Shown here in pieces: positions 1 to 61,520 of a stretch of DNA of 61,520 bases. Source of the DNA: a virus. Its lineage: Duplodnaviria; Caudoviricetes. The stretch lies in the IMG/VR virus record IMGVR_UViG_3300036398_003753, positions 1-61,520 of that record; one strand, 5' to 3'. The notes below the pieces were generated by a model that worked only from the letters and a program-made list of their open reading frames with translations, was not told the origin of the DNA and ran no database searches. Position 1 is the stretch's first letter; each line of letters starts with the position of its first letter. The translations under genes were made by a program, and so were the position numbers.

Positions 1-2
1 AA

Positions 3-392
3 GAACAGATCAGGCTGCCTGTGGTGCGCGTGGAGGGCAAGACCATCCCCATGATTCGCAAAGAGATGCCTTTGAAACCGGAGGACAACCGTGTCTGGAC
101 GAAAGCAGAGATCGACCAATTATTCCGTGAGGATGTCGCAACTTTTGAACGCGGTGTTCTACGACTTGTTCCCGGCTGTGTTGGCCGTCAAGGCAGCTTT
201 GACGCTCTGGTCTCTATATCCTTCAATTTCGGGTTAGGCAACCTCCAACGCAGCACCATCCGCATGAAAGCCAACCGAGGTGATTGGGAGGGCGCAGCCG
301 AAGCGTTCCGCGCTTGGACCAAGGGTGGTGGGAAAGTCTTGCCGGGTCTGGTCAAGCGCCGTGAGGCAGAGATTGCGCTGTTCCTGAGTTAA
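3..392 (+). CDS. Endolysin, phage lysozyme (GH24/RrrD-like), 5'-truncated by window edge
   Basis: FDALVSISFNFGLGNLQRST...GLVKRREAEIALF is a typical GH24 C-terminus; the frame is open back to base 3 and the catalytic N-terminus is missing. Confidence 0.9.
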   Translation, partial: EQIRLPVVRVEGKTIPMIRKEMPLKPEDNRVWTKAEIDQLFREDVATFERGVLRLVPGCVGRQGSFDALVSISFNFGLGNLQRSTIRMKANRGDWEGAAEAFRAWTKGGGKVLPGLVKRREAEIALFLS

Positions 393-423
393 GTGCGAAA
401 ATGCCAAAAAACTGAGGTAAACG

Positions 424-2367
424 ATGCCCTTACAGAAACTGCAACTGCGCCCCGGTGTAAACCGAGAATCGACGACACTGGCCAATGAAGGCACTTGGTT
501 CGAGATGGACAAGGTGCGCTTTCGCTCGGGTTACCCCGAGAAGCTGGGCGGTTGGACAAGAGACATTGGTGCACCTCTGACCGGGCTGCTGCCACCGACA
601 GGGTCGTACTGGGGCGTGGCGCGGTCCCTGTGGAACTGGGTCACGCTGGCCGGGTATAACCTGATGGGCGTAGGCACCAACCTGAAATACTACATCCAAT
701 CTTCGGTTGACGGCGTTTTTTACGACATCACCCCGCTCCGCGATACGGCCACCGTGGCTTCCAACGCATTCACCACGGTCAACGGCTCTACCACGGTTAC
801 GGTAAACGACACAAGCCATGGCGCTGTCACAGGTGACTTTGTAACCATCTCAGGCGTGGCCGGGGCGATCAACGGCATCCCTGCAACCGCGCTGAATAAA
901 GAGTTTCGGGTGACTGCGCTAAACGTCAACACCTACACCATCGTTGTTTCGTCGCCCGCAACATCCTCGGGCACCACAGGCTCCGCCACTTTTGCTTATC
1001 AAATCCCGATCGGCCCTGAAATCTTTTCAGTAGCCACAGGGTGGAGTGCAGGCGGCTGGGGCGGTGTGACCGGGTTTGCTGCTCCGACAGGCTGGGGTGA
1101 ATCGGCGGCCAGTGGGTTTGCCAATCAAATCCGCCTGTGGACTCAGGACAACTACGGCGAAGACTTGGTGCTGAACCCCCGAGGGGGCGGCCTGTATTTG
1201 TGGAAAGTAAACAGCGCCAACCCCCTGATCTATAACCGTGCCGAGCTGCTGTCTCCCACGAGCCCTGCGCCCTACACCACCGATACCGATTGCCCTACCA
1301 TTGCCAATGCAGTGGCCATATCTGACGCCTCACGTTTTGTAATTGCTTTTGGCTGTAACGACTATGGCTCGGCCGTACAAGACCCCTTGCTTATTCGGTG
1401 GTCTGATCAGGAAAACTATGCCCTGTGGTCCCCGTCAGCGACGAATCAGGCAGGTAGTTTCCGCCTAAGCACAGGCTCGTCCATCGTGGCACACCAGCAG
1501 ACTCGTCAAGAGATTTTGGTTTGGACCGACGCTGGGGTGTATTCCATGCAGTACCTCGGACCTCCGTTCGTTTGGGGCTTCCAAATCCTGGGCGAAAACA
1601 CGTCGATTGCCGGGCCTAATGCCACTGCAACAGCATCCAACGTGGTGTACTGGATGGGCTACGACAAGTTCTACATGTACTCCGGCCGGGTGGAGACGTT
1701 GTACTGCCCACTGCGCCAGTACATCTTTGGCGACATCAATCTGCAGCAGCAGTACCAATTCTTTGCAGGCACCAACGAAGGCTACAACGAAATTTGGTGG
1801 TTCTATTGTTCGGCCAACTCCACGGTGGTTGACCGCTACGTCATCTACAACCACTTGGAAAAAATCTGGTCTTACGGAAATCTTTCACGCACCGCTTGGT
1901 TGGATACCCCACTGCGCGAGCACCCTGTTGCCGCAGGATACAACGGCCAGTTGATTTATCACGAAGACGGCGTTGACGACGGGACAACAACCCCGCCAAG
2001 CCCAATCTCTTCCTTCTGCCAGTCTGCCGACATAAACATCGGGGATGGGCACAACTATGGTTTTGTGTGGCGGATGATCCCAGACGTTACGTTTGACGGC
2101 TCAACGGTCAACACGCCAGAAGTGACTATGACGCTCAAGCCACGCCAAAACCCTGGTTCAAATTATGGTGTGGCATCGTCTCCCGAGGTGGTCAGCACGC
2201 AGAACTACCAGGACCAGCGTAACTACACGGTGCAGCAGTTCACCCAAATTGTGTACGTCCGAGTTCGGGGCCGTCAGATGGCCTTCCGTATCAGCTCGGA
2301 GGGCTTAGGTGTGCAGTGGCAACTGGGTGTGCCTTCGCTTGACATCAAGCCGGATGGCCGGAGATAA
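424..2367 (+). CDS. Tail/head-closure structural protein (P22 gp10 / tail tubular B-like) with a small beta-rich insertion
   Basis: 647 aa; DPLLIRWSDQE, EIWWFY and RVRGRQ motifs typical of podovirus stabilisation proteins; HGAVTGDFVTISG insertion. Confidence 0.7.
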   Translation: MPLQKLQLRPGVNRESTTLANEGTWFEMDKVRFRSGYPEKLGGWTRDIGAPLTGLLPPTGSYWGVARSLWNWVTLAGYNLMGVGTNLKYYIQSSVDGVFYDITPLRDTATVASNAFTTVNGSTTVTVNDTSHGAVTGDFVTISGVAGAINGIPATALNKEFRVTALNVNTYTIVVSSPATSSGTTGSATFAYQIPIGPEIFSVATGWSAGGWGGVTGFAAPTGWGESAASGFANQIRLWTQDNYGEDLVLNPRGGGLYLWKVNSANPLIYNRAELLSPTSPAPYTTDTDCPTIANAVAISDASRFVIAFGCNDYGSAVQDPLLIRWSDQENYALWSPSATNQAGSFRLSTGSSIVAHQQTRQEILVWTDAGVYSMQYLGPPFVWGFQILGENTSIAGPNATATASNVVYWMGYDKFYMYSGRVETLYCPLRQYIFGDINLQQQYQFFAGTNEGYNEIWWFYCSANSTVVDRYVIYNHLEKIWSYGNLSRTAWLDTPLREHPVAAGYNGQLIYHEDGVDDGTTTPPSPISSFCQSADINIGDGHNYGFVWRMIPDVTFDGSTVNTPEVTMTLKPRQNPGSNYGVASSPEVVSTQNYQDQRNYTVQQFTQIVYVRVRGRQMAFRISSEGLGVQWQLGVPSLDIKPDGRR

Positions 2368-2369
2368 GC

Positions 2370-3755
2370 ATGACCCTGATCGTCACTTCTCAGTTTGAGT
2401 TGAACCGGGTCACAGCGCCGCGCCTGCCTTCCGCACCGCTGCAGTACGACAAGCAGTTTCACGACCAGCACAGCGATGTGCTGCGTCTGTACTTCAACCG
2501 ACTCGACAACATTCTGGGTCAACTGGTGGCTTCTATGGAAACAATCCCGGTATCAATTGGCGGTACGAACGTCGATGCGTTTAACCGACTGCGGGTCAGC
2601 AACCCCTTGACCCTGTTCGATTCCTCCCACCGCTATGCGGACAACAACCTGTGGGCCAACAGCATCACCGGCACTGCAGCAGCCACGTTCAGCGCAGATG
2701 AGGGCTTGGTCAACCTGACTGTGGGCTCGGCCAGTGGCGATCAGATCATCCGCGAGACCATCAAAGTCTTTTCGTACCAGCCGGGTAAAAGTCTGTTGGT
2801 GATGAACACCTTTGTGTTTGGCACGGCCAAGGCCAACCTGCGCCAGCGTGCGGGCTACTACGGCGCTGCCAACGGCATTTACTTTGAGCGTGACGGCACA
2901 ATCAACTACATGGTCGAGCGCAGCAGCGTGACGGGCTCGGTGGTCAATACCCGTGTGGCGCAGGCTAACTGGAACCAAGACCCCATGGACGGCACTGGGC
3001 CATCGGGCCTGACGCTGGATTCTTCCAAGGCGCAGATTCTGTACATGGACATTGAGTGGTTGGGTCTTGGTACGGTGCGTACCGGGTTCATCATCAACGG
3101 GGCGTTTGTGCCGTGCCACAACTTTGACCACGCCAACCTCGTCAATACCACCTATATCACCACCGCCTCCCTGCCCCTGCGGTACGAAATGACCAATACG
3201 GCAGCCACTTCCGGGGCCAGTACCCTTAAGCAGGTCTGCTCGACGGTAATTTCCGAGGGCGGCTACGAACTGCGCGGCGCTCAACTGACTGCGGGCACCC
3301 CTGTCACAACCCCCAAAACGCTGACCACTGCCGGGACGTTGTACCCCGTCGCATCATTCCGCCTAAAAGCTACCCGGTTGGACGCAATCGTCATCCTGAC
3401 GGCCATATCCATCTTGGGGGTTACCAACAACGCAAACTATCAGTGGTCCGTGGTTGCCTCGGGCACCACTACCGGCGGCACTTGGGTGAGCGCAGGCACG
3501 AACTCGGCGGTGGAGTACAACATCACCGGGACCGCATTCACTGTGGGTACTGGTCGAATTCTGGCGACAGGCTTTTTCCAAGGCTCTAACCAAGGCTCCA
3601 GCAGCGTGGACATTCTTAAAGAGGCGCTGTTCACCACCCAGCTTGAGCGCGACCCATTCGTCCCCACCCCATTTGAGATTTCACTGGTTTGCACGGCCTC
3701 ATCCAACGGCGATCAGGTTCTCGGTTCTGTGGACTGGGAAGAGGTCAGCCGCTGA
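2370..3755 (+). CDS. Virion structural protein
   Basis: 461 aa, beta-rich; N-terminal LPSAP...LRLYFNRLD segment; follows the tail gene. Confidence 0.55.
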   Translation: MTLIVTSQFELNRVTAPRLPSAPLQYDKQFHDQHSDVLRLYFNRLDNILGQLVASMETIPVSIGGTNVDAFNRLRVSNPLTLFDSSHRYADNNLWANSITGTAAATFSADEGLVNLTVGSASGDQIIRETIKVFSYQPGKSLLVMNTFVFGTAKANLRQRAGYYGAANGIYFERDGTINYMVERSSVTGSVVNTRVAQANWNQDPMDGTGPSGLTLDSSKAQILYMDIEWLGLGTVRTGFIINGAFVPCHNFDHANLVNTTYITTASLPLRYEMTNTAATSGASTLKQVCSTVISEGGYELRGAQLTAGTPVTTPKTLTTAGTLYPVASFRLKATRLDAIVILTAISILGVTNNANYQWSVVASGTTTGGTWVSAGTNSAVEYNITGTAFTVGTGRILATGFFQGSNQGSSSVDILKEALFTTQLERDPFVPTPFEISLVCTASSNGDQVLGSVDWEEVSR

Positions 3756-3826
3756 TTGCCTATAAGAGCCCCACATGATACGATTTCAACAATACATACC
3801 TGCTGGCCACAGCGTAAGGAAAAACC

Positions 3827-5878
3827 ATGGTAAATGAACAAATGGGCGCATCAGCCGCGGCCCTGTCCCCAGAGGACATGGCAGTCTATGACCAGATGCG
3901 TCAGCAGATTTCCCCTCAGGAATTTTCCAACGAAATGCTGGCAGGGGCATCTCAGATAGATCCTCAGGCGGTGGCCGAGTTCACGCAAGAGCTCCAGGAA
4001 GCGGATATTTCCCCCGAAGAGCTGGAATCGCTGAACAATGTAGTTGATGAGATCCTGGCCAACCCAGAGCAGTACGAGCAGATTCGCCAGCGGTACGTGG
4101 ACCAGGGCTTGGAAGAGGAGCTGCTGCCTGAGCAGTTTGACCCTTACTTCTTCTCTGCCTTGAACATGGCCGTGGACCAGCTGATTGCAGAGCCTGCCGG
4201 GGTGCAGGCCTTTGCTAAGGGTGGTATTGCCGAGCTCAAGCCGATCGCCAAAGCAATTGCCAGTTATGGTCGTAATGGCGACACCATGCTGGCGCACATT
4301 ACTCCTGCCGAAGCCCGGATGCTCAAGCGTCGCGGAGGCTCGGGCACCATCAACCCAGACACTGGCCTGCCTGAGTTCTTCAAAAAGGCCTTTAAGAAAA
4401 TTGCCAAGGCAGTCAAGAAATTTGCCAACAGCACCGTGGGCAAAGTTATTACGACCGTGGCCCTGGGCTTCTTCCTTGGCCCAGCGGCAGCAAGCCTGCT
4501 GGGGGCCACCTCCGCAGCAGGCGTGGCCGCGGTCAGTGGTTTTGTAGGCTCCGCGGGTTCCACGCTCCTGGGCGGAGGCAACCTGCGGGATGCTTTGAAA
4601 GCAGGTGCAATCGGAGGCCTGACCGCTGGCGCGGGCGCAGCTGTTGCAGGCGGCGCAGGTGCTTTCCAGGCAGGTAGCGCTTCCACCGCAGGTCTGACTC
4701 CTACTCAAGCACTTCAACGGCAGGTTGAAACTTTTAAAGGCGTCACCGGCATAGGTGCCGCCCCTGTTGTGGGTGGCCCTGCGCCAGTGCCTGGGGCAGG
4801 TGCAGTAGGTCAAGCCCCTGTGCCGGGGGCTGACGTCACTGTTGGTGGCCCAATCGTCGACGGGCCCAATTTGTCACAGACCGGGCAGAATCTTTTTGAC
4901 TCTCCCGCCGCTCCGACGGCAGCTCCTGCAGCTGCCCCAACTGCGCTGGACGCAACGGCAGCGCCAGGAGCTTTGGCTAAAGCGCCTCCACCTCCTCCTG
5001 CGGACTCCTTTATGGACCGGAGCCTGAACTGGGCTAAACAAAACATTTCTCCTTCTGGCATTCGAGAGCAGGCAATTCCTGGAGCACAGCAAGCGGGATC
5101 GGACGCCATTACAAAACTCATGGCCCGCGTTCCAGATGCCACTCCCGCTATGAAAGAGGCGGCATACCAGTCCGCGTTTAAGGCAGCGATGCCGGGAGTG
5201 GTTGGTACCTACGGCCCCGCAGTCGGAGCAGGCTTGGGTATCATGGGCCTGACCGGAGGCTTTCAAACCAAGCAGCCAGAGCTGTCGCCCACGGCCCAAG
5301 CCTTGTTGGATCGTGACAAGGACCGTGTAAAGATTGAAGATCGCCCCGACCTGTTCTACGTACAGGGCCTGCCCGGGGTGAGTTACGACGAACGTGGAAG
5401 GATTACCGGATCCACGTCCTGGTCGCCGTCCGCCACCATGGCCGATGTCCGCGTGCCTTCACGCTCGATGGGCGAAGAGACTTCTTTTGGCATGGGCCCC
5501 TCCCCCTTCCAAGCACCTCCTATGTACAACCCCGGAGCTGGGGTAATGGGCCTTTCGCCGCAGATCCTGCAGCCATACAACACCCCTTCGATGTATGCCA
5601 ACGCGCTGCAGCCCCGTCGATTTGCCGATGGTGGCGGAGTGAGTTACCCCATGGCCGGTATTGCTTCTTTGGCCCAGGGCGGGTATCCTCGCCGTACAGG
5701 ACAAATCAGCGGCCCGGGGACCGAAAAGTCCGATTCAATCCCTGCCATGCTCTCTGACGGAGAGTTCGTCATGACAGCCAAGGCGGTCCGTGGCGCAGGC
5801 AAAGGCAGCCGGAGAGCCGGAGCCAAAAAAATGTACGAGTTAATGCATCAACTCGAGCGCAACGCATCCAGGGGATAA
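3827..5878 (+). CDS. Internal virion (ejection) protein
   Basis: GRNGDTMLAHI...GTINPDTGLPEF and GPGTEKSDSIPAMLSDGEFV motifs; Gly/Ala-rich hydrophobic segment; AAGGA RBS. Confidence 0.6.
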   Translation: MVNEQMGASAAALSPEDMAVYDQMRQQISPQEFSNEMLAGASQIDPQAVAEFTQELQEADISPEELESLNNVVDEILANPEQYEQIRQRYVDQGLEEELLPEQFDPYFFSALNMAVDQLIAEPAGVQAFAKGGIAELKPIAKAIASYGRNGDTMLAHITPAEARMLKRRGGSGTINPDTGLPEFFKKAFKKIAKAVKKFANSTVGKVITTVALGFFLGPAAASLLGATSAAGVAAVSGFVGSAGSTLLGGGNLRDALKAGAIGGLTAGAGAAVAGGAGAFQAGSASTAGLTPTQALQRQVETFKGVTGIGAAPVVGGPAPVPGAGAVGQAPVPGADVTVGGPIVDGPNLSQTGQNLFDSPAAPTAAPAAAPTALDATAAPGALAKAPPPPPADSFMDRSLNWAKQNISPSGIREQAIPGAQQAGSDAITKLMARVPDATPAMKEAAYQSAFKAAMPGVVGTYGPAVGAGLGIMGLTGGFQTKQPELSPTAQALLDRDKDRVKIEDRPDLFYVQGLPGVSYDERGRITGSTSWSPSATMADVRVPSRSMGEETSFGMGPSPFQAPPMYNPGAGVMGLSPQILQPYNTPSMYANALQPRRFADGGGVSYPMAGIASLAQGGYPRRTGQISGPGTEKSDSIPAMLSDGEFVMTAKAVRGAGKGSRRAGAKKMYELMHQLERNASRG

Positions 5879-5881
5879 ACA

Positions 5882-6946
5882 ATGTCAACAGTTCAGGAAA
5901 CCGTATCCCGCGAAGCAAAACCCATTGAGGACCTGCGTCTTGCGCTGATGCAGTCAGCGCAGTCCCTTGGCCCCGCCACCTTGCCCGCGTACCAAGTCGC
6001 GGGCATGGATCGCAACCAACTGGACGCGATAGCTGCGGGCCGTGCAGGAATTGGAGCATATGCTCCTTACTTGCAAAGTGGTGCTACCTCCGTAGGCAGG
6101 GGTGCGAGCACGCTCGGAGAAGCTGCCGATGTGTTGCGTGGTGCGGACACTCGCGGTCAGTTTCAGGCAGCGCAGCGCGCCACCGATCTTGCCGCAGCAG
6201 GCATCATGCAAAACGCCAATCCGATTGGCCAGCAGCAGATCCAACAGTACATGAACCCCTTCCTTAATCTGGCACTGGGGCAGCAACTGCAGGAGATGAA
6301 TCGTCAGGGACAGATCCAGCAGCAGGGCTTGAATGCTCAGGCTGTTCGCTCGGGCGCTTTTGGTGGATCTCGCCAAGCAGTTGCTCAGCAAGAGCTGAAC
6401 CGCAACCTGATGCAGACACAGAACCAGGCAATTGCTCAGGCTTTGCAAGGCGGCTATGGACAAGCGCTGTCCACGGCGCAGCAACAGCAGCAGGCAGGTC
6501 TTGGAGCATACGGCCAGCTGGCAAACATTGGACAAGGCATCGGCAGTCTTGCTGGTCAACAGTTTGGTATTGGCCAAAACATGGCACAGGGTCTTGGAAG
6601 CCTGGGCACACAGATGGGCAACATTGGTGTACAGCAGGCTGGTCTTGGCCAGCAGGCCCAGGCCATGGGCCAACAGGACGTCAACTTCTTGTACAACCTC
6701 GGCGCACAGCAGCAACGTCAGAGCCAAGCAGAGATTGATGCGCTTCGCACCACTCGGGCACAAGAGGCCTTGGCTCCGCAGCAGCGTCTGGCGTTCATCT
6801 CCGACATTTACAGGGGCGCGCCTTCTACGCAGATGTCCATTTCGCAGCAACAACAAGCAGCTCCAAGCCCATTCCAGCAGATCGCAGGCTTGGGCATAGC
6901 CGGGGTGAGCGCGGCAGCTGCCGGATCTCGGGCAGGCGTTCTTTAA
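5882..6946 (+). CDS. Gln/Gly-rich internal virion (DNA pilot-like) protein
   Basis: YMNPF, GAFGGSRQAV motifs; hydrophobic C-terminus SPFQQIAGLG. Confidence 0.6.
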   Translation: MSTVQETVSREAKPIEDLRLALMQSAQSLGPATLPAYQVAGMDRNQLDAIAAGRAGIGAYAPYLQSGATSVGRGASTLGEAADVLRGADTRGQFQAAQRATDLAAAGIMQNANPIGQQQIQQYMNPFLNLALGQQLQEMNRQGQIQQQGLNAQAVRSGAFGGSRQAVAQQELNRNLMQTQNQAIAQALQGGYGQALSTAQQQQQAGLGAYGQLANIGQGIGSLAGQQFGIGQNMAQGLGSLGTQMGNIGVQQAGLGQQAQAMGQQDVNFLYNLGAQQQRQSQAEIDALRTTRAQEALAPQQRLAFISDIYRGAPSTQMSISQQQQAAPSPFQQIAGLGIAGVSAAAAGSRAGVL

Positions 6947-6955
6947 GGAAGAAAC

Positions 6956-9358
6956 ATGAAAGAAGAAATCCTCAAGCGGGCCATGTTCGCGATGCCCTTG
7001 TCCAAGGAGTCTAAAAACTCGGGCATCATGTCCGGGTTTGATCTGGATGAAATGGAAGACCAGGACGAGAACGCTGACATGGAGGAAATGCCCCCAATGG
7101 CGCGCACGCCTCAGAACCCTGAAATTCTGATGAACACCCTGCGCGGGGATATGCGTTCGGTGGATGCCCGCTACATGGAGCTGGCCCAGATGGTTGGCGA
7201 AGAAGCCGCCATGGAGACACCGCCAGAAGTGCTGGCCATGCTGATGGGCCAAATGGGTGCCCAGCAGGGCGGTATCGGCGCGTTGCCCCAAGGCCAAGAG
7301 ATGATGCCTCCTGGCGCAGGCATGCTTCCACCTGATCAGATGGGTGCCCCTCAACCAGCTCCGGCCATGCCTCAGGGTGGTATCCCCATGCCTCAGGGCA
7401 TGGAGAGTGCACCCCCTTTTTCCCAGGGGGCTGAGGCCCCGCAAGGTTTTGCATACGGCGGCGAAGTAGAAGCTCCGCCCACGCCCGACGGCATGCCTCC
7501 GATGTATGCCGCCGTTGGTGCGTTTATCAACCCCGCGACGCGCGCTGCGCAGTTCTTGGGTGACAAGGCCAGTCAATACGGCTCTGCTGCCAACGCAGCT
7601 TTGGGCCGCATGTTCATGACGCCCCAAGGCATCTCCCAGCCCTATCTGGAAAATGTCCGTGGTCCGGGCGGCAGGTACACCGCTGAGCAAATAGCTCGCG
7701 GCGGAGATTTGCTGCAGCCTACCTTTACACAGGGCATCAGGGAAGGCGTGACGCGGCTCGCGGAGCAATATCCTCGCGCCGCGCAGATGGCGCTGCCCGT
7801 TGCTGGCGCACTGGGTATCGCTGCAGCGCCCAAAGGCGGGGCCCCTGGCTCCGGCGGCAGTTCCATGATGGACCAGATTCCTCGAGACACTCGGGAAGAA
7901 TTGATTGCTGCAGGCCAGCTTCCGACTACCATAAAAATGGACATGAGCACCATGACGCAGCAGCGTCCTGGTCAGCCCGCCACGCCAATTCCTGCGGTAC
8001 GCCCTCCTGTGGAGCCCTCGGCTGCAACTGCGGCTGCCGCTGCGACCGAGCCTACCCCTGCAACAGACGACCTGGGCGCATTTATCACCGAGAAGCTGAG
8101 TGCCTTTGACAAGCGTCAAAAGGATACTGGCGTGGCCGATGCCATCAAGGAACCGACCAAGGAAAAGAGCAAGGTCGATCGCATCCGCGAGGCACGGGCC
8201 GAGTACGAACCCCTGTTTAAAGAGATCCTGGGCGACGACAAGGAGTCGGCCAAGATCAACGCCCTGTTGCTGTTGTCCGAAGCTGGCCTGAAACTGGCCG
8301 GGACCCGCAAGCCTACCTTTGCAATGGCTCTGGCCGATGCTGCTTCTGGTCTGCCCCGCGGCTTTGCTGCGATCGCTGCACAAGAGCGCGAGCTCGGTGT
8401 CAAGGGCAAGATGGCTGCGCTCCAGCAGGCCATTGGCGATGTGGAAGCGCAAGATAAGTACGCCCAGTCCGTTCAATTGCAGATGCTCAAGGGCGACTAC
8501 GAGCTGCTCAAAGAGCAGGCCAAGAAGGGCGGCCAGGTGACCGAGGACGGCGGAGCAGGTCTGCGCGTGGTCAAGACCAAGGACGGTTCGTTTGTGGGCA
8601 CTGGCATTGTGGCCGACGACCCAACCGTTAAATCTGCTGTTGGCAGCCGATTTACGCTGCGCGATACGGACAACCCGTTTGTTCAAAATCGCGGCCCGGC
8701 TCCAACTTCGATCGAGACAGACAAGGGCGAACGCATCAAGCTCACCAACACGCTGCGCTCTCTGGACAACAGCCTGTCCACGCTGGATAACCTCAAGAGC
8801 GTCTACACCAGTGCCTATGGCCCCGGAGCGTGGTTCGCGGACAAGGTCAACAACCTGCTGGTTCCCGTTGACCCAACCGGCTTGGTCAGGCCAAACTTCG
8901 ACGTGGCCGATGCCTCTACTCGCATCAGCACTGGCATGAACTCCATCTTGAAGAACATCGCTTCGGCCAACGACGGTGGCCGTGTCGCGGTGCAGGAACA
9001 AGAGTGGGCACGTGAGACCGCCAAAGGGGTGTCCGATCCAACCAAGTTCTTCGCGGACAAAGAGATTGCGGCCAAGCAATTCGGCAGCCTGGAGGCCATG
9101 CTGCGCAATAGCCGCCAGCAGGTACTCACGCAGTTGGGCTACGAGGGCAATGATTACGTCATGAACACGCCCAATATCGGCACAAAGAATGACCCCTTCG
9201 TCATTCCTTCTGACCCGACCCAGCAGAAGACAATGTTCACCTTCTTGGGCAGCACGATCGGCAAGCTCCAAGACCCGCGGGCCGTGGTCCACGTTCGCAT
9301 GCCCAATGGTACAGTTCAGCAATTCAATCCAACTCAACTGCGAGCTCTGAACCAATAA
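6956..9358 (+). CDS. Large internal virion protein
   Basis: 800 aa, RBS AAGGAAG, lies among ejection-protein genes. Confidence 0.55.
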   Translation: MKEEILKRAMFAMPLSKESKNSGIMSGFDLDEMEDQDENADMEEMPPMARTPQNPEILMNTLRGDMRSVDARYMELAQMVGEEAAMETPPEVLAMLMGQMGAQQGGIGALPQGQEMMPPGAGMLPPDQMGAPQPAPAMPQGGIPMPQGMESAPPFSQGAEAPQGFAYGGEVEAPPTPDGMPPMYAAVGAFINPATRAAQFLGDKASQYGSAANAALGRMFMTPQGISQPYLENVRGPGGRYTAEQIARGGDLLQPTFTQGIREGVTRLAEQYPRAAQMALPVAGALGIAAAPKGGAPGSGGSSMMDQIPRDTREELIAAGQLPTTIKMDMSTMTQQRPGQPATPIPAVRPPVEPSAATAAAAATEPTPATDDLGAFITEKLSAFDKRQKDTGVADAIKEPTKEKSKVDRIREARAEYEPLFKEILGDDKESAKINALLLLSEAGLKLAGTRKPTFAMALADAASGLPRGFAAIAAQERELGVKGKMAALQQAIGDVEAQDKYAQSVQLQMLKGDYELLKEQAKKGGQVTEDGGAGLRVVKTKDGSFVGTGIVADDPTVKSAVGSRFTLRDTDNPFVQNRGPAPTSIETDKGERIKLTNTLRSLDNSLSTLDNLKSVYTSAYGPGAWFADKVNNLLVPVDPTGLVRPNFDVADASTRISTGMNSILKNIASANDGGRVAVQEQEWARETAKGVSDPTKFFADKEIAAKQFGSLEAMLRNSRQQVLTQLGYEGNDYVMNTPNIGTKNDPFVIPSDPTQQKTMFTFLGSTIGKLQDPRAVVHVRMPNGTVQQFNPTQLRALNQ

Positions 9359-12300
9359 TGCCTACGCTGACCAATACCCGTGGAGAAGTTATTGACATGG
9401 CAACCGGTGAGGTTGTCGGTCGCGCAGAGGGCGCTCCTGCACAGGCAGGGACCAGGCCTGTCGACCCGCGCGCCACGGGCCCCGATATGCCTGCCCCCGA
9501 CGGCAAGACAGCGCAGGGCTTGATCAACAACTTCTCCTGGGGGTTCAACAGCGCCCTGTTCGCACTGCCGGACTTTGCGGCCAAGAAGATTGGCCAGGGC
9601 CTGGGCATGCAAGAGGATCAGGTTGCCACGCTGGCCAAGTTCTTCAACAGAGGCGAGCGCGCCCCTGTCAATGCCACCGAGCGCTATGCACGTGCCGTGG
9701 GCGAAGGCGTTGGCGGCACGCTCCCGTTCACTGGTATTCTGGCCTACGCTGCTAAGACCGCGCCGATGGTCAAGGTGGCTGAGCCCGGGGCAGGCGTGCT
9801 CAAGTCCATCGCCAACAGCGCTATTCAATACGCCCAGAAGAGCCCCATGGCTGCTGCGGCCACTGACATTGCTTTTGGTGCGGGCTACGAAGGCCTGCGC
9901 CAGGCCGTCGAAGAGAACATGGATGAGTCCAATCCGTACAAAGACTTGTACAAGGACCTCCTGCCTGCCGCTGCATTCATGGGCCTGCCCTTGGCTGCCG
10001 CAAGCCTACCCAGCGTCAAAGCTGCTGGTTGGACCATGGACAAGATCAAGGGCGCTCAAGGCGGCCTTGGTCAAGTCGAAAAAGAAGCCATCGCAGGTCT
10101 GCCAAAGGGCTACCGCCTGCCCCTGATCAACATCATCCCCAACGTCCTGGTCAAGCGCGCCGAAAGCAAGCTGGCGCAGGTGTTCGGCCCCATCAACGAG
10201 AGCCCCGAAGCGCAACAAGCGCTTCGTCAGCTGGAGGCCGCGCTGGGTGATCCGCGGATCGCGGACGCAGGATTTATGTTCGATGTGTCCGAGCGCACCA
10301 TGTACAGCCCCCTGCTCAGCCGCAAGGCAGAGCTGCTGGAGCAACTGGGCCCCAAGGAGCTGGAGTCTGTCAAGGCTCGTATCAATCAAAACCAGCAGCG
10401 CTTGTCTTCGCTGTTTGACTCGTTCTCTCCTGAGGCACGCAAGCCGATCGAAGAGGCGTTCATGGCCGCTCAGCAAGAGCGCCAGAACTTGTTTGAGGGC
10501 CTGCTGCGTCAGAAGAAAGACCTGACCGACGCGGAGGTCGCTGCGATTTCCGAGCGCCTCGGCCCACAGAACATCGACATGCTCAACAACGAGCTGCGCG
10601 GTGTCCTGATGGCTGACATGGAAGCAGACTTTGGCATGCGCCAAAAGGTCCTGTCCCGCCTCGGCATGAAGCGCGCTGTCAATCCTGATGGCACGCTGGC
10701 CGATACCCGCTACCGCGAAGGCGAGAACGCAGGCAAATCCTTGCCCGAGTACCCTGCTTACGACATCGAGCAGGCTGCCCGTGCTTTAGTGGCCAAGTAC
10801 ACCCCGGCCCGCGCAACGGGAGCCAAGGGTGGGCCAATGCCCGAGCCAATCAAGATCCTGCAGAACATGGTGCAGGCCACTGACCGGGCACGCCAAGAGG
10901 CACTGAAGCAGGCCACCGAATCCCTGATTCAGCAGCGCGTGAATGAACAGCTGGCCGGATACCCCCTGGACGAGGCACTGCGTGAGCAGACAGTGGCCAA
11001 CGTGCGCGCACTGGTTGCGCCTTCAGGCACCAAGGGGAAGAAAGCAGCAGATGAGTTGGCCCGTCAAATGACCCTGCAAAAAGCGGCAGGCATCGAGGCC
11101 AAAGGCGGAGCCAAGGGTGAAGTGGCCGTGGCCACCGGCATTCCTGGCCGCCCCATCTACGTTAACCCTGAGCAGATCAGGGTCGATGCCGAGATGATTG
11201 CCCGCGAAGGCACGAACATCGACATCAACGTCCCCGAAGCACTGGACCTGTTGGCCGCTGCTCAACGCGCGCGCCACGATGCAGTCAACTCGTTCAACAG
11301 CTCACTGATGTCGGGCCGTGGAACGCGGGCCGCGGATGCTCAACTGCGCTTGGATCGCGGCAACGCTGGCTACAAGGACATCGAGAATCTGGTCCTCAAT
11401 TCTGTGCCCAAGGTCAGCCGTGAGTACGACGCCATGAAAATGGTGCTCGATGACTACAACGCGGGCTACGAGAAGCGCCTGCCTTTGCTTCTGACTTCAC
11501 AGAAGGCCGGGGGCCGTGAGTTCTTGCTGCCCAACGAAGACTTGATGCGCACAGCATTCAAGACAGCAGAGAACCTGCGCCAGCTTGACGTCACCCTGGG
11601 CAACAATCCAATCAAGGATGACATGTTCACCAAGGGTGCAATCGATTGGCTGCGCACTAAGGGCGCTGTCAATCAGGACGGCCTGGTGGACCCCAAAAAG
11701 ATCAAGAGCATCTTGGACAACAACAAGAACATCGTTGAGGCCCTGCCTGCCCCCGTGCAGCAGCGCTTGCGCGATGAGGTGGCCAACGCCGACGACTTTG
11801 CCAAGCGCATGGTTGAGATTGATCGCCGCCGTGTGGACGCCACCAACAACGAGCTCGACAGCCTGCTGGCCAAGGCCAGCCGCCCCGATGCCGATCCCCA
11901 GCAAATCCTGACCGCCGCGCTGCGCGATCCGGCCACCATGCGTGTGCTGGTGGACCAAGTAGGCAAGGACCCTGAGAACTTGGCAGCCCTGCGTCGCCAG
12001 GTCTGGGACGTGGCCACAGGTGGCGCACAAGGCGGCGGTGCACTGGAGTCGTTCCTCAAGAACAACGAAAAGTCTTTGAGCGTCCTGTTCAAGAACACTA
12101 CCCACTTGAACGACCTGAAGACGCTTGCTGACCTGCAGCGCCGGGTCAATGCCTTTGCTGACGTGACTGGCCAGATCCCTGCGTTTGATTCGCTGGATCA
12201 GTCGATGAAGAAGCTGTTCGGCTCCGGCATCCAGTTCATGACCACCACGATGCGTGAAGCAGCCGTGGGTCGTATCAACCCCAGTACCGGTGCTTTGGCC

Positions 12301-12756
12301 ATCATGCTGCGCCTGACAGGCAGTATCGAGGACCAGCTGTATCAGCGCATCTTCACCAAGGCATTGGAGGACCCAGAGTTCGCCAAATCGATCACCAAGG
12401 TGGGCACACCTGCAGACGCCAAGAAGCTGGCAGGCATGCTGCAGAACATCGGCATCTCCCCAACGATGTACGTTCCTGGCCCTGCACGGATCACGGCCCT
12501 CGAAGCATCTGACTTGGCCCGGGAAGAAACAGCGCCAGCAGCTGCCCAGCCTCCTGTCCGCCAGAGCGCCGCATCCATGTTGCGCCAGCTGCCTCCAGCA
12601 CCGCCTTCACGCGGCATGCCAAACCTGCGCATGGGCCCACCGCCCGCAGCAGCGCCAGCACCGCAGTCGAGCCTGATGTACCCAACGCTGTTCCCCAATG
12701 ATCCGATCAGCCAGATGCTGCAGCAGCGCCAACAACAAATAGGAGCCCCACGATGA
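9358..12756 (+). CDS. Large alpha-helical internal virion protein
   Basis: 1132 aa, translationally coupled (TAATG); C-terminal YPTLFPND motif. Confidence 0.55.
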   Translation: MPTLTNTRGEVIDMATGEVVGRAEGAPAQAGTRPVDPRATGPDMPAPDGKTAQGLINNFSWGFNSALFALPDFAAKKIGQGLGMQEDQVATLAKFFNRGERAPVNATERYARAVGEGVGGTLPFTGILAYAAKTAPMVKVAEPGAGVLKSIANSAIQYAQKSPMAAAATDIAFGAGYEGLRQAVEENMDESNPYKDLYKDLLPAAAFMGLPLAAASLPSVKAAGWTMDKIKGAQGGLGQVEKEAIAGLPKGYRLPLINIIPNVLVKRAESKLAQVFGPINESPEAQQALRQLEAALGDPRIADAGFMFDVSERTMYSPLLSRKAELLEQLGPKELESVKARINQNQQRLSSLFDSFSPEARKPIEEAFMAAQQERQNLFEGLLRQKKDLTDAEVAAISERLGPQNIDMLNNELRGVLMADMEADFGMRQKVLSRLGMKRAVNPDGTLADTRYREGENAGKSLPEYPAYDIEQAARALVAKYTPARATGAKGGPMPEPIKILQNMVQATDRARQEALKQATESLIQQRVNEQLAGYPLDEALREQTVANVRALVAPSGTKGKKAADELARQMTLQKAAGIEAKGGAKGEVAVATGIPGRPIYVNPEQIRVDAEMIAREGTNIDINVPEALDLLAAAQRARHDAVNSFNSSLMSGRGTRAADAQLRLDRGNAGYKDIENLVLNSVPKVSREYDAMKMVLDDYNAGYEKRLPLLLTSQKAGGREFLLPNEDLMRTAFKTAENLRQLDVTLGNNPIKDDMFTKGAIDWLRTKGAVNQDGLVDPKKIKSILDNNKNIVEALPAPVQQRLRDEVANADDFAKRMVEIDRRRVDATNNELDSLLAKASRPDADPQQILTAALRDPATMRVLVDQVGKDPENLAALRRQVWDVATGGAQGGGALESFLKNNEKSLSVLFKNTTHLNDLKTLADLQRRVNAFADVTGQIPAFDSLDQSMKKLFGSGIQFMTTTMREAAVGRINPSTGALAIMLRLTGSIEDQLYQRIFTKALEDPEFAKSITKVGTPADAKKLAGMLQNIGISPTMYVPGPARITALEASDLAREETAPAAAQPPVRQSAASMLRQLPPAPPSRGMPNLRMGPPPAAAPAPQSSLMYPTLFPNDPISQMLQQRQQQIGAPR

Positions 12757-13133
12757 TGGAAGAATTGATTGCCACGCTGTTCATCAGTCGTGAGTTTGCT
12801 CACCGACGCCACTTGGCGGTGACTGGCCCTGGAAGCTACGCAGCTCACGTAGCTTTGGGTTCGTTCTACGACGACATCATCGACCGGGCAGACGCCATTG
12901 CCGAGGCCTACCAGGGTCGTCATGGCCTGATGGATGAGATTCCATATCTGGATGGCCCCAAGGGTAAGAAAAGCATCGCGGCTACTGCGACGTGGCTCGA
13001 GGGGGAGATGAATAAGATCACCGAGATGCGCTACGACTGCTGCCCCAAGACAGACACAGCCATTCAAAACCTGATCGACGAAGCGGTGGCCACCTACCTC
13101 TCCGTCATCTACAAACTTCGCAACCTGGAGTAA
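12753..13133 (+). CDS. Ferritin/Dps-like four-helix protein (DUF5856-like)
   Basis: AHRRHL...SYAAHVALGSFYD...D...EAYQGRHG and NLIDE...YKL pattern. Confidence 0.65.
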   Translation: MMEELIATLFISREFAHRRHLAVTGPGSYAAHVALGSFYDDIIDRADAIAEAYQGRHGLMDEIPYLDGPKGKKSIAATATWLEGEMNKITEMRYDCCPKTDTAIQNLIDEAVATYLSVIYKLRNLE

Positions 13134-13137
13134 TGCT

Positions 13138-13299
13138 ATGAAAGAAAAACCCGTGTGGGACAAAGCCCGTCCCAAGGACCTGGGCGCACCCAAGAAGCTC
13201 TCCCCTGCAAAGAAGACCGCTGCCAAGGCAGCAGCCAAGGCCGCAGGTCGCCCCTATCCCAACTTGGTCGACAACATGCGCGCGGCCAAGAAGAAATAA
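13138..13299 (+). CDS. Small basic protein, 53 aa (not in ORF track)
   Basis: Own translation: MKEKPVWDKARPKDLGAPKKLSPAKKTAAKAAAKAAGRPYPNLVDNMRAAKKK; GGAG upstream. Confidence 0.7.
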   Translation: MKEKPVWDKARPKDLGAPKKLSPAKKTAAKAAAKAAGRPYPNLVDNMRAAKKK

Positions 13300-13313
13300 G
13301 TTGCAGTTGCCGT

Positions 13314-14063
13314 CTACGCCTCAGGCAGGGGCTCTCCACCTCCGACGGTACTTTGGCCCGGGTCCGGCCCCGGGCCCTTTTTCTCGTGCGCCACAACCCT
13401 GCGCCACCACTGGTCGCAGTAGCCATCAAACTCACGCCCGACCGAGACAAATTCCTGCACTTCTCCGTCCTGCGCCACCATCAGAATCACGCCCTGATTG
13501 ATGGTCGTGCCGTGCTGGTGGTTGTGTGCGACAGCATACGCAGCGAGCTGGACAAAGTAGTCCTCGATCCACGCACGTTTTTTCATCTTGTTGGCCTGCT
13601 TGAAGTCAACAATGCAGGGCTTGCCCTTGTACACACCGATGAAGTCCGAGGTCCCCGCATAGCGGCCCGTGTAGATCAGCGGGATCTCCGTGCCCCACGC
13701 TTCGTCCACATGCGGAAAGAACTTCTCAATCAACGTGTAGCCCATGCGGTAGCCCCTGACCTGCAGCCAGGTGCGCGGTGTCTCCAGAGGCCTGTTCAAA
13801 AGCAGGCGTTCCACCACTGAGTGCATGTGCGTGCCCACCAGCGCAGCCTCGTTTTTGATGCGCTCGGCTTCGTCCTGGCCAACCCTGTTGGCCCAGTCAT
13901 CCAGATGCGCTTTGTCCTTGGTGCTGGACAGGATAGTGGTGACGCTCGGAACGGGGTCCGTGCCATCCAACGTATATACGCGGCCCGTGGGCAGGTCCAG
14001 GCGCTTGAGCTTGGGGTAGACAAACTTATTTCTGATCGGGACGAGCTGCATTATTTGATCCAT
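13314..14063 (-). CDS. PD-(D/E)XK exonuclease (RecB/Cas4/MGME1-like)
   Basis: PSVTTIL, GTHMH, YAGTSD...IVDFKQ, YFVQLAAY motifs. Confidence 0.85.
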   Translation of the reverse strand: MDQIMQLVPIRNKFVYPKLKRLDLPTGRVYTLDGTDPVPSVTTILSSTKDKAHLDDWANRVGQDEAERIKNEAALVGTHMHSVVERLLLNRPLETPRTWLQVRGYRMGYTLIEKFFPHVDEAWGTEIPLIYTGRYAGTSDFIGVYKGKPCIVDFKQANKMKKRAWIEDYFVQLAAYAVAHNHQHGTTINQGVILMVAQDGEVQEFVSVGREFDGYCDQWWRRVVAHEKKGPGPDPGQSTVGGGEPLPEA

Positions 14064-15505
14064 TCCTTGAGCTCTTCTCCGAGCACTGCGTTGGCGATGT
14101 TGATCTTGTTGCGCAAGGCCTTGACGATGTGCTCGTCCACGGTCCCCGGGCTGATGAAGTCGACATAGGTCACCTTGTTGGTCTGGCCGATGCGGTGAGC
14201 GCGGTCCTCGGACTGCAAGCGAACCTCCAGGTCAAAGTTGTTGCTGTAGTAGATCACGGTCTTGGCCGCGGTGAGTGTGAGGCCGTAGCCACCTGTGCGG
14301 GGATTGCCAACAAAGAACCGCAGATCGTGGCCCGGGTCTTGGAAGTTGGTCACGATCTCCTGCCTGACCTCGGCTTCTGTGTCCCCGAAGTACGTAGCCA
14401 CCGATGTCATGCCGTGCTTTTCCTGCAGCGCCAGCTTGATGTTTTCGATGTCCCTGCGGTAGTTGGCCCAGATGATCACCTTGCCCTCGACCTCTTCGAT
14501 CAGCGCAAGCAGTTCGTTGACGCGGTTGCTGGGGATGTCCTCTTGCCTGCCGTCGTCGAGCTTGACGTGGCCACAGCAAATCTGCTGCAGCCGCATGATC
14601 TGCGTGAGCGCATTGTTGGTGGTCATCATCGAGCCGTCCTCCAAAATGGACAGCGCCATGAGCTTCATCTGGTCGTAGTACTTCTTCTGCTCCGGCGTGA
14701 GCTCAATCTCCCGGCGCACGAACACCTTGTCAGGCAGGTCCAGGCACTCTTCCTTGGTCACGCGAAAGGCAAAGCGGTTGAGCTTTTTCTGCAGCTCCTC
14801 CAAGTGCCGATAGCCGACGATCTGTTTGAATGTGTGGGTGGGCAATTTGCGTTCGACGAGGACCGCGTACCGTGCTTGGAAGGCATAGAAGCTGTGGTAG
14901 CCCAAGCAGTCGTTGCCCAGGAACTCGCACTGGCTGTACAGGTCCAGAGGGCTCTTGGTGACGGGCGACCCAGTAGCAATGCGGCGGTACTTCGCTTCCT
15001 TGCCGACCTTGATGATGCTCTTGGTGCGCTTGGCCCCGGGCGTCTTGATCGTCGTGCTCTCGTCAATGGCCATGAATGCGTTGGTCACACGCAGGAAGGT
15101 GCGGGCAAAGGTTGCGCCCTTCTCTGTGCTGAACGCTTCGATGTTCATCACCAGCACCCGCAGGCTGTCCACGCTGGCCAACATCTTTTCCATCGCTACC
15201 TGCTCCGCCTTACGTGGCGTAGGGGACCAGCACGCCATGGCCAGAGGGATGTGCGCTGGCATGTGCTTGGGGATCTCGGAGGTGTACCAGTTGCGATACA
15301 CGCCCTTGGGTGCTACGATGAGCATCGAGTTGATCCTGCCCTTGTCATAGAGCATCGCAGCGTTGTTGATTAGCATGAAGCTCTTGCCCGTGCCCATCTC
15401 TGCTAACACTGCAATTTCCGGTTCCTCCCAAAAGCGTTGAAGATACGCCGCTTGGTGAGTGAACGGTTGGTTCTTGAAGGGGTAGTGGGATAAAAAATAG
15501 TCCAT
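14051..15505 (-). CDS. SNF2-family (SF2) helicase
   Basis: EMGTGKS Walker A, IDEST, ATGSP, GGYGLTLT, QSEDRAHRIGQ; start placed at MDYFL. Confidence 0.92.
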   Translation of the reverse strand: MDYFLSHYPFKNQPFTHQAAYLQRFWEEPEIAVLAEMGTGKSFMLINNAAMLYDKGRINSMLIVAPKGVYRNWYTSEIPKHMPAHIPLAMACWSPTPRKAEQVAMEKMLASVDSLRVLVMNIEAFSTEKGATFARTFLRVTNAFMAIDESTTIKTPGAKRTKSIIKVGKEAKYRRIATGSPVTKSPLDLYSQCEFLGNDCLGYHSFYAFQARYAVLVERKLPTHTFKQIVGYRHLEELQKKLNRFAFRVTKEECLDLPDKVFVRREIELTPEQKKYYDQMKLMALSILEDGSMMTTNNALTQIMRLQQICCGHVKLDDGRQEDIPSNRVNELLALIEEVEGKVIIWANYRRDIENIKLALQEKHGMTSVATYFGDTEAEVRQEIVTNFQDPGHDLRFFVGNPRTGGYGLTLTAAKTVIYYSNNFDLEVRLQSEDRAHRIGQTNKVTYVDFISPGTVDEHIVKALRNKINIANAVLGEELKEWIK

Positions 15506-15533
15506 TGCTTTCTTTCTTTCTTGAAAAAGGTTG

Positions 15534-15585
15534 TTGACAACCTCGAAAGTAGTGTACACTAAGCGCACAGTTAAAGAAAGGATAG
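15534..15585 (+). promoter_or_regulatory. Putative promoter and RBS of the replication operon
   Basis: TTGACA (15534-39), TACACT (15555-60; spacer only 15 bp), GAAAGGATAG (15576-85) in a divergent intergenic gap. Confidence 0.4.
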
Positions 15586-15592
15586 TGCAAAT

Positions 15593-15922
15593 ATGCCACG
15601 AGTTTTTGTTGTTCAAGAGATGCCGAACCATGATCTGGCTCCTGCCATGAAGTTTGGTGACATGAAGGTCTTGTTGCCTTCATACACCCAGATCGCGTTC
15701 AGCACGTCGCCTACAATCCGCAGCCTGCGACACAAGCTGCGCGATTTCAGCGACAACGATTTCCTGCTGCTTGCAGGGGACCCCGTAGCGATTGGCTTGG
15801 CCTGCTCGATTGCTGCGTTTTTTAACAATGGCCGTTACACAGCGCTGAAGTGGGATCGCCGCGAGCACTTGTATCTTCCCGTCAAGATTGACGTCACCCA
15901 GAAAGGAGAAATCGATGAGTAA
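15593..15922 (+). CDS. Hypothetical phage protein
   Basis: 109 aa, strong RBS, first gene of the operon. Confidence 0.75.
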   Translation: MPRVFVVQEMPNHDLAPAMKFGDMKVLLPSYTQIAFSTSPTIRSLRHKLRDFSDNDFLLLAGDPVAIGLACSIAAFFNNGRYTALKWDRREHLYLPVKIDVTQKGEIDE

Positions 15923-16472
15923 TTTAAATTCCATGTTTGAAGAGGACGCAGGTGCTCTCACCGTCAAGGATGAGGACCTGTCTTCTGTTGCAGCTTTGGC
16001 CAAACGCGCCAAGATGCTGGAAAAAGAGATCGAGGAATTCGAGTCTGTCCTCAAGGAGCGCCAGGAACAATTGCGCAAGATGCAGGAAGAGACACTGCCC
16101 AACATGCTGGCTGAGCTTGGCATGAAGGAATTCACCATGTCGGACGGCAGCAAGATCACTGTCAAGCCTTTTTACTCTGCCTCCATCAAGGAAGAGAACA
16201 GGGCCCAGGCCTACGAATGGCTGCGTGACAACGGCTACGACGACATCATCAAGAACACTGTGTCAGTACGGTTTGGCCGCAACGAGGACAAGCTGTGCGA
16301 GTCACTTTTGAATCAACTGCGCGAGCAAAACTACCCTGTGGAGCAGGCGCAGAAGATCGAGCCCCAGACCCTTAAGGCCTGGGTTCGTGAGCAAACGGAG
16401 CGCGGCACCGCGTTTCCAACAGAACTTTTTGGCGTATTCATTGGCCAAAAAGCGACCATTAAATCAGCCTAA
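15915..16472 (+). CDS. Phage replication-module protein (coiled-coil N-terminus)
   Basis: AAGGAG RBS; WLRDNGYDDIIKN and PQTLKAWVRE motifs. Confidence 0.75.
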   Translation: MSNLNSMFEEDAGALTVKDEDLSSVAALAKRAKMLEKEIEEFESVLKERQEQLRKMQEETLPNMLAELGMKEFTMSDGSKITVKPFYSASIKEENRAQAYEWLRDNGYDDIIKNTVSVRFGRNEDKLCESLLNQLREQNYPVEQAQKIEPQTLKAWVREQTERGTAFPTELFGVFIGQKATIKSA

Positions 16473-16484
16473 AGGAAATCAATC

Positions 16485-17261
16485 ATGAGCAAGAACCAAG
16501 TCGCAGTCAAAGAAGACAAAGAGTACGCAGTTGCATTGGGCAACGCATTTGAAGACGATGCCAACAGTGGCTTCGACGGCATGGGCCAGGAAGACTTTGC
16601 GCTTCCGTTCCTGCGTCTGTTGACCAACACCAGCCCCGAGGTGGGCGAGATTGACGGCGCTCTGCCAGGCATGATCATGAACACTGTTACAGGTGAATTG
16701 CATGATGGCAAAGCAGGCATCATGGTCATCCCCGTGGCCTACGTTCGCCAGTACATCGAGTGGGCCCCACGCGGCTCGGGCAGCGGCGCACCAATCGCTG
16801 TCTACCCTGCAACGTCCGATATCCTCACGCGCACGCACCGCGAACCGGGCGACAGCAAGGACTATCTGGACAACGGCAACTACATCGAGAACACGGCCAA
16901 CCACTACGTGATGGTCATCAACGACAGCGGCATTCCAGAGCCTGCGTTGATCACGATGAAGTCGACACAACTGAAGAAGTCACGCAAGTGGAACAGCATG
17001 TTGATGTCCACCAAGATGATGGGCAAGAACGGCCCGTTCACTCCTCCCATGTACAGCCACCTGTACCGCCTGACATCACAAGCCGAGTCGAATGACAAGG
17101 GCAAGTGGTTTGGTTGGGAAGTGGAAAAGGTTGGTCCAGTGGAAGACATGAACGCCTACACGGCTGCCAAGTCTTTCGCACAGCAGATCAACGCTGGTGA
17201 CGTCAAGGTCAAGCACGAGCACGCAGAAGGCGCTGTAGGCTCGAACGCTGCACCATTCTGA
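16485..17261 (+). CDS. Putative single-stranded DNA-binding protein
   Basis: Upstream of primase; C-terminal PF; NDKGKWFGW motif. Confidence 0.55.
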   Translation: MSKNQVAVKEDKEYAVALGNAFEDDANSGFDGMGQEDFALPFLRLLTNTSPEVGEIDGALPGMIMNTVTGELHDGKAGIMVIPVAYVRQYIEWAPRGSGSGAPIAVYPATSDILTRTHREPGDSKDYLDNGNYIENTANHYVMVINDSGIPEPALITMKSTQLKKSRKWNSMLMSTKMMGKNGPFTPPMYSHLYRLTSQAESNDKGKWFGWEVEKVGPVEDMNAYTAAKSFAQQINAGDVKVKHEHAEGAVGSNAAPF

Positions 17262-17266
17262 GTCCG

Positions 17267-17288
17267 TGGGGGAGCTACGGCTCCCCCA
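17267..17288 (+). terminator. Stable hairpin between ssb-like gene and primase
   Basis: TGGGGGAGC-TACG-GCTCCCCCA, C(UNCG)G tetraloop; no strong U tract. Confidence 0.5.
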
Positions 17289-17307
17289 TCCTTCTATAGA
17301 GAGTTGT

Positions 17308-18840
17308 ATGACCGACATCACCAGATTCAAAGCCATATTTAGCGGCCTCGATATCGCTTATGGCACCTACAAAATCAAATCGGAGCGAGGCGATGGAAAG
17401 CAGGCGGGACAAGCTACGGTGGTTCGCAAGCCACCTACTGATGATCTATGGGTCCAGCATTTTGCGGGGATTGACCCGTCCCTGGGCATTATTCCGATAC
17501 GGGCTGACAACACTTGCATCTGGGGCTGTATCGATATTGACCAGTATCCGCTCGACCACAAAGGCCTGGTCGAAAAAATTCATCAATTGAAGCTGCCGCT
17601 CGTCGTCTGCCGCAGCAAATCAGGAGGTGCACATGTCTTTCTTTTTACAAAAACTCCCGCGCCTGCTCGCGACTTCCAAACCTATCTCAAGAACGCGGCT
17701 GCTCTCCTTGGTGAAGCAGGACGAGAAATATTCCCCAAGCAAGCAGAAATCCTCGTGGACCGAGGAGACACCGGCAACTTCCTCAACCTTCCGTACTTTG
17801 GCGGGGACGCGGGTACAAGGTATGCATTCAATGCCGACGGTTCTGCGGCGACCCTTGAGGAGTTCTATGCTCTTCACGCTGCCAACGTCCAAGACACGCC
17901 ACTCAATTTCCCTGAGCCGCCTAAACAAGCGGAGAGTCCCATCAAAGACGGCCCGCCTTGCCTACAAGCTCTATGTGCGCAAGGGTTTCCGGAGGGCACC
18001 CGCAATAATGGGCTATTCAACATTGGGGTCTATCTTAAACGTGCCCACCCGGGTTCATGGGAAGACAAGATGGTCGAGTACAACCTCAAGTACGTCGCCC
18101 CGCCGCTGCCCAACAATGAGGTCCAGCTCATCATCAAACAGGCTGGCAAAAAGGATTATCAATACAAGTGCAAGGACGCGCCTCTCAACAGTTTTTGCAA
18201 CTCCGGGCTGTGCCGCTCACGCAAGTTCGGCATCGGGGCTCACGCCCCTGATGCGGCTCAGATAGCCAGCTTGTCCAAGTACGCCAGCGACCCACCACTG
18301 TGGTTCCTGGACGTCAACGGAAAGCGCGTGGAGCTCGAAACAGAGATGCTCTACAACCAGGCTGCATTCCAGAAGGCGTGCCTTGAAAAGATCAACACCG
18401 TGCCACCCACACTGCGCAAGCAGGACTGGGAGAACCTGCTTAACGCACTGCTCAAGGAGATGGTGGAGACTGAGCAGATTACCGAGGCATCGGAAGACAC
18501 CAGTGTGGTCGGACGGTTCATGGACCTGCTCGAAGAATTCACGACCCACATGCAACAGGCCCTGGCCCGCGAAGAGATGCTCATGGGCCGCCCATGGACA
18601 GACGAGGACGAGGCCCGCACGTACTTCCGGATCAAGGACCTCGACGCGCACCTGCTGCGCAACAACTTCAAATCGCTGACCGCGCCCAAGATGGCCCAGC
18701 GCCTGCGCGACATTGGTGGTGAGCCTATCAGCCTGTTCCTCAAGGGCCGTGCTGTGCGCTGCTGGCGCATCCCGCGCTTTGGCAAACAGGAAGCCCCGTT
18801 TGATACCCAGACACAACGCAAAGAAGGGAGTCCGTTTTGA
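17308..18840 (+). CDS. Primase (AEP-like catalytic domain plus PriCT-like region)
   Basis: CIDID, RSKSGGAH, GNFLNLPY motifs; PPCL...EGTRNNGLF. Confidence 0.8.
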   Translation: MTDITRFKAIFSGLDIAYGTYKIKSERGDGKQAGQATVVRKPPTDDLWVQHFAGIDPSLGIIPIRADNTCIWGCIDIDQYPLDHKGLVEKIHQLKLPLVVCRSKSGGAHVFLFTKTPAPARDFQTYLKNAAALLGEAGREIFPKQAEILVDRGDTGNFLNLPYFGGDAGTRYAFNADGSAATLEEFYALHAANVQDTPLNFPEPPKQAESPIKDGPPCLQALCAQGFPEGTRNNGLFNIGVYLKRAHPGSWEDKMVEYNLKYVAPPLPNNEVQLIIKQAGKKDYQYKCKDAPLNSFCNSGLCRSRKFGIGAHAPDAAQIASLSKYASDPPLWFLDVNGKRVELETEMLYNQAAFQKACLEKINTVPPTLRKQDWENLLNALLKEMVETEQITEASEDTSVVGRFMDLLEEFTTHMQQALAREEMLMGRPWTDEDEARTYFRIKDLDAHLLRNNFKSLTAPKMAQRLRDIGGEPISLFLKGRAVRCWRIPRFGKQEAPFDTQTQRKEGSPF

Positions 18841-19127
18841 AGAACGTATTTGAATTGATCGAGGCCCACGGCTTGACCCTGCATGGCGATATTGAGCACT
18901 TCGCCGCTCTCGTGCTTGCTAACCATCCGCCTCATTCATCTATGGCATGGCAAGAGGGCTATGCCGCAGGAACAGAAGCAGGTCAGCGCACAGCGTTCTC
19001 CAAGGCCGAGTACACGATTGGCATTGACACCGCCGATGGAACACACACAGTAGTGGTGTTTCGTAATATCCCTGGCCAGCCAACCACGCTGGTAGCTCAC
19101 GCACAACTACCTGAGATGCAGACATGA
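18837..19127 (+). CDS. Hypothetical protein
   Basis: 96 aa, overlapping start/stop coupling on both sides. Confidence 0.55.
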   Translation: MKNVFELIEAHGLTLHGDIEHFAALVLANHPPHSSMAWQEGYAAGTEAGQRTAFSKAEYTIGIDTADGTHTVVVFRNIPGQPTTLVAHAQLPEMQT

Positions 19128-19381
19128 AAAAGTGGGACGGATACGACGAGGCCATCATTGGCCCTGCCATGGTCTGGCACAAAAAGGGCCACACCGAAGT
19201 GCTGGTTTACAACGCCGAGACCATTCGCAACATCCTGATGTCGCGTGACGGCATGGACTTTGAAGAAGCCCGTGAGTTCATCGAGTTCAACATCGAGGGC
19301 GCATACATCGGCCCCGATACACCGATCCTTGTTTGGCCCAACGATCTGTATAGAGTGACGGACCATGACACCGAGCATTGA
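19124..19381 (+). CDS. Hypothetical phage protein
   Basis: DGYDEAIIG...EAREFIEFNIEGAYIGPDTP. Confidence 0.7.
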   Translation: MKKWDGYDEAIIGPAMVWHKKGHTEVLVYNAETIRNILMSRDGMDFEEAREFIEFNIEGAYIGPDTPILVWPNDLYRVTDHDTEH

Positions 19382-20867
19382 AAAGGTCTTCGGCCCTCCG
19401 GGGTCAGGCAAGACCACCTACTTGCTCAACGTCGTCGACCGGGAACTGGAGGCAGGGGTTTCCTCTGCAAGGATTGGCTACTTTTCTTTCACCAGAAAGG
19501 CTGCCAACGAAGCGCGCGACCGCGCAGCGCTGAAGTTCCCGCAGCTCATCCCCAAGACCGACTTCCCCTATTTCAGGACCTTGCACAGCCTGGCGTACCA
19601 CGCCCTGGCCGTCAAACCTGATCTGATCATGCAGCCGGAGCACTACCGCGAGTTCGCGGCGCAAGCTGGCATTGAGATCTCCCTGAGCTCTGACGAAGAG
19701 ACAGAGCTGGCCAAGCCAGACAACCCCATCCTCAACGAGATCAACCTCGCACGTATCCGCGGCGTGGACCTGCGCCAGCACTACAACGACTCGGGCCTAG
19801 ACATCGAGTGGTTCCATTTTGAGTTTGTCGAGCGGACCTACCGCCACTACAAACGCAGCAAGGACCTGCTGGACTTCACCGACCTCTTGGAGATGATCGT
19901 GCAGCAACCAGAGCGATTACCCTCATTGGAGGTTCTAATCGTGGACGAAGCGCAGGATTTATCGCGATTGCAGTGGCAACTGGTGGAAGCACTGGCTGCG
20001 AAAGCGCAAAGGGTATTCCTCGCCGGAGACGACGATCAAGCAGTATTCACCTGGGCCGGGGCAGACGTCAAGAGCTTCTTGTCCTTCCAAGGCACGATCA
20101 AGGTGCTACAGCAGTCGTACCGCGTTCCGAGCACCGTGCACGAGTTGGCCAACCAGGTCGTTCGCCGTATCCGCCAGCGCCAACCCAAGCAGTGGAAGCC
20201 CCGCGACTTTGAAGGCCGCGTGATGACCTACTACCGCTTCGAGGACGTGCCGATTGATGATGGCCAGTGGCTCATCTTGGGCAGCACCAACTACCTGCTC
20301 AACCCCGTGGGCGAGTGGCTCAAGCGCAAGGGATTGCTGTTTGAGCGCTCAGGTCTACCCAGCATTGGCCCAACCATCCTGAAGGCCGTGGTGGCCTGGG
20401 AGCGGCTGCGCAAGGGCCAGCCAGTGGGCGGCGAGGATCTGGTCAACGTCTACAGATACCTCGATTCGGATTACGTGGCCCGCGGACATCGGACCTTCAA
20501 GGGCGATCGCAACGAGCTGTTCACCCTGGAGCAGCTGCAGGCCAACTATGGCCTCTTGGACACCCCAGTGTGGCACGAGGCCCTGGGCAAGATTGCTCAC
20601 GACAAGCGCGACTATCTGGTGTCAGTCCTGCGTCAAGGAACGCGGCTCTCGGACGGTGGCCGCATCAAGTTATCCACAATACACGGAGCCAAGGGCGGGG
20701 AGGCGGACAACGTCTTGCTGCTCATGGACCTTTCCACAAAGTTTGCCAAAGACATGCAGAAGAACGGGGACGACGTGAACCGCCTTTTCTACGTAGGCAT
20801 TACCCGAGCGAAGAAATCATTGCACTTAGTGCTGCCCAAGTTTCAAGATAAAGGATTCCTTCTATGA
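19365..20867 (+). CDS. UvrD/Rep-like SF1 helicase
   Basis: GPPGSGKTT, VDEAQD, GDDDQA, QSYR, STIHGAKGGEAD, YVGITRA. Confidence 0.93.
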   Translation: MTPSIEKVFGPPGSGKTTYLLNVVDRELEAGVSSARIGYFSFTRKAANEARDRAALKFPQLIPKTDFPYFRTLHSLAYHALAVKPDLIMQPEHYREFAAQAGIEISLSSDEETELAKPDNPILNEINLARIRGVDLRQHYNDSGLDIEWFHFEFVERTYRHYKRSKDLLDFTDLLEMIVQQPERLPSLEVLIVDEAQDLSRLQWQLVEALAAKAQRVFLAGDDDQAVFTWAGADVKSFLSFQGTIKVLQQSYRVPSTVHELANQVVRRIRQRQPKQWKPRDFEGRVMTYYRFEDVPIDDGQWLILGSTNYLLNPVGEWLKRKGLLFERSGLPSIGPTILKAVVAWERLRKGQPVGGEDLVNVYRYLDSDYVARGHRTFKGDRNELFTLEQLQANYGLLDTPVWHEALGKIAHDKRDYLVSVLRQGTRLSDGGRIKLSTIHGAKGGEADNVLLLMDLSTKFAKDMQKNGDDVNRLFYVGITRAKKSLHLVLPKFQDKGFLL

Positions 20868-22729
20868 GAACCATGCCGCTTTTTCCGACCCCAACAGAGT
20901 GGGTCGCCCCGGAGACCTTCCCCAACTTATCCACAGCCAAGGAGATAGCAATTGACCTCGAAACTTGTGACCCTAATTTGGAATCTTTTGGTCCCGGGTG
21001 GCCTCGTGGTGACGGTTATATTGTGGGATATGCCATCGCTGTGGACGGGTGGTCCGGATACTATCCTGTTGCTCATGCTGGCGGTGGCAATCTGGATAAA
21101 CGCTTGGTGGAACGATGGATCAAAGACGTCCTCGCCACCCCCGCCGACAAAGTCATGCATAACGCTGCCTACGACGCCGGGTGGCTGGGTGCAAGTGGAT
21201 TCACCATCAACGGTCGTATCGTGGACACCATGCTCGCCGCACCCCTCCTCGACGAGAACCGTTTCTCGTACAGCCTCAATGCGCTTGGCTTCGACTACCT
21301 CCAAGAAATTAAATCGGAGCAAGGCCTCAAGCAGGCAGCTGCCGACTTCGGCGTCCACCCTAAGAAAGAGCTCTGGAAGCTCCCAGCCATGTACGTCGGT
21401 GAGTACGCGGAGCAAGACGCGGCGCTGACGCTCAAGCTCTGGCAGCACTTCAAGATTAAGATGCGGCAGGATGAGGTGGAGTCCATCTTCACCATGGAGA
21501 CAGACGTCTTCCCTGTGCTGCTGGAGATGACCCGCCGCGGCATCCGCTTTGACCGCGACAAGTGTGGCCTGCTGATCGACAAGATGCGCACCCGCGAGAG
21601 CCAACTGCTGCGTGAGATGAAGGAGCAGGCGGGCGTGAAGATTGACATCTGGGGCGCACAGTCGATCGCTGTGGCGTTCGACCGCCTCGGCATCCAGTAT
21701 GCCAAGACCGAACAGGGCGCACCGAGCTTCACCAAGCAGTTCCTGGACAACCACGACCACCCGCTGGCCAAGATGATCATTGAGGCGCGTGAGGCCAACA
21801 AGACGCACAGTACCTTCTTGCAGCCGTACATGGACTTCAGTGCCAAGACAGGGCGCATCCATCCGCACGTCAACCAGATGCGCTCAGACGACGGCGGCAC
21901 GGTCACAGGCCGTCTGTCCATGGCCAACCCCAACTTGCAGCAGGTCCCAGCTCGGCACGAGATCATCGGACCGATGGTGCGCGGCCTGTTCCTGCCGGAG
22001 CAAGAGCAGCTGTGGGCATCGAATGACTTCTCGTCCCAAGAACCGCGCCTGCTGGTCCACTACGCCAGCCTCCTGGGCCTGCCCGGCGCAGACAAGATGG
22101 TCGACGCCTACAACAATGATCCCAACACCGACTTCCACCAGATGGTGGCGGACATGGCCGGGATCAAACGCAAAGCCGCCAAGACGATTGGCCTTGGCCT
22201 GATGTACGGCATGGGCAAAGGAAAGCTGGCCGCGCAGCTGGACCTGTCGGCGCACGAAGCAGACGAGCTGATCACGCGCTTTCACCACAACGTCCCGTTC
22301 CTCAAGGGCACGGTCAACGCGGTGATGAAAAGGATTGACCATCCAGCAGCGGGCGGTGCGATCCGCACCCTCCTGGGCCGCAAGTGCCGCTTCCCGCTTT
22401 GGGAGCCGATGGAGTGGGGCGTGAACAAGGCCCTGCCGCACGATCAAGCCATCATTGCCTATGGCCAGCGTATCAAGCGCTCAGGCACCTACAAGGGCCT
22501 CAACCGTTTGATCCAGGGGTCTGCCGCAGATCAGGCCAAAGCGGCCATGGTGGCCCTTGCCAAGGCCGGGATGACGCCTATCTTGCAGGTGCACGACGAA
22601 GTGGCCCTGTCGGTGCGCAGTCGAGAGGAAGCGATTGAGGGTGCGCGGATCATGGCAGAGGCTGTGCGCATGGAAGTACCCAGCCGATGTGACGTGGAGA
22701 CTGGCCCGAGCTGGGGCGAAGCAAAATAA
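20864..22729 (+). CDS. polA: Family A DNA polymerase with 3'-5' exonuclease, no 5'-3' exonuclease
   Basis: DLET, HNAAYD, YAEQD exo motifs; TGRLS..NPNLQQ, DFSSQEPR, KTIGLGLMYG, QVHDE. Confidence 0.96.
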   Translation: MRTMPLFPTPTEWVAPETFPNLSTAKEIAIDLETCDPNLESFGPGWPRGDGYIVGYAIAVDGWSGYYPVAHAGGGNLDKRLVERWIKDVLATPADKVMHNAAYDAGWLGASGFTINGRIVDTMLAAPLLDENRFSYSLNALGFDYLQEIKSEQGLKQAAADFGVHPKKELWKLPAMYVGEYAEQDAALTLKLWQHFKIKMRQDEVESIFTMETDVFPVLLEMTRRGIRFDRDKCGLLIDKMRTRESQLLREMKEQAGVKIDIWGAQSIAVAFDRLGIQYAKTEQGAPSFTKQFLDNHDHPLAKMIIEAREANKTHSTFLQPYMDFSAKTGRIHPHVNQMRSDDGGTVTGRLSMANPNLQQVPARHEIIGPMVRGLFLPEQEQLWASNDFSSQEPRLLVHYASLLGLPGADKMVDAYNNDPNTDFHQMVADMAGIKRKAAKTIGLGLMYGMGKGKLAAQLDLSAHEADELITRFHHNVPFLKGTVNAVMKRIDHPAAGGAIRTLLGRKCRFPLWEPMEWGVNKALPHDQAIIAYGQRIKRSGTYKGLNRLIQGSAADQAKAAMVALAKAGMTPILQVHDEVALSVRSREEAIEGARIMAEAVRMEVPSRCDVETGPSWGEAK

Positions 22730-22753
22730 AAGGGCCCCGAGGGGCCCTTTTTA
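22729..22753. terminator. Bidirectional intrinsic terminator
   Basis: AAAGGGCCCC-GA-GGGGCCCTTTTT between convergent operons. Confidence 0.85.
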
Positions 22754-23041
22754 ACGAAACCAACTCTTGACCTTTTGCCATATCGTGGCCGGAGGTTTTT
22801 GGTCTTCAAACAGGTCGAGCTGGCGCAGGGCAAAGAGGTATTCCCCCTTGCCTGTTTCAGAGACCCGCTGTGCATCCAACTGCAAGTTTGACGACAGATA
22901 CAAGCCAGCGCGGCGGACAACAGAAGACGGCAGACCCGTCCACTGTGCCAGCTCTGACGTCTTGCCCTTGTAGTCGTGCGCGCGCAAAGCAGCCAGGACC
23001 ATGGCCCGAGCTTCTTCTGGTTTGATGCGCGTGGTGTTCAT
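22751..23041 (-). CDS. Putative HTH DNA-binding protein
   Basis: TSELAQWTGLPSSVVRR; start placed at MNTTRIK. Confidence 0.55.
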   Translation of the reverse strand: MNTTRIKPEEARAMVLAALRAHDYKGKTSELAQWTGLPSSVVRRAGLYLSSNLQLDAQRVSETGKGEYLFALRQLDLFEDQKPPATIWQKVKSWFR

Positions 23042-23208
23042 CAGAACACCCCAAACCAGATGCCCGTGCCGTGGACACAGCCCACAGGGAAGAAGATGGC
23101 CCCGACCAATAGCAAAAGCCACTTCGCTGTTTGGATGGAAACCACCACGTGGGTCAGCCACGCAGCGGCGACCCATATGATTAAGGCAGCGCCGAGGGTA
23201 TTGCTCAT
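23041..23208 (-). CDS. Small two-TM membrane protein, 55 aa (not in ORF track)
   Basis: Own translation MSNTLGAALIIWVAAAWLTHVVVSIQTAKWLLLLVGAIFFPVGCVHGTGIWFGVF; coupled to both neighbours. Confidence 0.7.
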   Translation of the reverse strand: MSNTLGAALIIWVAAAWLTHVVVSIQTAKWLLLLVGAIFFPVGCVHGTGIWFGVF

Positions 23209-23861
23209 CGCACATTCCCCTCAAGACGATCGGCCACCAGCTTGGCGTAGCCAGCAATGTCCACCCAGTGGTCCACCTTGTCAGGGTTGCCGTTGATGAT
23301 GCGGCCCAGCTTGTGGATGATCATGTCGATGGCTTCGCGCTGATCAAAAGCCAACGGTGTTTGGCGGTCCTCGATGTAGTTGTGCACCAAGCGCTTGAGC
23401 ATCTGCATGATCTCCGCGCCTTCGATGAACTTGCCGTAGTCCTTGGCCCGCGAATCGAGGACCGTGTCTACGTTCGTCTCCTCATTTGGCGTCAGGTCGT
23501 TTGTTTCTTCAAACGCAGTAGGGTCCACCTTGCGCATCTCCTTGACATACATCTCAAGCGGGATGCCCAGCTTCTTGGCAACCATCGCCGCGCTTATGGG
23601 GACGTAGAGTTTCTTGGCCGCAGGCTTGTCCTCTTCCATGGTAATTTCTGGATTGACGATTGGACGGGAGACCTCAGGCACAGGCACCACCGCTGGCGGC
23701 TGCCAAGGCTCAGGCTCGTTGTCCCGGACCTTCTTGCGAAGTGTGTAGGCATGCGACATGGCCATGCCGTGTTTCCCAGCTACCTCTGAAACAGAGGCGT
23801 CAGGGTGCTTGCGAAAGTGTTCCATCACCTTCAGGGTTCTTTTTGCATATGGTTTTGTCAT
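23205..23861 (-). CDS. DUF6378-like domain protein with N-terminal HTH
   Basis: C-terminal RAKDYGKF...KLGRIINGNPDKVDHWVDIAGYA. Confidence 0.7.
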   Translation of the reverse strand: MTKPYAKRTLKVMEHFRKHPDASVSEVAGKHGMAMSHAYTLRKKVRDNEPEPWQPPAVVPVPEVSRPIVNPEITMEEDKPAAKKLYVPISAAMVAKKLGIPLEMYVKEMRKVDPTAFEETNDLTPNEETNVDTVLDSRAKDYGKFIEGAEIMQMLKRLVHNYIEDRQTPLAFDQREAIDMIIHKLGRIINGNPDKVDHWVDIAGYAKLVADRLEGNVR

Positions 23862-23870
23862 GGGGCTCTC

Positions 23871-24029
23871 CTATAAAAGTGCTTCTTCAATGTCCGCTAA
23901 CGGATCAGGTTCGGTGGCCTTGGTTTGCTTGGGGAACCTCTTTGGGTCCAGCCGCTCAAAGGGCCACCAGGCCTTGAGCTCCTCTTGTGACAAAGGTCTG
24001 TTGCCTTCAGGCAATTTCTTCTTTTGCAT
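23871..24029 (-). CDS. Small hypothetical protein, 52 aa (not in ORF track)
   Basis: Own translation MQKKKLPEGNRPLSQEELKAWWPFERLDPK...IEEALL; fills the gap. Confidence 0.55.
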   Translation of the reverse strand: MQKKKLPEGNRPLSQEELKAWWPFERLDPKRFPKQTKATEPDPLADIEEALL

Positions 24030-24495
24030 GCTTGGGCTGCACGATGGCTCGTGCTTGTTTGTTTTTGATAATCGCCGCCACGAAGTCGATAGCCTTTTCC
24101 AATTCAGCTACAGTACAGGCATCGAGCTGTGCGTCATGCACTTCCATGGCCAGGTTGAAAGAGGTGAGCTCGGGTCCGCGCAAAATAAACTTGCCAGTCT
24201 CCACGCCCCGGCGTCCCACCGCCAGGAGCGCGTCTTGCGCGGCCCGAATCTCATCCTTCCAGTCGTCCCCAATGCGCATGATTGCCAGCGCTTCAGTGAT
24301 GTTGAATGCGCTGATGAGGACGTCAATATCTTCCCGCGTACCGCGGCCCTGGCGCACCGATTCGAGCGCCGCGTGGTTCTTGATCTTGAGTGTGGTGCCA
24401 GCACTGATCGCGCCCACCACCTTCATGCCCGACAGCACATGGTTCATGGTGTCGTAGATCAGGCCACGAGGGCGGTACTTACTTCTTTTTCGCAT
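24007..24495 (-). CDS. Hypothetical phage protein
   Basis: Start MRKRSKYRPR with GAGG RBS. Confidence 0.7.
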   Translation of the reverse strand: MRKRSKYRPRGLIYDTMNHVLSGMKVVGAISAGTTLKIKNHAALESVRQGRGTREDIDVLISAFNITEALAIMRIGDDWKDEIRAAQDALLAVGRRGVETGKFILRGPELTSFNLAMEVHDAQLDACTVAELEKAIDFVAAIIKNKQARAIVQPKHAKEEIA

Positions 24496-24880
24496 CTTCC
24501 TCTTCCTCTTCGCGGATGATGTCGTCCAGGTTCTTGCGCATATTGAGCACCAGCATGAAGAGCTCATTGATGGCCACCTTCAATTTCTCCTGTCTCGCGC
24601 GCCGCTCTTCCAGCCAGAAGGCAGAAGACATCTGGATATTGCCCATGCGCACCTCTAGCGTGACCAAAGGGCCCTCATCTTCGTCCAGGGCAGGGTCGTA
24701 TTCCAAGCTCTGGCTGCGGATCATGAACACCACGCGGTCGTACAGGTCAGAGGCAGTTTGGGCCAGGTACTCGTTGCGCTCTCGGCGGATCTCGTTGAGC
24801 TCCAGAGGCGGGATCACCACCTGAGCCTGCGCTCCGCACTCTTCAATCGTGACGTACACGTCTTCATCAATCCTCTGCAT
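24479..24880 (-). CDS. Hypothetical protein
   Basis: Start MQRIDEDV after AAGGAG. Confidence 0.6.
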   Translation of the reverse strand: MQRIDEDVYVTIEECGAQAQVVIPPLELNEIRRERNEYLAQTASDLYDRVVFMIRSQSLEYDPALDEDEGPLVTLEVRMGNIQMSSAFWLEERRARQEKLKVAINELFMLVLNMRKNLDDIIREEEEEDAKKK

Positions 24881-25157
24881 GACGGCTTCTCCTTTCATTG
24901 CTTTCCAAAATTTCTCTGCGAACACTTGGCTTGATCTTGACAACGGGTTCATCAACCACGCCGTAGATGTCTTCGTACGAGACCCGTGAACCGCGCTTCG
25001 CGGCTTCTGCAATCAGCTTCTTGGCCACGTCAGGGGGCACCATCTGGTCCCGTGTTTCGTAGTGCCCCACGTTGCCCTGACTGCAGCCCAGCATGTCAGC
25101 AAACTGCTGCTGGGTCATGCCCATACACAGACGGATTCTCTTAATCCCGTTTTCCAT
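24867..25157 (-). CDS. XRE/Cro-family HTH transcriptional regulator
   Basis: IKRIRLCMGMTQQQFADMLGCSQGNVGHYE. Confidence 0.88.
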   Translation of the reverse strand: MENGIKRIRLCMGMTQQQFADMLGCSQGNVGHYETRDQMVPPDVAKKLIAEAAKRGSRVSYEDIYGVVDEPVVKIKPSVRREILESNERRSRHAED

Positions 25158-25326
25158 TCTCTACTCCTGTCATTCTAGATTTCTTGGCTTTGTTGATGTC
25201 GACAAACTTCTTGTTGGTGCTTTTCAGAACAAAGAAGAACTGGCTGTCGCGTTTGATCTCGTCCACCACTTCGCCTTCGCTGGTAATCAGCACCCAATGG
25301 TTCTCGCCCCACTCTTTCCACTTCAT
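25141..25326 (-). CDS. Hypothetical protein
   Basis: Start MKWKEWG, coupled to upstream stop. Confidence 0.55.
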   Translation of the reverse strand: MKWKEWGENHWVLITSEGEVVDEIKRDSQFFFVLKSTNKKFVDINKAKKSRMTGVENGKRD

Positions 25327-25517
25327 CACTTCGCTCCTTTGACCTTGGCTTTGCTGTAAACAGTAAAGGATCTGTTCGGGTTCAGGGCTGACTGCCTGCG
25401 CGCGGCCTCTGAGCTTTTCCAATCCTGAGAGGACAGTACATCGCTGGGCTTTTGCCGCCAGTCAAATGCATTGCCCTGGCTTTTGATGATCTTAGTTCCG
25501 GGCCAATAGTTGATCAT
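25326..25517 (-). CDS. Hypothetical protein
   Basis: Start MINYWPG after AGGAG. Confidence 0.55.
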   Translation of the reverse strand: MINYWPGTKIIKSQGNAFDWRQKPSDVLSSQDWKSSEAARRQSALNPNRSFTVYSKAKVKGAK

Positions 25518-26143
25518 GATTTCTCCTGTAAATCGTAAAACCAATCGTCGCCCGCGGACCATTTGCGTGTGCCGTCAACCGTCCAGAAAGTCTTGGCAGC
25601 CTGAAAGTCAGGGAACTTCACCTCTGCAGGAATCAGGCTCTGGTCGTACCACAAGCAGCGGTTGTTGGGCTGGCAAGCGAACTGGCCATTGTCCAACATG
25701 ATGAAGTTAAAGCTCTTGTGTTCTTCGGCCTGCTCCGTGAACCCCGTGTCAACGTCCATACCGTCCGCACAGAAGTCCACAGTGAACATGTAGCGTCCGT
25801 GGTGCCATACCTTGTCCTTGCCCAAGAACTTCACGCCCAGGTTGCGCAGACCGATCTTCTCGAGGACCGTGAAGCGGTAGCCCATGCAGTCCCACAGTTG
25901 CAGGATGTCGATGGGCAGGTCACCGTGCTCCTCGGTCCAGACGTATGCGCTGATTGGCAGCTTGTCGTACAGCGCGCCGTAGTTAGGCAGGAGTGATTCG
26001 ATCCTAAATACCTGACCGCGCAGCGCCTTGATGCTGACCCAAATCGCTGGCTCTAATTCGCCAAAGCCCTTGGTGAAGTTGTACAGGAACTCGCGGCGCA
26101 CGAAGCACTTCAAGGGTGGCAGCGATGCGATGATGTAGCTCAT
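25514..26143 (-). CDS. Hypothetical phage protein
   Basis: YGALYDKLP, LQLWDC, EHKSFN...GQFACQPNNR motifs. Confidence 0.75.
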   Translation of the reverse strand: MSYIIASLPPLKCFVRREFLYNFTKGFGELEPAIWVSIKALRGQVFRIESLLPNYGALYDKLPISAYVWTEEHGDLPIDILQLWDCMGYRFTVLEKIGLRNLGVKFLGKDKVWHHGRYMFTVDFCADGMDVDTGFTEQAEEHKSFNFIMLDNGQFACQPNNRCLWYDQSLIPAEVKFPDFQAAKTFWTVDGTRKWSAGDDWFYDLQEKS

Positions 26144-26229
26144 ACAAATCTCCAATCACCACAGCGGGTGCAACGGTATGCGGGTCGGTCTTTGTTGTCG
26201 CCGGGTTCCCAGCGGTGTTTACAGGTCAT
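26140..26229 (-). CDS. 29-aa Cys/His micro-protein (possible zinc ribbon; not in ORF track)
   Basis: Own translation MTCKHRWEPGDNKDRPAYRCTRCGDWRFV; ATGA overlaps at both ends. Confidence 0.55.
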   Translation of the reverse strand: MTCKHRWEPGDNKDRPAYRCTRCGDWRFV

Positions 26230-26432
26230 GTGTTCCCCCTTGCCCGAATGGCGCTTGCCACTCCTTTGTTGTCAGCCCATGCAAGCTGGTCTGCCAACTT
26301 TGCACACGCCTCGCGCTCATCAGCACGGACAAGGGCAACAAGGCGCTCAAGTTCGGGTGAAACGTATGTCACGCCCTCAAAGGACATCAATGGGAAGCCA
26401 GCCTCACGGGCCATGTCTATCGTGTCTCTCAT
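26226..26432 (-). CDS. Hypothetical protein (EREACA-motif type)
   Basis: DEREACAKL...SAIRARG. Confidence 0.65.
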   Translation of the reverse strand: MRDTIDMAREAGFPLMSFEGVTYVSPELERLVALVRADEREACAKLADQLAWADNKGVASAIRARGNT

Positions 26433-26641
26433 GTGTTCTTCTCCTTGAGTTTGGCTTTCGGCTCATGCATGCAGGCCTCTTCGTAATCCAATATGTCCTG
26501 AATGCGGTAACGGATCAGACCGCCCAGCTTGAGGTATCGACAGCCCTGCTTGAGTGATCTGTCTCGCTCCAATGTGGCCTCGCTGATTTTCCAGCGGAAC
26601 GCAAGCTCTTCCTGCGTCATCAGTTGCTCTGTTGTTGTCAT
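26429..26641 (-). CDS. Excisionase/AlpA-like HTH DNA-binding protein
   Basis: MTQEELAFRWKISEATLERDR...YLKLGGLIRYRIQDI. Confidence 0.8.
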   Translation of the reverse strand: MTTTEQLMTQEELAFRWKISEATLERDRSLKQGCRYLKLGGLIRYRIQDILDYEEACMHEPKAKLKEKNT

Positions 26642-27219
26642 TGCGGCTCCTTGTGAACAATCACAGACGCGCCTGTCTCTGGGTCTGTGTAGCTGTTTTC
26701 AGGATCACACCAGCAAGGATTGCCGTCTGTCACGTGCTGTCGATGCGATTCGTTCTTCTCCTTGAGTTTGGCTTCTACTACGCACATCAGTTCCTGCGCC
26801 TCTGGTGTTGCTAAACATTCGCAAGGATCGGCTTCCACTAGGCAGTCGTTGCACTCCTCATCCGTCAGTCCAACCCATTGCCGCTGTGCTGGCTTCCACA
26901 CTTTGCCAGCGTGGTCAATCTCACCCACGATGTGGGCCATTGGCTGCACAGGTGCTGGCTGTGCTGCGGGTGGGGTGTTCTTGCACTTCTTTCCAAGTTG
27001 GCATCGCACACTCCAGCATCCTTGCGGGTCTTTGTCGCAAACAGGCTCATAGTCCAGCCCCAACTCTCTGGCGTTCTCTGCCTTCTTGTCGAGGGCGCGG
27101 GCTTGCTTGATGGCGGTGATGGCTTCACGGGCTTGGTCATAGTCAGACTTGCCGTTATCCCAATACAGCAAGTTGTCCAACGCCTCCAGCGCCAAGGCGA
27201 GTGCTTCGTCTTTGGTCAT
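26638..27219 (-). CDS. Mosaic hypothetical protein
   Basis: Start MTKDEAL; patchwork of short segments (AITAIKQA, TPPAAQ, QWVGLTDEE, EAKLKEKN). Confidence 0.65.
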   Translation of the reverse strand: MTKDEALALALEALDNLLYWDNGKSDYDQAREAITAIKQARALDKKAENARELGLDYEPVCDKDPQGCWSVRCQLGKKCKNTPPAAQPAPVQPMAHIVGEIDHAGKVWKPAQRQWVGLTDEECNDCLVEADPCECLATPEAQELMCVVEAKLKEKNESHRQHVTDGNPCWCDPENSYTDPETGASVIVHKEPQ

Positions 27220-27314
27220 AACACCTCCATCAGCCAAAAAATCCCTGTCCAGAACCACCACCAGATCGTGAGCATCCCGACCCCGGCCAAAACAAAAAGT
27301 AATTTTTCCTTCAT
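27216..27314 (-). CDS. 32-aa single-TM peptide (not in ORF track)
   Basis: Own translation MKEKLLFVLAGVGMLTIWWWFWTGIFWLMEVL; ATGA overlaps both sides. Confidence 0.6.
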   Translation of the reverse strand: MKEKLLFVLAGVGMLTIWWWFWTGIFWLMEVL

Positions 27315-27637
27315 AGCGATTGCCCCTTCTCCTTACACGGCCACGTTGCACGCAGCAACTCCAAAATCAAAGCATCCGCAGCCAAGTGCCGCCGAGCAGG
27401 TGATCTCTCCAAATACAACTTCGTCATGTCCACCAACTGCCCAGCATTGATTGAGGACGGAGCACAAACCACCGCCCATTGCAACGTGTCCGCCACCCCC
27501 GTCACATACCCAATGGCATTCATCTGCTCCATCTGGGAACTGCTGGTGATCTGCTCGTACAACTTATTCCCAGTCTTGAACTGGGCTTGCGCTGGCAGGA
27601 CCGCGGCCCACGCAGCGAGGATCAGGAATTTCTTCAT
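27311..27637 (-). CDS. Rap1a/Tai-like T6SS immunity-family protein with signal peptide
   Basis: Sec signal ending AQA; TGNKLY...GYVTGVAD...CAP...QL...YL...P..RH..A...L...WPC. Confidence 0.75.
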   Translation of the reverse strand: MKKFLILAAWAAVLPAQAQFKTGNKLYEQITSSSQMEQMNAIGYVTGVADTLQWAVVCAPSSINAGQLVDMTKLYLERSPARRHLAADALILELLRATWPCKEKGQSL

Positions 27638-27855
27638 GGTTGTCCCCTTTCGCGAATGGCATTGGCCAAATTAGTGCAGATAACCTTTCCGTGTGGGCCA
27701 CTGACAAAAGCATCCTCACAAACCTTTGCGCATTCCTCGCGCTCGGCCTGTATGGCCCTTTGCCACGTGCGCAGGAATACGTCCAGCTCCTCGCGGGTCG
27801 GCTCACCCAACATCTGACTGATCTCCAGCCAGGCGGCTTTCATTGCTTCGTTCAT
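27634..27855 (-). CDS. Hypothetical protein (EREACA-motif type)
   Basis: AEREECAKVCE...ANAIRERG. Confidence 0.6.
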   Translation of the reverse strand: MNEAMKAAWLEISQMLGEPTREELDVFLRTWQRAIQAEREECAKVCEDAFVSGPHGKVICTNLANAIRERGQP

Positions 27856-28298
27856 GATTGCCCCTTCAGTGCCAGACCCTTGCTGTGCAAGTATTCCTTG
27901 AGCTCGTTGACCGACTTGCGGCCCAGGTTCGGGACCCTGAGCAGCTGCCACTCCGTCCAGCACACCACATGCTCGTGCATCGTGATGCCCTCGGCATACA
28001 AAGCATTGAGCAGGCGCACCGTGAGCACGCCATCATCAAACGGGGTGACCCCCTTGACCCCGTGGTGCGGCACCCGGCGGTTTTCATAAACCACCACCGT
28101 GTCGTTCTCCACCAAGGGCTGAGGCAAGATGCCCAGCGTGTCGAATACCTCCAGCGACACCAGCTCGTACTGCCGCATGCCCTCGACACGCAGCATCTCC
28201 AACAGGTTTTCCGCCAAAACCTTGTCCGTATAAGCCCGAGGCAACACCCCGGAGCCACTGTTGTCGGCCTCATACCAACGAATTGCATAAATGTTCAT
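27852..28298 (-). CDS. Protein with RNA polymerase alpha-subunit C-terminal domain homologue
   Basis: LTVRLLNALYAEGI...LLRVPNLGRKSVNELKEYL vs RpoA LTVRSANCLKAEAI...LLKTPNLGKKSLTEIKDVL. Confidence 0.85.
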   Translation of the reverse strand: MNIYAIRWYEADNSGSGVLPRAYTDKVLAENLLEMLRVEGMRQYELVSLEVFDTLGILPQPLVENDTVVVYENRRVPHHGVKGVTPFDDGVLTVRLLNALYAEGITMHEHVVCWTEWQLLRVPNLGRKSVNELKEYLHSKGLALKGQS

Positions 28299-28630
28299 TG
28301 CGCATCCTTCCAATCCAAGAATTTCTCGTAACCCTCGTCCCAAGCCCGGTCATCCGCCTCCTCAGCAGCCTGATCCGCGACCCACTCCTCCATCGCCAAA
28401 CGCAACCCGTCATCCAACACCGGGGAAATGTCCACGTTGGAATTGGGCAGATACACGTGGTACAAGGTCCACGTAGCCGGGTAATCAGGCTCCAACTGCT
28501 CACCGAACCTGCTGCGAGCACCGCGCTCCGCGGCCTCGTACTCGAACCAGCAAGCCAGATCAACACCTAACTCGTCACAGGTGTAGCGAAACAGCAACAG
28601 GCCGTCCTTCGTGTGGTCAACAGAAGTCAT
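28295..28630 (-). CDS. Hypothetical acidic protein
   Basis: 111 aa, coupled ORF. Confidence 0.65.
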   Translation of the reverse strand: MTSVDHTKDGLLLFRYTCDELGVDLACWFEYEAAERGARSRFGEQLEPDYPATWTLYHVYLPNSNVDISPVLDDGLRLAMEEWVADQAAEEADDRAWDEGYEKFLDWKDAQ

Positions 28631-28818
28631 ACAAAACCCTTCAAAAAAGCAAAAAGACGTGTGGAAATAGGACCGCGGCCACGGGACTTGGACAACAAAG
28701 CAGTCTGCAAGTTGTACGCATCGCGGCTCGGGGACCAGGACTGCGTACGGATGTGAGCAAGACCAATCAAGACCTTGCCCGTGTTGTAGGGCGGTACAGA
28801 GCGGCCTACGGTAGACAT
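28627..28818 (-). CDS. Hypothetical protein
   Basis: PPYNTGKVLIG...LQTALL; start placed at MSTVGR. Confidence 0.55.
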   Translation of the reverse strand: MSTVGRSVPPYNTGKVLIGLAHIRTQSWSPSRDAYNLQTALLSKSRGRGPISTRLFAFLKGFV

Positions 28819-28837
28819 AGAACCGCCTACAGGGGGT

Positions 28838-29080
28838 TTAGTGGGTTGCACGAGGGGTAGCCTCCACAAGTGAGTCAAAAGCCGCTCCAACGCCCTCCAG
28901 GAGGGTCTCCCGGGGCATGTCGATGCACTTGGCCATGACGGCTGTCGCCAACATGGTCACCACAATGGCCTCAAAGGGCTCTTGGTCTTGCATGAGTTTG
29001 AGCAAGAGAAGCTGTGCACGGTCCGTGGACCGGGACAGGAGCTTTTCCATGTCGAGTTTTTCAAGTTTGTCAGCAGTCAT
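28838..29080 (-). CDS. Hypothetical protein, first gene of leftward operon
   Basis: GAAAGGATAG RBS and sigma70 promoter upstream. Confidence 0.65.
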   Translation of the reverse strand: MTADKLEKLDMEKLLSRSTDRAQLLLLKLMQDQEPFEAIVVTMLATAVMAKCIDMPRETLLEGVGAAFDSLVEATPRATH

Positions 29081-29084
29081 TGCG

Positions 29085-29147
29085 CTATCCTTTCTTAAGT
29101 TGCAGAGATTGCAGGTGAATTATAAGCGGTACTGGGTTTTATGGCAA
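29085..29147 (-). promoter_or_regulatory. Sigma70-type promoter and RBS of leftward accessory operon
   Basis: Minus strand TTGCCA-17 bp-TATAAT, then GAAAGGATAG. Confidence 0.75.
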
Positions 29148-29268
29148 GTGCGGAAAGTGGTTTAAAACGTAGGGGGAAACCCTTAGAAGGGACCGTGGAC
29201 CGGGGGAAAAGGGGCCGGTATATAGGGGTCTCCGTACTATTGTGTGTTTTGTTTTTTTTGAAACCATT

Positions 29269-29295
29269 TAGACGTGATAGACGTAATAGACGTAA
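29269..29295. repeat. Three tandem 9-bp repeats TAGACGT(G/A)A; candidate origin iterons
   Basis: TAGACGTGA TAGACGTAA TAGACGTAA next to T-rich tracts in a divergent non-coding gap. Confidence 0.6.
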
Positions 29296-29518
29296 GAGTG
29301 AGCATTTATGCGGGTTGCAGGTGTGACAGTACATCACGTTGACAGATAGATGTAAGAAATTTTCAGGGGAGATCCGTGAGATGCTTTTTGAAAAAACTTT
29401 TTCTGTTTTTAGTGAAAAAAAGTCTATAGGGGGCCCTGGATTGGATTGGAGCCTGCCTCCCTTGTTTTGGGGCGCTGCCCCTGGTACACTCGGTGCAGTA
29501 GCTTACAGGAGCGTAAAA

Positions 29519-29734
29519 ATGTTTCAGATTGAGTCGGGCGTAGAGATGCCTGTGGGGCGCACAAAGTACCCCTTTGCTGACATGCATCCAGGGGATTCGA
29601 TCCGTTTTGGCAACGAGAAGCTGGCCAACAGTGCCCGGGTATCGGCCATGCGGTTTGTTCGTGCGCATGCCCCTGATTGGTCGTTTCAGTTACGCCGGGT
29701 TGAGAACGGCTGGCGCTTATGGAGGGTCGCATGA
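29519..29734 (+). CDS. Small putative DNA-binding protein
   Basis: KYPFADMHPGDS...GWRLWRVA; AGGAG RBS. Confidence 0.7.
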   Translation: MFQIESGVEMPVGRTKYPFADMHPGDSIRFGNEKLANSARVSAMRFVRAHAPDWSFQLRRVENGWRLWRVA

Positions 29735-30402
29735 AGCGGGACGTGTGGAACGTGCCGCCTGTCATTGGCAACAAGGCACAAAAGCGCATGTCTGGCCAGG
29801 TAGCGCCCCTGCGTAAGCAAAAGGTCTTGTCTGGCAAGGAGTGGAAGTTCGTCACAGAGCTTGTCACAGGGGATGGCCGGGTGACTTTGAAGGAAGCGGC
29901 CATCAGGGCCGGGTACAAGCCCACAAGCGCATCAGTGATGGCTTGGAAGCTGACAAACCCGGAAATCAATCCTCACGTGGTTTCAGCCATCCAGGCGTAT
30001 CGGGCAGAGCTCAACAGCAAATACAACACCTCGTATGACAGGCACATGCGGGACTTGCAGACCATCCGGGACAAAGCCCTGGAAGCTGGGGCTTATGCTG
30101 CTGCCGTACAGGCAGAATATCGCCGTGGGCAAGCCCTGGGCACAATCTACGTTGATCGCAAGGAAATCAGGCATGGAACAATTGACTCGATGTCCAAAGA
30201 GGAAGTGCAGCGCAAGCTGGATGAGCTGCGCGCCCTGTATGGGGGACCGCCCCCGAGCGCGCTCATTGATGCCAGCACTGGCCAGGTGATCGAAAGTGTC
30301 GAGCGTGAACGGGACCCGGCTTTTGTCTCTCCAGTGGCGGAACCTCCCCCGGATATCTTTGAACGGGACAACGATTTGGGACCCGACGATGACAACGCCT
30401 GA
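29731..30402 (+). CDS. terS: Terminase small subunit
   Basis: KFVTEL...EAAIRAGY HTH; AAAVQAEYRRGQALG; IDSMSKEEV. Confidence 0.75.
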   Translation: MKRDVWNVPPVIGNKAQKRMSGQVAPLRKQKVLSGKEWKFVTELVTGDGRVTLKEAAIRAGYKPTSASVMAWKLTNPEINPHVVSAIQAYRAELNSKYNTSYDRHMRDLQTIRDKALEAGAYAAAVQAEYRRGQALGTIYVDRKEIRHGTIDSMSKEEVQRKLDELRALYGGPPPSALIDASTGQVIESVERERDPAFVSPVAEPPPDIFERDNDLGPDDDNA

Positions 30403-30811
30403 AGCCGCCTTTGCCGCCCGTGTGCGTGACGGGCTTCGCCCTTTTGACATTGACACTGAGCGGATTGAAAACCGCGTGAATCTGGGCGTGTCTGACATGC
30501 TGGTGGGCGCGGGGGATCGCTTTGTCTCGATTGAGTTGAAAGCGGTTTCGCGTGGCTTGAAGGTCGCGCTTCGCCCTCATCAGATTGCTTTCCTGACTCG
30601 CCATGCCGCCCGGGGTCGCCCGTGCTACGTGCTGGTGCATCAGGTGAGCACGGTTGTTCGCCCTGGCCGGATCGCTTTGTACCATGGCCGACAGGCGATA
30701 GAGCTGGCCGAACAGGGTTTGCGCCTTGAGCCCCTGGCCGCATGGCCTAATCGGGGCATGCCCTGGGTAGAGTTGGCCGATATATTATCAGGGAAATCAC
30801 CGATAAAATAA
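30389..30811 (+). CDS. PD-(D/E)XK nuclease (VRR-NUC / Holliday-junction resolvase-like)
   Basis: E...RIEN...GVSD...IELK...LRPHQIAF. Confidence 0.75.
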   Translation: MTTPEAAFAARVRDGLRPFDIDTERIENRVNLGVSDMLVGAGDRFVSIELKAVSRGLKVALRPHQIAFLTRHAARGRPCYVLVHQVSTVVRPGRIALYHGRQAIELAEQGLRLEPLAAWPNRGMPWVELADILSGKSPIK

Positions 30812-30812
30812 T

Positions 30813-30882
30813 TTGCACGGCTGTTTATTTGCTGCTATGATAGCGGCACCGGACAACATCCGGCAACACAGAAAGGATAGAG
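30813..30882 (+). promoter_or_regulatory. Early cassette 1: promoter, 5' hairpin, RBS
   Basis: TTGCAC-17-TATGAT (TGn extended), CCGGA-CAACA-TCCGG, GAAAGGATAGAG. Confidence 0.75.
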
Positions 30883-30884
30883 TC

Positions 30885-31580
30885 ATGTTGAAAACAATTC
30901 GCGTTTCCTCAAATAGCAAAACCGGCCCAATTGCAACTACTTACCGTAGTGGGGCACATAACATTTATGGCACTTGCCCCCGATCCTGTGCTTTGCATCC
31001 GAAAAGCGAAGCGACCACGTCCGTGGTGGATGTTGAGTACCTAAATGCAGTCGCTGACGCCGTGCCCCGTAACGGCCAGGCTTGGACTTATTCACATTTC
31101 CCCGCTGAAGCCTTGCCAACGCCAAAACCGGGCAAAACTGTTTTTAATGCGTCATGCGATAGCAAGGCCGAAGCCTTGCGCACTGTAGAGCTGTGCCGCC
31201 CGGCGGTATATGCTGCCCCTAAGTCTGAAGAGAATGATTTCCCGCTGATGTATGGCGGTATTCAATTTGTCCGCTGCCCCGCTGAGCTTTCCGAATCGTT
31301 TGATTGTTCGCAGTGTGGCGGAGGGCGGCCATTGTGCGCCCGTGGCGACCGCGATTATGTAATCGTTTTTGTGGCGCATGGCAGTCAGGCTAAAAAAGTC
31401 GGTACAGGCGAGGGCGGATGCTATGCAGCTAATGGACATACTGCTATCGCATGGCATGGCACTAAAAAGAACGGAGCCCCTAATGATGCCGCCGCGGTGC
31501 GCTTATTTGCTAATTCGCTGCCGCTTGGGTCTCTGTTGCGTCACCATGTCGCCGGTGATATCGGCATGGAGACGGCCTAA
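30885..31580 (+). CDS. Cys-rich phage early protein (DUF7227-like)
   Basis: SSNSKTGPI, TCP..C, WTYSH, CPAE...C..C...LC, LRHHVAGD. Confidence 0.65.
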   Translation: MLKTIRVSSNSKTGPIATTYRSGAHNIYGTCPRSCALHPKSEATTSVVDVEYLNAVADAVPRNGQAWTYSHFPAEALPTPKPGKTVFNASCDSKAEALRTVELCRPAVYAAPKSEENDFPLMYGGIQFVRCPAELSESFDCSQCGGGRPLCARGDRDYVIVFVAHGSQAKKVGTGEGGCYAANGHTAIAWHGTKKNGAPNDAAAVRLFANSLPLGSLLRHHVAGDIGMETA

Positions 31581-31645
31581 TGTTCTTCGCCCTGGCTGTT
31601 TTTATCTTGCTGTGGCTAATAGTTGACCTATTCAAAGGGGATTAG
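31580..31645 (+). CDS. 21-aa hydrophobic peptide (not in ORF track)
   Basis: TAATG coupling; MFFALAVFILLWLIVDLFKGD. Confidence 0.45.
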   Translation: MFFALAVFILLWLIVDLFKGD

Positions 31646-31712
31646 CACGGCTGTTCAATTTGGGTATATAATTCAATCACCGGAATAAACCGGCAACACT
31701 GAAAGGATAGAG
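31643..31712 (+). promoter_or_regulatory. Early cassette 2: promoter, hairpin, RBS
   Basis: TAGCAC...TATAAT (31667-72), CCGG-AATAAA-CCGG, GAAAGGATAGAG. Confidence 0.7.
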
Positions 31713-31714
31713 AA

Positions 31715-32677
31715 ATGGCACATATGATCGACACCACTACAGGCAAGGCCGCCATGGCTTACGCTGGCAATACTCCCTGGCACGGTTTGGGCCAAGCCCT
31801 GACGCCTGATGCATCAATCGAAACATGGACCCGCGAAGCCGGTTTAGATTACACAGTCAAGGAATCCCCCGTACTGTTTCAGACTGACGCGGCCACACTG
31901 CCGGAGGAATTCAAGGGCCGTAAAGTTTTGCACCGCTCAGACACTGGCGGGGCACTGGCTGTAGTGTCTGACGGGTACCGCGTGGTGCAACCAGCTGACG
32001 TTATGGGCTTTTTCGGAAAGCTGGTGGAGCTGGGCGGGTTTCAAATGGAAACCGCCGGAGTGCTCAGCCATGGCCGCCGGGTTTGGGCACTGGCGAAAGT
32101 GAATCAGGGCGCGGATATCGTAGAGGGTGACACCGTGCGCCCTTATGTGCTGCTGGGCACGTCATACGATGGAACAATGGCCACTGTGGCTAAATTCACG
32201 TCAATCCGCGTAGTGTGCAATAACACCATTACCGCGGCATTAGGCCGGGAAAATGCTGGCACTGTTCGAGTGCTGCACTCTGAGCGCTTTAACCCTGACG
32301 CGGTCCGCATGGAGCTGGGCATTGTGGGCGATAACTGGGAGCGGTTTTTGATCCAGTCTCGCAAGCTGGCGGGCGAAAACTTGTCAGCAACTGATGCCGA
32401 TATGTTTGTTCGTTCGCTGCTGCAGCCATACCACACCAGCAAGGTGCCAATGAATGAAACCCGCGGATATAAGCGGATTATGGAATTGTTCAACGGCCAG
32501 GCTATCGGCGCGGATATCCCCGGGGTGTCTGGCACCCGCTGGGCTATGCTCAACGCTGTGACCGAAATGGTGGACCATGAGCGGGGCCGTTCGAACAATA
32601 CCCGCATGGAGTCCGCATGGTTTGGCACTGGCGCGGCCATTAAAAATAAGGCACTGGAGCTGTTAGCTGTTAACTAA
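31715..32677 (+). CDS. DUF932 (phage/plasmid TIGR03299-like) protein
   Basis: TPWHGLG, ETAGVL..GRRVWALA, SYDG...RVVCNNT, TRWAMLNAVTE..DH. Confidence 0.88.
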   Translation: MAHMIDTTTGKAAMAYAGNTPWHGLGQALTPDASIETWTREAGLDYTVKESPVLFQTDAATLPEEFKGRKVLHRSDTGGALAVVSDGYRVVQPADVMGFFGKLVELGGFQMETAGVLSHGRRVWALAKVNQGADIVEGDTVRPYVLLGTSYDGTMATVAKFTSIRVVCNNTITAALGRENAGTVRVLHSERFNPDAVRMELGIVGDNWERFLIQSRKLAGENLSATDADMFVRSLLQPYHTSKVPMNETRGYKRIMELFNGQAIGADIPGVSGTRWAMLNAVTEMVDHERGRSNNTRMESAWFGTGAAIKNKALELLAVN

Positions 32678-32838
32678 TGAAAACCCGGGGCCGATAGTCT
32701 CGGGCTATCGAGTGAAACCATGCGGAAAACTCATGGTTTTTCCCGGTTAGTTGCGGCATGGAGAAACCAGGCCCGCGGTCCCCCTCGCTTTTCCCCTAAA
32801 ACGTGGCGCGCGCCCCGCGCGCCGCGGTCCGTGGGCCA

Positions 32839-32854
32839 TGTTTCACGTGAAACA
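32839..32854. promoter_or_regulatory. parS: parS site (perfect chromosomal consensus) inside a 28-bp palindrome
   Basis: TGTTTCACGTGAAACA within GGGCCATGTTTCACGTGAAACATGGCCC (32833-32860). Confidence 0.85.
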
Positions 32855-32928
32855 TGGCCCGGGCCCCGGGGCTATGGCCCCGGGCGTGGCGATTGATAAA
32901 TTTAATTGGCCGCGGCCCGTGGTGGCCG

Positions 32929-32988
32929 TGCTATAATAGCGGCACTGGTGCGGGGGTCCCCGCACCGGGTAACCTTGAAAGGATAGAG
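32929..32988 (+). promoter_or_regulatory. Early cassette 3
   Basis: TGC-TATAAT, hairpin GGTGCGGG-GGTC-CCCGCACC, GAAAGGATAGAG. Confidence 0.75.
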
Positions 32989-32991
32989 AAA

Positions 32992-33249
32992 ATGCAAATC
33001 GAACAAGTCGCCATGGCCGTGGTCAACGACCCGGCCACCGAACAGGCCCGGCTAATGGCCCTCGCCACCTGGCTCGCTGGCCGGGATAGTGCTGCCGTGC
33101 ATATGCTGCTGATCCCGGTTTTTGCTGAGCTTCGCAAACCGATTTATGAGGGCGTCCAGTTTGACGGGTCGTCATGGCAAGCCGCCGCCCGGGTGCTGGA
33201 TTGGCAGATTGATAACGCTATCGCTGAGCGTGAAGGGGGTGCAGCATGA
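32992..33249 (+). CDS. Hypothetical early protein
   Basis: Start MQIEQV after cassette RBS. Confidence 0.7.
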   Translation: MQIEQVAMAVVNDPATEQARLMALATWLAGRDSAAVHMLLIPVFAELRKPIYEGVQFDGSSWQAAARVLDWQIDNAIAEREGGAA

Positions 33250-33470
33250 TCGAATTCGCCGCCCGTCCTACCGCCGCCCAGATCACCGCCGCCATTAAGC
33301 AGGGCCTGGCCCGGCGAGACCGGGCCATTGAGATTCGCTGGGGGGAAAACTGGATCGAGGTTATCTGGACCCCGCACGGCCTGATCGGGTCCGGGTGGAT
33401 CGGTAAGCACTCGGGGCAAGATATCGCCGAAGATATTGCAAGAAAGTTCCCCGCACTGGTGGAAGCCTGA
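33246..33470 (+). CDS. Hypothetical early protein
   Basis: ATGA coupling; WGENWIE...GSGWIGKHSGQD. Confidence 0.65.
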   Translation: MIEFAARPTAAQITAAIKQGLARRDRAIEIRWGENWIEVIWTPHGLIGSGWIGKHSGQDIAEDIARKFPALVEA

Positions 33471-33523
33471 TATAATAGTGGCACTGGGGCAGCGGCCCCA
33501 GTATCAACCCAGAAAGGATAGAG
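33468..33523 (+). promoter_or_regulatory. Early cassette 4
   Basis: TGA-TATAAT, hairpin ACTGGGGC-AGCG-GCCCCAGT, GAAAGGATAGAG. Confidence 0.75.
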
Positions 33524-33525
33524 TC

Positions 33526-33930
33526 ATGACAAACCCATTCGCACAACACCGCTCAGCCCTGTTCGCGGAGCGCGAGACAATTGACGAAGCTCTCAATTAT
33601 GCCCATGAGGTGCTCGCCTCACTGGTGGGTAGCGACCGCGCTGCTGCCATGACCGCGGTCATGGTGCTGGTCAACACTGCCGCGAAACTCTGGCCTGCAC
33701 CTGTCCAGGCGGATCCGGCCCGTGCCCTACTGGCGGACATTGTCCGCCAAATGGTCGAGGAGACTGTCGGAGATCTCGACTCCAAAATGGACGCGTGGGC
33801 GATGAACTCGCTGGTGTTCGAAGACGCATGCGACAGCCGGGTCGAGCGCTGGATCGAGAATGAGCTAGACATCAGTGACCAGATCGAGAGCGCCATTACG
33901 GAAATGGACCTAGTGGTAAGAGTCCGATAA
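33526..33930 (+). CDS. Hypothetical early protein (acidic C-terminus)
   Basis: Start MTNPFAQ after cassette RBS. Confidence 0.7.
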   Translation: MTNPFAQHRSALFAERETIDEALNYAHEVLASLVGSDRAAAMTAVMVLVNTAAKLWPAPVQADPARALLADIVRQMVEETVGDLDSKMDAWAMNSLVFEDACDSRVERWIENELDISDQIESAITEMDLVVRVR

Positions 33931-33936
33931 AAATAT

Positions 33937-34016
33937 TTGACACGGGGCCAAAACCCCGTGTTATAATAGTCCCACTGTGTCAACCGACACAGTACAACCA
34001 ACCATAGAGGATAGAG
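33937..34016 (+). promoter_or_regulatory. Early cassette 5
   Basis: TTGACA-19-TATAAT (TGn extended), hairpin ACTGTGTC-AACC-GACACAGT, TAGAGGATAGAG. Confidence 0.75.
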
Positions 34017-34019
34017 ACC

Positions 34020-34322
34020 ATGAGCAAGATCATCACAATCGACAGCAGCCGTTACATCCTGCCAGAGGGCATGACCACTAAAGACATTCAAGCATTGGCA
34101 GGCATGCTGATCAGTCTGACTAAGGTGGAGCACTGCTACCTGTACCCCAACTATGACAGCCTGTTTTATGCGGGTGAAGGTGTCCAGGTGGGCGTGAGCA
34201 CTGCTACACTCATGACCAAAGAAGAGGCGAAGGCCAAAAGCGCCGCGAGCCGCGAAGCAGAAGACGCGAAGAAAGCAGCGCAGGCAGCTGGAGATCTGCT
34301 GACAGCGCATGTAGTCAGCTAA
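34020..34322 (+). CDS. Hypothetical early protein
   Basis: 100 aa after cassette RBS. Confidence 0.7.
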   Translation: MSKIITIDSSRYILPEGMTTKDIQALAGMLISLTKVEHCYLYPNYDSLFYAGEGVQVGVSTATLMTKEEAKAKSAASREAEDAKKAAQAAGDLLTAHVVS

Positions 34323-34361
34323 GGCATAGGGGCCACGGCCCCTAGCACACTCTGACCCACT

Positions 34362-34389
34362 CGCCTGTCGCGCCAGCGACAGGCGTTTT
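34362..34389 (+). terminator. Intrinsic terminator closing the early island
   Basis: CGCCTGTCGC-GCCA-GCGACAGGCG-TTTT; a second hairpin at 34327-34344. Confidence 0.75.
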
Positions 34390-34647
34390 CCCCGAATTTT
34401 TTCCCTCAAATGGTGGTGGCGGGGGTGGGTGGGCCCGCCTTACCTCTACGTGTGTATCTATCTATGACTTTCAGACAGGGGGAGGGCCATAAACAACCCG
34501 TCAGTAATAGAGATCAACCTATGTCCTATTTCTGCCCCAGATTTTGTCCAGGAAAACTTGACCCCCCCCACCCCCTAAAACAGGCCCCCTTGTTTTCAAA
34601 ACGCCAACCCCGGGTTAGTATTCGCAAAATTCAAAACCTGGTCCACG

Positions 34648-36117
34648 ATGCACAACACTTTGCCCAAAGATGCCGAAGAAGAAATGCTGCGCCTGCAACT
34701 GCGGCTCCAGCTCCTCGAGGCGCACGAAAAGTCCACCAATAACTTCCTGGACTTCTGCCGTTTTGTCTGGCCCGAAATGCTTGTTGGGGAACACCACCGC
34801 ATCATCGCGAAAGCCCTTGACCGAGTCATCTCTGGCGAATGCAAACGCTTGATGATTGCGATGCCTCCCCGGCACGGTAAGTCACAAATGGGCAGCTATC
34901 TGTTTCCTGCTTACGTCATGGGGAAAAAACCCGACGCCAAGCTGATCGTCGGCTCGCACACCGCGGAGCTCGCTCAACGCTTCGGTCGTATGATCCGAAA
35001 CCTCGTGGACGACGAGAAGTACAAAGAGCTCTTCCCTGGCATGCAGCTGTCCATTGACTCCAAGGCTGCTGGTCGGTGGAACACGGCCCAAGGCGGTGAA
35101 GCCTTCTTCATTGGTAAGGGCGGCGCGATGACCGGGCGCGGCGGTAATATTGTCATCTTGGACGACATCTTGGACGAACAGGACGCTCTGTCTGACACGG
35201 CCATGGAGAACACGTGGGAGTGGTACACCTCTGGTCCTCGTCAGCGATTGCAGCCAGGCGGCGCGATCATTGTGATCAACACCCGTTGGAAGACAGACGA
35301 CCTCTCTGGCCGCCTGTTGAAACAGCAGGGATACCTGAAGTCTGATCAGTGGGAAGTGCTGGAGTTCCCTGCAATCCTTCCCAGCAACAAACCCCTCTGG
35401 CCAGAGTATTGGCCGATTGAGGAACTGGAGAAGGTCAAGGTCTCCATTGGTCTGAAGAAGTGGAACGCCCAGTGGCAGCAGCAACCCACGAACGACGAAG
35501 GTGCTGTCTTGAAGCGCAACTGGTGGCGCAAGTGGACACACGACGATCCGCCGTACTGTGAATACATGCTGCAGACCATGGACACGGCGTACTCCAAAAA
35601 GGAGACCGCCGACTTCTCGGTCATCGCAACGTGGGGCGTGTTCACCCCTGATGCTGACTCGGGCCCCAACCTCATCTTGCTGAACGTGCGCAAGGGTCGC
35701 TGGGATTTCCCGGAACTGAAAAGAGTCGCGCGCGACGAGTACCAGTATTGGAAGCCCGATAACGTCCTGATCGAGGCCAAGGCCACCGGCACGCCACTCC
35801 AGCAGGAACTCCGCCGGATCGGGGTCCCCGTCACGATGTACTCTCCTGGCGGAAGGCGGGCCGGGCAGGATAAGCTGGCACGTGCGAACGCGGTTGCACC
35901 TCTGTTGGAATCGGGCATGGTTTGGTATCCCGAGGGCAAGGAATGGGCCGAGGAGCTTGTTGAGGAATGCGCGGCCTTTCCCAACGGTGCCAATGATGAC
36001 CAGGTGGACGTTACGACAATGGCTTTGGCCAGATTCCGTCAGGGCAACTTTGTTGCTTTGGACTCGGACGACAACGACGAGCCGGAGCCATCAACCGAGG
36101 CGGTTGAGTATTATTGA
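34648..36117 (+). CDS. terL: Terminase large subunit
   Basis: MPPRHGKS Walker A, ILDD Walker B, DTAYS...ADFS, IEAKATG, NDDQVD. Confidence 0.96.
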   Translation: MHNTLPKDAEEEMLRLQLRLQLLEAHEKSTNNFLDFCRFVWPEMLVGEHHRIIAKALDRVISGECKRLMIAMPPRHGKSQMGSYLFPAYVMGKKPDAKLIVGSHTAELAQRFGRMIRNLVDDEKYKELFPGMQLSIDSKAAGRWNTAQGGEAFFIGKGGAMTGRGGNIVILDDILDEQDALSDTAMENTWEWYTSGPRQRLQPGGAIIVINTRWKTDDLSGRLLKQQGYLKSDQWEVLEFPAILPSNKPLWPEYWPIEELEKVKVSIGLKKWNAQWQQQPTNDEGAVLKRNWWRKWTHDDPPYCEYMLQTMDTAYSKKETADFSVIATWGVFTPDADSGPNLILLNVRKGRWDFPELKRVARDEYQYWKPDNVLIEAKATGTPLQQELRRIGVPVTMYSPGGRRAGQDKLARANAVAPLLESGMVWYPEGKEWAEELVEECAAFPNGANDDQVDVTTMALARFRQGNFVALDSDDNDEPEPSTEAVEYY

Positions 36118-36161
36118 CAGCGGGACTAAAATGGCCCATCTTCTCTCACGGACCACGAACC

Positions 36162-39100
36162 ATGTCCCAAGAACTGTCTGACAAGATCCGTGCTGCTGCG
36201 CAGGCCAAGAACATTGATCCAGATGTGGCTTTGGCTATTGCAAGGGCGGAGAGTGCGCTCAAGCCCACGGCCAAGGCCAAGACGTCCACTGCGGGTGGAT
36301 TGTTTCAGGTGGTGGATGACACGTGGAAGGAGTTTGGTGGAAAGCCTGGCAAGAAGTTTGATGCGGATGAGAACATTCGTGTGGGCACGGATGTCATTGC
36401 AAAGAACGCGCAGACACTTAAGAGTTTCCTGAACCGCGATCCGCGGCCCGCGGAAATCTACGCAGCCCACTACTTCGGCCCCACTGGGGCGAAGAACTTT
36501 TTGTCTGCGGAGCCTGGCACGCCGATGGAGAAGATTTTTTCGGAAAAGGTGATCAGGGCCAATCCGAACTTAAAGGGCAAGACCTCTGATCAGGTGATGG
36601 CTCAACTGGAAACCAAGATGGGTGGACGCCCTGCTGCCCCCACTGTTTCACGTGAAACATCCGAGCCTCCCGCAAGAAAACCTCTGCCCCCTTCTTTGCC
36701 TCCAATGGCTGCCGCTCCGATGAAGGAGCAGGTTGCAAGTCTTGGCCCGGGCTACCAAGCAGCGCTGGCTCTGTCCTTCCTGTCGGACTCGGATGACAAG
36801 CCTGAGCGGGACGTGGAAAAGGAACCGGGGATCGCGGAGCAGTGGCTGGCGCAAACCGCAACGCGGCCCTCGGTCATGGCGCAGTTCACTGACCTGAGTA
36901 TCAAATCCCCGTTTGCCGAACCCCAGCAGCCTCAGATGCTGGCTGATGGCGGGGAGGTCAAGGAGCCTGGCTTGCTATCGGTGCCGACATATTCCAGGAC
37001 GGTGAGCTACGAAATGTACCCTGGGCAGGAAGGGCAGTTTGATCAACGCGACGCGGCCCGGCATATGCTGGCTTCTGGCACGTTGGCTCGCAAATATGGC
37101 CCCACTGCGGCGGAGATGATGGGCAAAATGCATGAGATCGGCACGTCGCCGCTCAAATTCCTGGGCTCCAAGCTGGGTATTTCCGAGATGCCAGTGGATT
37201 ATGAGCAGGATTTGCACAACAACCGCATCGGGATTGAGCTGGCCAGGCGCTCCAAGAGTCAAAAGGACTTGGAAGATTTGGTCCAACAGATGGCGGAGCA
37301 AGCTCGGGGTCAGCGCACAGAGGGAAAACCTTGGACAGGACGCCCTGTTCGCCGCGCGGACGGCGGTTCGGCAGAGCCAACCCCTGAGGAAATCGCTGCG
37401 GCAAGCCGTCCGGCCACTGTCAACCCCAATATTCAGCGCCAAGGCGAGGCTGCCAGGAGACTGGCAGCGATGCGGGACGTAAATACACTGCCCGATCCAC
37501 GTACCTATGCCGCTGTTTCCGGATTTTTGGGCCAAGCACCGGACGAAATGGGTTTTTCTGCCCTGCATCCGGACCGTGAGGGCATAAAAAGGGCGGGGCA
37601 AGCTGGTTTTGGCATTGGAACCGCGCTCCAAGTCGCTCCAATCGTGGGCGGAGCGATGAAATTGGCCAACATCGGACCGAGTTCCGGGGGTAGAACCACT
37701 GCGGCGCAACAATTAGGCGCTGTTCGCACGCGGGGCACGCCTCTTATGATGGGTTATGGGAACACGCGGGGCCCGGATGGGGCATTGCCTTCCATGAACC
37801 AGGCCGAACAGTACGTCAAAAACGAAATTGCCATAACTGGCGACCCAAAATTAAACGATTGGCTCTCAAATAGGGTGACGTCCTACCTGCGCCGGGATTT
37901 TGCCACTCCGGACGACCAGTTTGTCAAGGCTGCGGACGCCAATCAGCTGCTACATTTCGTAAATAAGCCAACAAAGCGCGTTGACTTGGACCCATATTAC
38001 GAAAGAATTGAAAACATGTCGGTTGACGTGGGCAGCTTGCCGTATGTGCGTAAAACTCAAGGTTTTAACCCACAGGGTGAGGCTACAACCGCATATGGCA
38101 AGCGGGTGGAAGACTTGACGGATGCCTCAGCGTGGCCCGTGGAGCTTCAAGACATAACCTCACCAGGGTTGATTCCTCCCAGCATGCGCAACATGGTAGA
38201 AACCAATCCATCAGCACGGTTGACGGAGCTTGGGACAAACATTGACGAGACGTTGCAGCTTGATCAGTTGGCAATCGATATGGACAAGATGCGCAGAATG
38301 CCTAAAACCTATTCTGTCTATTCCCAGCCCCCTGTAAAAGTTCCTGAGGAATACATGCTCACAGACGAAGCATTGACGGGGCTCACTCTTGCACAGGCAT
38401 CAAACCGGGTGGCAAAGTTTAAGAACTGGGAAGAACAGACCCGGCTTAATATGGCATCTAGGGCCCTCTTCGAGGACCCTTCTATCAGCCGGACGCCCGC
38501 AGGAGATAAAAGTGTTTGGGTGAATCCAGCAGATTTGCAGGAAAACCCAGCCATGCTTAAACTGGTTACCGATGTGGGCTGCGATGGCGGCTGGTGCACC
38601 AAAGGTGAAACCTATGCTCTGTCTTATGGTAGCGGAGAAAACCGTTTATCCATTTTGATGGACAGCAAGGCGCGCCCCCAGGCACAGATAACGATCACCA
38701 CCAAGCAGTACACCCCAGACGAGTTTATAGCGTCCATGGCAGATGATGAGGTCGTTGCGTTCCGGGCAAAATATCCTGATATTGCCGCGTATCAGACGGA
38801 TGCGATTGCTCGCACGCCAGAGTTCCGCCAGTGGCAGTCGATGAACCCGGACGGTCTTTCAATTACCGAAATCAAAGGCGTCAACAACCAGACGGATTTG
38901 ACAGACGCTCCGTACCTCAAGCAAGTTCAGCAACGAGTCAAGGATCTTGATTCTATGAATGGTTTGCAAAGTGTGGAGAACTTGGATGGAATCAACATGA
39001 CGGATCTGACTAGCCGGTTGTACGGCCATCCGTCTATTGCAAACCGACCCCGAGTCACGAAAGAGGACATGAAGTCAATTCTTGACGAAGCCGCTCGCCT

Positions 39101-39245
39101 TAACGGCGGCAGCCGTTATATTGAAAACGAGAAAAACAAAATTGATCCGCTTTTCCAGCAAGCTGCTGATAACATCCTGGGACCTGAAAAGCGCGCCACA
39201 GGTGGTATGGTAGAGCGCCGCTCGGACGATCGCAAATACCTGTAA
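36162..39245 (+). CDS. Multidomain protein: lytic transglycosylase, DUF6973-like module, PcfJ-like module, C-terminal tag
   Basis: ARAES...AGGLFQ...YAAHYFG (SLT); DAARH...HE...DLHNN.IG; GGWCTKG...EIKGVNN; modules bounded by ADGG/ATGG. Confidence 0.7.
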   Translation: MSQELSDKIRAAAQAKNIDPDVALAIARAESALKPTAKAKTSTAGGLFQVVDDTWKEFGGKPGKKFDADENIRVGTDVIAKNAQTLKSFLNRDPRPAEIYAAHYFGPTGAKNFLSAEPGTPMEKIFSEKVIRANPNLKGKTSDQVMAQLETKMGGRPAAPTVSRETSEPPARKPLPPSLPPMAAAPMKEQVASLGPGYQAALALSFLSDSDDKPERDVEKEPGIAEQWLAQTATRPSVMAQFTDLSIKSPFAEPQQPQMLADGGEVKEPGLLSVPTYSRTVSYEMYPGQEGQFDQRDAARHMLASGTLARKYGPTAAEMMGKMHEIGTSPLKFLGSKLGISEMPVDYEQDLHNNRIGIELARRSKSQKDLEDLVQQMAEQARGQRTEGKPWTGRPVRRADGGSAEPTPEEIAAASRPATVNPNIQRQGEAARRLAAMRDVNTLPDPRTYAAVSGFLGQAPDEMGFSALHPDREGIKRAGQAGFGIGTALQVAPIVGGAMKLANIGPSSGGRTTAAQQLGAVRTRGTPLMMGYGNTRGPDGALPSMNQAEQYVKNEIAITGDPKLNDWLSNRVTSYLRRDFATPDDQFVKAADANQLLHFVNKPTKRVDLDPYYERIENMSVDVGSLPYVRKTQGFNPQGEATTAYGKRVEDLTDASAWPVELQDITSPGLIPPSMRNMVETNPSARLTELGTNIDETLQLDQLAIDMDKMRRMPKTYSVYSQPPVKVPEEYMLTDEALTGLTLAQASNRVAKFKNWEEQTRLNMASRALFEDPSISRTPAGDKSVWVNPADLQENPAMLKLVTDVGCDGGWCTKGETYALSYGSGENRLSILMDSKARPQAQITITTKQYTPDEFIASMADDEVVAFRAKYPDIAAYQTDAIARTPEFRQWQSMNPDGLSITEIKGVNNQTDLTDAPYLKQVQQRVKDLDSMNGLQSVENLDGINMTDLTSRLYGHPSIANRPRVTKEDMKSILDEAARLNGGSRYIENEKNKIDPLFQQAADNILGPEKRATGGMVERRSDDRKYL
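36644..36659. promoter_or_regulatory. parS: Second perfect parS site, embedded in a CDS linker
   Basis: TGTTTCACGTGAAACA encoding (T)VSRET. Confidence 0.8.
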
Positions 39246-40040
39246 GGACGCCCCATGGCAACGTCGCCCGCAGAAAAATTCCTGGACCCCGACTCCCTTA
39301 TGGGGCTGATGAGGGAAGGCACAAATCCTAGAAGGATGGTTCCCCTTCAGCCGCAGGAAATGCCGTCCTCTGCGGCAGGCCTGCCCTCATTGCGGGTGTT
39401 TCAGGACCCGTCCCTTGCAAACACAAACACGCACGGGTACATCATGGGTGGTCCGCACCGTGGGGAAAACGAAATTAAAAACCGGGGCATGGCCCAGGCG
39501 GTTTTCGTAGGCAAGAAAGATGATCAGCCGACGATTGCCCACGAAGCAGAGCACTTGCTGGCACGCCAGAACCTTGGGCATCCGTCCAAGATCAATACCA
39601 AGTTTGATGAGCTGACAGGGGACAAAGGCCTTCGCGGGGTCTTCGTATCGGAGGCCATCAAGATAGCCCCTTATTTGCAGAAGAAGTACGGAATGGATTC
39701 CGGCTACTTCTCCAAGGAGATGGCGAATTTCCAAGGCTCGCGGGCCAGGAACCTGCTGTATGAGCAGCTGGCTGAACTGTCCGCGTTGGAGCAGATCCAC
39801 AAAGTAGACTTGACTAAGGACCCGGAGCTGCGCAAAACCCTGTTCAAGTCCCCCGCGGTCCGCGAAGCGTACAACGCAATCACTGGTCTACGGCAGACTC
39901 GACTGGACCCGCGCGACCTGCCCCCATATACTCGTCAACCTGAGCCCGGCGTAACAGATAAACTTAAAAAGCTGATGGGCTTTGCTGATGGCGGCGCTGT
40001 CGAGCGCCAGACGGCTGATCACCGCAAATACCTGTAAGGA
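39231..40040 (+). repeat. 18-bp direct repeat CGCAAATACCTGTAAGGA at 39231-39248 and 40023-40040
   Basis: Identical copies covering RKYL, the stop codon and the next RBS. Confidence 0.85.
39255..40037 (+). CDS. HExxH (zincin-like) protein with the same C-terminal tag as the upstream gene
   Basis: TIAHEAEHLL, downstream YEQLAE; ends FADGGAVERQTADHRKYL. Confidence 0.6.
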   Translation: MATSPAEKFLDPDSLMGLMREGTNPRRMVPLQPQEMPSSAAGLPSLRVFQDPSLANTNTHGYIMGGPHRGENEIKNRGMAQAVFVGKKDDQPTIAHEAEHLLARQNLGHPSKINTKFDELTGDKGLRGVFVSEAIKIAPYLQKKYGMDSGYFSKEMANFQGSRARNLLYEQLAELSALEQIHKVDLTKDPELRKTLFKSPAVREAYNAITGLRQTRLDPRDLPPYTRQPEPGVTDKLKKLMGFADGGAVERQTADHRKYL

Positions 40041-40046
40041 ACAAAG

Positions 40047-42461
40047 ATGCCAATCGAGAAAAACAACGACCTGCCTGCGGGCAATATGGATGTTGAAGTT
40101 GAGGATGTCGTAACAGAGGATCTGCCCGACATCGAAATCACCTTTGACCCCGAAGGTGGCGTTGAGGTAGCGCTGGGCGAAGAGGATGACGAGGTTCCGT
40201 TCGATGCCAACCTTGCCGAGGTCCTCGATCCGGGCGTCTTGCAGCAGATCAGCTCAGAGCTCATGCCCCTGTTTGAAGCAGACCAGTCTTCGCGCAAGGA
40301 TTGGGAAGAGCAGTACGGCAAGGGCCTCAAACTCTTGGGCTTTACGTTTGATGAGCGCACCAAGCCGTTCAAAGGCGCAGCCGCGGCCACCCATCCATTG
40401 CTGACTGAGGCGATCGTGCAGTTCCAGGCGCAGGCGCTCAAGGAATTGCTGCCTGCAGGCGGTCCTGTGCGCACACAAGTGCTGGGCAAGGAAACACGCG
40501 AGAAGTTGATGCAAGCCGATCGCGTGCGCGACTTCATGAACTACCAAATCACCACGGTGATGGAAGAGTACACGCCTGACTTTGATCAGCTCTTGTTCTA
40601 CGTGGGCTACGGCGGCTCTGCGTTCAAGAAAGTGTATTACGACGAGGACAAGGGCCGCATGGTCAGCAAGCTGATCCTGCCTGACAATCTGTACATCCCC
40701 TACAACGGTTCGAGCGTCATGAGCGAGTGCCCTCGCATCACGCACGTCGTGCCGATGACGGTGAATGACTACAACAAAGCCGTGCTGCGTGGCCAGTACC
40801 TGGACACCGCGCAAGAGCGCAGCACTGCTGACGTTGGCAACAACATCATCCAGAAAGAAACCGACCGCGTCACCAAGATCAGCCCCAACGCTGATGACGA
40901 GGAAATGGAACTGCTGGAGTTCCAAGTCGATTGGGATTTGCAGGGCTTCGAGCACACCAATGATGATGGCGAGCCCACAGGCATTCGACTGCCCTACATC
41001 ATCACTGTGGACAGAACCTCTGGCTCCACAGTGGGCGTGCGCCGCAACTGGAAGGAAGGCGACGAACTGTACCGCCGCAAGCAGTACTACGTGCACTACA
41101 CCCTCGTGCAAGGCCTGGGCGCGTATGGCTTGGGCTTCTTGCATTTGGTGGGCGGCCTCAGCCAATCCGCCACTTCCGCACTGCGCCAACTGATCGACGC
41201 AGGCACTCTGGTCAACCTGCCAGCGGGTTTCAAGGCCAAGGGCGCGCGCATCATGAACGACGATGTGCCGCTGCAGCCAGGCGAGTTCCGCGACATTGAC
41301 GCAGGTGGTGTGGAGTTGACTCAGACGCTGATGCCGCTGCCCTACAAGGAGCCAAGCCAGACTCTGTTCGCGCTGCTTGGTTTTTGTGCCGATGCGGGTC
41401 GCCGCTTGGCCAGTGTTACCGACATGCAGGTGGGCGACAGCAACCAAAACGCTGCTGTGGGCACAACGATCGCGTTGCTGGAAAAGGGCGGGCAGGTCAT
41501 GTCCGCGATCCACAAGCGCTTGCACTATGCGCAGAAGATCGAGTTCTCTCTGTTGGCCAAGGGCTTCTCCGAGAACCTGCCTGACGAGTACCCCTACGAC
41601 GTACCCGGCGAGAGCCGCACCGTCAAGCGCAAGGACTTCGATGACCGCATCGACGTACTGCCTGTTTCTGACCCCAACATTTTCTCTGTTGCTCAGCGCA
41701 TCACCATGGCGCAGACCCAGCTGCAACTGGCGCAGAGCAACCCCCAGATGCACAACATGTATGAGGCCTACCGCCGCATGTACGAAGCCATCGGGGTGCG
41801 GGATATTGACGGCATCCTGAACACGCAGAACGTGGACAAGCCAAAGGACCCTGCCAGCGAAAACTCGCAGGCATTGGACGGTTCGCCGCTCAAGGCCTTT
41901 GCTGGCCAGCAGCACGACGCCCACATCATGTCGCACCTGATGTTTGGCATGTCACCCATGCTGGCAAGCATGCCTCAGGTCGCTGTCAACCTGCAAAAGC
42001 ACATCTTCGAGCACATTCGCCTCAAGGCGGAAGAGGCTACCGAGGCAGAGTTGTTCCAGCAGTACGGCACAGACCCGGACAAGATCGTGTCTGCCCTGCA
42101 GCGCGAGGCGATGATCGCTATCAAGAGCACCGAGTTCTACCAAGAGGCCAAGCAAATGCAGACGCAGCTGGAAGGTCCTCCACCGGAAGATCCATTGGTC
42201 AAGGTCAAGGAGCAGGAAATCCAGGCCAAGGCCGCTGCCGATCAGGCCAAGGACCAAAACGAAAAAGCACGCATCCAACTGGACGGCATGCGTGTGCAGG
42301 GCGACCTTGCACTGGACCAGGCCAAGCTATCCCTGGATGCCCAAAAACTGCAGCAGCAAGGAGTCAAAGATGCAAGCCAAGCCAACCAAAACGCCCAAAA
42401 CGCCCGCCTCCAAGCGATTACCCGGGCCCAAAAAGGTGGCAACCCCAGCCGACAAACCTAA
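40047..42461 (+). CDS. Portal protein
   Basis: 804 aa; HPLLTEAIVQFQAQA, GSAFKKVYYD, NLPAGFKAKG; between terL and head genes. Confidence 0.88.
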   Translation: MPIEKNNDLPAGNMDVEVEDVVTEDLPDIEITFDPEGGVEVALGEEDDEVPFDANLAEVLDPGVLQQISSELMPLFEADQSSRKDWEEQYGKGLKLLGFTFDERTKPFKGAAAATHPLLTEAIVQFQAQALKELLPAGGPVRTQVLGKETREKLMQADRVRDFMNYQITTVMEEYTPDFDQLLFYVGYGGSAFKKVYYDEDKGRMVSKLILPDNLYIPYNGSSVMSECPRITHVVPMTVNDYNKAVLRGQYLDTAQERSTADVGNNIIQKETDRVTKISPNADDEEMELLEFQVDWDLQGFEHTNDDGEPTGIRLPYIITVDRTSGSTVGVRRNWKEGDELYRRKQYYVHYTLVQGLGAYGLGFLHLVGGLSQSATSALRQLIDAGTLVNLPAGFKAKGARIMNDDVPLQPGEFRDIDAGGVELTQTLMPLPYKEPSQTLFALLGFCADAGRRLASVTDMQVGDSNQNAAVGTTIALLEKGGQVMSAIHKRLHYAQKIEFSLLAKGFSENLPDEYPYDVPGESRTVKRKDFDDRIDVLPVSDPNIFSVAQRITMAQTQLQLAQSNPQMHNMYEAYRRMYEAIGVRDIDGILNTQNVDKPKDPASENSQALDGSPLKAFAGQQHDAHIMSHLMFGMSPMLASMPQVAVNLQKHIFEHIRLKAEEATEAELFQQYGTDPDKIVSALQREAMIAIKSTEFYQEAKQMQTQLEGPPPEDPLVKVKEQEIQAKAAADQAKDQNEKARIQLDGMRVQGDLALDQAKLSLDAQKLQQQGVKDASQANQNAQNARLQAITRAQKGGNPSRQT

Positions 42462-42513
42462 GAAAACGTATGTTTATCGCAAAGATGCGTTCAACAAGGT
42501 GTTGATTACGTAA
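42370..42513 (+). CDS. Small basic protein overlapping the portal 3' end
   Basis: AAGGAG RBS at 42358; MQAKPTKTPK...KVLIT. Confidence 0.45.
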   Translation: MQAKPTKTPKTPASKRLPGPKKVATPADKPKKTYVYRKDAFNKVLIT

Positions 42514-42583
42514 CTTTTTGTGCATAATGCACACACAGCCCTCGGACAGGGGCGTCTACCTGTCTGCTTCATTGGAGTGATCC

Positions 42584-42769
42584 ATGCTTGAGTTTGCCGA
42601 GAAAACGCTGATTGCTATCAAGGTACTTCGTCGCCATACGGAAGACATCTTGGTGAGCGGCAGCGTCAAGGACATGGAGCAGTATCGGTTCCTGATGGGA
42701 CGCCTTGAGGGTTACAAGTTTGTTGAGATGGAAGTACAAAACCTTCTTAGCAAAGACCAAGACCAATAA
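42584..42769 (+). CDS. Small hypothetical protein upstream of GroES
   Basis: GSVKDMEQYRFLMGRLEG; GGAG RBS. Confidence 0.75.
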   Translation: MLEFAEKTLIAIKVLRRHTEDILVSGSVKDMEQYRFLMGRLEGYKFVEMEVQNLLSKDQDQ

Positions 42770-42777
42770 GGAGCCCT

Positions 42778-43233
42778 ATGAGTGAAATGACTGCGCTAGA
42801 AAAGAAATGGGCGGAAGAAGCTGCCGCCCATGTACCTTCCCTGGACGATGCTTACGACAAAGAGGGCAGCCTCGTTGTCGAGAAGATCGAAGAGGCGGTA
42901 CTGGACCGAATTCCCCAACCTACTGGTTGGCGGATCGTCATCCTGCCCTACCGAGGGGCGGAGAAAACCAAAGGTGGCATCGTACTGTCCGAACAGACCC
43001 GCGCGCGCGAGCAAGCGTCGACTGTTTGCGGCTACGTGCTGTCTGTTGGCCCACTTGCCTACGCCGACGAGGGAAAATTCCCGACCGGGCCGTGGTGCAA
43101 GAAAGGTGATTGGATTGTCTTTGGCCGCTACGCAGGCGCACGCTTGCCGATCGACGAAGGCGAGATCCGAATCATCAACGATGACGAAGTGCTGGCCACA
43201 ATCCAGAACCCTGAAGACATTGTCCATCTGTGA
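42778..43233 (+). CDS. groES: GroES-like co-chaperonin
   Basis: PTGWRIVI...KTKGGIVL...VGP...KGDWIVFGRYAG...INDDEVLA. Confidence 0.92.
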   Translation: MSEMTALEKKWAEEAAAHVPSLDDAYDKEGSLVVEKIEEAVLDRIPQPTGWRIVILPYRGAEKTKGGIVLSEQTRAREQASTVCGYVLSVGPLAYADEGKFPTGPWCKKGDWIVFGRYAGARLPIDEGEIRIINDDEVLATIQNPEDIVHL

Positions 43234-43241
43234 GGTAACCC

Positions 43242-44171
43242 ATGGCAACTCTAATGAATGATGACCAGCTTGAATTCGATCTGGGTGCAGACGAAAAAGC
43301 GACAACGGTCGACGTAGGTGAAGAGCAGGACAAAGGCGAGCAGGAAGCTGCTCCCGCTCCTATTTTCCAGCAACAAGAAAAGCCTGAGCAGCCGTCTCAT
43401 GCAGACGAACTGGGTGCGGTCAACGAGGTGGTGCAAAAGCGCATTGCCAAACTGACAGCCAAGATGCGCGAGGCCGAGCGCCGCGAGCAGGCAGCCCTGG
43501 AATACGCCAAGGGTCTGCAGACCCAGGCCCAAACTCTTCAGCAGCGGTTGGTTCAAACCGACTATAGCCGCCTGAACGAAGCAAAGTCCCGCTTGGATAC
43601 GCAGCAAATCCAGCTGCGTCAGATCATCAAAAAGGCTCGCGAAGAAGGGGACATTGACACCGAGACGGAAGCACAAGAGCGCCTGTCCCAGTTGTCGATG
43701 GAGCAGCGCCAAGTCTCTGGCTGGCTTCAGCAGCAAGAAGAAGCAGTTCGCAACCCCGCGCCTGTGCAGCAGCCGCAGCAGCCCGCGCCACAGCGTGCTG
43801 CCCCTGATCCACGTGCAGAAACTTGGGCAGAGCAGAATCCTTGGTTTGGCCAGGATCGCATGCTGACCTATGCTGCATGGGGCATCCATCAAGAACTCAT
43901 CGAGAAGGAGGGTGTTGACCCTCAATCGGACGAGTACTATACTGAGCTAGATCGACGTCTTCGTGATGAATTCCCGAAGAAGTTCGCAGGTGAGCAATCA
44001 TCTAATCAACCTTCCAGACAACAGCGTTCCGCGCCTGCTGTTGCCCCTGCCGCCCGGAGTTCCGGGATTAATAGTGCGCGCCGAACTGTCCGGTTATCGC
44101 CGAGTCAGGTTGCTATTGCAAAGAAGCTGGGTGTACCTCTTGAAGAGTATGCCAAGTACGTAAAGGAGTAA
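43242..44171 (+). CDS. Capsid scaffolding protein
   Basis: Acidic coiled coil; W...NPWFG; C-terminal SQVAIAKKLGVPLEEYAK. Confidence 0.7.
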   Translation: MATLMNDDQLEFDLGADEKATTVDVGEEQDKGEQEAAPAPIFQQQEKPEQPSHADELGAVNEVVQKRIAKLTAKMREAERREQAALEYAKGLQTQAQTLQQRLVQTDYSRLNEAKSRLDTQQIQLRQIIKKAREEGDIDTETEAQERLSQLSMEQRQVSGWLQQQEEAVRNPAPVQQPQQPAPQRAAPDPRAETWAEQNPWFGQDRMLTYAAWGIHQELIEKEGVDPQSDEYYTELDRRLRDEFPKKFAGEQSSNQPSRQQRSAPAVAPAARSSGINSARRTVRLSPSQVAIAKKLGVPLEEYAKYVKE

Positions 44172-44174
44172 GTC

Positions 44175-44654
44175 ATGAGCGAAAAAATCACTATCGACCG
44201 CGCCAGCCGTACCGCCGAAAGCCGGGACAAAGAAGCACGTCGCAAGCCATGGCGTCCACCTTCACGTCTGGATGCACCACCTGCCCCCGAAGGGTTTAAG
44301 TACCGTTGGATTCGTGCAGAAATCAACGGAACTCTTGACAACCAGAACGTGTACAGCAAACTGCGTGAGGGCTACGAACTTGTTCGTCCCGAGAATATTC
44401 CTGAAGAATATCGCGCAACCCTGCCCACGATGGACGACGGCAAACATGCTGGCGTGATCTCTGTTGGTGGACTCTTGCTTGCCAAGATCCCTGAGGAGAC
44501 TGTCGAAGAGCGTAACGCTTATTACCGCCGTAGGGCACAGGAACAGTTGACGGCAGTGGACAACGAGATGCTGCGTGAGAATGCACACTCTTCAATGCGA
44601 ATCCAAACTCCCGAGCGGAGTTCGCGCACTACCTTCCGTCAGCCGCAAGGTTGA
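44175..44654 (+). CDS. Head-module protein
   Basis: WRPPSRLDAP...YRWIR...GGLLLAKIP. Confidence 0.7.
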   Translation: MSEKITIDRASRTAESRDKEARRKPWRPPSRLDAPPAPEGFKYRWIRAEINGTLDNQNVYSKLREGYELVRPENIPEEYRATLPTMDDGKHAGVISVGGLLLAKIPEETVEERNAYYRRRAQEQLTAVDNEMLRENAHSSMRIQTPERSSRTTFRQPQG

Positions 44655-44679
44655 TTTCTTAATCCTGTAGGAGATTCAA

Positions 44680-45267
44680 ATGGCAAACGTCAACAAGCCT
44701 TTTGGTCTGCGTCCGTCTGGCAACCTGTCCGCAACCGGTGCTCAAAAGCAATACGGTTACGAGATTGCCGACAACCAGGCCGGGGCCATTTTCCAAGGCG
44801 ACCTCGTTGTCTTGTTTGATGGCTATATCATCAAGTACGATGCATCCACGCACACCGCCCCCACAGGCGTGTTCAACGGCTGCCAGTACAACGACCCAAC
44901 TCGTGCCAACAAGCCGACTTGGAAAAACTACTACCCCGGTAGCATCAACGTCGAAATCGGCGCAATCTATTGCGAAGTTTTGGACGACCCTTCCCAGTTG
45001 TTCCTGGTGCAAGCTGATGAGGACATCGTTCAAGCCGACATCGGCAAAAACGCTGACCCAACCGCTTCCACTACTGGCAGCACAGTCAACGGCATCTCTA
45101 ACGGCACTTTGGACTCGTCCACAATCGCCAAGACCCAGGCCCTGACTTTCAAGATCGTTGGCCTCTACGCTGTTCCTGACAATGAGTTGGGCAACTATGC
45201 AGTGGTCGTTGTGAAACTCAATCAACACCAGTACGGTAGCGTCGGTGTTGCAGCAGACGGAGCTTAA
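44680..45267 (+). CDS. Putative capsid decoration / minor capsid protein
   Basis: MANVNKPFGLRP; immediately upstream of major capsid. Confidence 0.6.
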   Translation: MANVNKPFGLRPSGNLSATGAQKQYGYEIADNQAGAIFQGDLVVLFDGYIIKYDASTHTAPTGVFNGCQYNDPTRANKPTWKNYYPGSINVEIGAIYCEVLDDPSQLFLVQADEDIVQADIGKNADPTASTTGSTVNGISNGTLDSSTIAKTQALTFKIVGLYAVPDNELGNYAVVVVKLNQHQYGSVGVAADGA

Positions 45268-45269
45268 TC

Positions 45270-46184
45270 ATGGCTATTACACGTTCCCAACTTGTTAAAG
45301 AACTGGAGCCAGGTCTCAACGCTCTGTTCGGCTTGGAGTACAAGCGCTACGAAAACGAGCACGAGGAGATCTTCTCCATCGAGACCTCGGATCGTGCATT
45401 TGAAGAAGAGGTCATGCTGACCGGCTTCGGCTCTGCTCCGGTCAAGACCGAAGGTGCTGGCGTGGCATACGATACCGCTCTGGAATCGTTCACTGCTCGC
45501 TACACCCACGAGACCATCGCTATGGCGTTCGCGCTGACTGAAGAAGCCGTCGAGGACAACCTCTACGACCGTCTGTCTGCTCGCTACACCAAGGCCCTGG
45601 CCCGTTCTATGGCCAACACCAAGCAGGTCAAAGCTGCCTCCGTGTTGAACAACGCCTTCACTGGCGGCCAGTACGCTGGTGGCGACGGTGTGGCTCTGTG
45701 CTCCACCGCTCACCCCACCGCTCTGGGCCCCAACTTCGCCAACCGCCCCACTGTGGCTGCTGACTTGAACGAGACATCCCTCGAACAAGGCATCATCGAC
45801 ATCGCGGCGTTCACGGACGAACGTGGCCTGAAGGTTGCCTTGACCGCACGCAAGATGATCGTTCCTAAGGAACTGCAGTTCACTGCAGAACGCCTGATGA
45901 AGAGCACTTTGCGCACTTCCTCGGCTGATAACGACATCAACGCGATCAAGTCCATGGGCTTGATTCCCGAAGGTTACGCTATCAACCACTACCTGACCGA
46001 GCCTGAGGCATGGTTCCTGATCACCGACGCGCCTAACGGCCTGAAGATGTTCAACCGCTCGCCCATCAAAACCGCCTTCGAAGGCGACTTTGATACCGGT
46101 AACGTACGCTATAAGGCGCGAGAGCGCTATAGCTTCGGCTGGTCGGATCCGAGAGGAATTTACGGATCTCCCGGCGCTGCATAA
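45270..46184 (+). CDS. Major capsid protein
   Basis: LEPGLNALFG, EEAVEDNLY, RYKARERYSFGWSDPRG; strongly biased codons; followed by terminator. Confidence 0.88.
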   Translation: MAITRSQLVKELEPGLNALFGLEYKRYENEHEEIFSIETSDRAFEEEVMLTGFGSAPVKTEGAGVAYDTALESFTARYTHETIAMAFALTEEAVEDNLYDRLSARYTKALARSMANTKQVKAASVLNNAFTGGQYAGGDGVALCSTAHPTALGPNFANRPTVAADLNETSLEQGIIDIAAFTDERGLKVALTARKMIVPKELQFTAERLMKSTLRTSSADNDINAIKSMGLIPEGYAINHYLTEPEAWFLITDAPNGLKMFNRSPIKTAFEGDFDTGNVRYKARERYSFGWSDPRGIYGSPGAA

Positions 46185-46199
46185 GCGTTTGGAAAACAT

Positions 46200-46230
46200 G
46201 AAAAGGGCCCCTTGTGGGCCCTTTTCTTTT
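46200..46230 (+). terminator. Intrinsic terminator after major capsid gene
   Basis: GAAAAGGGCCC-CTTGT-GGGCCCTTTTCTTTT. Confidence 0.85.
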
Positions 46231-46249
46231 GGTGTATATTGCCTTCACT

Positions 46250-46319
46250 CCCGGACTTTCCGGTGTACCTGACGGCTCCGGGCCGACGTCATGCAGGCAG
46301 GTGCACTTCAACCGCATGA
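46250..46319 (+). ncRNA. Candidate structured (pseudoknotted) 5' leader RNA
   Basis: Three interleaved complementary pairs downstream of a TATATT -10-like box; see findings. Confidence 0.4.
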
Positions 46320-46329
46320 GGAACAAATC

Positions 46330-46848
46330 ATGGCAAATACCACCTTCAACGGCCCAGTTCGCTCGCAGAACGGCTTCCAATCTGTCACCGTTAGCCCCAC
46401 CACAGGCGCTGTCACCGTTGACGCCTCGTTTGGCGCTACAACCAGCGTGACCAACCTGACCGCCACCAACCTGGTTTTCACTGACCAGAACCACCCGACA
46501 ACTGCTGCGATCAACGCCACTGCAACCGCCACTGCTGCTCAAGTTGCCACTGGCTACATCACTTCGACATCGGCATCCCCCACTACCATCACACTGCCTA
46601 CTGGCACTTTGCTGGGCGCACAAATTGGCGCAACTCGGGGTACTGTGCTGGAGCTCTACGTGGACAACACCGCTGGTGCAAGCACAGTGACCATCGCTGT
46701 GGCCACAAACGGCATTTTGTCATCGGCTGCTGTGGACACTGCAGGCTCCTTTGGTGACCTGACCATCGCTGCTGGTGCCACAGGTCTGGCACGATTCACC
46801 ATCATGTTCTCCAGCGCCACTGCATACGTGTTCACACGCACTGCCTAA
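46330..46848 (+). CDS. Virion structural protein
   Basis: MANTTFNGPVRSQNGF; Thr/Ala-rich. Confidence 0.7.
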   Translation: MANTTFNGPVRSQNGFQSVTVSPTTGAVTVDASFGATTSVTNLTATNLVFTDQNHPTTAAINATATATAAQVATGYITSTSASPTTITLPTGTLLGAQIGATRGTVLELYVDNTAGASTVTIAVATNGILSSAAVDTAGSFGDLTIAAGATGLARFTIMFSSATAYVFTRTA

Positions 46849-46856
46849 TTAATCTC

Positions 46857-46878
46857 GGGGGCTTCGGCCCCCTGTTTT
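46857..46878 (+). terminator. Hairpin / weak terminator
   Basis: GGGGC-TTCG-GCCCC then TGTTTT. Confidence 0.55.
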
Positions 46879-46892
46879 AAAGGAGATTGATT

Positions 46893-47183
46893 ATGTTTCA
46901 GTTTGACGTACGATCGAAAACGATGACCGTTACTGGTGCCACAGGCATCGGTATTCCTCGTGCTCGTATCAAATCCATTTACTACGTGGCAGGCACTGCA
47001 GGCTCCATCTCTTTCAAGGATGGCGGGGCCAGCGGCGAAGAGAAGATTCTCTTGGCTACTCCTGCCAGCACTGCGGGCAATGGCTCCACTTACGTCCTGG
47101 TTCCCGGCGACGGTGTGGTGTTCAACAATGACCCGTACCTCACCATTTCTGGTCCCTCTTCGGTGACCTTCTTCTACGGATAA
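46893..47183 (+). CDS. Small structural protein
   Basis: AAGGAG RBS; PGDGVVF...VTFFYG. Confidence 0.7.
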   Translation: MFQFDVRSKTMTVTGATGIGIPRARIKSIYYVAGTAGSISFKDGGASGEEKILLATPASTAGNGSTYVLVPGDGVVFNNDPYLTISGPSSVTFFYG

Positions 47184-47193
47184 GGAGTCCATC

Positions 47194-47379
47194 ATGGGAC
47201 GAGCAGCAAAAATGTCGATCGACCAGTATCAGGGTGAAGTGCAACCTGGTGCAAACAAGCAGGACATGTCCAAGGGTGGCCCTAAGCAGACTCCTCGCAA
47301 GGACTATCAGAAGCCGTCGGCATCTGTGGCTCCCCGGGGCGTTGGCCAGGCTCGCAACAAACAGTGCAAGATGTACTGA
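47194..47379 (+). CDS. Small basic protein
   Basis: 61 aa; PRGVGQAR. Confidence 0.65.
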   Translation: MGRAAKMSIDQYQGEVQPGANKQDMSKGGPKQTPRKDYQKPSASVAPRGVGQARNKQCKMY

Positions 47380-47381
47380 TC

Positions 47382-47642
47382 ATGGCAAAGTCTCCCGCTT
47401 GGCAACGTAAAGAGGGCAAGGACCCCAAAGGCGGCTTGAACGCCAAAGGTCGTGCCTCCGCAAAGGCTCAGGGCATGAATCTGAAGCCGCCTGCGCCATC
47501 TCCAAAGACCAAGGAAGCAGCAGGGCGCAAAGCGTCCTTCTGCGCCCGGATGGAGGGGATGAAGAGCAAGCTGACAAGCGAGAAGACAGCCAAAGATCCC
47601 GACTCAAGAATTAATAAATCGCTAAGGGCCTGGAAGTGCTGA
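47382..47642 (+). CDS. Small basic phage protein
   Basis: MAKSPAWQRKEGKDPKGGLNAKGRAS...SFCARM...RAWKC. Confidence 0.75.
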   Translation: MAKSPAWQRKEGKDPKGGLNAKGRASAKAQGMNLKPPAPSPKTKEAAGRKASFCARMEGMKSKLTSEKTAKDPDSRINKSLRAWKC

Positions 47643-47643
47643 A

Positions 47644-47889
47644 ATGGAAATGCTGGTTTGGAACATCGTACTGACCGCAATCGTGGCTTTGCTCGGATTT
47701 GTGCTCAAAGAAAAGTTTGCCGAGATCAACCGACTCGGCATTCTGCTTAATCGCACCCGGGAAGAAGTGGCGCGCGATCACATCACCCGTACGGAATTTC
47801 GGGCCGATATGCAGCAGTTGATGGAGCGTTTTGACAGGCTCGAGCGTAAGATCGACAACTTGAGAGGCAACCATGCCCGCAGTGAGTAA
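47644..47889 (+). CDS. Membrane-anchored coiled-coil protein
   Basis: N-terminal TM then ILLNRTREEVAR. Confidence 0.7.
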   Translation: MEMLVWNIVLTAIVALLGFVLKEKFAEINRLGILLNRTREEVARDHITRTEFRADMQQLMERFDRLERKIDNLRGNHARSE

Positions 47890-48232
47890 GAAGCAAAAGC
47901 GCTTGATGGATGCAGCGGCGCACAATCCTGCATTTGCCAAGAAAGTTGGAATTCCAACGTCCGTTGCCAAAGACTTTAGCGAGTCCAGCAAGGGTAAAAA
48001 ATTTAGGAAAGGCGGTGACGCTATGAAGAACTCAGGAACAAAGGCTTACGCCAAAGGCGGCATGGCCATGTCTGGTGTGCCCAAAAAAGGCCAAATCAGC
48101 GCTTCTGGTGCTGATACAGCAGGTCCCACAGCCACCGTCCTGTCCCAGCCCGTCAAGAAGTCGGTCACAGGAGACAGGGTACAGGTCCGCGGTGTAGGTG
48201 CCGCTCGTGCCCGTTCTGCCCGAATCTACTAA
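47873..48232 (+). CDS. Basic protein with KGG motifs
   Basis: MPAVSKKQKRLM...FRKGG...YAKGG...VRGVGAAR. Confidence 0.7.
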   Translation: MPAVSKKQKRLMDAAAHNPAFAKKVGIPTSVAKDFSESSKGKKFRKGGDAMKNSGTKAYAKGGMAMSGVPKKGQISASGADTAGPTATVLSQPVKKSVTGDRVQVRGVGAARARSARIY

Positions 48233-48235
48233 GCC

Positions 48236-48916
48236 ATGACCACTTCCGGCGTCTCCGCTTACAACCTGGACTTCGATGAGATCATCCTCGAAGCGTATGA
48301 GCGCTGCGGTCTCCAGGTTCGTGACGGCTACGACGCTCGGACAGCGCAGCGATCGCTGAATTTGATGTTTGCAGAGTGGTCCAATCGTGGCCTGAATCTG
48401 TGGACGATTGAGCAGCGCGAGGTGGTTTTGACAGCCAACGTGCACGAGTACGACCTGCCTGCTGACACGGTAGATGCCTTGTCGGCGGTGATCCGTACCA
48501 ATGCAGGAACCTCCAACCAGCAGGACATCACGATCGACCGGATTGGCAGTGCTGAGTACCTGCACGTTCCCAATAAGTTCACGCCCTCGCGCCCTGCTCA
48601 GTTCTACGTTCAGCGCACGGTCCCCGCCAAGCTGTTCTTGTATCCTGCCCCGGATGCCACGCAGCAGTACATCTTCCGTTACTACGCCATCCGTCGCATC
48701 CAGGAGACTGGTGCGTTTACGAATACGGCAGACATCTCTTTCCGATTTTTGCCGTGCCTGATTGCGGGCCTCGCTTACTACCTTGCAATCAAGAAGGCTC
48801 CTGACCGCATTCAGATTCTCAAGCAGTTCTACGAAGAAGAATTTGCCCGTGCTGCTGCAGAAGATCGCGAGCGCTCCAGTTACTTTGCTGTACCCACGTA
48901 CAGAGGAGAGAACTGA
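48236..48916 (+). CDS. Head-tail adaptor-like protein
   Basis: EAYERCG, EWSNRGLNLW, RFLPCLIAGLAYYL. Confidence 0.65.
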   Translation: MTTSGVSAYNLDFDEIILEAYERCGLQVRDGYDARTAQRSLNLMFAEWSNRGLNLWTIEQREVVLTANVHEYDLPADTVDALSAVIRTNAGTSNQQDITIDRIGSAEYLHVPNKFTPSRPAQFYVQRTVPAKLFLYPAPDATQQYIFRYYAIRRIQETGAFTNTADISFRFLPCLIAGLAYYLAIKKAPDRIQILKQFYEEEFARAAAEDRERSSYFAVPTYRGEN

Positions 48917-49251
48917 TGACCGCTGGGTACGCATCAGGCAAGTTTGCGATTGCGCTGTGCGACCAGTGTGGACAGCGGTTTAAGCTCAACCTGCTCATCA
49001 AGGATTGGAAGGGGTTTAAGGTCTGCACTGAGTGCTATGAGCCAAAGCACCCGCAGCTTGAGCCAAAACGAAACATCAATGAGCCCCAGGCCTTGTATCA
49101 GCCCAGACCGGAGGCTCGAATGGGCGTTACAGTGTATGTAGGCTTCACGGCAGATACTTCCTTTGCAAGTATCGGCATGCAGCCAATGCCGCCTTCAAAA
49201 CAGTTGGTGGCAGGTGTCACACTGGGAACAACTAGGACGAGCATCACATGA
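48916..49251 (+). CDS. Zinc-finger-like (two CxxC) phage protein
   Basis: CDQCG...CTECYEPKHPQL. Confidence 0.7.
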   Translation: MTAGYASGKFAIALCDQCGQRFKLNLLIKDWKGFKVCTECYEPKHPQLEPKRNINEPQALYQPRPEARMGVTVYVGFTADTSFASIGMQPMPPSKQLVAGVTLGTTRTSIT

Positions 49252-50093
49252 ACTACACCGAATTAAGCAGTGCAATTCAGGCGTATACGGAGAATACGGA
49301 AACAGCCTTTGTTGCCAATATTCCAGTATTTGTTCGTCAGGCAGAGCAGCGCATTTACAACACGGTGCAGGTTGCGAACTTGCGCAAAAACATGACGGGT
49401 ACCTTGTCTGCAGGAAACAAGTATCTGGCGTGCCCAGGAGACTTCTTGTCGACGTATTCCTTGGCCATCTATGCTCAACCAAGCACAACTGCCACGGGAG
49501 TGGCCGGACAGCGCACGATCGTTGTAACCAGTGCTGCAGAGATCGTGCCGGGGATGTATGTCTCTGGCACAGGCATTGCCCTTGGCGCGGTGGTGGAGCT
49601 TATCGTAGGAAACACCGTTACGCTCACACTGACCAATACAGGCACAGTCTCTGGAACGGTTGTTTTCCAAGGCGACTATGTTTACTTGCTCAACCGGGAC
49701 GTGAACTACATTCGTCAGGTGTATCCAAACCCGTCTTTCCGAAGCACTCCAAAATACTACGCCATTTTTGGCCCCAACTCGAATAACGTGGACGAGCTTA
49801 CGTTCATCGTCGGCCCTACACCAGACGCGGCATACGCGGCAGAGCTGCATTTTTATTACTACCCTGAATCGATTGTCACTGCAGGCACGTCTTGGTTGGG
49901 CGACAATTTTGACAGCACTCTCCTGTATGGGTCTCTTGTGGAAGCGTACACTTGGATGAAGGGCGAGCAGGATCTTATGGCGCTTTACGACACCAAATTC
50001 AAAGAGGCTCTTGGATTGCTGAAGAACCTGGGTGATGGCAAACAACGTGGCGATGCCTACCTGGATGGTCAGGTCAAGATCCCAGTGAGGTAA
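49248..50093 (+). CDS. Tail adaptor / tail tubular A-like protein with beta insertion
   Basis: AEQRIYN, PKYYA, GPTPD, LLYGSLVEAY. Confidence 0.65.
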   Translation: MNYTELSSAIQAYTENTETAFVANIPVFVRQAEQRIYNTVQVANLRKNMTGTLSAGNKYLACPGDFLSTYSLAIYAQPSTTATGVAGQRTIVVTSAAEIVPGMYVSGTGIALGAVVELIVGNTVTLTLTNTGTVSGTVVFQGDYVYLLNRDVNYIRQVYPNPSFRSTPKYYAIFGPNSNNVDELTFIVGPTPDAAYAAELHFYYYPESIVTAGTSWLGDNFDSTLLYGSLVEAYTWMKGEQDLMALYDTKFKEALGLLKNLGDGKQRGDAYLDGQVKIPVR

Positions 50094-50096
50094 TCA

Positions 50097-50519
50097 ATGA
50101 TCACAGCAGGACTCACCAACAGCTTCAAAGAGCAGCTCCTTTTGGGGGTGCATGATTTCAGCACGGATGTGTTGAAGATTGCTCTGTATACGGCTGACGC
50201 CGAATTGGGTCCGCTTACGCCCGAGTACACCTCTGCCAACGAAGTGGTCGGAACAGCCTATACCGCCACCGGACAAGTCCTGACAGGGGTCATAGTTTCG
50301 TTGTCGGAGAGCCTGGGGATTGCGTATGTGTCATTCAACAACCCCACCTGGACAGCAGCAACTTTTACGACCCGGGGCGCGTTGATTTACAATTCGTCCA
50401 AAGCAGGCAAGTCAATTGCTGTTCTCAATTTTGGCCTGAACCAGTCTGTGCTGAGCCAGCAATTCCAGATCCAGTTGCCGACGAATGATGCGGAAAACGC
50501 GCTAATCCGGGTCAGCTGA
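50097..50519 (+). CDS. Tail structural protein
   Basis: SFKEQLLLGVHDF...KIALY...RGALIYNSS. Confidence 0.7.
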   Translation: MITAGLTNSFKEQLLLGVHDFSTDVLKIALYTADAELGPLTPEYTSANEVVGTAYTATGQVLTGVIVSLSESLGIAYVSFNNPTWTAATFTTRGALIYNSSKAGKSIAVLNFGLNQSVLSQQFQIQLPTNDAENALIRVS

Positions 50520-50528
50520 GGCAAGGAA

Positions 50529-50711
50529 ATGCAGATGACATCTTTCTCCAATTCCAGCTTTACAGCGCGTAGAGCGCCCATATACAATGCCAGCAAGGGC
50601 AACAAAGCAATTGCGGTGTTGAGCTCTGGTTCGGGTAGCACCGAGACCATTTCATCCATTGTGCAGATGCCCGCAAACACGGCTACTTCGGCACTTATCC
50701 GACTTTCATAA
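50529..50711 (+). pseudogene. Truncated paralogue of the C-terminal half of 50097-50519
   Basis: FTARRAPIYNASKGNKAIAVL...SALIRLS vs FTTRGALIYNSSKAGKSIAVL...NALIRVS. Confidence 0.6.
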
Positions 50712-50721
50712 GGAAACTATC

Positions 50722-51306
50722 ATGTTCAATGAAACCGCCCGCTCTACGGACATCGTAGCCGCAGCTTTGGCAACTGCAAGACCTGTAACCGAAGGCGTTG
50801 GAGCGGGGGGCGTTTACACGCTGAAATGCTTTGACAAAGACGGACAACTGAAGTGGGAGACAACCTCGCCCAATTTGGTGGTCAACCAAGGCCTGCAGGA
50901 CATGAACACCAAGTACTTCTCGGGTTCTAGCTACACCGCTACTTGGTTCCTCGGACTTATTACAGGCCCCGGTTCCGGCACCACCATTGTTGCAGGCGAC
51001 ACCGCGCTTTCTCACACTGGCTGGACTGAGACCAGCGCATACAGCCAGGCCACACGCCCTGCGTGCACATTTGGTACTGCAACGACTGCCGATCCATCCG
51101 TCATCACAAACTCGGCTTCGCCTGCTACTTTCAGCATCAACGGTACCGTCACTGTGGCCGGTGCGTTCCTGATCAGCAACAACACCAAAGGCGGCACAAC
51201 AGGCATTTTGTTCTCTGCCTCTGACTTCTCAGCCCCCGGTGACCGTGCAGTTGTGTCTGGTGACACATTGACAGTTACCTACACTTTCAGCCTCGACGCT
51301 GTTTAA
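50722..51306 (+). CDS. Tail structural protein
   Basis: NLVVNQG...GDTLTVTYTFS; AAGGA RBS. Confidence 0.7.
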   Translation: MFNETARSTDIVAAALATARPVTEGVGAGGVYTLKCFDKDGQLKWETTSPNLVVNQGLQDMNTKYFSGSSYTATWFLGLITGPGSGTTIVAGDTALSHTGWTETSAYSQATRPACTFGTATTADPSVITNSASPATFSINGTVTVAGAFLISNNTKGGTTGILFSASDFSAPGDRAVVSGDTLTVTYTFSLDAV

Positions 51307-51319
51307 TTAGGAGATTGAC

Positions 51320-51499
51320 ATGGCAACAGCATTCAAAAAAGGCGACGCAGTTAAGGTGAACTCCGTTGTGCCGCAAGGTCCCGTTCTCGCCCTGCGCATG
51401 GACGAAGACGGTAACTTCTTTTACTTGGTCGAATGGACTCAAGCTGATGGAGAAACAACCCACCGCTGGTTTCCTGAAGACCAATTGATCGCCGCTTAA
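51320..51499 (+). CDS. 59-aa small beta-barrel-like protein (not in ORF track)
   Basis: AGGAG RBS; MATAFKKGDAVKVNSVVPQGPV...RWFPEDQLIAA. Confidence 0.75.
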   Translation: MATAFKKGDAVKVNSVVPQGPVLALRMDEDGNFFYLVEWTQADGETTHRWFPEDQLIAA

Positions 51500-51518
51500 G
51501 TGCGGCAGGGGCTGACGC

Positions 51519-54335
51519 ATGTTTGGGATCGCACCCTTTGCGACAGTCCCGTTTTCAACCGCTGCGGGTAACGCATACCAAGCCAGTGTCTCCGAGACGG
51601 CTACAGCGGCGGACCTCGTAGCTGCGGTAAGAGCCGCACTGAGCGCTGTTTCTGAGACAGCTACCGCTTCCGATGCGGTAGCAAGTGTCTCGTCTGTCGG
51701 AGGCTCGGTATCAGAGTCTGCCAGAGCTGCAGATGCGGTATCCGGTTCCCAATCAGTTGGGGGCGCTGTATCGGAGTCTGCCAGCGCTGCTGATTCCACG
51801 GCGGGTTCCCAATCAGTTGGGGGCGCTGTATCGGAGTCTGCCAGAGCGTCGGACTCTGTTGCAAGCGCACAGACCATTTCCGGGGCTTTATCTGAGTCTG
51901 CCAGAGCGTCGGATTCCGTAGCAAGTGCACAATCAATTGGGGGCGCTGTTTCTGAAACAGCGCGGGGTACAGACACTGTATCCGGTGCGCAGTCTATTGG
52001 GGGTTCGGTATCCGAGGCCGCTAATGCTGCAGACACCACGTCCGCACTTCGCACGCTGCCTGCGGCTGTTTCTGAAACAGCTACCGCTTCCGATACGGTG
52101 GCAGGGGCACAGTCAGTTGGAAGCTCTGTGTCAGAGTCTGCCACAGGCATTGACACCACGTCCGCACTCCGTACCCTTCCTTCGGCTGTCTCTGAGACAG
52201 CTAATGCTGCTGACACGACGTCTGCGCTTCGCACTCTTCCTTCGGCTGTTTCTGAAACAGCTACGGCTGCAGATTCTGTAGTCAGCTCACAGTCGATTCA
52301 AGGCGCTGTCTCCGAGACCGCTACAGGCGGGGATGCTGTTTCCGCCCTTCGTACCCTTCCTACTGCAGTATCAGAGGCCGCTAACGCCGCCGACACCGTA
52401 TCCGGTGCGCAGTCTATCGGGGGTTCGGTATCAGAGGCCGCTAATGCTGCCGACGCTGTATCCAGTGCGCAGTCTATTGGCGGCTCCGTGTCCGAGTCTG
52501 CTCAATCAGCAGATTCTGTTGCAAGCGCACAGACAGCTCTTGGGACTGTATCCGAGGCCGCCACAGGCATTGACACCACGTCCGCACTTCGCACGCTTCC
52601 TGCAGCGGTGTCAGAAACTGCCAATGCTGCCGACACTGCCGAGAGCCTTCGCACGCTGTTTGGTACTGTCTCCGAAGCTGCCACAGGCGTTGACACTACT
52701 TCCGCCCTGCGAACCCTCCCCGCTACTGTCTCCGAAGCTGCCACAGGCGTTGACACTACGTCCGCTCTTCGCACTTTGCCAGCCGCTGTTTCTGAGGCAT
52801 CTGCGGGTACAGACTCTGTGTCCAGTTCACAGGCTGTTTTGGGCGCGGTAGCAGAGACAGCGCGGGCCACAGATTCCGTATCTGGCTCGCAGTCAATTCA
52901 GGGCGCTGTTTCGGAAACAGCCACGGGCACAGACACTACGTCCGCTCTTCGCACCCTCCCTGCGGCCATCTCGGAAACCGCCACGGGCAGAGACACTACC
53001 ACTGCAAGCACCGCCTTGGCGGGGGCTATTGCAGAATCTGCAACAGCAACGGATTCAACTTCCGCACTTCGCGTTTTCCCCGGCGCAGTTTCGGAATCGG
53101 TGACCGCCAGAGACACTACCTTGGCCGGAGTCACTGTTGTTTCAAGCGTGACAGAGCTTGCCACCGGAACGGACATTGTGGCAGCGGGCTTCCAAGTTTT
53201 AGGTTCGGTGACAGAGAGTGTTTTGACTGCAGATGCTACTTCAGCTAGAAGCACTGTTGGCGGCTCGGTGTCGGAAACAGCTAGGGCAACAGACACGGCA
53301 TCCGCAGCCAGCACCTTGAACGCCTCACTGACAGAAACAGTTTCCGCGCTGGACACTGTCAGTTCCACGCGCTTGTTCCCCAGCAGCATTTCGGAGTCTG
53401 CCCAATCTGCCGACACCGTTGTAGTTGGCACCACACGACCCGCATCGGTAGCCGAGTCCGCGACAGCGGCGGATACTTTGGCGGCGATATTCAGCATAGG
53501 TGGCGTGGTTTCCGAAACAAGCACCGCCGCAGACACGATATCTACGGTTCGTCTTTTCCCCGCCACACTGGCAGAAACAGCTACGGCAACCGACGTTGCC
53601 AGCGCTACACGGCTCCTGCTGGGCACCATTACAGAGTCCGCACAGGCCCTTGACGCAGTGGTCGGGACTTTTGCGCAGCTCGCGTCCGTGTCGGAATCTT
53701 CGACAGCGGCAGACACTACCAGTGCCAGCCCAATAAGTTCAGCTTTTGTGGCAGAACTGGGCACTGCGGCGGACGTCGTTTCTTCTAGGTCTTCGGTTCT
53801 TGCTACGGTTTCGGAGCTTGCCACGGGGTCCGAGCAGGTGTCCACCACCGCACAGTTTGCGGTCAGTACCACAGAAAATGCTGCTGGTCAGGACGCCACG
53901 GCAGGCAGTCTGCTGTTTACGGGGGATGTTGCAGAGCAAGCGCAGGCACAAGACGAAATGGTTGGCGGTTCGGCGTTTTTTAACGCTGTTGCAGAGACCG
54001 CAGAGGCCAGTGACCAGTACGATGGGCTGATTATAAAAAGCGCAGATGTGGAAGAGGCCGCGCAGGCGCAAGAGTCTGTGCAGACTAGCGCCGAGGTTTA
54101 TGCCAGCGTAGATGAGTCTGCGCGGGCGTTGGACGCGCTGCTCGCCACCGCGGCGTTGTTTGCCCGGGTTTCAGATGGCGCGATTGCAGCAGATCAAATT
54201 CTTGCTCGGTTCCTGTGGGAAATCATCGATGACAGCCAATCCGCCGCGTGGCAAAATGTCAACAGCGATCCGGGCACAACATGGCAGGTCGTTAACACGG
54301 CCGAGAGCCCCGACTGGCAGGCCGTCGAAACATAG
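51519..54335 (+). CDS. Ser/Ala/Thr-rich 20-aa repeat virion fibre protein
   Basis: Over 40 imperfect repeats such as GGAVSESARASDSVASAQSI; Trp-spaced C-terminus. Confidence 0.8.
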   Translation: MFGIAPFATVPFSTAAGNAYQASVSETATAADLVAAVRAALSAVSETATASDAVASVSSVGGSVSESARAADAVSGSQSVGGAVSESASAADSTAGSQSVGGAVSESARASDSVASAQTISGALSESARASDSVASAQSIGGAVSETARGTDTVSGAQSIGGSVSEAANAADTTSALRTLPAAVSETATASDTVAGAQSVGSSVSESATGIDTTSALRTLPSAVSETANAADTTSALRTLPSAVSETATAADSVVSSQSIQGAVSETATGGDAVSALRTLPTAVSEAANAADTVSGAQSIGGSVSEAANAADAVSSAQSIGGSVSESAQSADSVASAQTALGTVSEAATGIDTTSALRTLPAAVSETANAADTAESLRTLFGTVSEAATGVDTTSALRTLPATVSEAATGVDTTSALRTLPAAVSEASAGTDSVSSSQAVLGAVAETARATDSVSGSQSIQGAVSETATGTDTTSALRTLPAAISETATGRDTTTASTALAGAIAESATATDSTSALRVFPGAVSESVTARDTTLAGVTVVSSVTELATGTDIVAAGFQVLGSVTESVLTADATSARSTVGGSVSETARATDTASAASTLNASLTETVSALDTVSSTRLFPSSISESAQSADTVVVGTTRPASVAESATAADTLAAIFSIGGVVSETSTAADTISTVRLFPATLAETATATDVASATRLLLGTITESAQALDAVVGTFAQLASVSESSTAADTTSASPISSAFVAELGTAADVVSSRSSVLATVSELATGSEQVSTTAQFAVSTTENAAGQDATAGSLLFTGDVAEQAQAQDEMVGGSAFFNAVAETAEASDQYDGLIIKSADVEEAAQAQESVQTSAEVYASVDESARALDALLATAALFARVSDGAIAADQILARFLWEIIDDSQSAAWQNVNSDPGTTWQVVNTAESPDWQAVET
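51580..54200 (+). repeat. Coding tandem array, 60-bp period
   Basis: Adjacent 60-nt lines align (e.g. 51721, 51781, 51841); degenerates toward the 3' end; boundaries approximate. Confidence 0.85.
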
Positions 54336-54350
54336 CCGTAAGGAAAGAAC

Positions 54351-54809
54351 ATGCCACTCGTTTTAGCAGATCGTGTAAAAGAAAGCACTACCACCACTGG
54401 CACGGGAACAGTCACGCTTGCCGGAGCGGCGGCGGGGTTTCAAGCCTTTTCTGTCATCGGCAACGGCAACACCACGTACTACACCATCGTCGACACCGTG
54501 AACGGCACATGGGAAGTAGGCATCGGCACATACACTTTGTCTGGTACCACGCTGGCACGTAATACCGTGCTGGAGTCCTCAAACGCTGGGGCACTGGTCA
54601 ACTTTGCCGCAGGTAGCAAAGACGTGTTTGTGGCCTACCCGGCAGAGCGGGCAGTCATTGGTGGCATGGGGTATGTGGAGAACGCAGCCACGGTCAGCAT
54701 CAGCTCGACCATCAATGCAGGCAATAACGCCATGAGCGCAGGGCCTGTGACCATCAATTCCGGCGTCACTGTAACGGTGCCGTCCGGCTCCCGGTGGGTT
54801 GTAGTCTGA
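54351..54809 (+). CDS. Tail fibre-associated protein
   Basis: LADRVKESTTTTGTG; C-terminal AGPVTINSGVTVTVPSGSRWVVV. Confidence 0.7.
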   Translation: MPLVLADRVKESTTTTGTGTVTLAGAAAGFQAFSVIGNGNTTYYTIVDTVNGTWEVGIGTYTLSGTTLARNTVLESSNAGALVNFAAGSKDVFVAYPAERAVIGGMGYVENAATVSISSTINAGNNAMSAGPVTINSGVTVTVPSGSRWVVV

Positions 54810-54846
54810 TGTATTTACAGGCACAATCTGAACAAGGTGACATCCT

Positions 54847-55839
54847 ATGAGCACATACTCTCCAAGTCTTCGCATTCAACTCATCAATACCGGCGATCAG
54901 GCGGGTGTGTGGGGAAACACGACCAACGTAAACCTTGGCACGCTGATTGAGTCTGCTATTGCCGGGTACATCTCGGTATCGGTTACGACTGCCAATCAAG
55001 CGCTGACCGCCAACGACGGTACTCCTGACGAATCGCGCAACATGGTTTTGGCTCTGACCACGACCACCACCGCAGCCTTTGCGGTGTACGCACCTCCGGC
55101 GGAGAAGACCTACGTCGTCTACAACGCCAGCGCATACGCCGCCACGATCTACAACTCCACAATTTTGGGTAACACGACTGCGGCAGGACTTGGCGTGGCC
55201 ATTCCCGCAGGCAAGACCGTGACGGTTTGGTCTGACGGAACCAACTTCGCGTTTCAAAACGACCACCTGTCAGGTCTCACGCTTGCCTCTCCATTGGCCA
55301 CAACTTCTGGCGGCACGGGTGTCACAACTTCCACGGGCACCGGCAACAATGTTTTGTCTAACAGCCCCACCCTTGTCACTCCTGCCCTGGGAACGCCAGC
55401 AAGTGGCGTGATGACCAACGTAACAGGTCTGCCTTTGACTACGGGCGTGACAGGTATCTTGCCTGTCGCCAACGGCGGTACAGCGTCCTCCACGGCTGCC
55501 ACTGCAAAGGTTGCTTTGAATGTGATCTCTGCCACCACAGGCTCTTCGGTAATTCCTTCTGGTACACAGGCGGAGCGGGATGGCTCTCCCGCCGCGGGCT
55601 ACTTCCGGTTCAACACGGACACGGACAACTGGGAAGGCTATGACGGCACGGTGTGGCGGGCGGTTGGTGGCGGTGCCACAGGCGGCGGAGCGGATGAGAT
55701 TTTTGTGGAAAACGGCCAGAACGTGACTGTAAACTACACCATCCCATCAACGCGTAATGCCATGAGCACCGGGCCTATCACAGTGGACTCGGGCATCACG
55801 GTTACAGTTTCCAGCGGCTCACGCTGGGTTGTGTTATAG
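54847..55839 (+). CDS. Tail fibre protein (paralogue A)
   Basis: GVWGNTTNVNL anchor; GYFRFNT...EGYDG..W; C-terminal SGSRWVVL. Confidence 0.7.
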   Translation: MSTYSPSLRIQLINTGDQAGVWGNTTNVNLGTLIESAIAGYISVSVTTANQALTANDGTPDESRNMVLALTTTTTAAFAVYAPPAEKTYVVYNASAYAATIYNSTILGNTTAAGLGVAIPAGKTVTVWSDGTNFAFQNDHLSGLTLASPLATTSGGTGVTTSTGTGNNVLSNSPTLVTPALGTPASGVMTNVTGLPLTTGVTGILPVANGGTASSTAATAKVALNVISATTGSSVIPSGTQAERDGSPAAGYFRFNTDTDNWEGYDGTVWRAVGGGATGGGADEIFVENGQNVTVNYTIPSTRNAMSTGPITVDSGITVTVSSGSRWVVL

Positions 55840-55853
55840 GTCTAGGAGCGAAC

Positions 55854-56810
55854 ATGAGTTTAATTTTGAGCGGCACTGACGGCGTTGCGGACGTTGACGG
55901 CAGCGCAGCAACCCCTGCGATTCGTGGCACTGATGCCAACACAGGCATCTTTTTCCCTGCTGCTGACACCATTGCGTTTGCAGAGGGGGGTGCTGAAGTT
56001 GCAAGGTTTGATTCGTCTGGCAATCTGGGGATTGGGACGACTTCGCCAACAGATAACCTTGATGTGGTTGGCACTGAAACCGCGTCAAATGTGGGTGTAC
56101 TTGTAAGAAATCTTGCAACCACAAGCAATTCAAATGCAGTTTTTGGGCTACGTGGTAACAACAACACTGTGCGAGCCAATTTTCTTGTGGATGGTCTTGG
56201 CACTGTGTTTGGAACTGGATCAATTTTATACACAGAAACAAATCACCCTTTGCTATTTGGTACAAACAGCACAGAACGCGCCCGTATCGACTCCAGCGGT
56301 AACCTGCTGGTGGGGACGACGAGTTTTGGTGCTGCAGGGCGGGTGACGACTGAATCAGCTTCAGTAAACGGGAATTTTATATCCAACAACACGGCAGGCA
56401 GCGGAACAAGATACCACTGTGTTTTTTATGAAAACGGAACAGAGCGCGGGTCAATTACATCAAACGGCTCAACCACTTCCTATGTCACATCCTCTGACTA
56501 CCGACTGAAGGAAGATATCGCGCCTATGACCGGCGCACTGGCAAAGGTCACTGCACTCAAGCCGGTAACATACAAGTGGAAGTCTACTGGCGAGGCCGGC
56601 GAGGGGTTCATTGCTCACGAGCTTGCAGAGGTCTGTTCAGATGCTGTGATCGGCGAGAAAGATGCGGTTAATGAAGACGGCTCCATCAAATCCCAAGGAA
56701 TTGACACCTCGTTCCTTGTGGCGACCCTGACGGCGGCAATCCAAGAGCAGCAAGCTCTCATCACCGCTTTGACCGCCCGAGTTGAAGCACTGGAAGGAGC
56801 AAAACCATGA
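55854..56810 (+). CDS. Tail fibre/spike with intramolecular chaperone (peptidase S74) domain
   Basis: TSSDYRLKEDI...GFIAHEL...LTAAIQEQQ. Confidence 0.85.
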   Translation: MSLILSGTDGVADVDGSAATPAIRGTDANTGIFFPAADTIAFAEGGAEVARFDSSGNLGIGTTSPTDNLDVVGTETASNVGVLVRNLATTSNSNAVFGLRGNNNTVRANFLVDGLGTVFGTGSILYTETNHPLLFGTNSTERARIDSSGNLLVGTTSFGAAGRVTTESASVNGNFISNNTAGSGTRYHCVFYENGTERGSITSNGSTTSYVTSSDYRLKEDIAPMTGALAKVTALKPVTYKWKSTGEAGEGFIAHELAEVCSDAVIGEKDAVNEDGSIKSQGIDTSFLVATLTAAIQEQQALITALTARVEALEGAKP

Positions 56811-57373
56811 GCCAAGTAGCCTTATCCGGAAATGCCCTTGGCACTGGCACGTTCACCATCGCCAGCCCAAACAGCAACACCAACCGAACACTGGATTTGC
56901 CAGATGCAAGCGGGACTATCCTGACCACCGCAACGGCGGGTGTGCCGATTAACGGCCCTGCTTTTTTGGCAAACACCCCAGTAAACCGATCAGCCGCAAA
57001 CGGCACTCAAACGGAAATGACAGGGTTTAGCACGCCGACGTTTGATACGGCATCCTGTTTTAATGTGACAACGGGCAGGTTTACACCAAACGTCGCTGGG
57101 TACTATCAATTCAGTTGGAGCGTTAGTTTTGGTGCCAACGGTATTGGTGCCGCTACGCTCGTAGGCGGATCACTTGGCAAAAACGGGACCATTACTTGGC
57201 CTGCAGGGATAACAATGTCTAGCTCCGGGTTCCCCACGATTGGTTCGTCCACCGTCACTTTTATGAACGGCACCACAGATTATGTGTCTGTTTTTGCATT
57301 TCAGAACACGGGGTCCACAGTGTCCAACTTTTCGTCGTTTTTTGCTGGTGCATTAATTCGGAGCGCAACATGA
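56807..57373 (+). CDS. Tail fibre / receptor-binding protein, C1q-like C-terminus
   Basis: GPAF...RFTPNVAGYYQF...MNGTTDYV. Confidence 0.65.
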   Translation: MSQVALSGNALGTGTFTIASPNSNTNRTLDLPDASGTILTTATAGVPINGPAFLANTPVNRSAANGTQTEMTGFSTPTFDTASCFNVTTGRFTPNVAGYYQFSWSVSFGANGIGAATLVGGSLGKNGTITWPAGITMSSSGFPTIGSSTVTFMNGTTDYVSVFAFQNTGSTVSNFSSFFAGALIRSAT

Positions 57374-57531
57374 CCTTGTACGAAAAAATCAAAGCCCTGT
57401 ACCCTGAACTCACAGACCGTGATTTCTTGACCGTCATCCGCTTGCAAAACGATGCTGATAGCAATGGTGACTACATTGCTGACTGGTCGCACCCTCAGTT
57501 TGAACGTCCGACACAGGAGCAACTCGCATGA
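57370..57531 (+). CDS. XkdW-like small fibre partner, 53 aa (not in ORF track)
   Basis: MTLYEKIKALYPEL...LQNDADSNGDYIADWSHPQFERPTQEQLA; ATGA coupling. Confidence 0.7.
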   Translation: MTLYEKIKALYPELTDRDFLTVIRLQNDADSNGDYIADWSHPQFERPTQEQLA

Positions 57532-58622
57532 GCCAACTTAGCGTAAATACCATCACCAACGCCACTGGGGGTAACACCGCCCAGATTAACGGCATGACCC
57601 CTACAGCGGACAGCTTGCAGGGCTTTCGCAACCGCATCATCAACGGCGACATGCGGATTGACCAGAGGAATGCTGGGGCGAGTGTGACGCCTGCAAACTT
57701 TGATTATACCCTTGATCGTTGGCGTGCTGTGCAAACAAACGCATCAAGATTTTCGGTGCAACAAAACGCAGGTTCCGTAACCCCTCCGGCAGGTTTTACA
57801 AATTATTTGGGCGCAACGTCCCTGTCTGCTTATTCAGTTACATCCACTGATGTGTTTGCGCTTTATCAGCCAATTGAGGGTTTTAACTCTGCAGACTTAG
57901 GTTGGGGTGCTGCCGGAGCGCAAAGCGTAACGCTATCTTTTTGGGTGCGTAGTTCACTGACGGGTTCTTTTGGGGGCGTGTTGAAGAACAGTGCGGGTAA
58001 CAGAAACTACCCGTTTGCCTACGCAATTTCTGCGGCGAACACTTGGGAGCAAAAAACAATTACAGTTCCCGGCGACACAACAGGGACTTGGCTCACAAAC
58101 AACGGCATTGGTGTCAATGTGGCGTTCAGTATTGGAGCAGGCGCAACAAATAGTGCAACTGCAGGAGCTTGGGGAACAGCTGATGTTTGGCAGGCCACAG
58201 GCTCTGTCTCTGTAGTCGGCACGAACGGAGCCACCTTCTACGTCACAGGCGTCCAACTGGAAGCAGGCTCTGTCGCCACGCCGTTTGAGCGCAGGGACTA
58301 CGGGCGTGAGTTGATGATGTGTCAGCGGTATTATTACGAAAACCCATCAATTGCGGGGACAGGACTTGGCGCTAATACCATTGCCAGAGCAAATGGAGTG
58401 CATCCTGTGGAAATGAGAGTCGGACCAAGTGTTACCGTTTCAAACGCCGTTCAGTTTTTTAATGGGGGCGCGACAGTGACCTGTACTGGAGGGATTACAA
58501 ACTACAGCTCAACCAGAATGTTCAATGTTGATTTGGTAATTGGCGGGAGTGGTGCTTCAGGGTTCGCAACAATAATTGTGCAGCCCTCTACCGGGAAAAT
58601 CACTGTGAGTGCGGAGCTATAA
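57528..58622 (+). CDS. Tail fibre / receptor-binding protein
   Basis: FRNRIINGDMRIDQRNAG...GVQLEAGSVATPFE...CQRYY. Confidence 0.75.
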   Translation: MSQLSVNTITNATGGNTAQINGMTPTADSLQGFRNRIINGDMRIDQRNAGASVTPANFDYTLDRWRAVQTNASRFSVQQNAGSVTPPAGFTNYLGATSLSAYSVTSTDVFALYQPIEGFNSADLGWGAAGAQSVTLSFWVRSSLTGSFGGVLKNSAGNRNYPFAYAISAANTWEQKTITVPGDTTGTWLTNNGIGVNVAFSIGAGATNSATAGAWGTADVWQATGSVSVVGTNGATFYVTGVQLEAGSVATPFERRDYGRELMMCQRYYYENPSIAGTGLGANTIARANGVHPVEMRVGPSVTVSNAVQFFNGGATVTCTGGITNYSSTRMFNVDLVIGGSGASGFATIIVQPSTGKITVSAEL

Positions 58623-58623
58623 G

Positions 58624-58818
58624 ATGACTTACAAAATTGCAAAAAATTACTTTGGGCAAGAAGTGGGTGTTAACAAGCTTCAAGACAACGGCACAATTCT
58701 TGGCATCCCCTTCGACCCCGCCAACACGGATTACCAAGCCTATCTTGCATGGCTGGCCGAGGGCAACGAGCCTCTTCCCGCCGACGACCAAACAGGGCAA
58801 AATACCCCCAATTCTTAA
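58624..58818 (+). CDS. Small tail fibre partner protein
   Basis: IPFDPANTDYQAYLAWLAEGNEPLPAD. Confidence 0.7.
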   Translation: MTYKIAKNYFGQEVGVNKLQDNGTILGIPFDPANTDYQAYLAWLAEGNEPLPADDQTGQNTPNS

Positions 58819-58827
58819 GGATCGCCC

Positions 58828-60138
58828 ATGAGCACATACTCACCCAGTCTTCGGATTGAACTCATCACCACCGGCGATCAGGCTGGTGTATGGGGCACCA
58901 CGACCAACACAAACCTTGGCACGCTGATTGAGTCCGCGATTGCTGGGTACACCTCGGTGTCGATCACTTCAGCCAACCAAGCCTTGACGGCTTTAAACGG
59001 TGTGGCCGACCAGTCTCGCAACATGACGATTGCGCTGACGACTACCACTACCGCTGCCTTCAACGTCTACGCCCCTCCGGCTGAGAAGACCTACGTTATC
59101 CAGAACGCAAGCGCCTACACGGCCACCATCTACAACTCCACGGTTCTTGGTAACACGACTGCGGCAGGTACTGGAGTGGCTATCCCTGCGGGGCGGACGG
59201 TAACGGTTTGGTCGGACGGAACCAACTTTGCATTCCAAAATGATCATCTGTCCAGCTTGACGTTGGCCACTCCGCTGGCGGCAGCTTCTGGCGGTACAGG
59301 CCTCACGGCTTTGGGCACTGGCGTAGCGACATTCTTGGCAACACCCTCTTCTGCCAACTTGGCTGCAGCCGTCACGGGCGAAACCGGTTCAGGTGCGTTG
59401 GTGTTTGCGACCAGCCCCACACTTGTTACTCCTGCTTTGGGAACCCCTGCAAGTGGCGTAATGACCAACGTCACAGGCCTGCCTTTGAGTACGGGCGTAA
59501 CAGGCACCCTGCCTGTGGCCAACGGCGGTACAGGGGTTACAACATCCACGGGTACGGGCAGCACAGTGCTGTCGGCTTCACCTACGTTTACGGGTACGCC
59601 TGCGCTGCCTACGGGCACAACAGCGGTCACTCAGACGTTTGGCAACAGCAGCACAGCCTTGGCTACAACTGCATTTGTTCAAGCTGCATTGCAAGCTGCA
59701 TTGCAAGCTCTCTACCCCGTAGGCTCCATCTACATCAACGCAGGCGTAACAACTAACCCCGGTACTTTGCTTGGTTTTGGTACTTGGACAGCCTTTGGCG
59801 CTGGTCGGGTCATGGTGGGCTTAGACGGCAGCGATGCCTTGTTCGATGCGCTGGAGGAGACTGGTGGAAGTAAGGATTCTGTTGTTGTAAGTCATACGCA
59901 CACAGCAAACTCTACTGTTACTGATCCCGGTCACAACCATGCTATAGACTTTGGATCTTCCTTTGCAGGTAATGTTTTTGTCCAGCCTACAGTTAATAAC
60001 ATTTTTGCAAGCATCAACACAGGAACAGCAACTACTGGTGTCACGGTTGCCACAACCGTTAGCTCAGCTGGTGTCTCTGGCACCAACGCCAACCTGCAAC
60101 CCTACATCACTGTGGCGATGTGGAAGCGGACTGCGTAA
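58828..60138 (+). CDS. Tail fibre protein (paralogue B) with gp10/collar-like C-terminal domain
   Basis: N-terminus near-identical to 54847; LYPVGSIY...ETGGSK...NLQPYITVAMWKRTA. Confidence 0.75.
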   Translation: MSTYSPSLRIELITTGDQAGVWGTTTNTNLGTLIESAIAGYTSVSITSANQALTALNGVADQSRNMTIALTTTTTAAFNVYAPPAEKTYVIQNASAYTATIYNSTVLGNTTAAGTGVAIPAGRTVTVWSDGTNFAFQNDHLSSLTLATPLAAASGGTGLTALGTGVATFLATPSSANLAAAVTGETGSGALVFATSPTLVTPALGTPASGVMTNVTGLPLSTGVTGTLPVANGGTGVTTSTGTGSTVLSASPTFTGTPALPTGTTAVTQTFGNSSTALATTAFVQAALQAALQALYPVGSIYINAGVTTNPGTLLGFGTWTAFGAGRVMVGLDGSDALFDALEETGGSKDSVVVSHTHTANSTVTDPGHNHAIDFGSSFAGNVFVQPTVNNIFASINTGTATTGVTVATTVSSAGVSGTNANLQPYITVAMWKRTA

Positions 60139-60163
60139 CCCCGTGTTGTAGCAAGGAACCGGT

Positions 60164-60610
60164 ATGTTGGCCGAAATCGCGGCAGCGAATGCAGCCTTTG
60201 CAGTAATAAAAGGTGCACTGGCTAACGGCAAGGAGCTGCATCAGCTCGGCTCACGGGTCTTTGATTACTTCGACAACAAGGCAAAGATTCAAGAGAGCGC
60301 CAACAAGAAGGGTGGCGGCTCTGACCTTGAAGAGTTCATGGCGCTGGAACAGATGCGCCAACAGGAAGAAGAATTGCGCGAGCGCATGGTCTACGCTGGC
60401 CGTCCGGGCATGTGGACCGATTGGCAAAAGTTCCAAGCTGCTGCTGCCCGTAGACGCCGAGAGGCCAAAGAAGAAGCAGAGCGCGAAGCACAAAGACGCC
60501 AAGAAAGCCTTGCCCAACTTGTCGAATACATTGCTATCGGCATTGCTGCGGTGATCTTGGCCGCACTCATAACATACGGCATCATCTTGTACATGCTGCA
60601 CCTGCGATGA
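60164..60610 (+). CDS. Coiled-coil protein with C-terminal TM
   Basis: 148 aa; hydrophobic IAIGIAAVILAALITYGIILY. Confidence 0.7.
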   Translation: MLAEIAAANAAFAVIKGALANGKELHQLGSRVFDYFDNKAKIQESANKKGGGSDLEEFMALEQMRQQEEELRERMVYAGRPGMWTDWQKFQAAAARRRREAKEEAEREAQRRQESLAQLVEYIAIGIAAVILAALITYGIILYMLHLR

Positions 60611-61224
60611 GCGACGAAAAGCTGAACGCCAATTCAACACTCGACAAGGTGCTCGGGTATGTGGACTCGCCGTTTAAACTGTTTGCCATCCTTGTGATGG
60701 GCATTGTGGCCTTTACCGGGTACTTCCTGTGGGAGAACCAAGACTTCATGCGGGATGCCTACAAGGAGTCCCAGAAGCTGCCTGAGATCAACACCTCAAG
60801 AGCAGATGATGTAGGTTCGATGCTGATGAAGAAAACTGGGGCCACAGTTGTCGCGGTGTTCAAGGTCAACCCGTTATTCAACAGCCGGGTGCTGTACAGG
60901 GCATATACCAAGGACGGCAGGGACAAGAGCATTGAAGACATTGATGTGGGGCTGTTCAGCCAGAACGCATCCAACAATGCAGATGTTGTGCGACTGATGT
61001 CCAACGAACTTCCTTGCGGTGAGTACCGCTACGCGCAGTCTGAAGTCGGCCTGTGGTACTTGGAAAAGGGCGTAGCATACACCTGCCGGGTCAGCGTACC
61101 GCCAGACAGTTATCGGTTTGTTGGGCAGATTACCGTGGGCTGGACAGAGCCCCCGCAAGACCTCCAACAAGTAAAATTCATGCTGGAGATCGCCAGCGCC
61201 ATGCTAACCAAAAGAGGTAACTGA
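60607..61224 (+). CDS. Membrane protein with N-terminal TM (lysis region)
   Basis: TM LFAILVMGIVAFTGYFLW followed by a globular domain. Confidence 0.65.
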   Translation: MSDEKLNANSTLDKVLGYVDSPFKLFAILVMGIVAFTGYFLWENQDFMRDAYKESQKLPEINTSRADDVGSMLMKKTGATVVAVFKVNPLFNSRVLYRAYTKDGRDKSIEDIDVGLFSQNASNNADVVRLMSNELPCGEYRYAQSEVGLWYLEKGVAYTCRVSVPPDSYRFVGQITVGWTEPPQDLQQVKFMLEIASAMLTKRGN

Positions 61225-61520
61225 TGCTTTCACTTATTTCAACTCTTGGAGGTCTGTTGATCTCCGGCCTGCCCAAGTTGCTGGAATACTTCCAGAACAA
61301 AGCTGACCAGAAACACGAGCTGGCTCTGGCTCAGATGCAGACCGAGCGCGAACTTCAACTGGCTGCTGCTGGCTTTGCCGCGCAGGCCAAGATGGAAGAA
61401 ATCCGCACCGAGCAGGTGGCAATGCAGACCGAAGCGCAGATGACTGAAGCGGCGCTGGAGCATGACGCCAAGGTGCTGGATAAAGCCTCTGTATGGGTTT
61501 CCAACTACGTGGGCACAGTG
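61224..61520 (+). CDS. Holin-like protein, 3'-truncated (not in ORF track)
   Basis: TGATG coupling; MLSLISTLGGLLISGLPKLLEYFQNKADQKHELAL...ASVWVSNYVGTV runs off the window. Confidence 0.6.
   Translation, partial: MLSLISTLGGLLISGLPKLLEYFQNKADQKHELALAQMQTERELQLAAAGFAAQAKMEEIRTEQVAMQTEAQMTEAALEHDAKVLDKASVWVSNYVGTV

What the first reader, a model, noticed from the sequence alone, without database searches (positions are those of the whole stretch)
32833..36659. Two perfect chromosomal parS sites in a phage lacking ParA/ParB: candidate hijack of host segregation
Seen: TGTTTCACGTGAAACA at 32839-32854 (intergenic, within a 28-bp perfect palindrome) and at 36644-36659 (in a protein linker), 3.8 kb apart on either side of terL. 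One copy is expected about 1e-5 times in 61.5 kb at uniform composition. No ParA, ParB or integrase is recognisable. Known: this is the widespread chromosomal parS consensus that loads ParB-CTP clamps, which spread and recruit ParA and SMC. Inference: the phage borrows host ParABS/SMC to position or segregate its DNA as an episome, titrate ParB and stall the host cell cycle, bridge genome ends, or modulate neighbouring early promoters by spreading.
Basis: partly seen in the sequence, partly recalled or inferred. Interest (0 to 1): 0.9.

Follow-up and report, generated by a model that had tools for sequence, protein, structure and literature searches.

The report
Host centromere sites kept beside phage terminase
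A lake-water phage with no partition genes carries two exact copies of the bacterial chromosome "centromere" (parS) on either side of its DNA-packaging gene, and its relatives preserve these sites letter for letter, so the phage very probably makes the host's ParB protein sit on its DNA, a trick so far shown by experiment only for Bacillus phage phi29.

Summary
Exact TGTTTCACGTGAAACA lies at 32839-32854 (tip of a 28-bp palindrome, intergenic) and at 36644-36659 (linker of a 1043-aa transglycosylase protein), flanking terL; 0 of 100 shuffles give two. The window is a whole 61.5-kb virus record with no ParB, ParA or integrase match.

The coding copy is under DNA-level selection. It is present in 42 of 73 related loci. 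It is always read V-S/P-R-E/G-T with the same codons, and the base before it is always T although that residue varies. It is the best-conserved third-position window of about 400 in two clades. Changes fall only at positions 5 and 12, giving the three variants also seen at the centromeres of the candidate host family, where 35 of 41 genomes have 1-4 sites.

Sites turn over among five positions, all within about 4.5 kb of terL.

Best reading: these are loading sites for host ParB. The purpose (persistence or positioning, control of late genes, ParB titration) is not settled.

This is a new variant of the phi29 precedent (PMC2731898). Earlier notes of this scan report similar orphan parS sites on other phages, including a relative of this one.

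The parts
32839..32854 (.). parS copy 1, exact TGTTTCACGTGAAACA, intergenic, about 165 nt after the DUF932 stop
   Evidence: A site at the same place in L003, L005 and L014.
32833..32860 (.). Perfect 28-bp palindrome that extends copy 1; tip of a 12-bp hairpin in a strongly structured GC-rich spacer (32678-32991)
   Evidence: Read. RNA fold of the spacer: -164.4 kcal/mol, z = -5.3, 0 of 100 shuffles as stable. The arms differ in relatives.
36644..36659 (.). parS copy 2, exact, inside a gene, read as (T)VSRET in a linker
   Evidence: Conserved in 42 of 73 related loci with fixed codons.
36114..39245 (+). 1043-aa virion or ejection-type protein (SLT transglycosylase, DUF6973) that hosts copy 2 in its first linker
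   Evidence: Pfam and PHROGs. The N-terminal 330 residues are only about 27-35% identical to many relatives that keep the site.
34648..36117 (+). terL, the gene round which all parS positions of the family cluster
   Evidence: Terminase_6N/6C, phrog_38 E = 4.6e-113. Positions of sites relative to terL.
34585..34647 (+). terL promoter-like leader; in six relatives a parS sits here between the -10 box and the ATG, but the window lacks that insert
   Evidence: Window sequence compared with L010, L027, L036 and L040. 6 of 80 loci have it. The promoter itself is read by eye and was not found by the consensus scan.

Best explanation
The two 16-mers are working nucleation sites for the host's chromosomal ParB. 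After injection, host ParB-CTP clamps load at them and spread. Each phage genome then carries one partition-type complex centred on terL, although the phage encodes no ParB or ParA.

Shown here: the sites are kept by selection on the DNA itself; they vary only as natural parS sites do; they are identical to the centromere variants of the candidate host family; they cluster; and the phage lacks partition genes.

Inferred: that ParB binds, and what follows from it. My preferred outcome is coupling to the host ParA/SMC apparatus. Phage genomes would then be positioned and handed on in infected cells that do not lyse at once (carrier state or slow growth), which would be the non-sporulating counterpart of phi29's Spo0J-dependent trapping in spores. 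That last step is weaker than the first. I put about 0.75 on ParB loading and about 0.3 on this particular outcome.
For: 1. Two exact sites, against 0.03 expected.

2. Related phages: 227 TerL relatives were confirmed in IMG/VR, the best 80 were kept, and 3 MAG contigs were added. Of the 73 loci with at least 1000 nt after terL, 42 carry TGTTNCACGTGNAACA in the homologous linker. Many of them do so although this protein is only about 27-35% identical to the window's.

3. Selection acts on the DNA. All 51 coding sites (42 distinct contexts) use GTT-TCA/CCA-CGT-GAA/GGA-ACA. The preceding codon varies (GAT 19, AAT 15, ACT 4, AGT 2, GTT 1, CCT 1) but always ends in T. Codon usage of the same genes gives about 5e-4 for this spelling.

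4. Of 131 six-frame V[SP]R[EG]T peptides (both strands counted), 122 are spelled by parS and 2 by a one-mismatch derivative.

5. In two clades taken whole, the six-codon window at parS ranks 1 of 401 and 1 of 397 for third-position conservation, and it stands between indel-rich flanks.

6. Among all hits with up to 2 mismatches, every change but one (L013) is at position 5 or 12. The asymmetric variant TGTTCCACGTGAAACA (14 of 42 contexts) breaks hairpin pairing, which speaks for protein recognition and against RNA structure.

7. The same three variants occur as 1-4 clustered sites in 35 of 41 genomes of the family of the Rhodoferax MAG that holds a relative. In 4 of 5 genomes checked they lie 1.7-7.3 kb from parB.

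8. Sites turn over but stay local. There are five positions round terL and none elsewhere in 5 near-complete relatives.

9. No ParB, ParA or integrase. No gene co-occurs with parS.

10. Precedent: phi29 has five parS sites and uses host Spo0J (passages of PMC2731898).
Against: Binding was not tested. The host is unknown. The only host clues are three short MAG contigs (Burkholderiaceae, Rhodoferax, Crocinitomicaceae), and binning of phage contigs is unreliable. The paper on the nearest named phage predicts Pseudomonas for it (passages of PMC10611076).

The trait can be lost. 31 of 73 loci lack it, as do one complete relative (G006), a 77%-complete one (G009) and DSL-LC04.

Nothing in the genome points to a persistent state. 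There is no integrase, no plasmid replicon and no recognised repressor, and the replication genes are of the lytic kind (PolA, primase, helicases). No integrated or episomal copy was seen in the genome collection.

The steady placement beside terL is not predicted by a pure partition role.

The TerL tree needs at least 5 gains or losses, so many counts are not independent events.
Confidence: 0.6

Rival explanations
1. Control of packaging and late genes by host ParB (copy-number timer). ParB sitting on and spreading from sites at the head of the late operon damps terL and late transcription while there are few phage genomes. Replication multiplies parS, titrates ParB and lifts the block.
For: In 6 of 80 loci the site lies in the roughly 25-nt leader between a promoter-like -10 box and the terL ATG. 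In a sister lineage (TerL 50-55% identical), 7 of 23 TerL-bearing loci have it within 200 nt upstream of terL, against 0.85 expected, at varied positions relative to the -10 box; 19 of 23 have a site upstream of terL. All five positions in the family lie within about 4.5 kb of terL. Earlier scan notes report parS at terminase promoters in unrelated phages (leads only).
Against: The best-conserved copy lies 430-545 nt beyond the end of terL, inside the next gene, not at a promoter. The window itself lacks the leader copy. From my own knowledge, not checked here, chromosomal ParB is a weak silencer. The seven sister-lineage cases may be a single inherited event. The promoters are read by eye; the consensus scan found only one weak site in 32500-36800, no more than in shuffles.
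Confidence: 0.15
2. ParB (and SMC) sponge. Replicating phage genomes soak up host ParB, dissolve the host partition complexes and stall host segregation or division, to the phage's benefit.
For: The phage carries 1-3 sites per genome, against only 1-4 on candidate host chromosomes, so a few dozen phage copies would outnumber them. No phage partner protein is needed.
Against: A sponge should gain from more sites placed anywhere. Here most relatives keep one or two: of 44 loci that span the region, 14 have one and 11 have two. They are always in the same small region.
Confidence: 0.12
3. The palindrome is read by a phage protein or used in a phage DNA transaction (a pac or origin element, or a TerS site), and only resembles parS.
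For: It lies next to the packaging genes and, for copy 1, in a palindrome-dense spacer. The terS candidate lies 4.2 kb upstream, so the packaging site is unmapped.
Against: The match to the host site is 16 of 16, and the same tolerated variants occur. No ParB-type HTH was found. The only window gene present in all three complete parS+ relatives and absent from all three parS- ones is 39255-40037. In the larger sample it shows no link: 14 of 37 parS+ loci have it, against 9 of 25 parS- loci. Many family members package without any such site.
Confidence: 0.08
4. No DNA function: the conservation reflects a protein motif (VSRET), an mRNA hairpin, or chance.
For: The nearby linker peptide (…EPLPPSLPPMA) is also conserved as protein. 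A palindrome can fold in RNA.
Against: The codons are fixed, and the third base of the variable preceding codon is fixed too. 122 of 131 such peptides are spelled by parS. Further copies lie in non-coding DNA and in another reading frame (FHVK) at the terL leader. The asymmetric variant breaks the pairing. 0 of 100 shuffles give two sites.
Confidence: 0.03

Closest known systems
Host-type parS sites of virulent Bacillus phages phi29 and Nf, used through host Spo0J (ParB)
   Same: A phage counted as lytic, without its own partition genes, carries chromosomal-type parS sites that are read by the host's ParB homologue. I saw passages of PMC2731898, which cite Meijer et al. 2005; I did not see that paper.
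   Different: phi29 has five sites on a 19-kb protein-primed genome (the size and replication mode are recalled, not from a call), and the known purpose is trapping the genome in the spore. Here the host is probably a non-sporulating Gram-negative lake bacterium. There are 1-3 sites, all beside terL, and the main one is embedded in a coding sequence. The purpose is unknown.
Chromosomal ParABS centromeres (parS clusters next to parAB)
   Same: The 16-bp sequence is identical, the variants at positions 5 and 12 are the same, and the sites occur in small clusters within a few kb. ParB spreading and the roles of ParA and SMC are as reviewed in PMC7333895 (passages).
   Different: The sites are on a virus, with no parA or parB beside them and no origin context.
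Own ParABS cassettes of plasmid prophages (P1, N15; extrachromosomal mycobacteriophages, PMC7157519, search listing only)
   Same: A phage genome carries a centromere.
   Different: Those phages encode their own ParA and ParB and have their own specific sites. This one encodes neither, so it is not a member.
Orphan host-type parS on other ParB-less phages noted earlier in this scan (actinophage arrays, crAss-like, Clostridia phages)
   Same: The same 16-mer and the same lack of ParB. Several notes place it before the terminase genes.
   Different: These are unchecked AI notes on unrelated phages. Here the evidence rests on synonymous-site conservation across a large family.

Membership tests
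Chromosomal-type parS (ParB nucleation site) | 16-bp palindrome matching TGTTNCACGTGNAACA | tested here: met
   Two exact matches. The form of the consensus is recalled; the same pattern was found at candidate-host centromeres.
Chromosomal-type parS (ParB nucleation site) | Kept by selection on the DNA sequence, with variation confined to tolerated positions | tested here: met
Chromosomal-type parS (ParB nucleation site) | Specific binding and CTP-dependent loading of ParB | not testable with these tools
   Needs EMSA or BLI, or ChIP-seq.
Chromosomal-type parS (ParB nucleation site) | A cognate ParB is available in the cell | tested here: inconclusive
   35 of 41 genomes of the candidate host family have such sites, and 5 of 5 checked have ParB above the cut-off. 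The host assignment rests on 3 MAG contigs.
Self-contained phage or plasmid ParABS partition cassette (P1/N15 type) | Element-encoded ParB | tested here: not met
   No PF02195, TIGR00180 or PF17762 match at E<=10 in six frames.
Self-contained phage or plasmid ParABS partition cassette (P1/N15 type) | Element-encoded ParA ATPase | tested here: not met
   No PF13614 or PF01656 match at E<=10.
phi29-type use of host ParB by a virulent phage | Phage without partition or lysogeny genes that carries host-type parS | tested here: met
   Gene content is of the lytic type.
phi29-type use of host ParB by a virulent phage | Host ParB-dependent segregation of the phage genome into a dormant cell (spore) | not testable with these tools
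   The candidate hosts (Burkholderiales, from MAG titles) do not form spores (own knowledge). An analogous carrier state is inference.

The most novel reading that the evidence does not exclude
Host centromere sites placed at the head of the packaging and late operon are a general device of tailed phages. The host's ParB pool is used as a counter of phage genome copies: few genomes, ParB-covered terL region, no packaging; many genomes, ParB diluted, late genes and packaging released. The same complex keeps the genome in arrested cells. This would make ParB a host factor for phage developmental timing in abundant freshwater phages.
Probability: 0.13. Interest if true: 0.85.

Novelty: new variant of a known kind. 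Interest (0 to 1): 0.6.

Why it matters
If host ParB loads on these genomes, an abundant and widespread group of lake phages depends on the host's chromosome-segregation machinery. The stretch was found in contigs of 24 lake-water runs, 12 of which may be the source. At least 227 TerL relatives are in IMG/VR. Such dependence is known by experiment only for phi29 in sporulating Bacillus.

The case is unusually easy to test. The main site lies in a coding linker, so it can be destroyed by synonymous changes without touching the protein. Natural relatives with 0, 1, 2 or 3 sites exist.

The steady placement beside terL, also seen in two more distant TerL lineages, hints at a link between ParB and packaging or late-gene control that no current model of ParABS or of phage development includes.

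Four full-text searches found no paper describing orphan host parS sites in phages of Gram-negative bacteria. The ParABS review read in passages has no occurrence of the word 'phage'.

Tried and rejected
- **Co-occurring binder gene.** All window ORFs were compared with three complete parS+ relatives and three parS- relatives. Only 39255-40037 fitted the pattern, and it failed in 62 loci: 14 of 37 parS+ against 9 of 25 parS-.
- **Another palindrome in the loci without parS.** No shared one was found in the 31 loci without the coding site that have at least 1000 nt downstream of terL.
- **Half-site enrichment.** None.
- **Genome ends and population variants from public runs.** All 24 runs are kept only as contigs. 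Laying four of them gave short unitigs. The 'skip' 32861->36639 (one contig, side 22) and the loose ends at 32837/32838/32855 most simply come from contigs that share only the parS letters. No ends could be read and nothing is concluded.
- **Integrated or episomal copies.** The genome collection gave only 3 short MAG contigs.
- **GenBank phages.** 5 weak hits. The nearest, DSL-LC04, has no site with up to 1 mismatch.
- **Rfam and tRNA.** Nothing.
- **Not used.** Structure prediction, complex prediction, the protein atlas and the large protein searches. None would show DNA binding by a host protein.
- **Supplements.** Supplements of PMC10611076 (its ORF and host tables) were not opened; they may hold annotations of the DSL-LC04 homologues.
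- **Papers not held.** Livny et al. 2007 (PMC2168934) is not held, so what I say of natural parS variation is partly recalled.


Full report
**What is there**

The window is one complete IMG/VR virus record of 61,520 bases (linear, CheckV 100%). Exact TGTTTCACGTGAAACA occurs at 32839-32854 and at 36644-36659. Nothing else matches within two mismatches, the expectation is 0.03, and 0 of 100 shuffles reach two.

Copy 1 is the centre of a perfect 28-bp palindrome (32833-32860). It lies in a GC-rich, strongly structured 314-nt spacer (z = -5.3) after a DUF932 gene. Copy 2 is read as VSRET in a Pro/Ala-rich linker of a 1043-aa protein, between its SLT transglycosylase domain and DUF6973. terL (34648-36117) lies between the two copies, and the portal gene follows at 40047.

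The rest of the genome looks like a lytic short-tailed phage:
- replication and recombination genes: PolA, UvrD-type and SNF2 helicases, AEP primase, PD-(D/E)XK exonuclease;
- virion genes: SU10-type adaptors, capsid, large virion proteins;
- others: GroES and a lysozyme.

Six-frame HMM searches at E<=10 found no ParB_N, TIGR00180, HTH_ParB, AAA_31, CbiA or tyrosine integrase. The controls ring in 11-14 of 14 genomes. There are no Rfam families and no tRNAs.

**Is it more than chance, and at which level is it conserved?**

TerL has 227 confirmed relatives in IMG/VR, of which the best 80 were fetched, and 3 more lie on MAG contigs. Of the 73 loci with at least 1000 nt after terL, 42 carry TGTTNCACGTGNAACA 430-650 nt after the terL stop, in the homologous linker. 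In many of them the N-terminal part of that protein is only about 27-35% identical to the window's.

- All 51 such sites (42 distinct contexts) are read V-S/P-R-E/G-T and use the same codons.
- The residue before the site varies (D, N, T, S, V, P), but its codon always ends in T.
- From the codon usage of these genes, this spelling has a probability of about 5e-4.
- Of 131 six-frame occurrences of the peptide (each palindrome counts on both strands), 122 are spelled by the parS pattern, 2 by the one-mismatch site of L013 and 7 otherwise.
- For two TerL clades taken whole, not picked by motif, I aligned the genes by codon. The six-codon window at parS ranks first of 401 and first of 397 for third-position conservation. 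It is an island between indel-rich flanks.
- Among all hits within two mismatches, every change but one lies at position 5 or 12. The common asymmetric form TGTTCCACGTGAAACA (14 of 42 contexts) would break a hairpin.

So the constraint is on double-stranded DNA read by a protein. It is not on the peptide and not on an RNA fold.

**Distribution and turnover**

On a TerL tree the trait fills two well-supported clades. The window's clade has 11 of 13 scorable rows. Its two exceptions are L013, with a one-mismatch site, and L010, with a site before terL instead. The other clade has 30 of 30 scorable rows. One isolated row also has the trait. The tree needs at least 5 changes, of which 3 are forced by strongly supported branches, and 0 of 500 label shuffles do as well.

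Besides the main linker site, the family shows four other positions:
- about 165-185 nt after the DUF932 stop (window, L003, L005, L014);
- in the short leader between a promoter-like -10 box and the terL ATG (6 of 80 loci), where it looks like a roughly 19-nt insert that the window lacks;
- 90 nt beyond the main site (L059, L062);
- about 1150-1175 nt after terL, read as VPRGT (7 loci).

Of the 44 loci that span -2500 to +1500 round terL, 25 have a site: 14 have one and 11 have two. In five near-complete relatives the only sites in the whole record are these. A complete relative (G006), a 77%-complete one (G009) and GenBank phage DSL-LC04 have none. The loci without a site have no substitute palindrome. 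The sites are therefore gained, lost and moved, but always within about 4.5 kb of terL.

**Beyond the family**

With a TerL profile built from the loci, 23 of the 117 fetched loci hold a TerL of this superfamily.

In the group with TerL 50-55% identical to the window's, seven loci have the site 25-144 nt upstream of terL. For all 23 loci that is 7 observed against 0.85 expected. 19 of 23 have a site upstream of terL. Two distant loci (TerL about 25-27% identical) carry arrays of five. These cases may share ancestry, so they are not seven independent events. In those loci the site stands either downstream of the -10 box or just upstream of the promoter (read by eye).

**Host**

The only cellular records with a relative are three short MAG contigs: Burkholderiaceae, Rhodoferax and Crocinitomicaceae. 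This is weak evidence, because phage contigs are often mis-binned. The paper on DSL-LC04 predicts Pseudomonas for that phage (passages of PMC10611076).

Still, in the family of the Rhodoferax MAG, 35 of 41 genomes have 1-4 clustered sites of exactly the three variants seen in the phages. 5 of 5 checked genomes have a ParB above the cut-off, and in four of them it lies 1.7-7.3 kb from the cluster. The stretch is present in contigs of 24 lake-water runs, 12 of which may be the source.

**How it most likely works**

The simplest account is that host ParB nucleates at these sites. On established knowledge (review PMC7333895, passages), ParB-CTP clamps would then spread over the neighbouring kilobases, engage ParA and recruit SMC.

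What the phage gains is inferred. I prefer positioning and inheritance of the genome in infected cells that do not lyse promptly, by analogy with phi29. Its five parS sites and host Spo0J serve to trap the genome in spores (passages of PMC2731898). The clustering of sites into one zone, as at chromosomal centromeres, fits a single partition complex better than it fits a sponge.

The constant nearness to terL, and the leader and promoter positions in relatives, keep a regulatory reading alive: ParB occupancy damps terL and late genes until replication dilutes ParB. A sponge effect on host segregation is also possible. A phage-encoded reader is unlikely, because there is no ParB-type fold and no gene co-occurs with the sites.

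**Novelty**

Host-type parS on a phage without par genes is known for phi29 and Nf. Four full-text searches found nothing comparable for phages of Gram-negative bacteria. A 2025 survey deals with orphan ParB proteins, not orphan sites (passages of PMC12704722).

Earlier notes of this scan list many similar orphan sites on other phages, several of them before terminase genes. One first-reader note concerns a relative of this phage and reports the same VPRET-coding copy. I used these notes as leads only.

What is new here:
- a large, abundant freshwater family;
- a site embedded in a coding sequence and held by synonymous-site selection;
- turnover among positions that all adjoin terL.

I class it as a new variant of a known kind, with interest 0.6.

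Noticed in passing
window 32678-32991: The spacer after the DUF932 gene is packed with GC-rich hairpins (RNA fold -164 kcal/mol, z = -5.3). parS copy 1 is the tip of one of them. The role of the others (terminators, RNA stabilisers, a DNA site) is unknown.
   Followed up: partly
window 29719-30402 versus 34648: The only small-terminase candidate (phrog_51, E = 3e-8) lies 4.2 kb upstream of terL. An HNH or nuclease-like gene, DUF7227, DUF932 and several small self-promoted genes lie between them. The order is conserved across the family.
   Followed up: partly
window 39255-40037: A 260-aa gene between the transglycosylase protein and the portal is present in only some relatives (23 of 62 loci that reach the portal). 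Its presence is not linked to parS.
   Followed up: yes
window 27311-28343, minus strand: A Rap1a-type T6SS immunity protein (27311-27637) and a protein with an RNA polymerase alpha C-terminal domain (27852-28343) lie in the early leftward block. Neither has a match in the complete relatives compared, except Rap1a in G005 and DSL-LC04.
   Followed up: no
L109 and L148 (IMG/VR loci): Phages with a TerL only 25-27% identical to the window's carry arrays of five exact parS sites within 0.4-1.5 kb upstream of terL.
   Followed up: partly
L094, L108 (IMG/VR loci): Other viral contigs hold four exact parS sites in two pairs about 35 nt apart. They were not examined for their own ParB.
   Followed up: no
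window 15888-17261: Pam3 gp33-like and gp34-like proteins (families named after a cyanophage) lie in the replication module. DSL-LC04 annotates the first homologue as a DNA-ends-protecting protein.
   Followed up: no
window 32837-32855: Contigs of lake metagenomes that match only the parS letters and then run on into unlike sequence pile up at copy 1. They probably come from other genomes carrying the same site.
   Followed up: no
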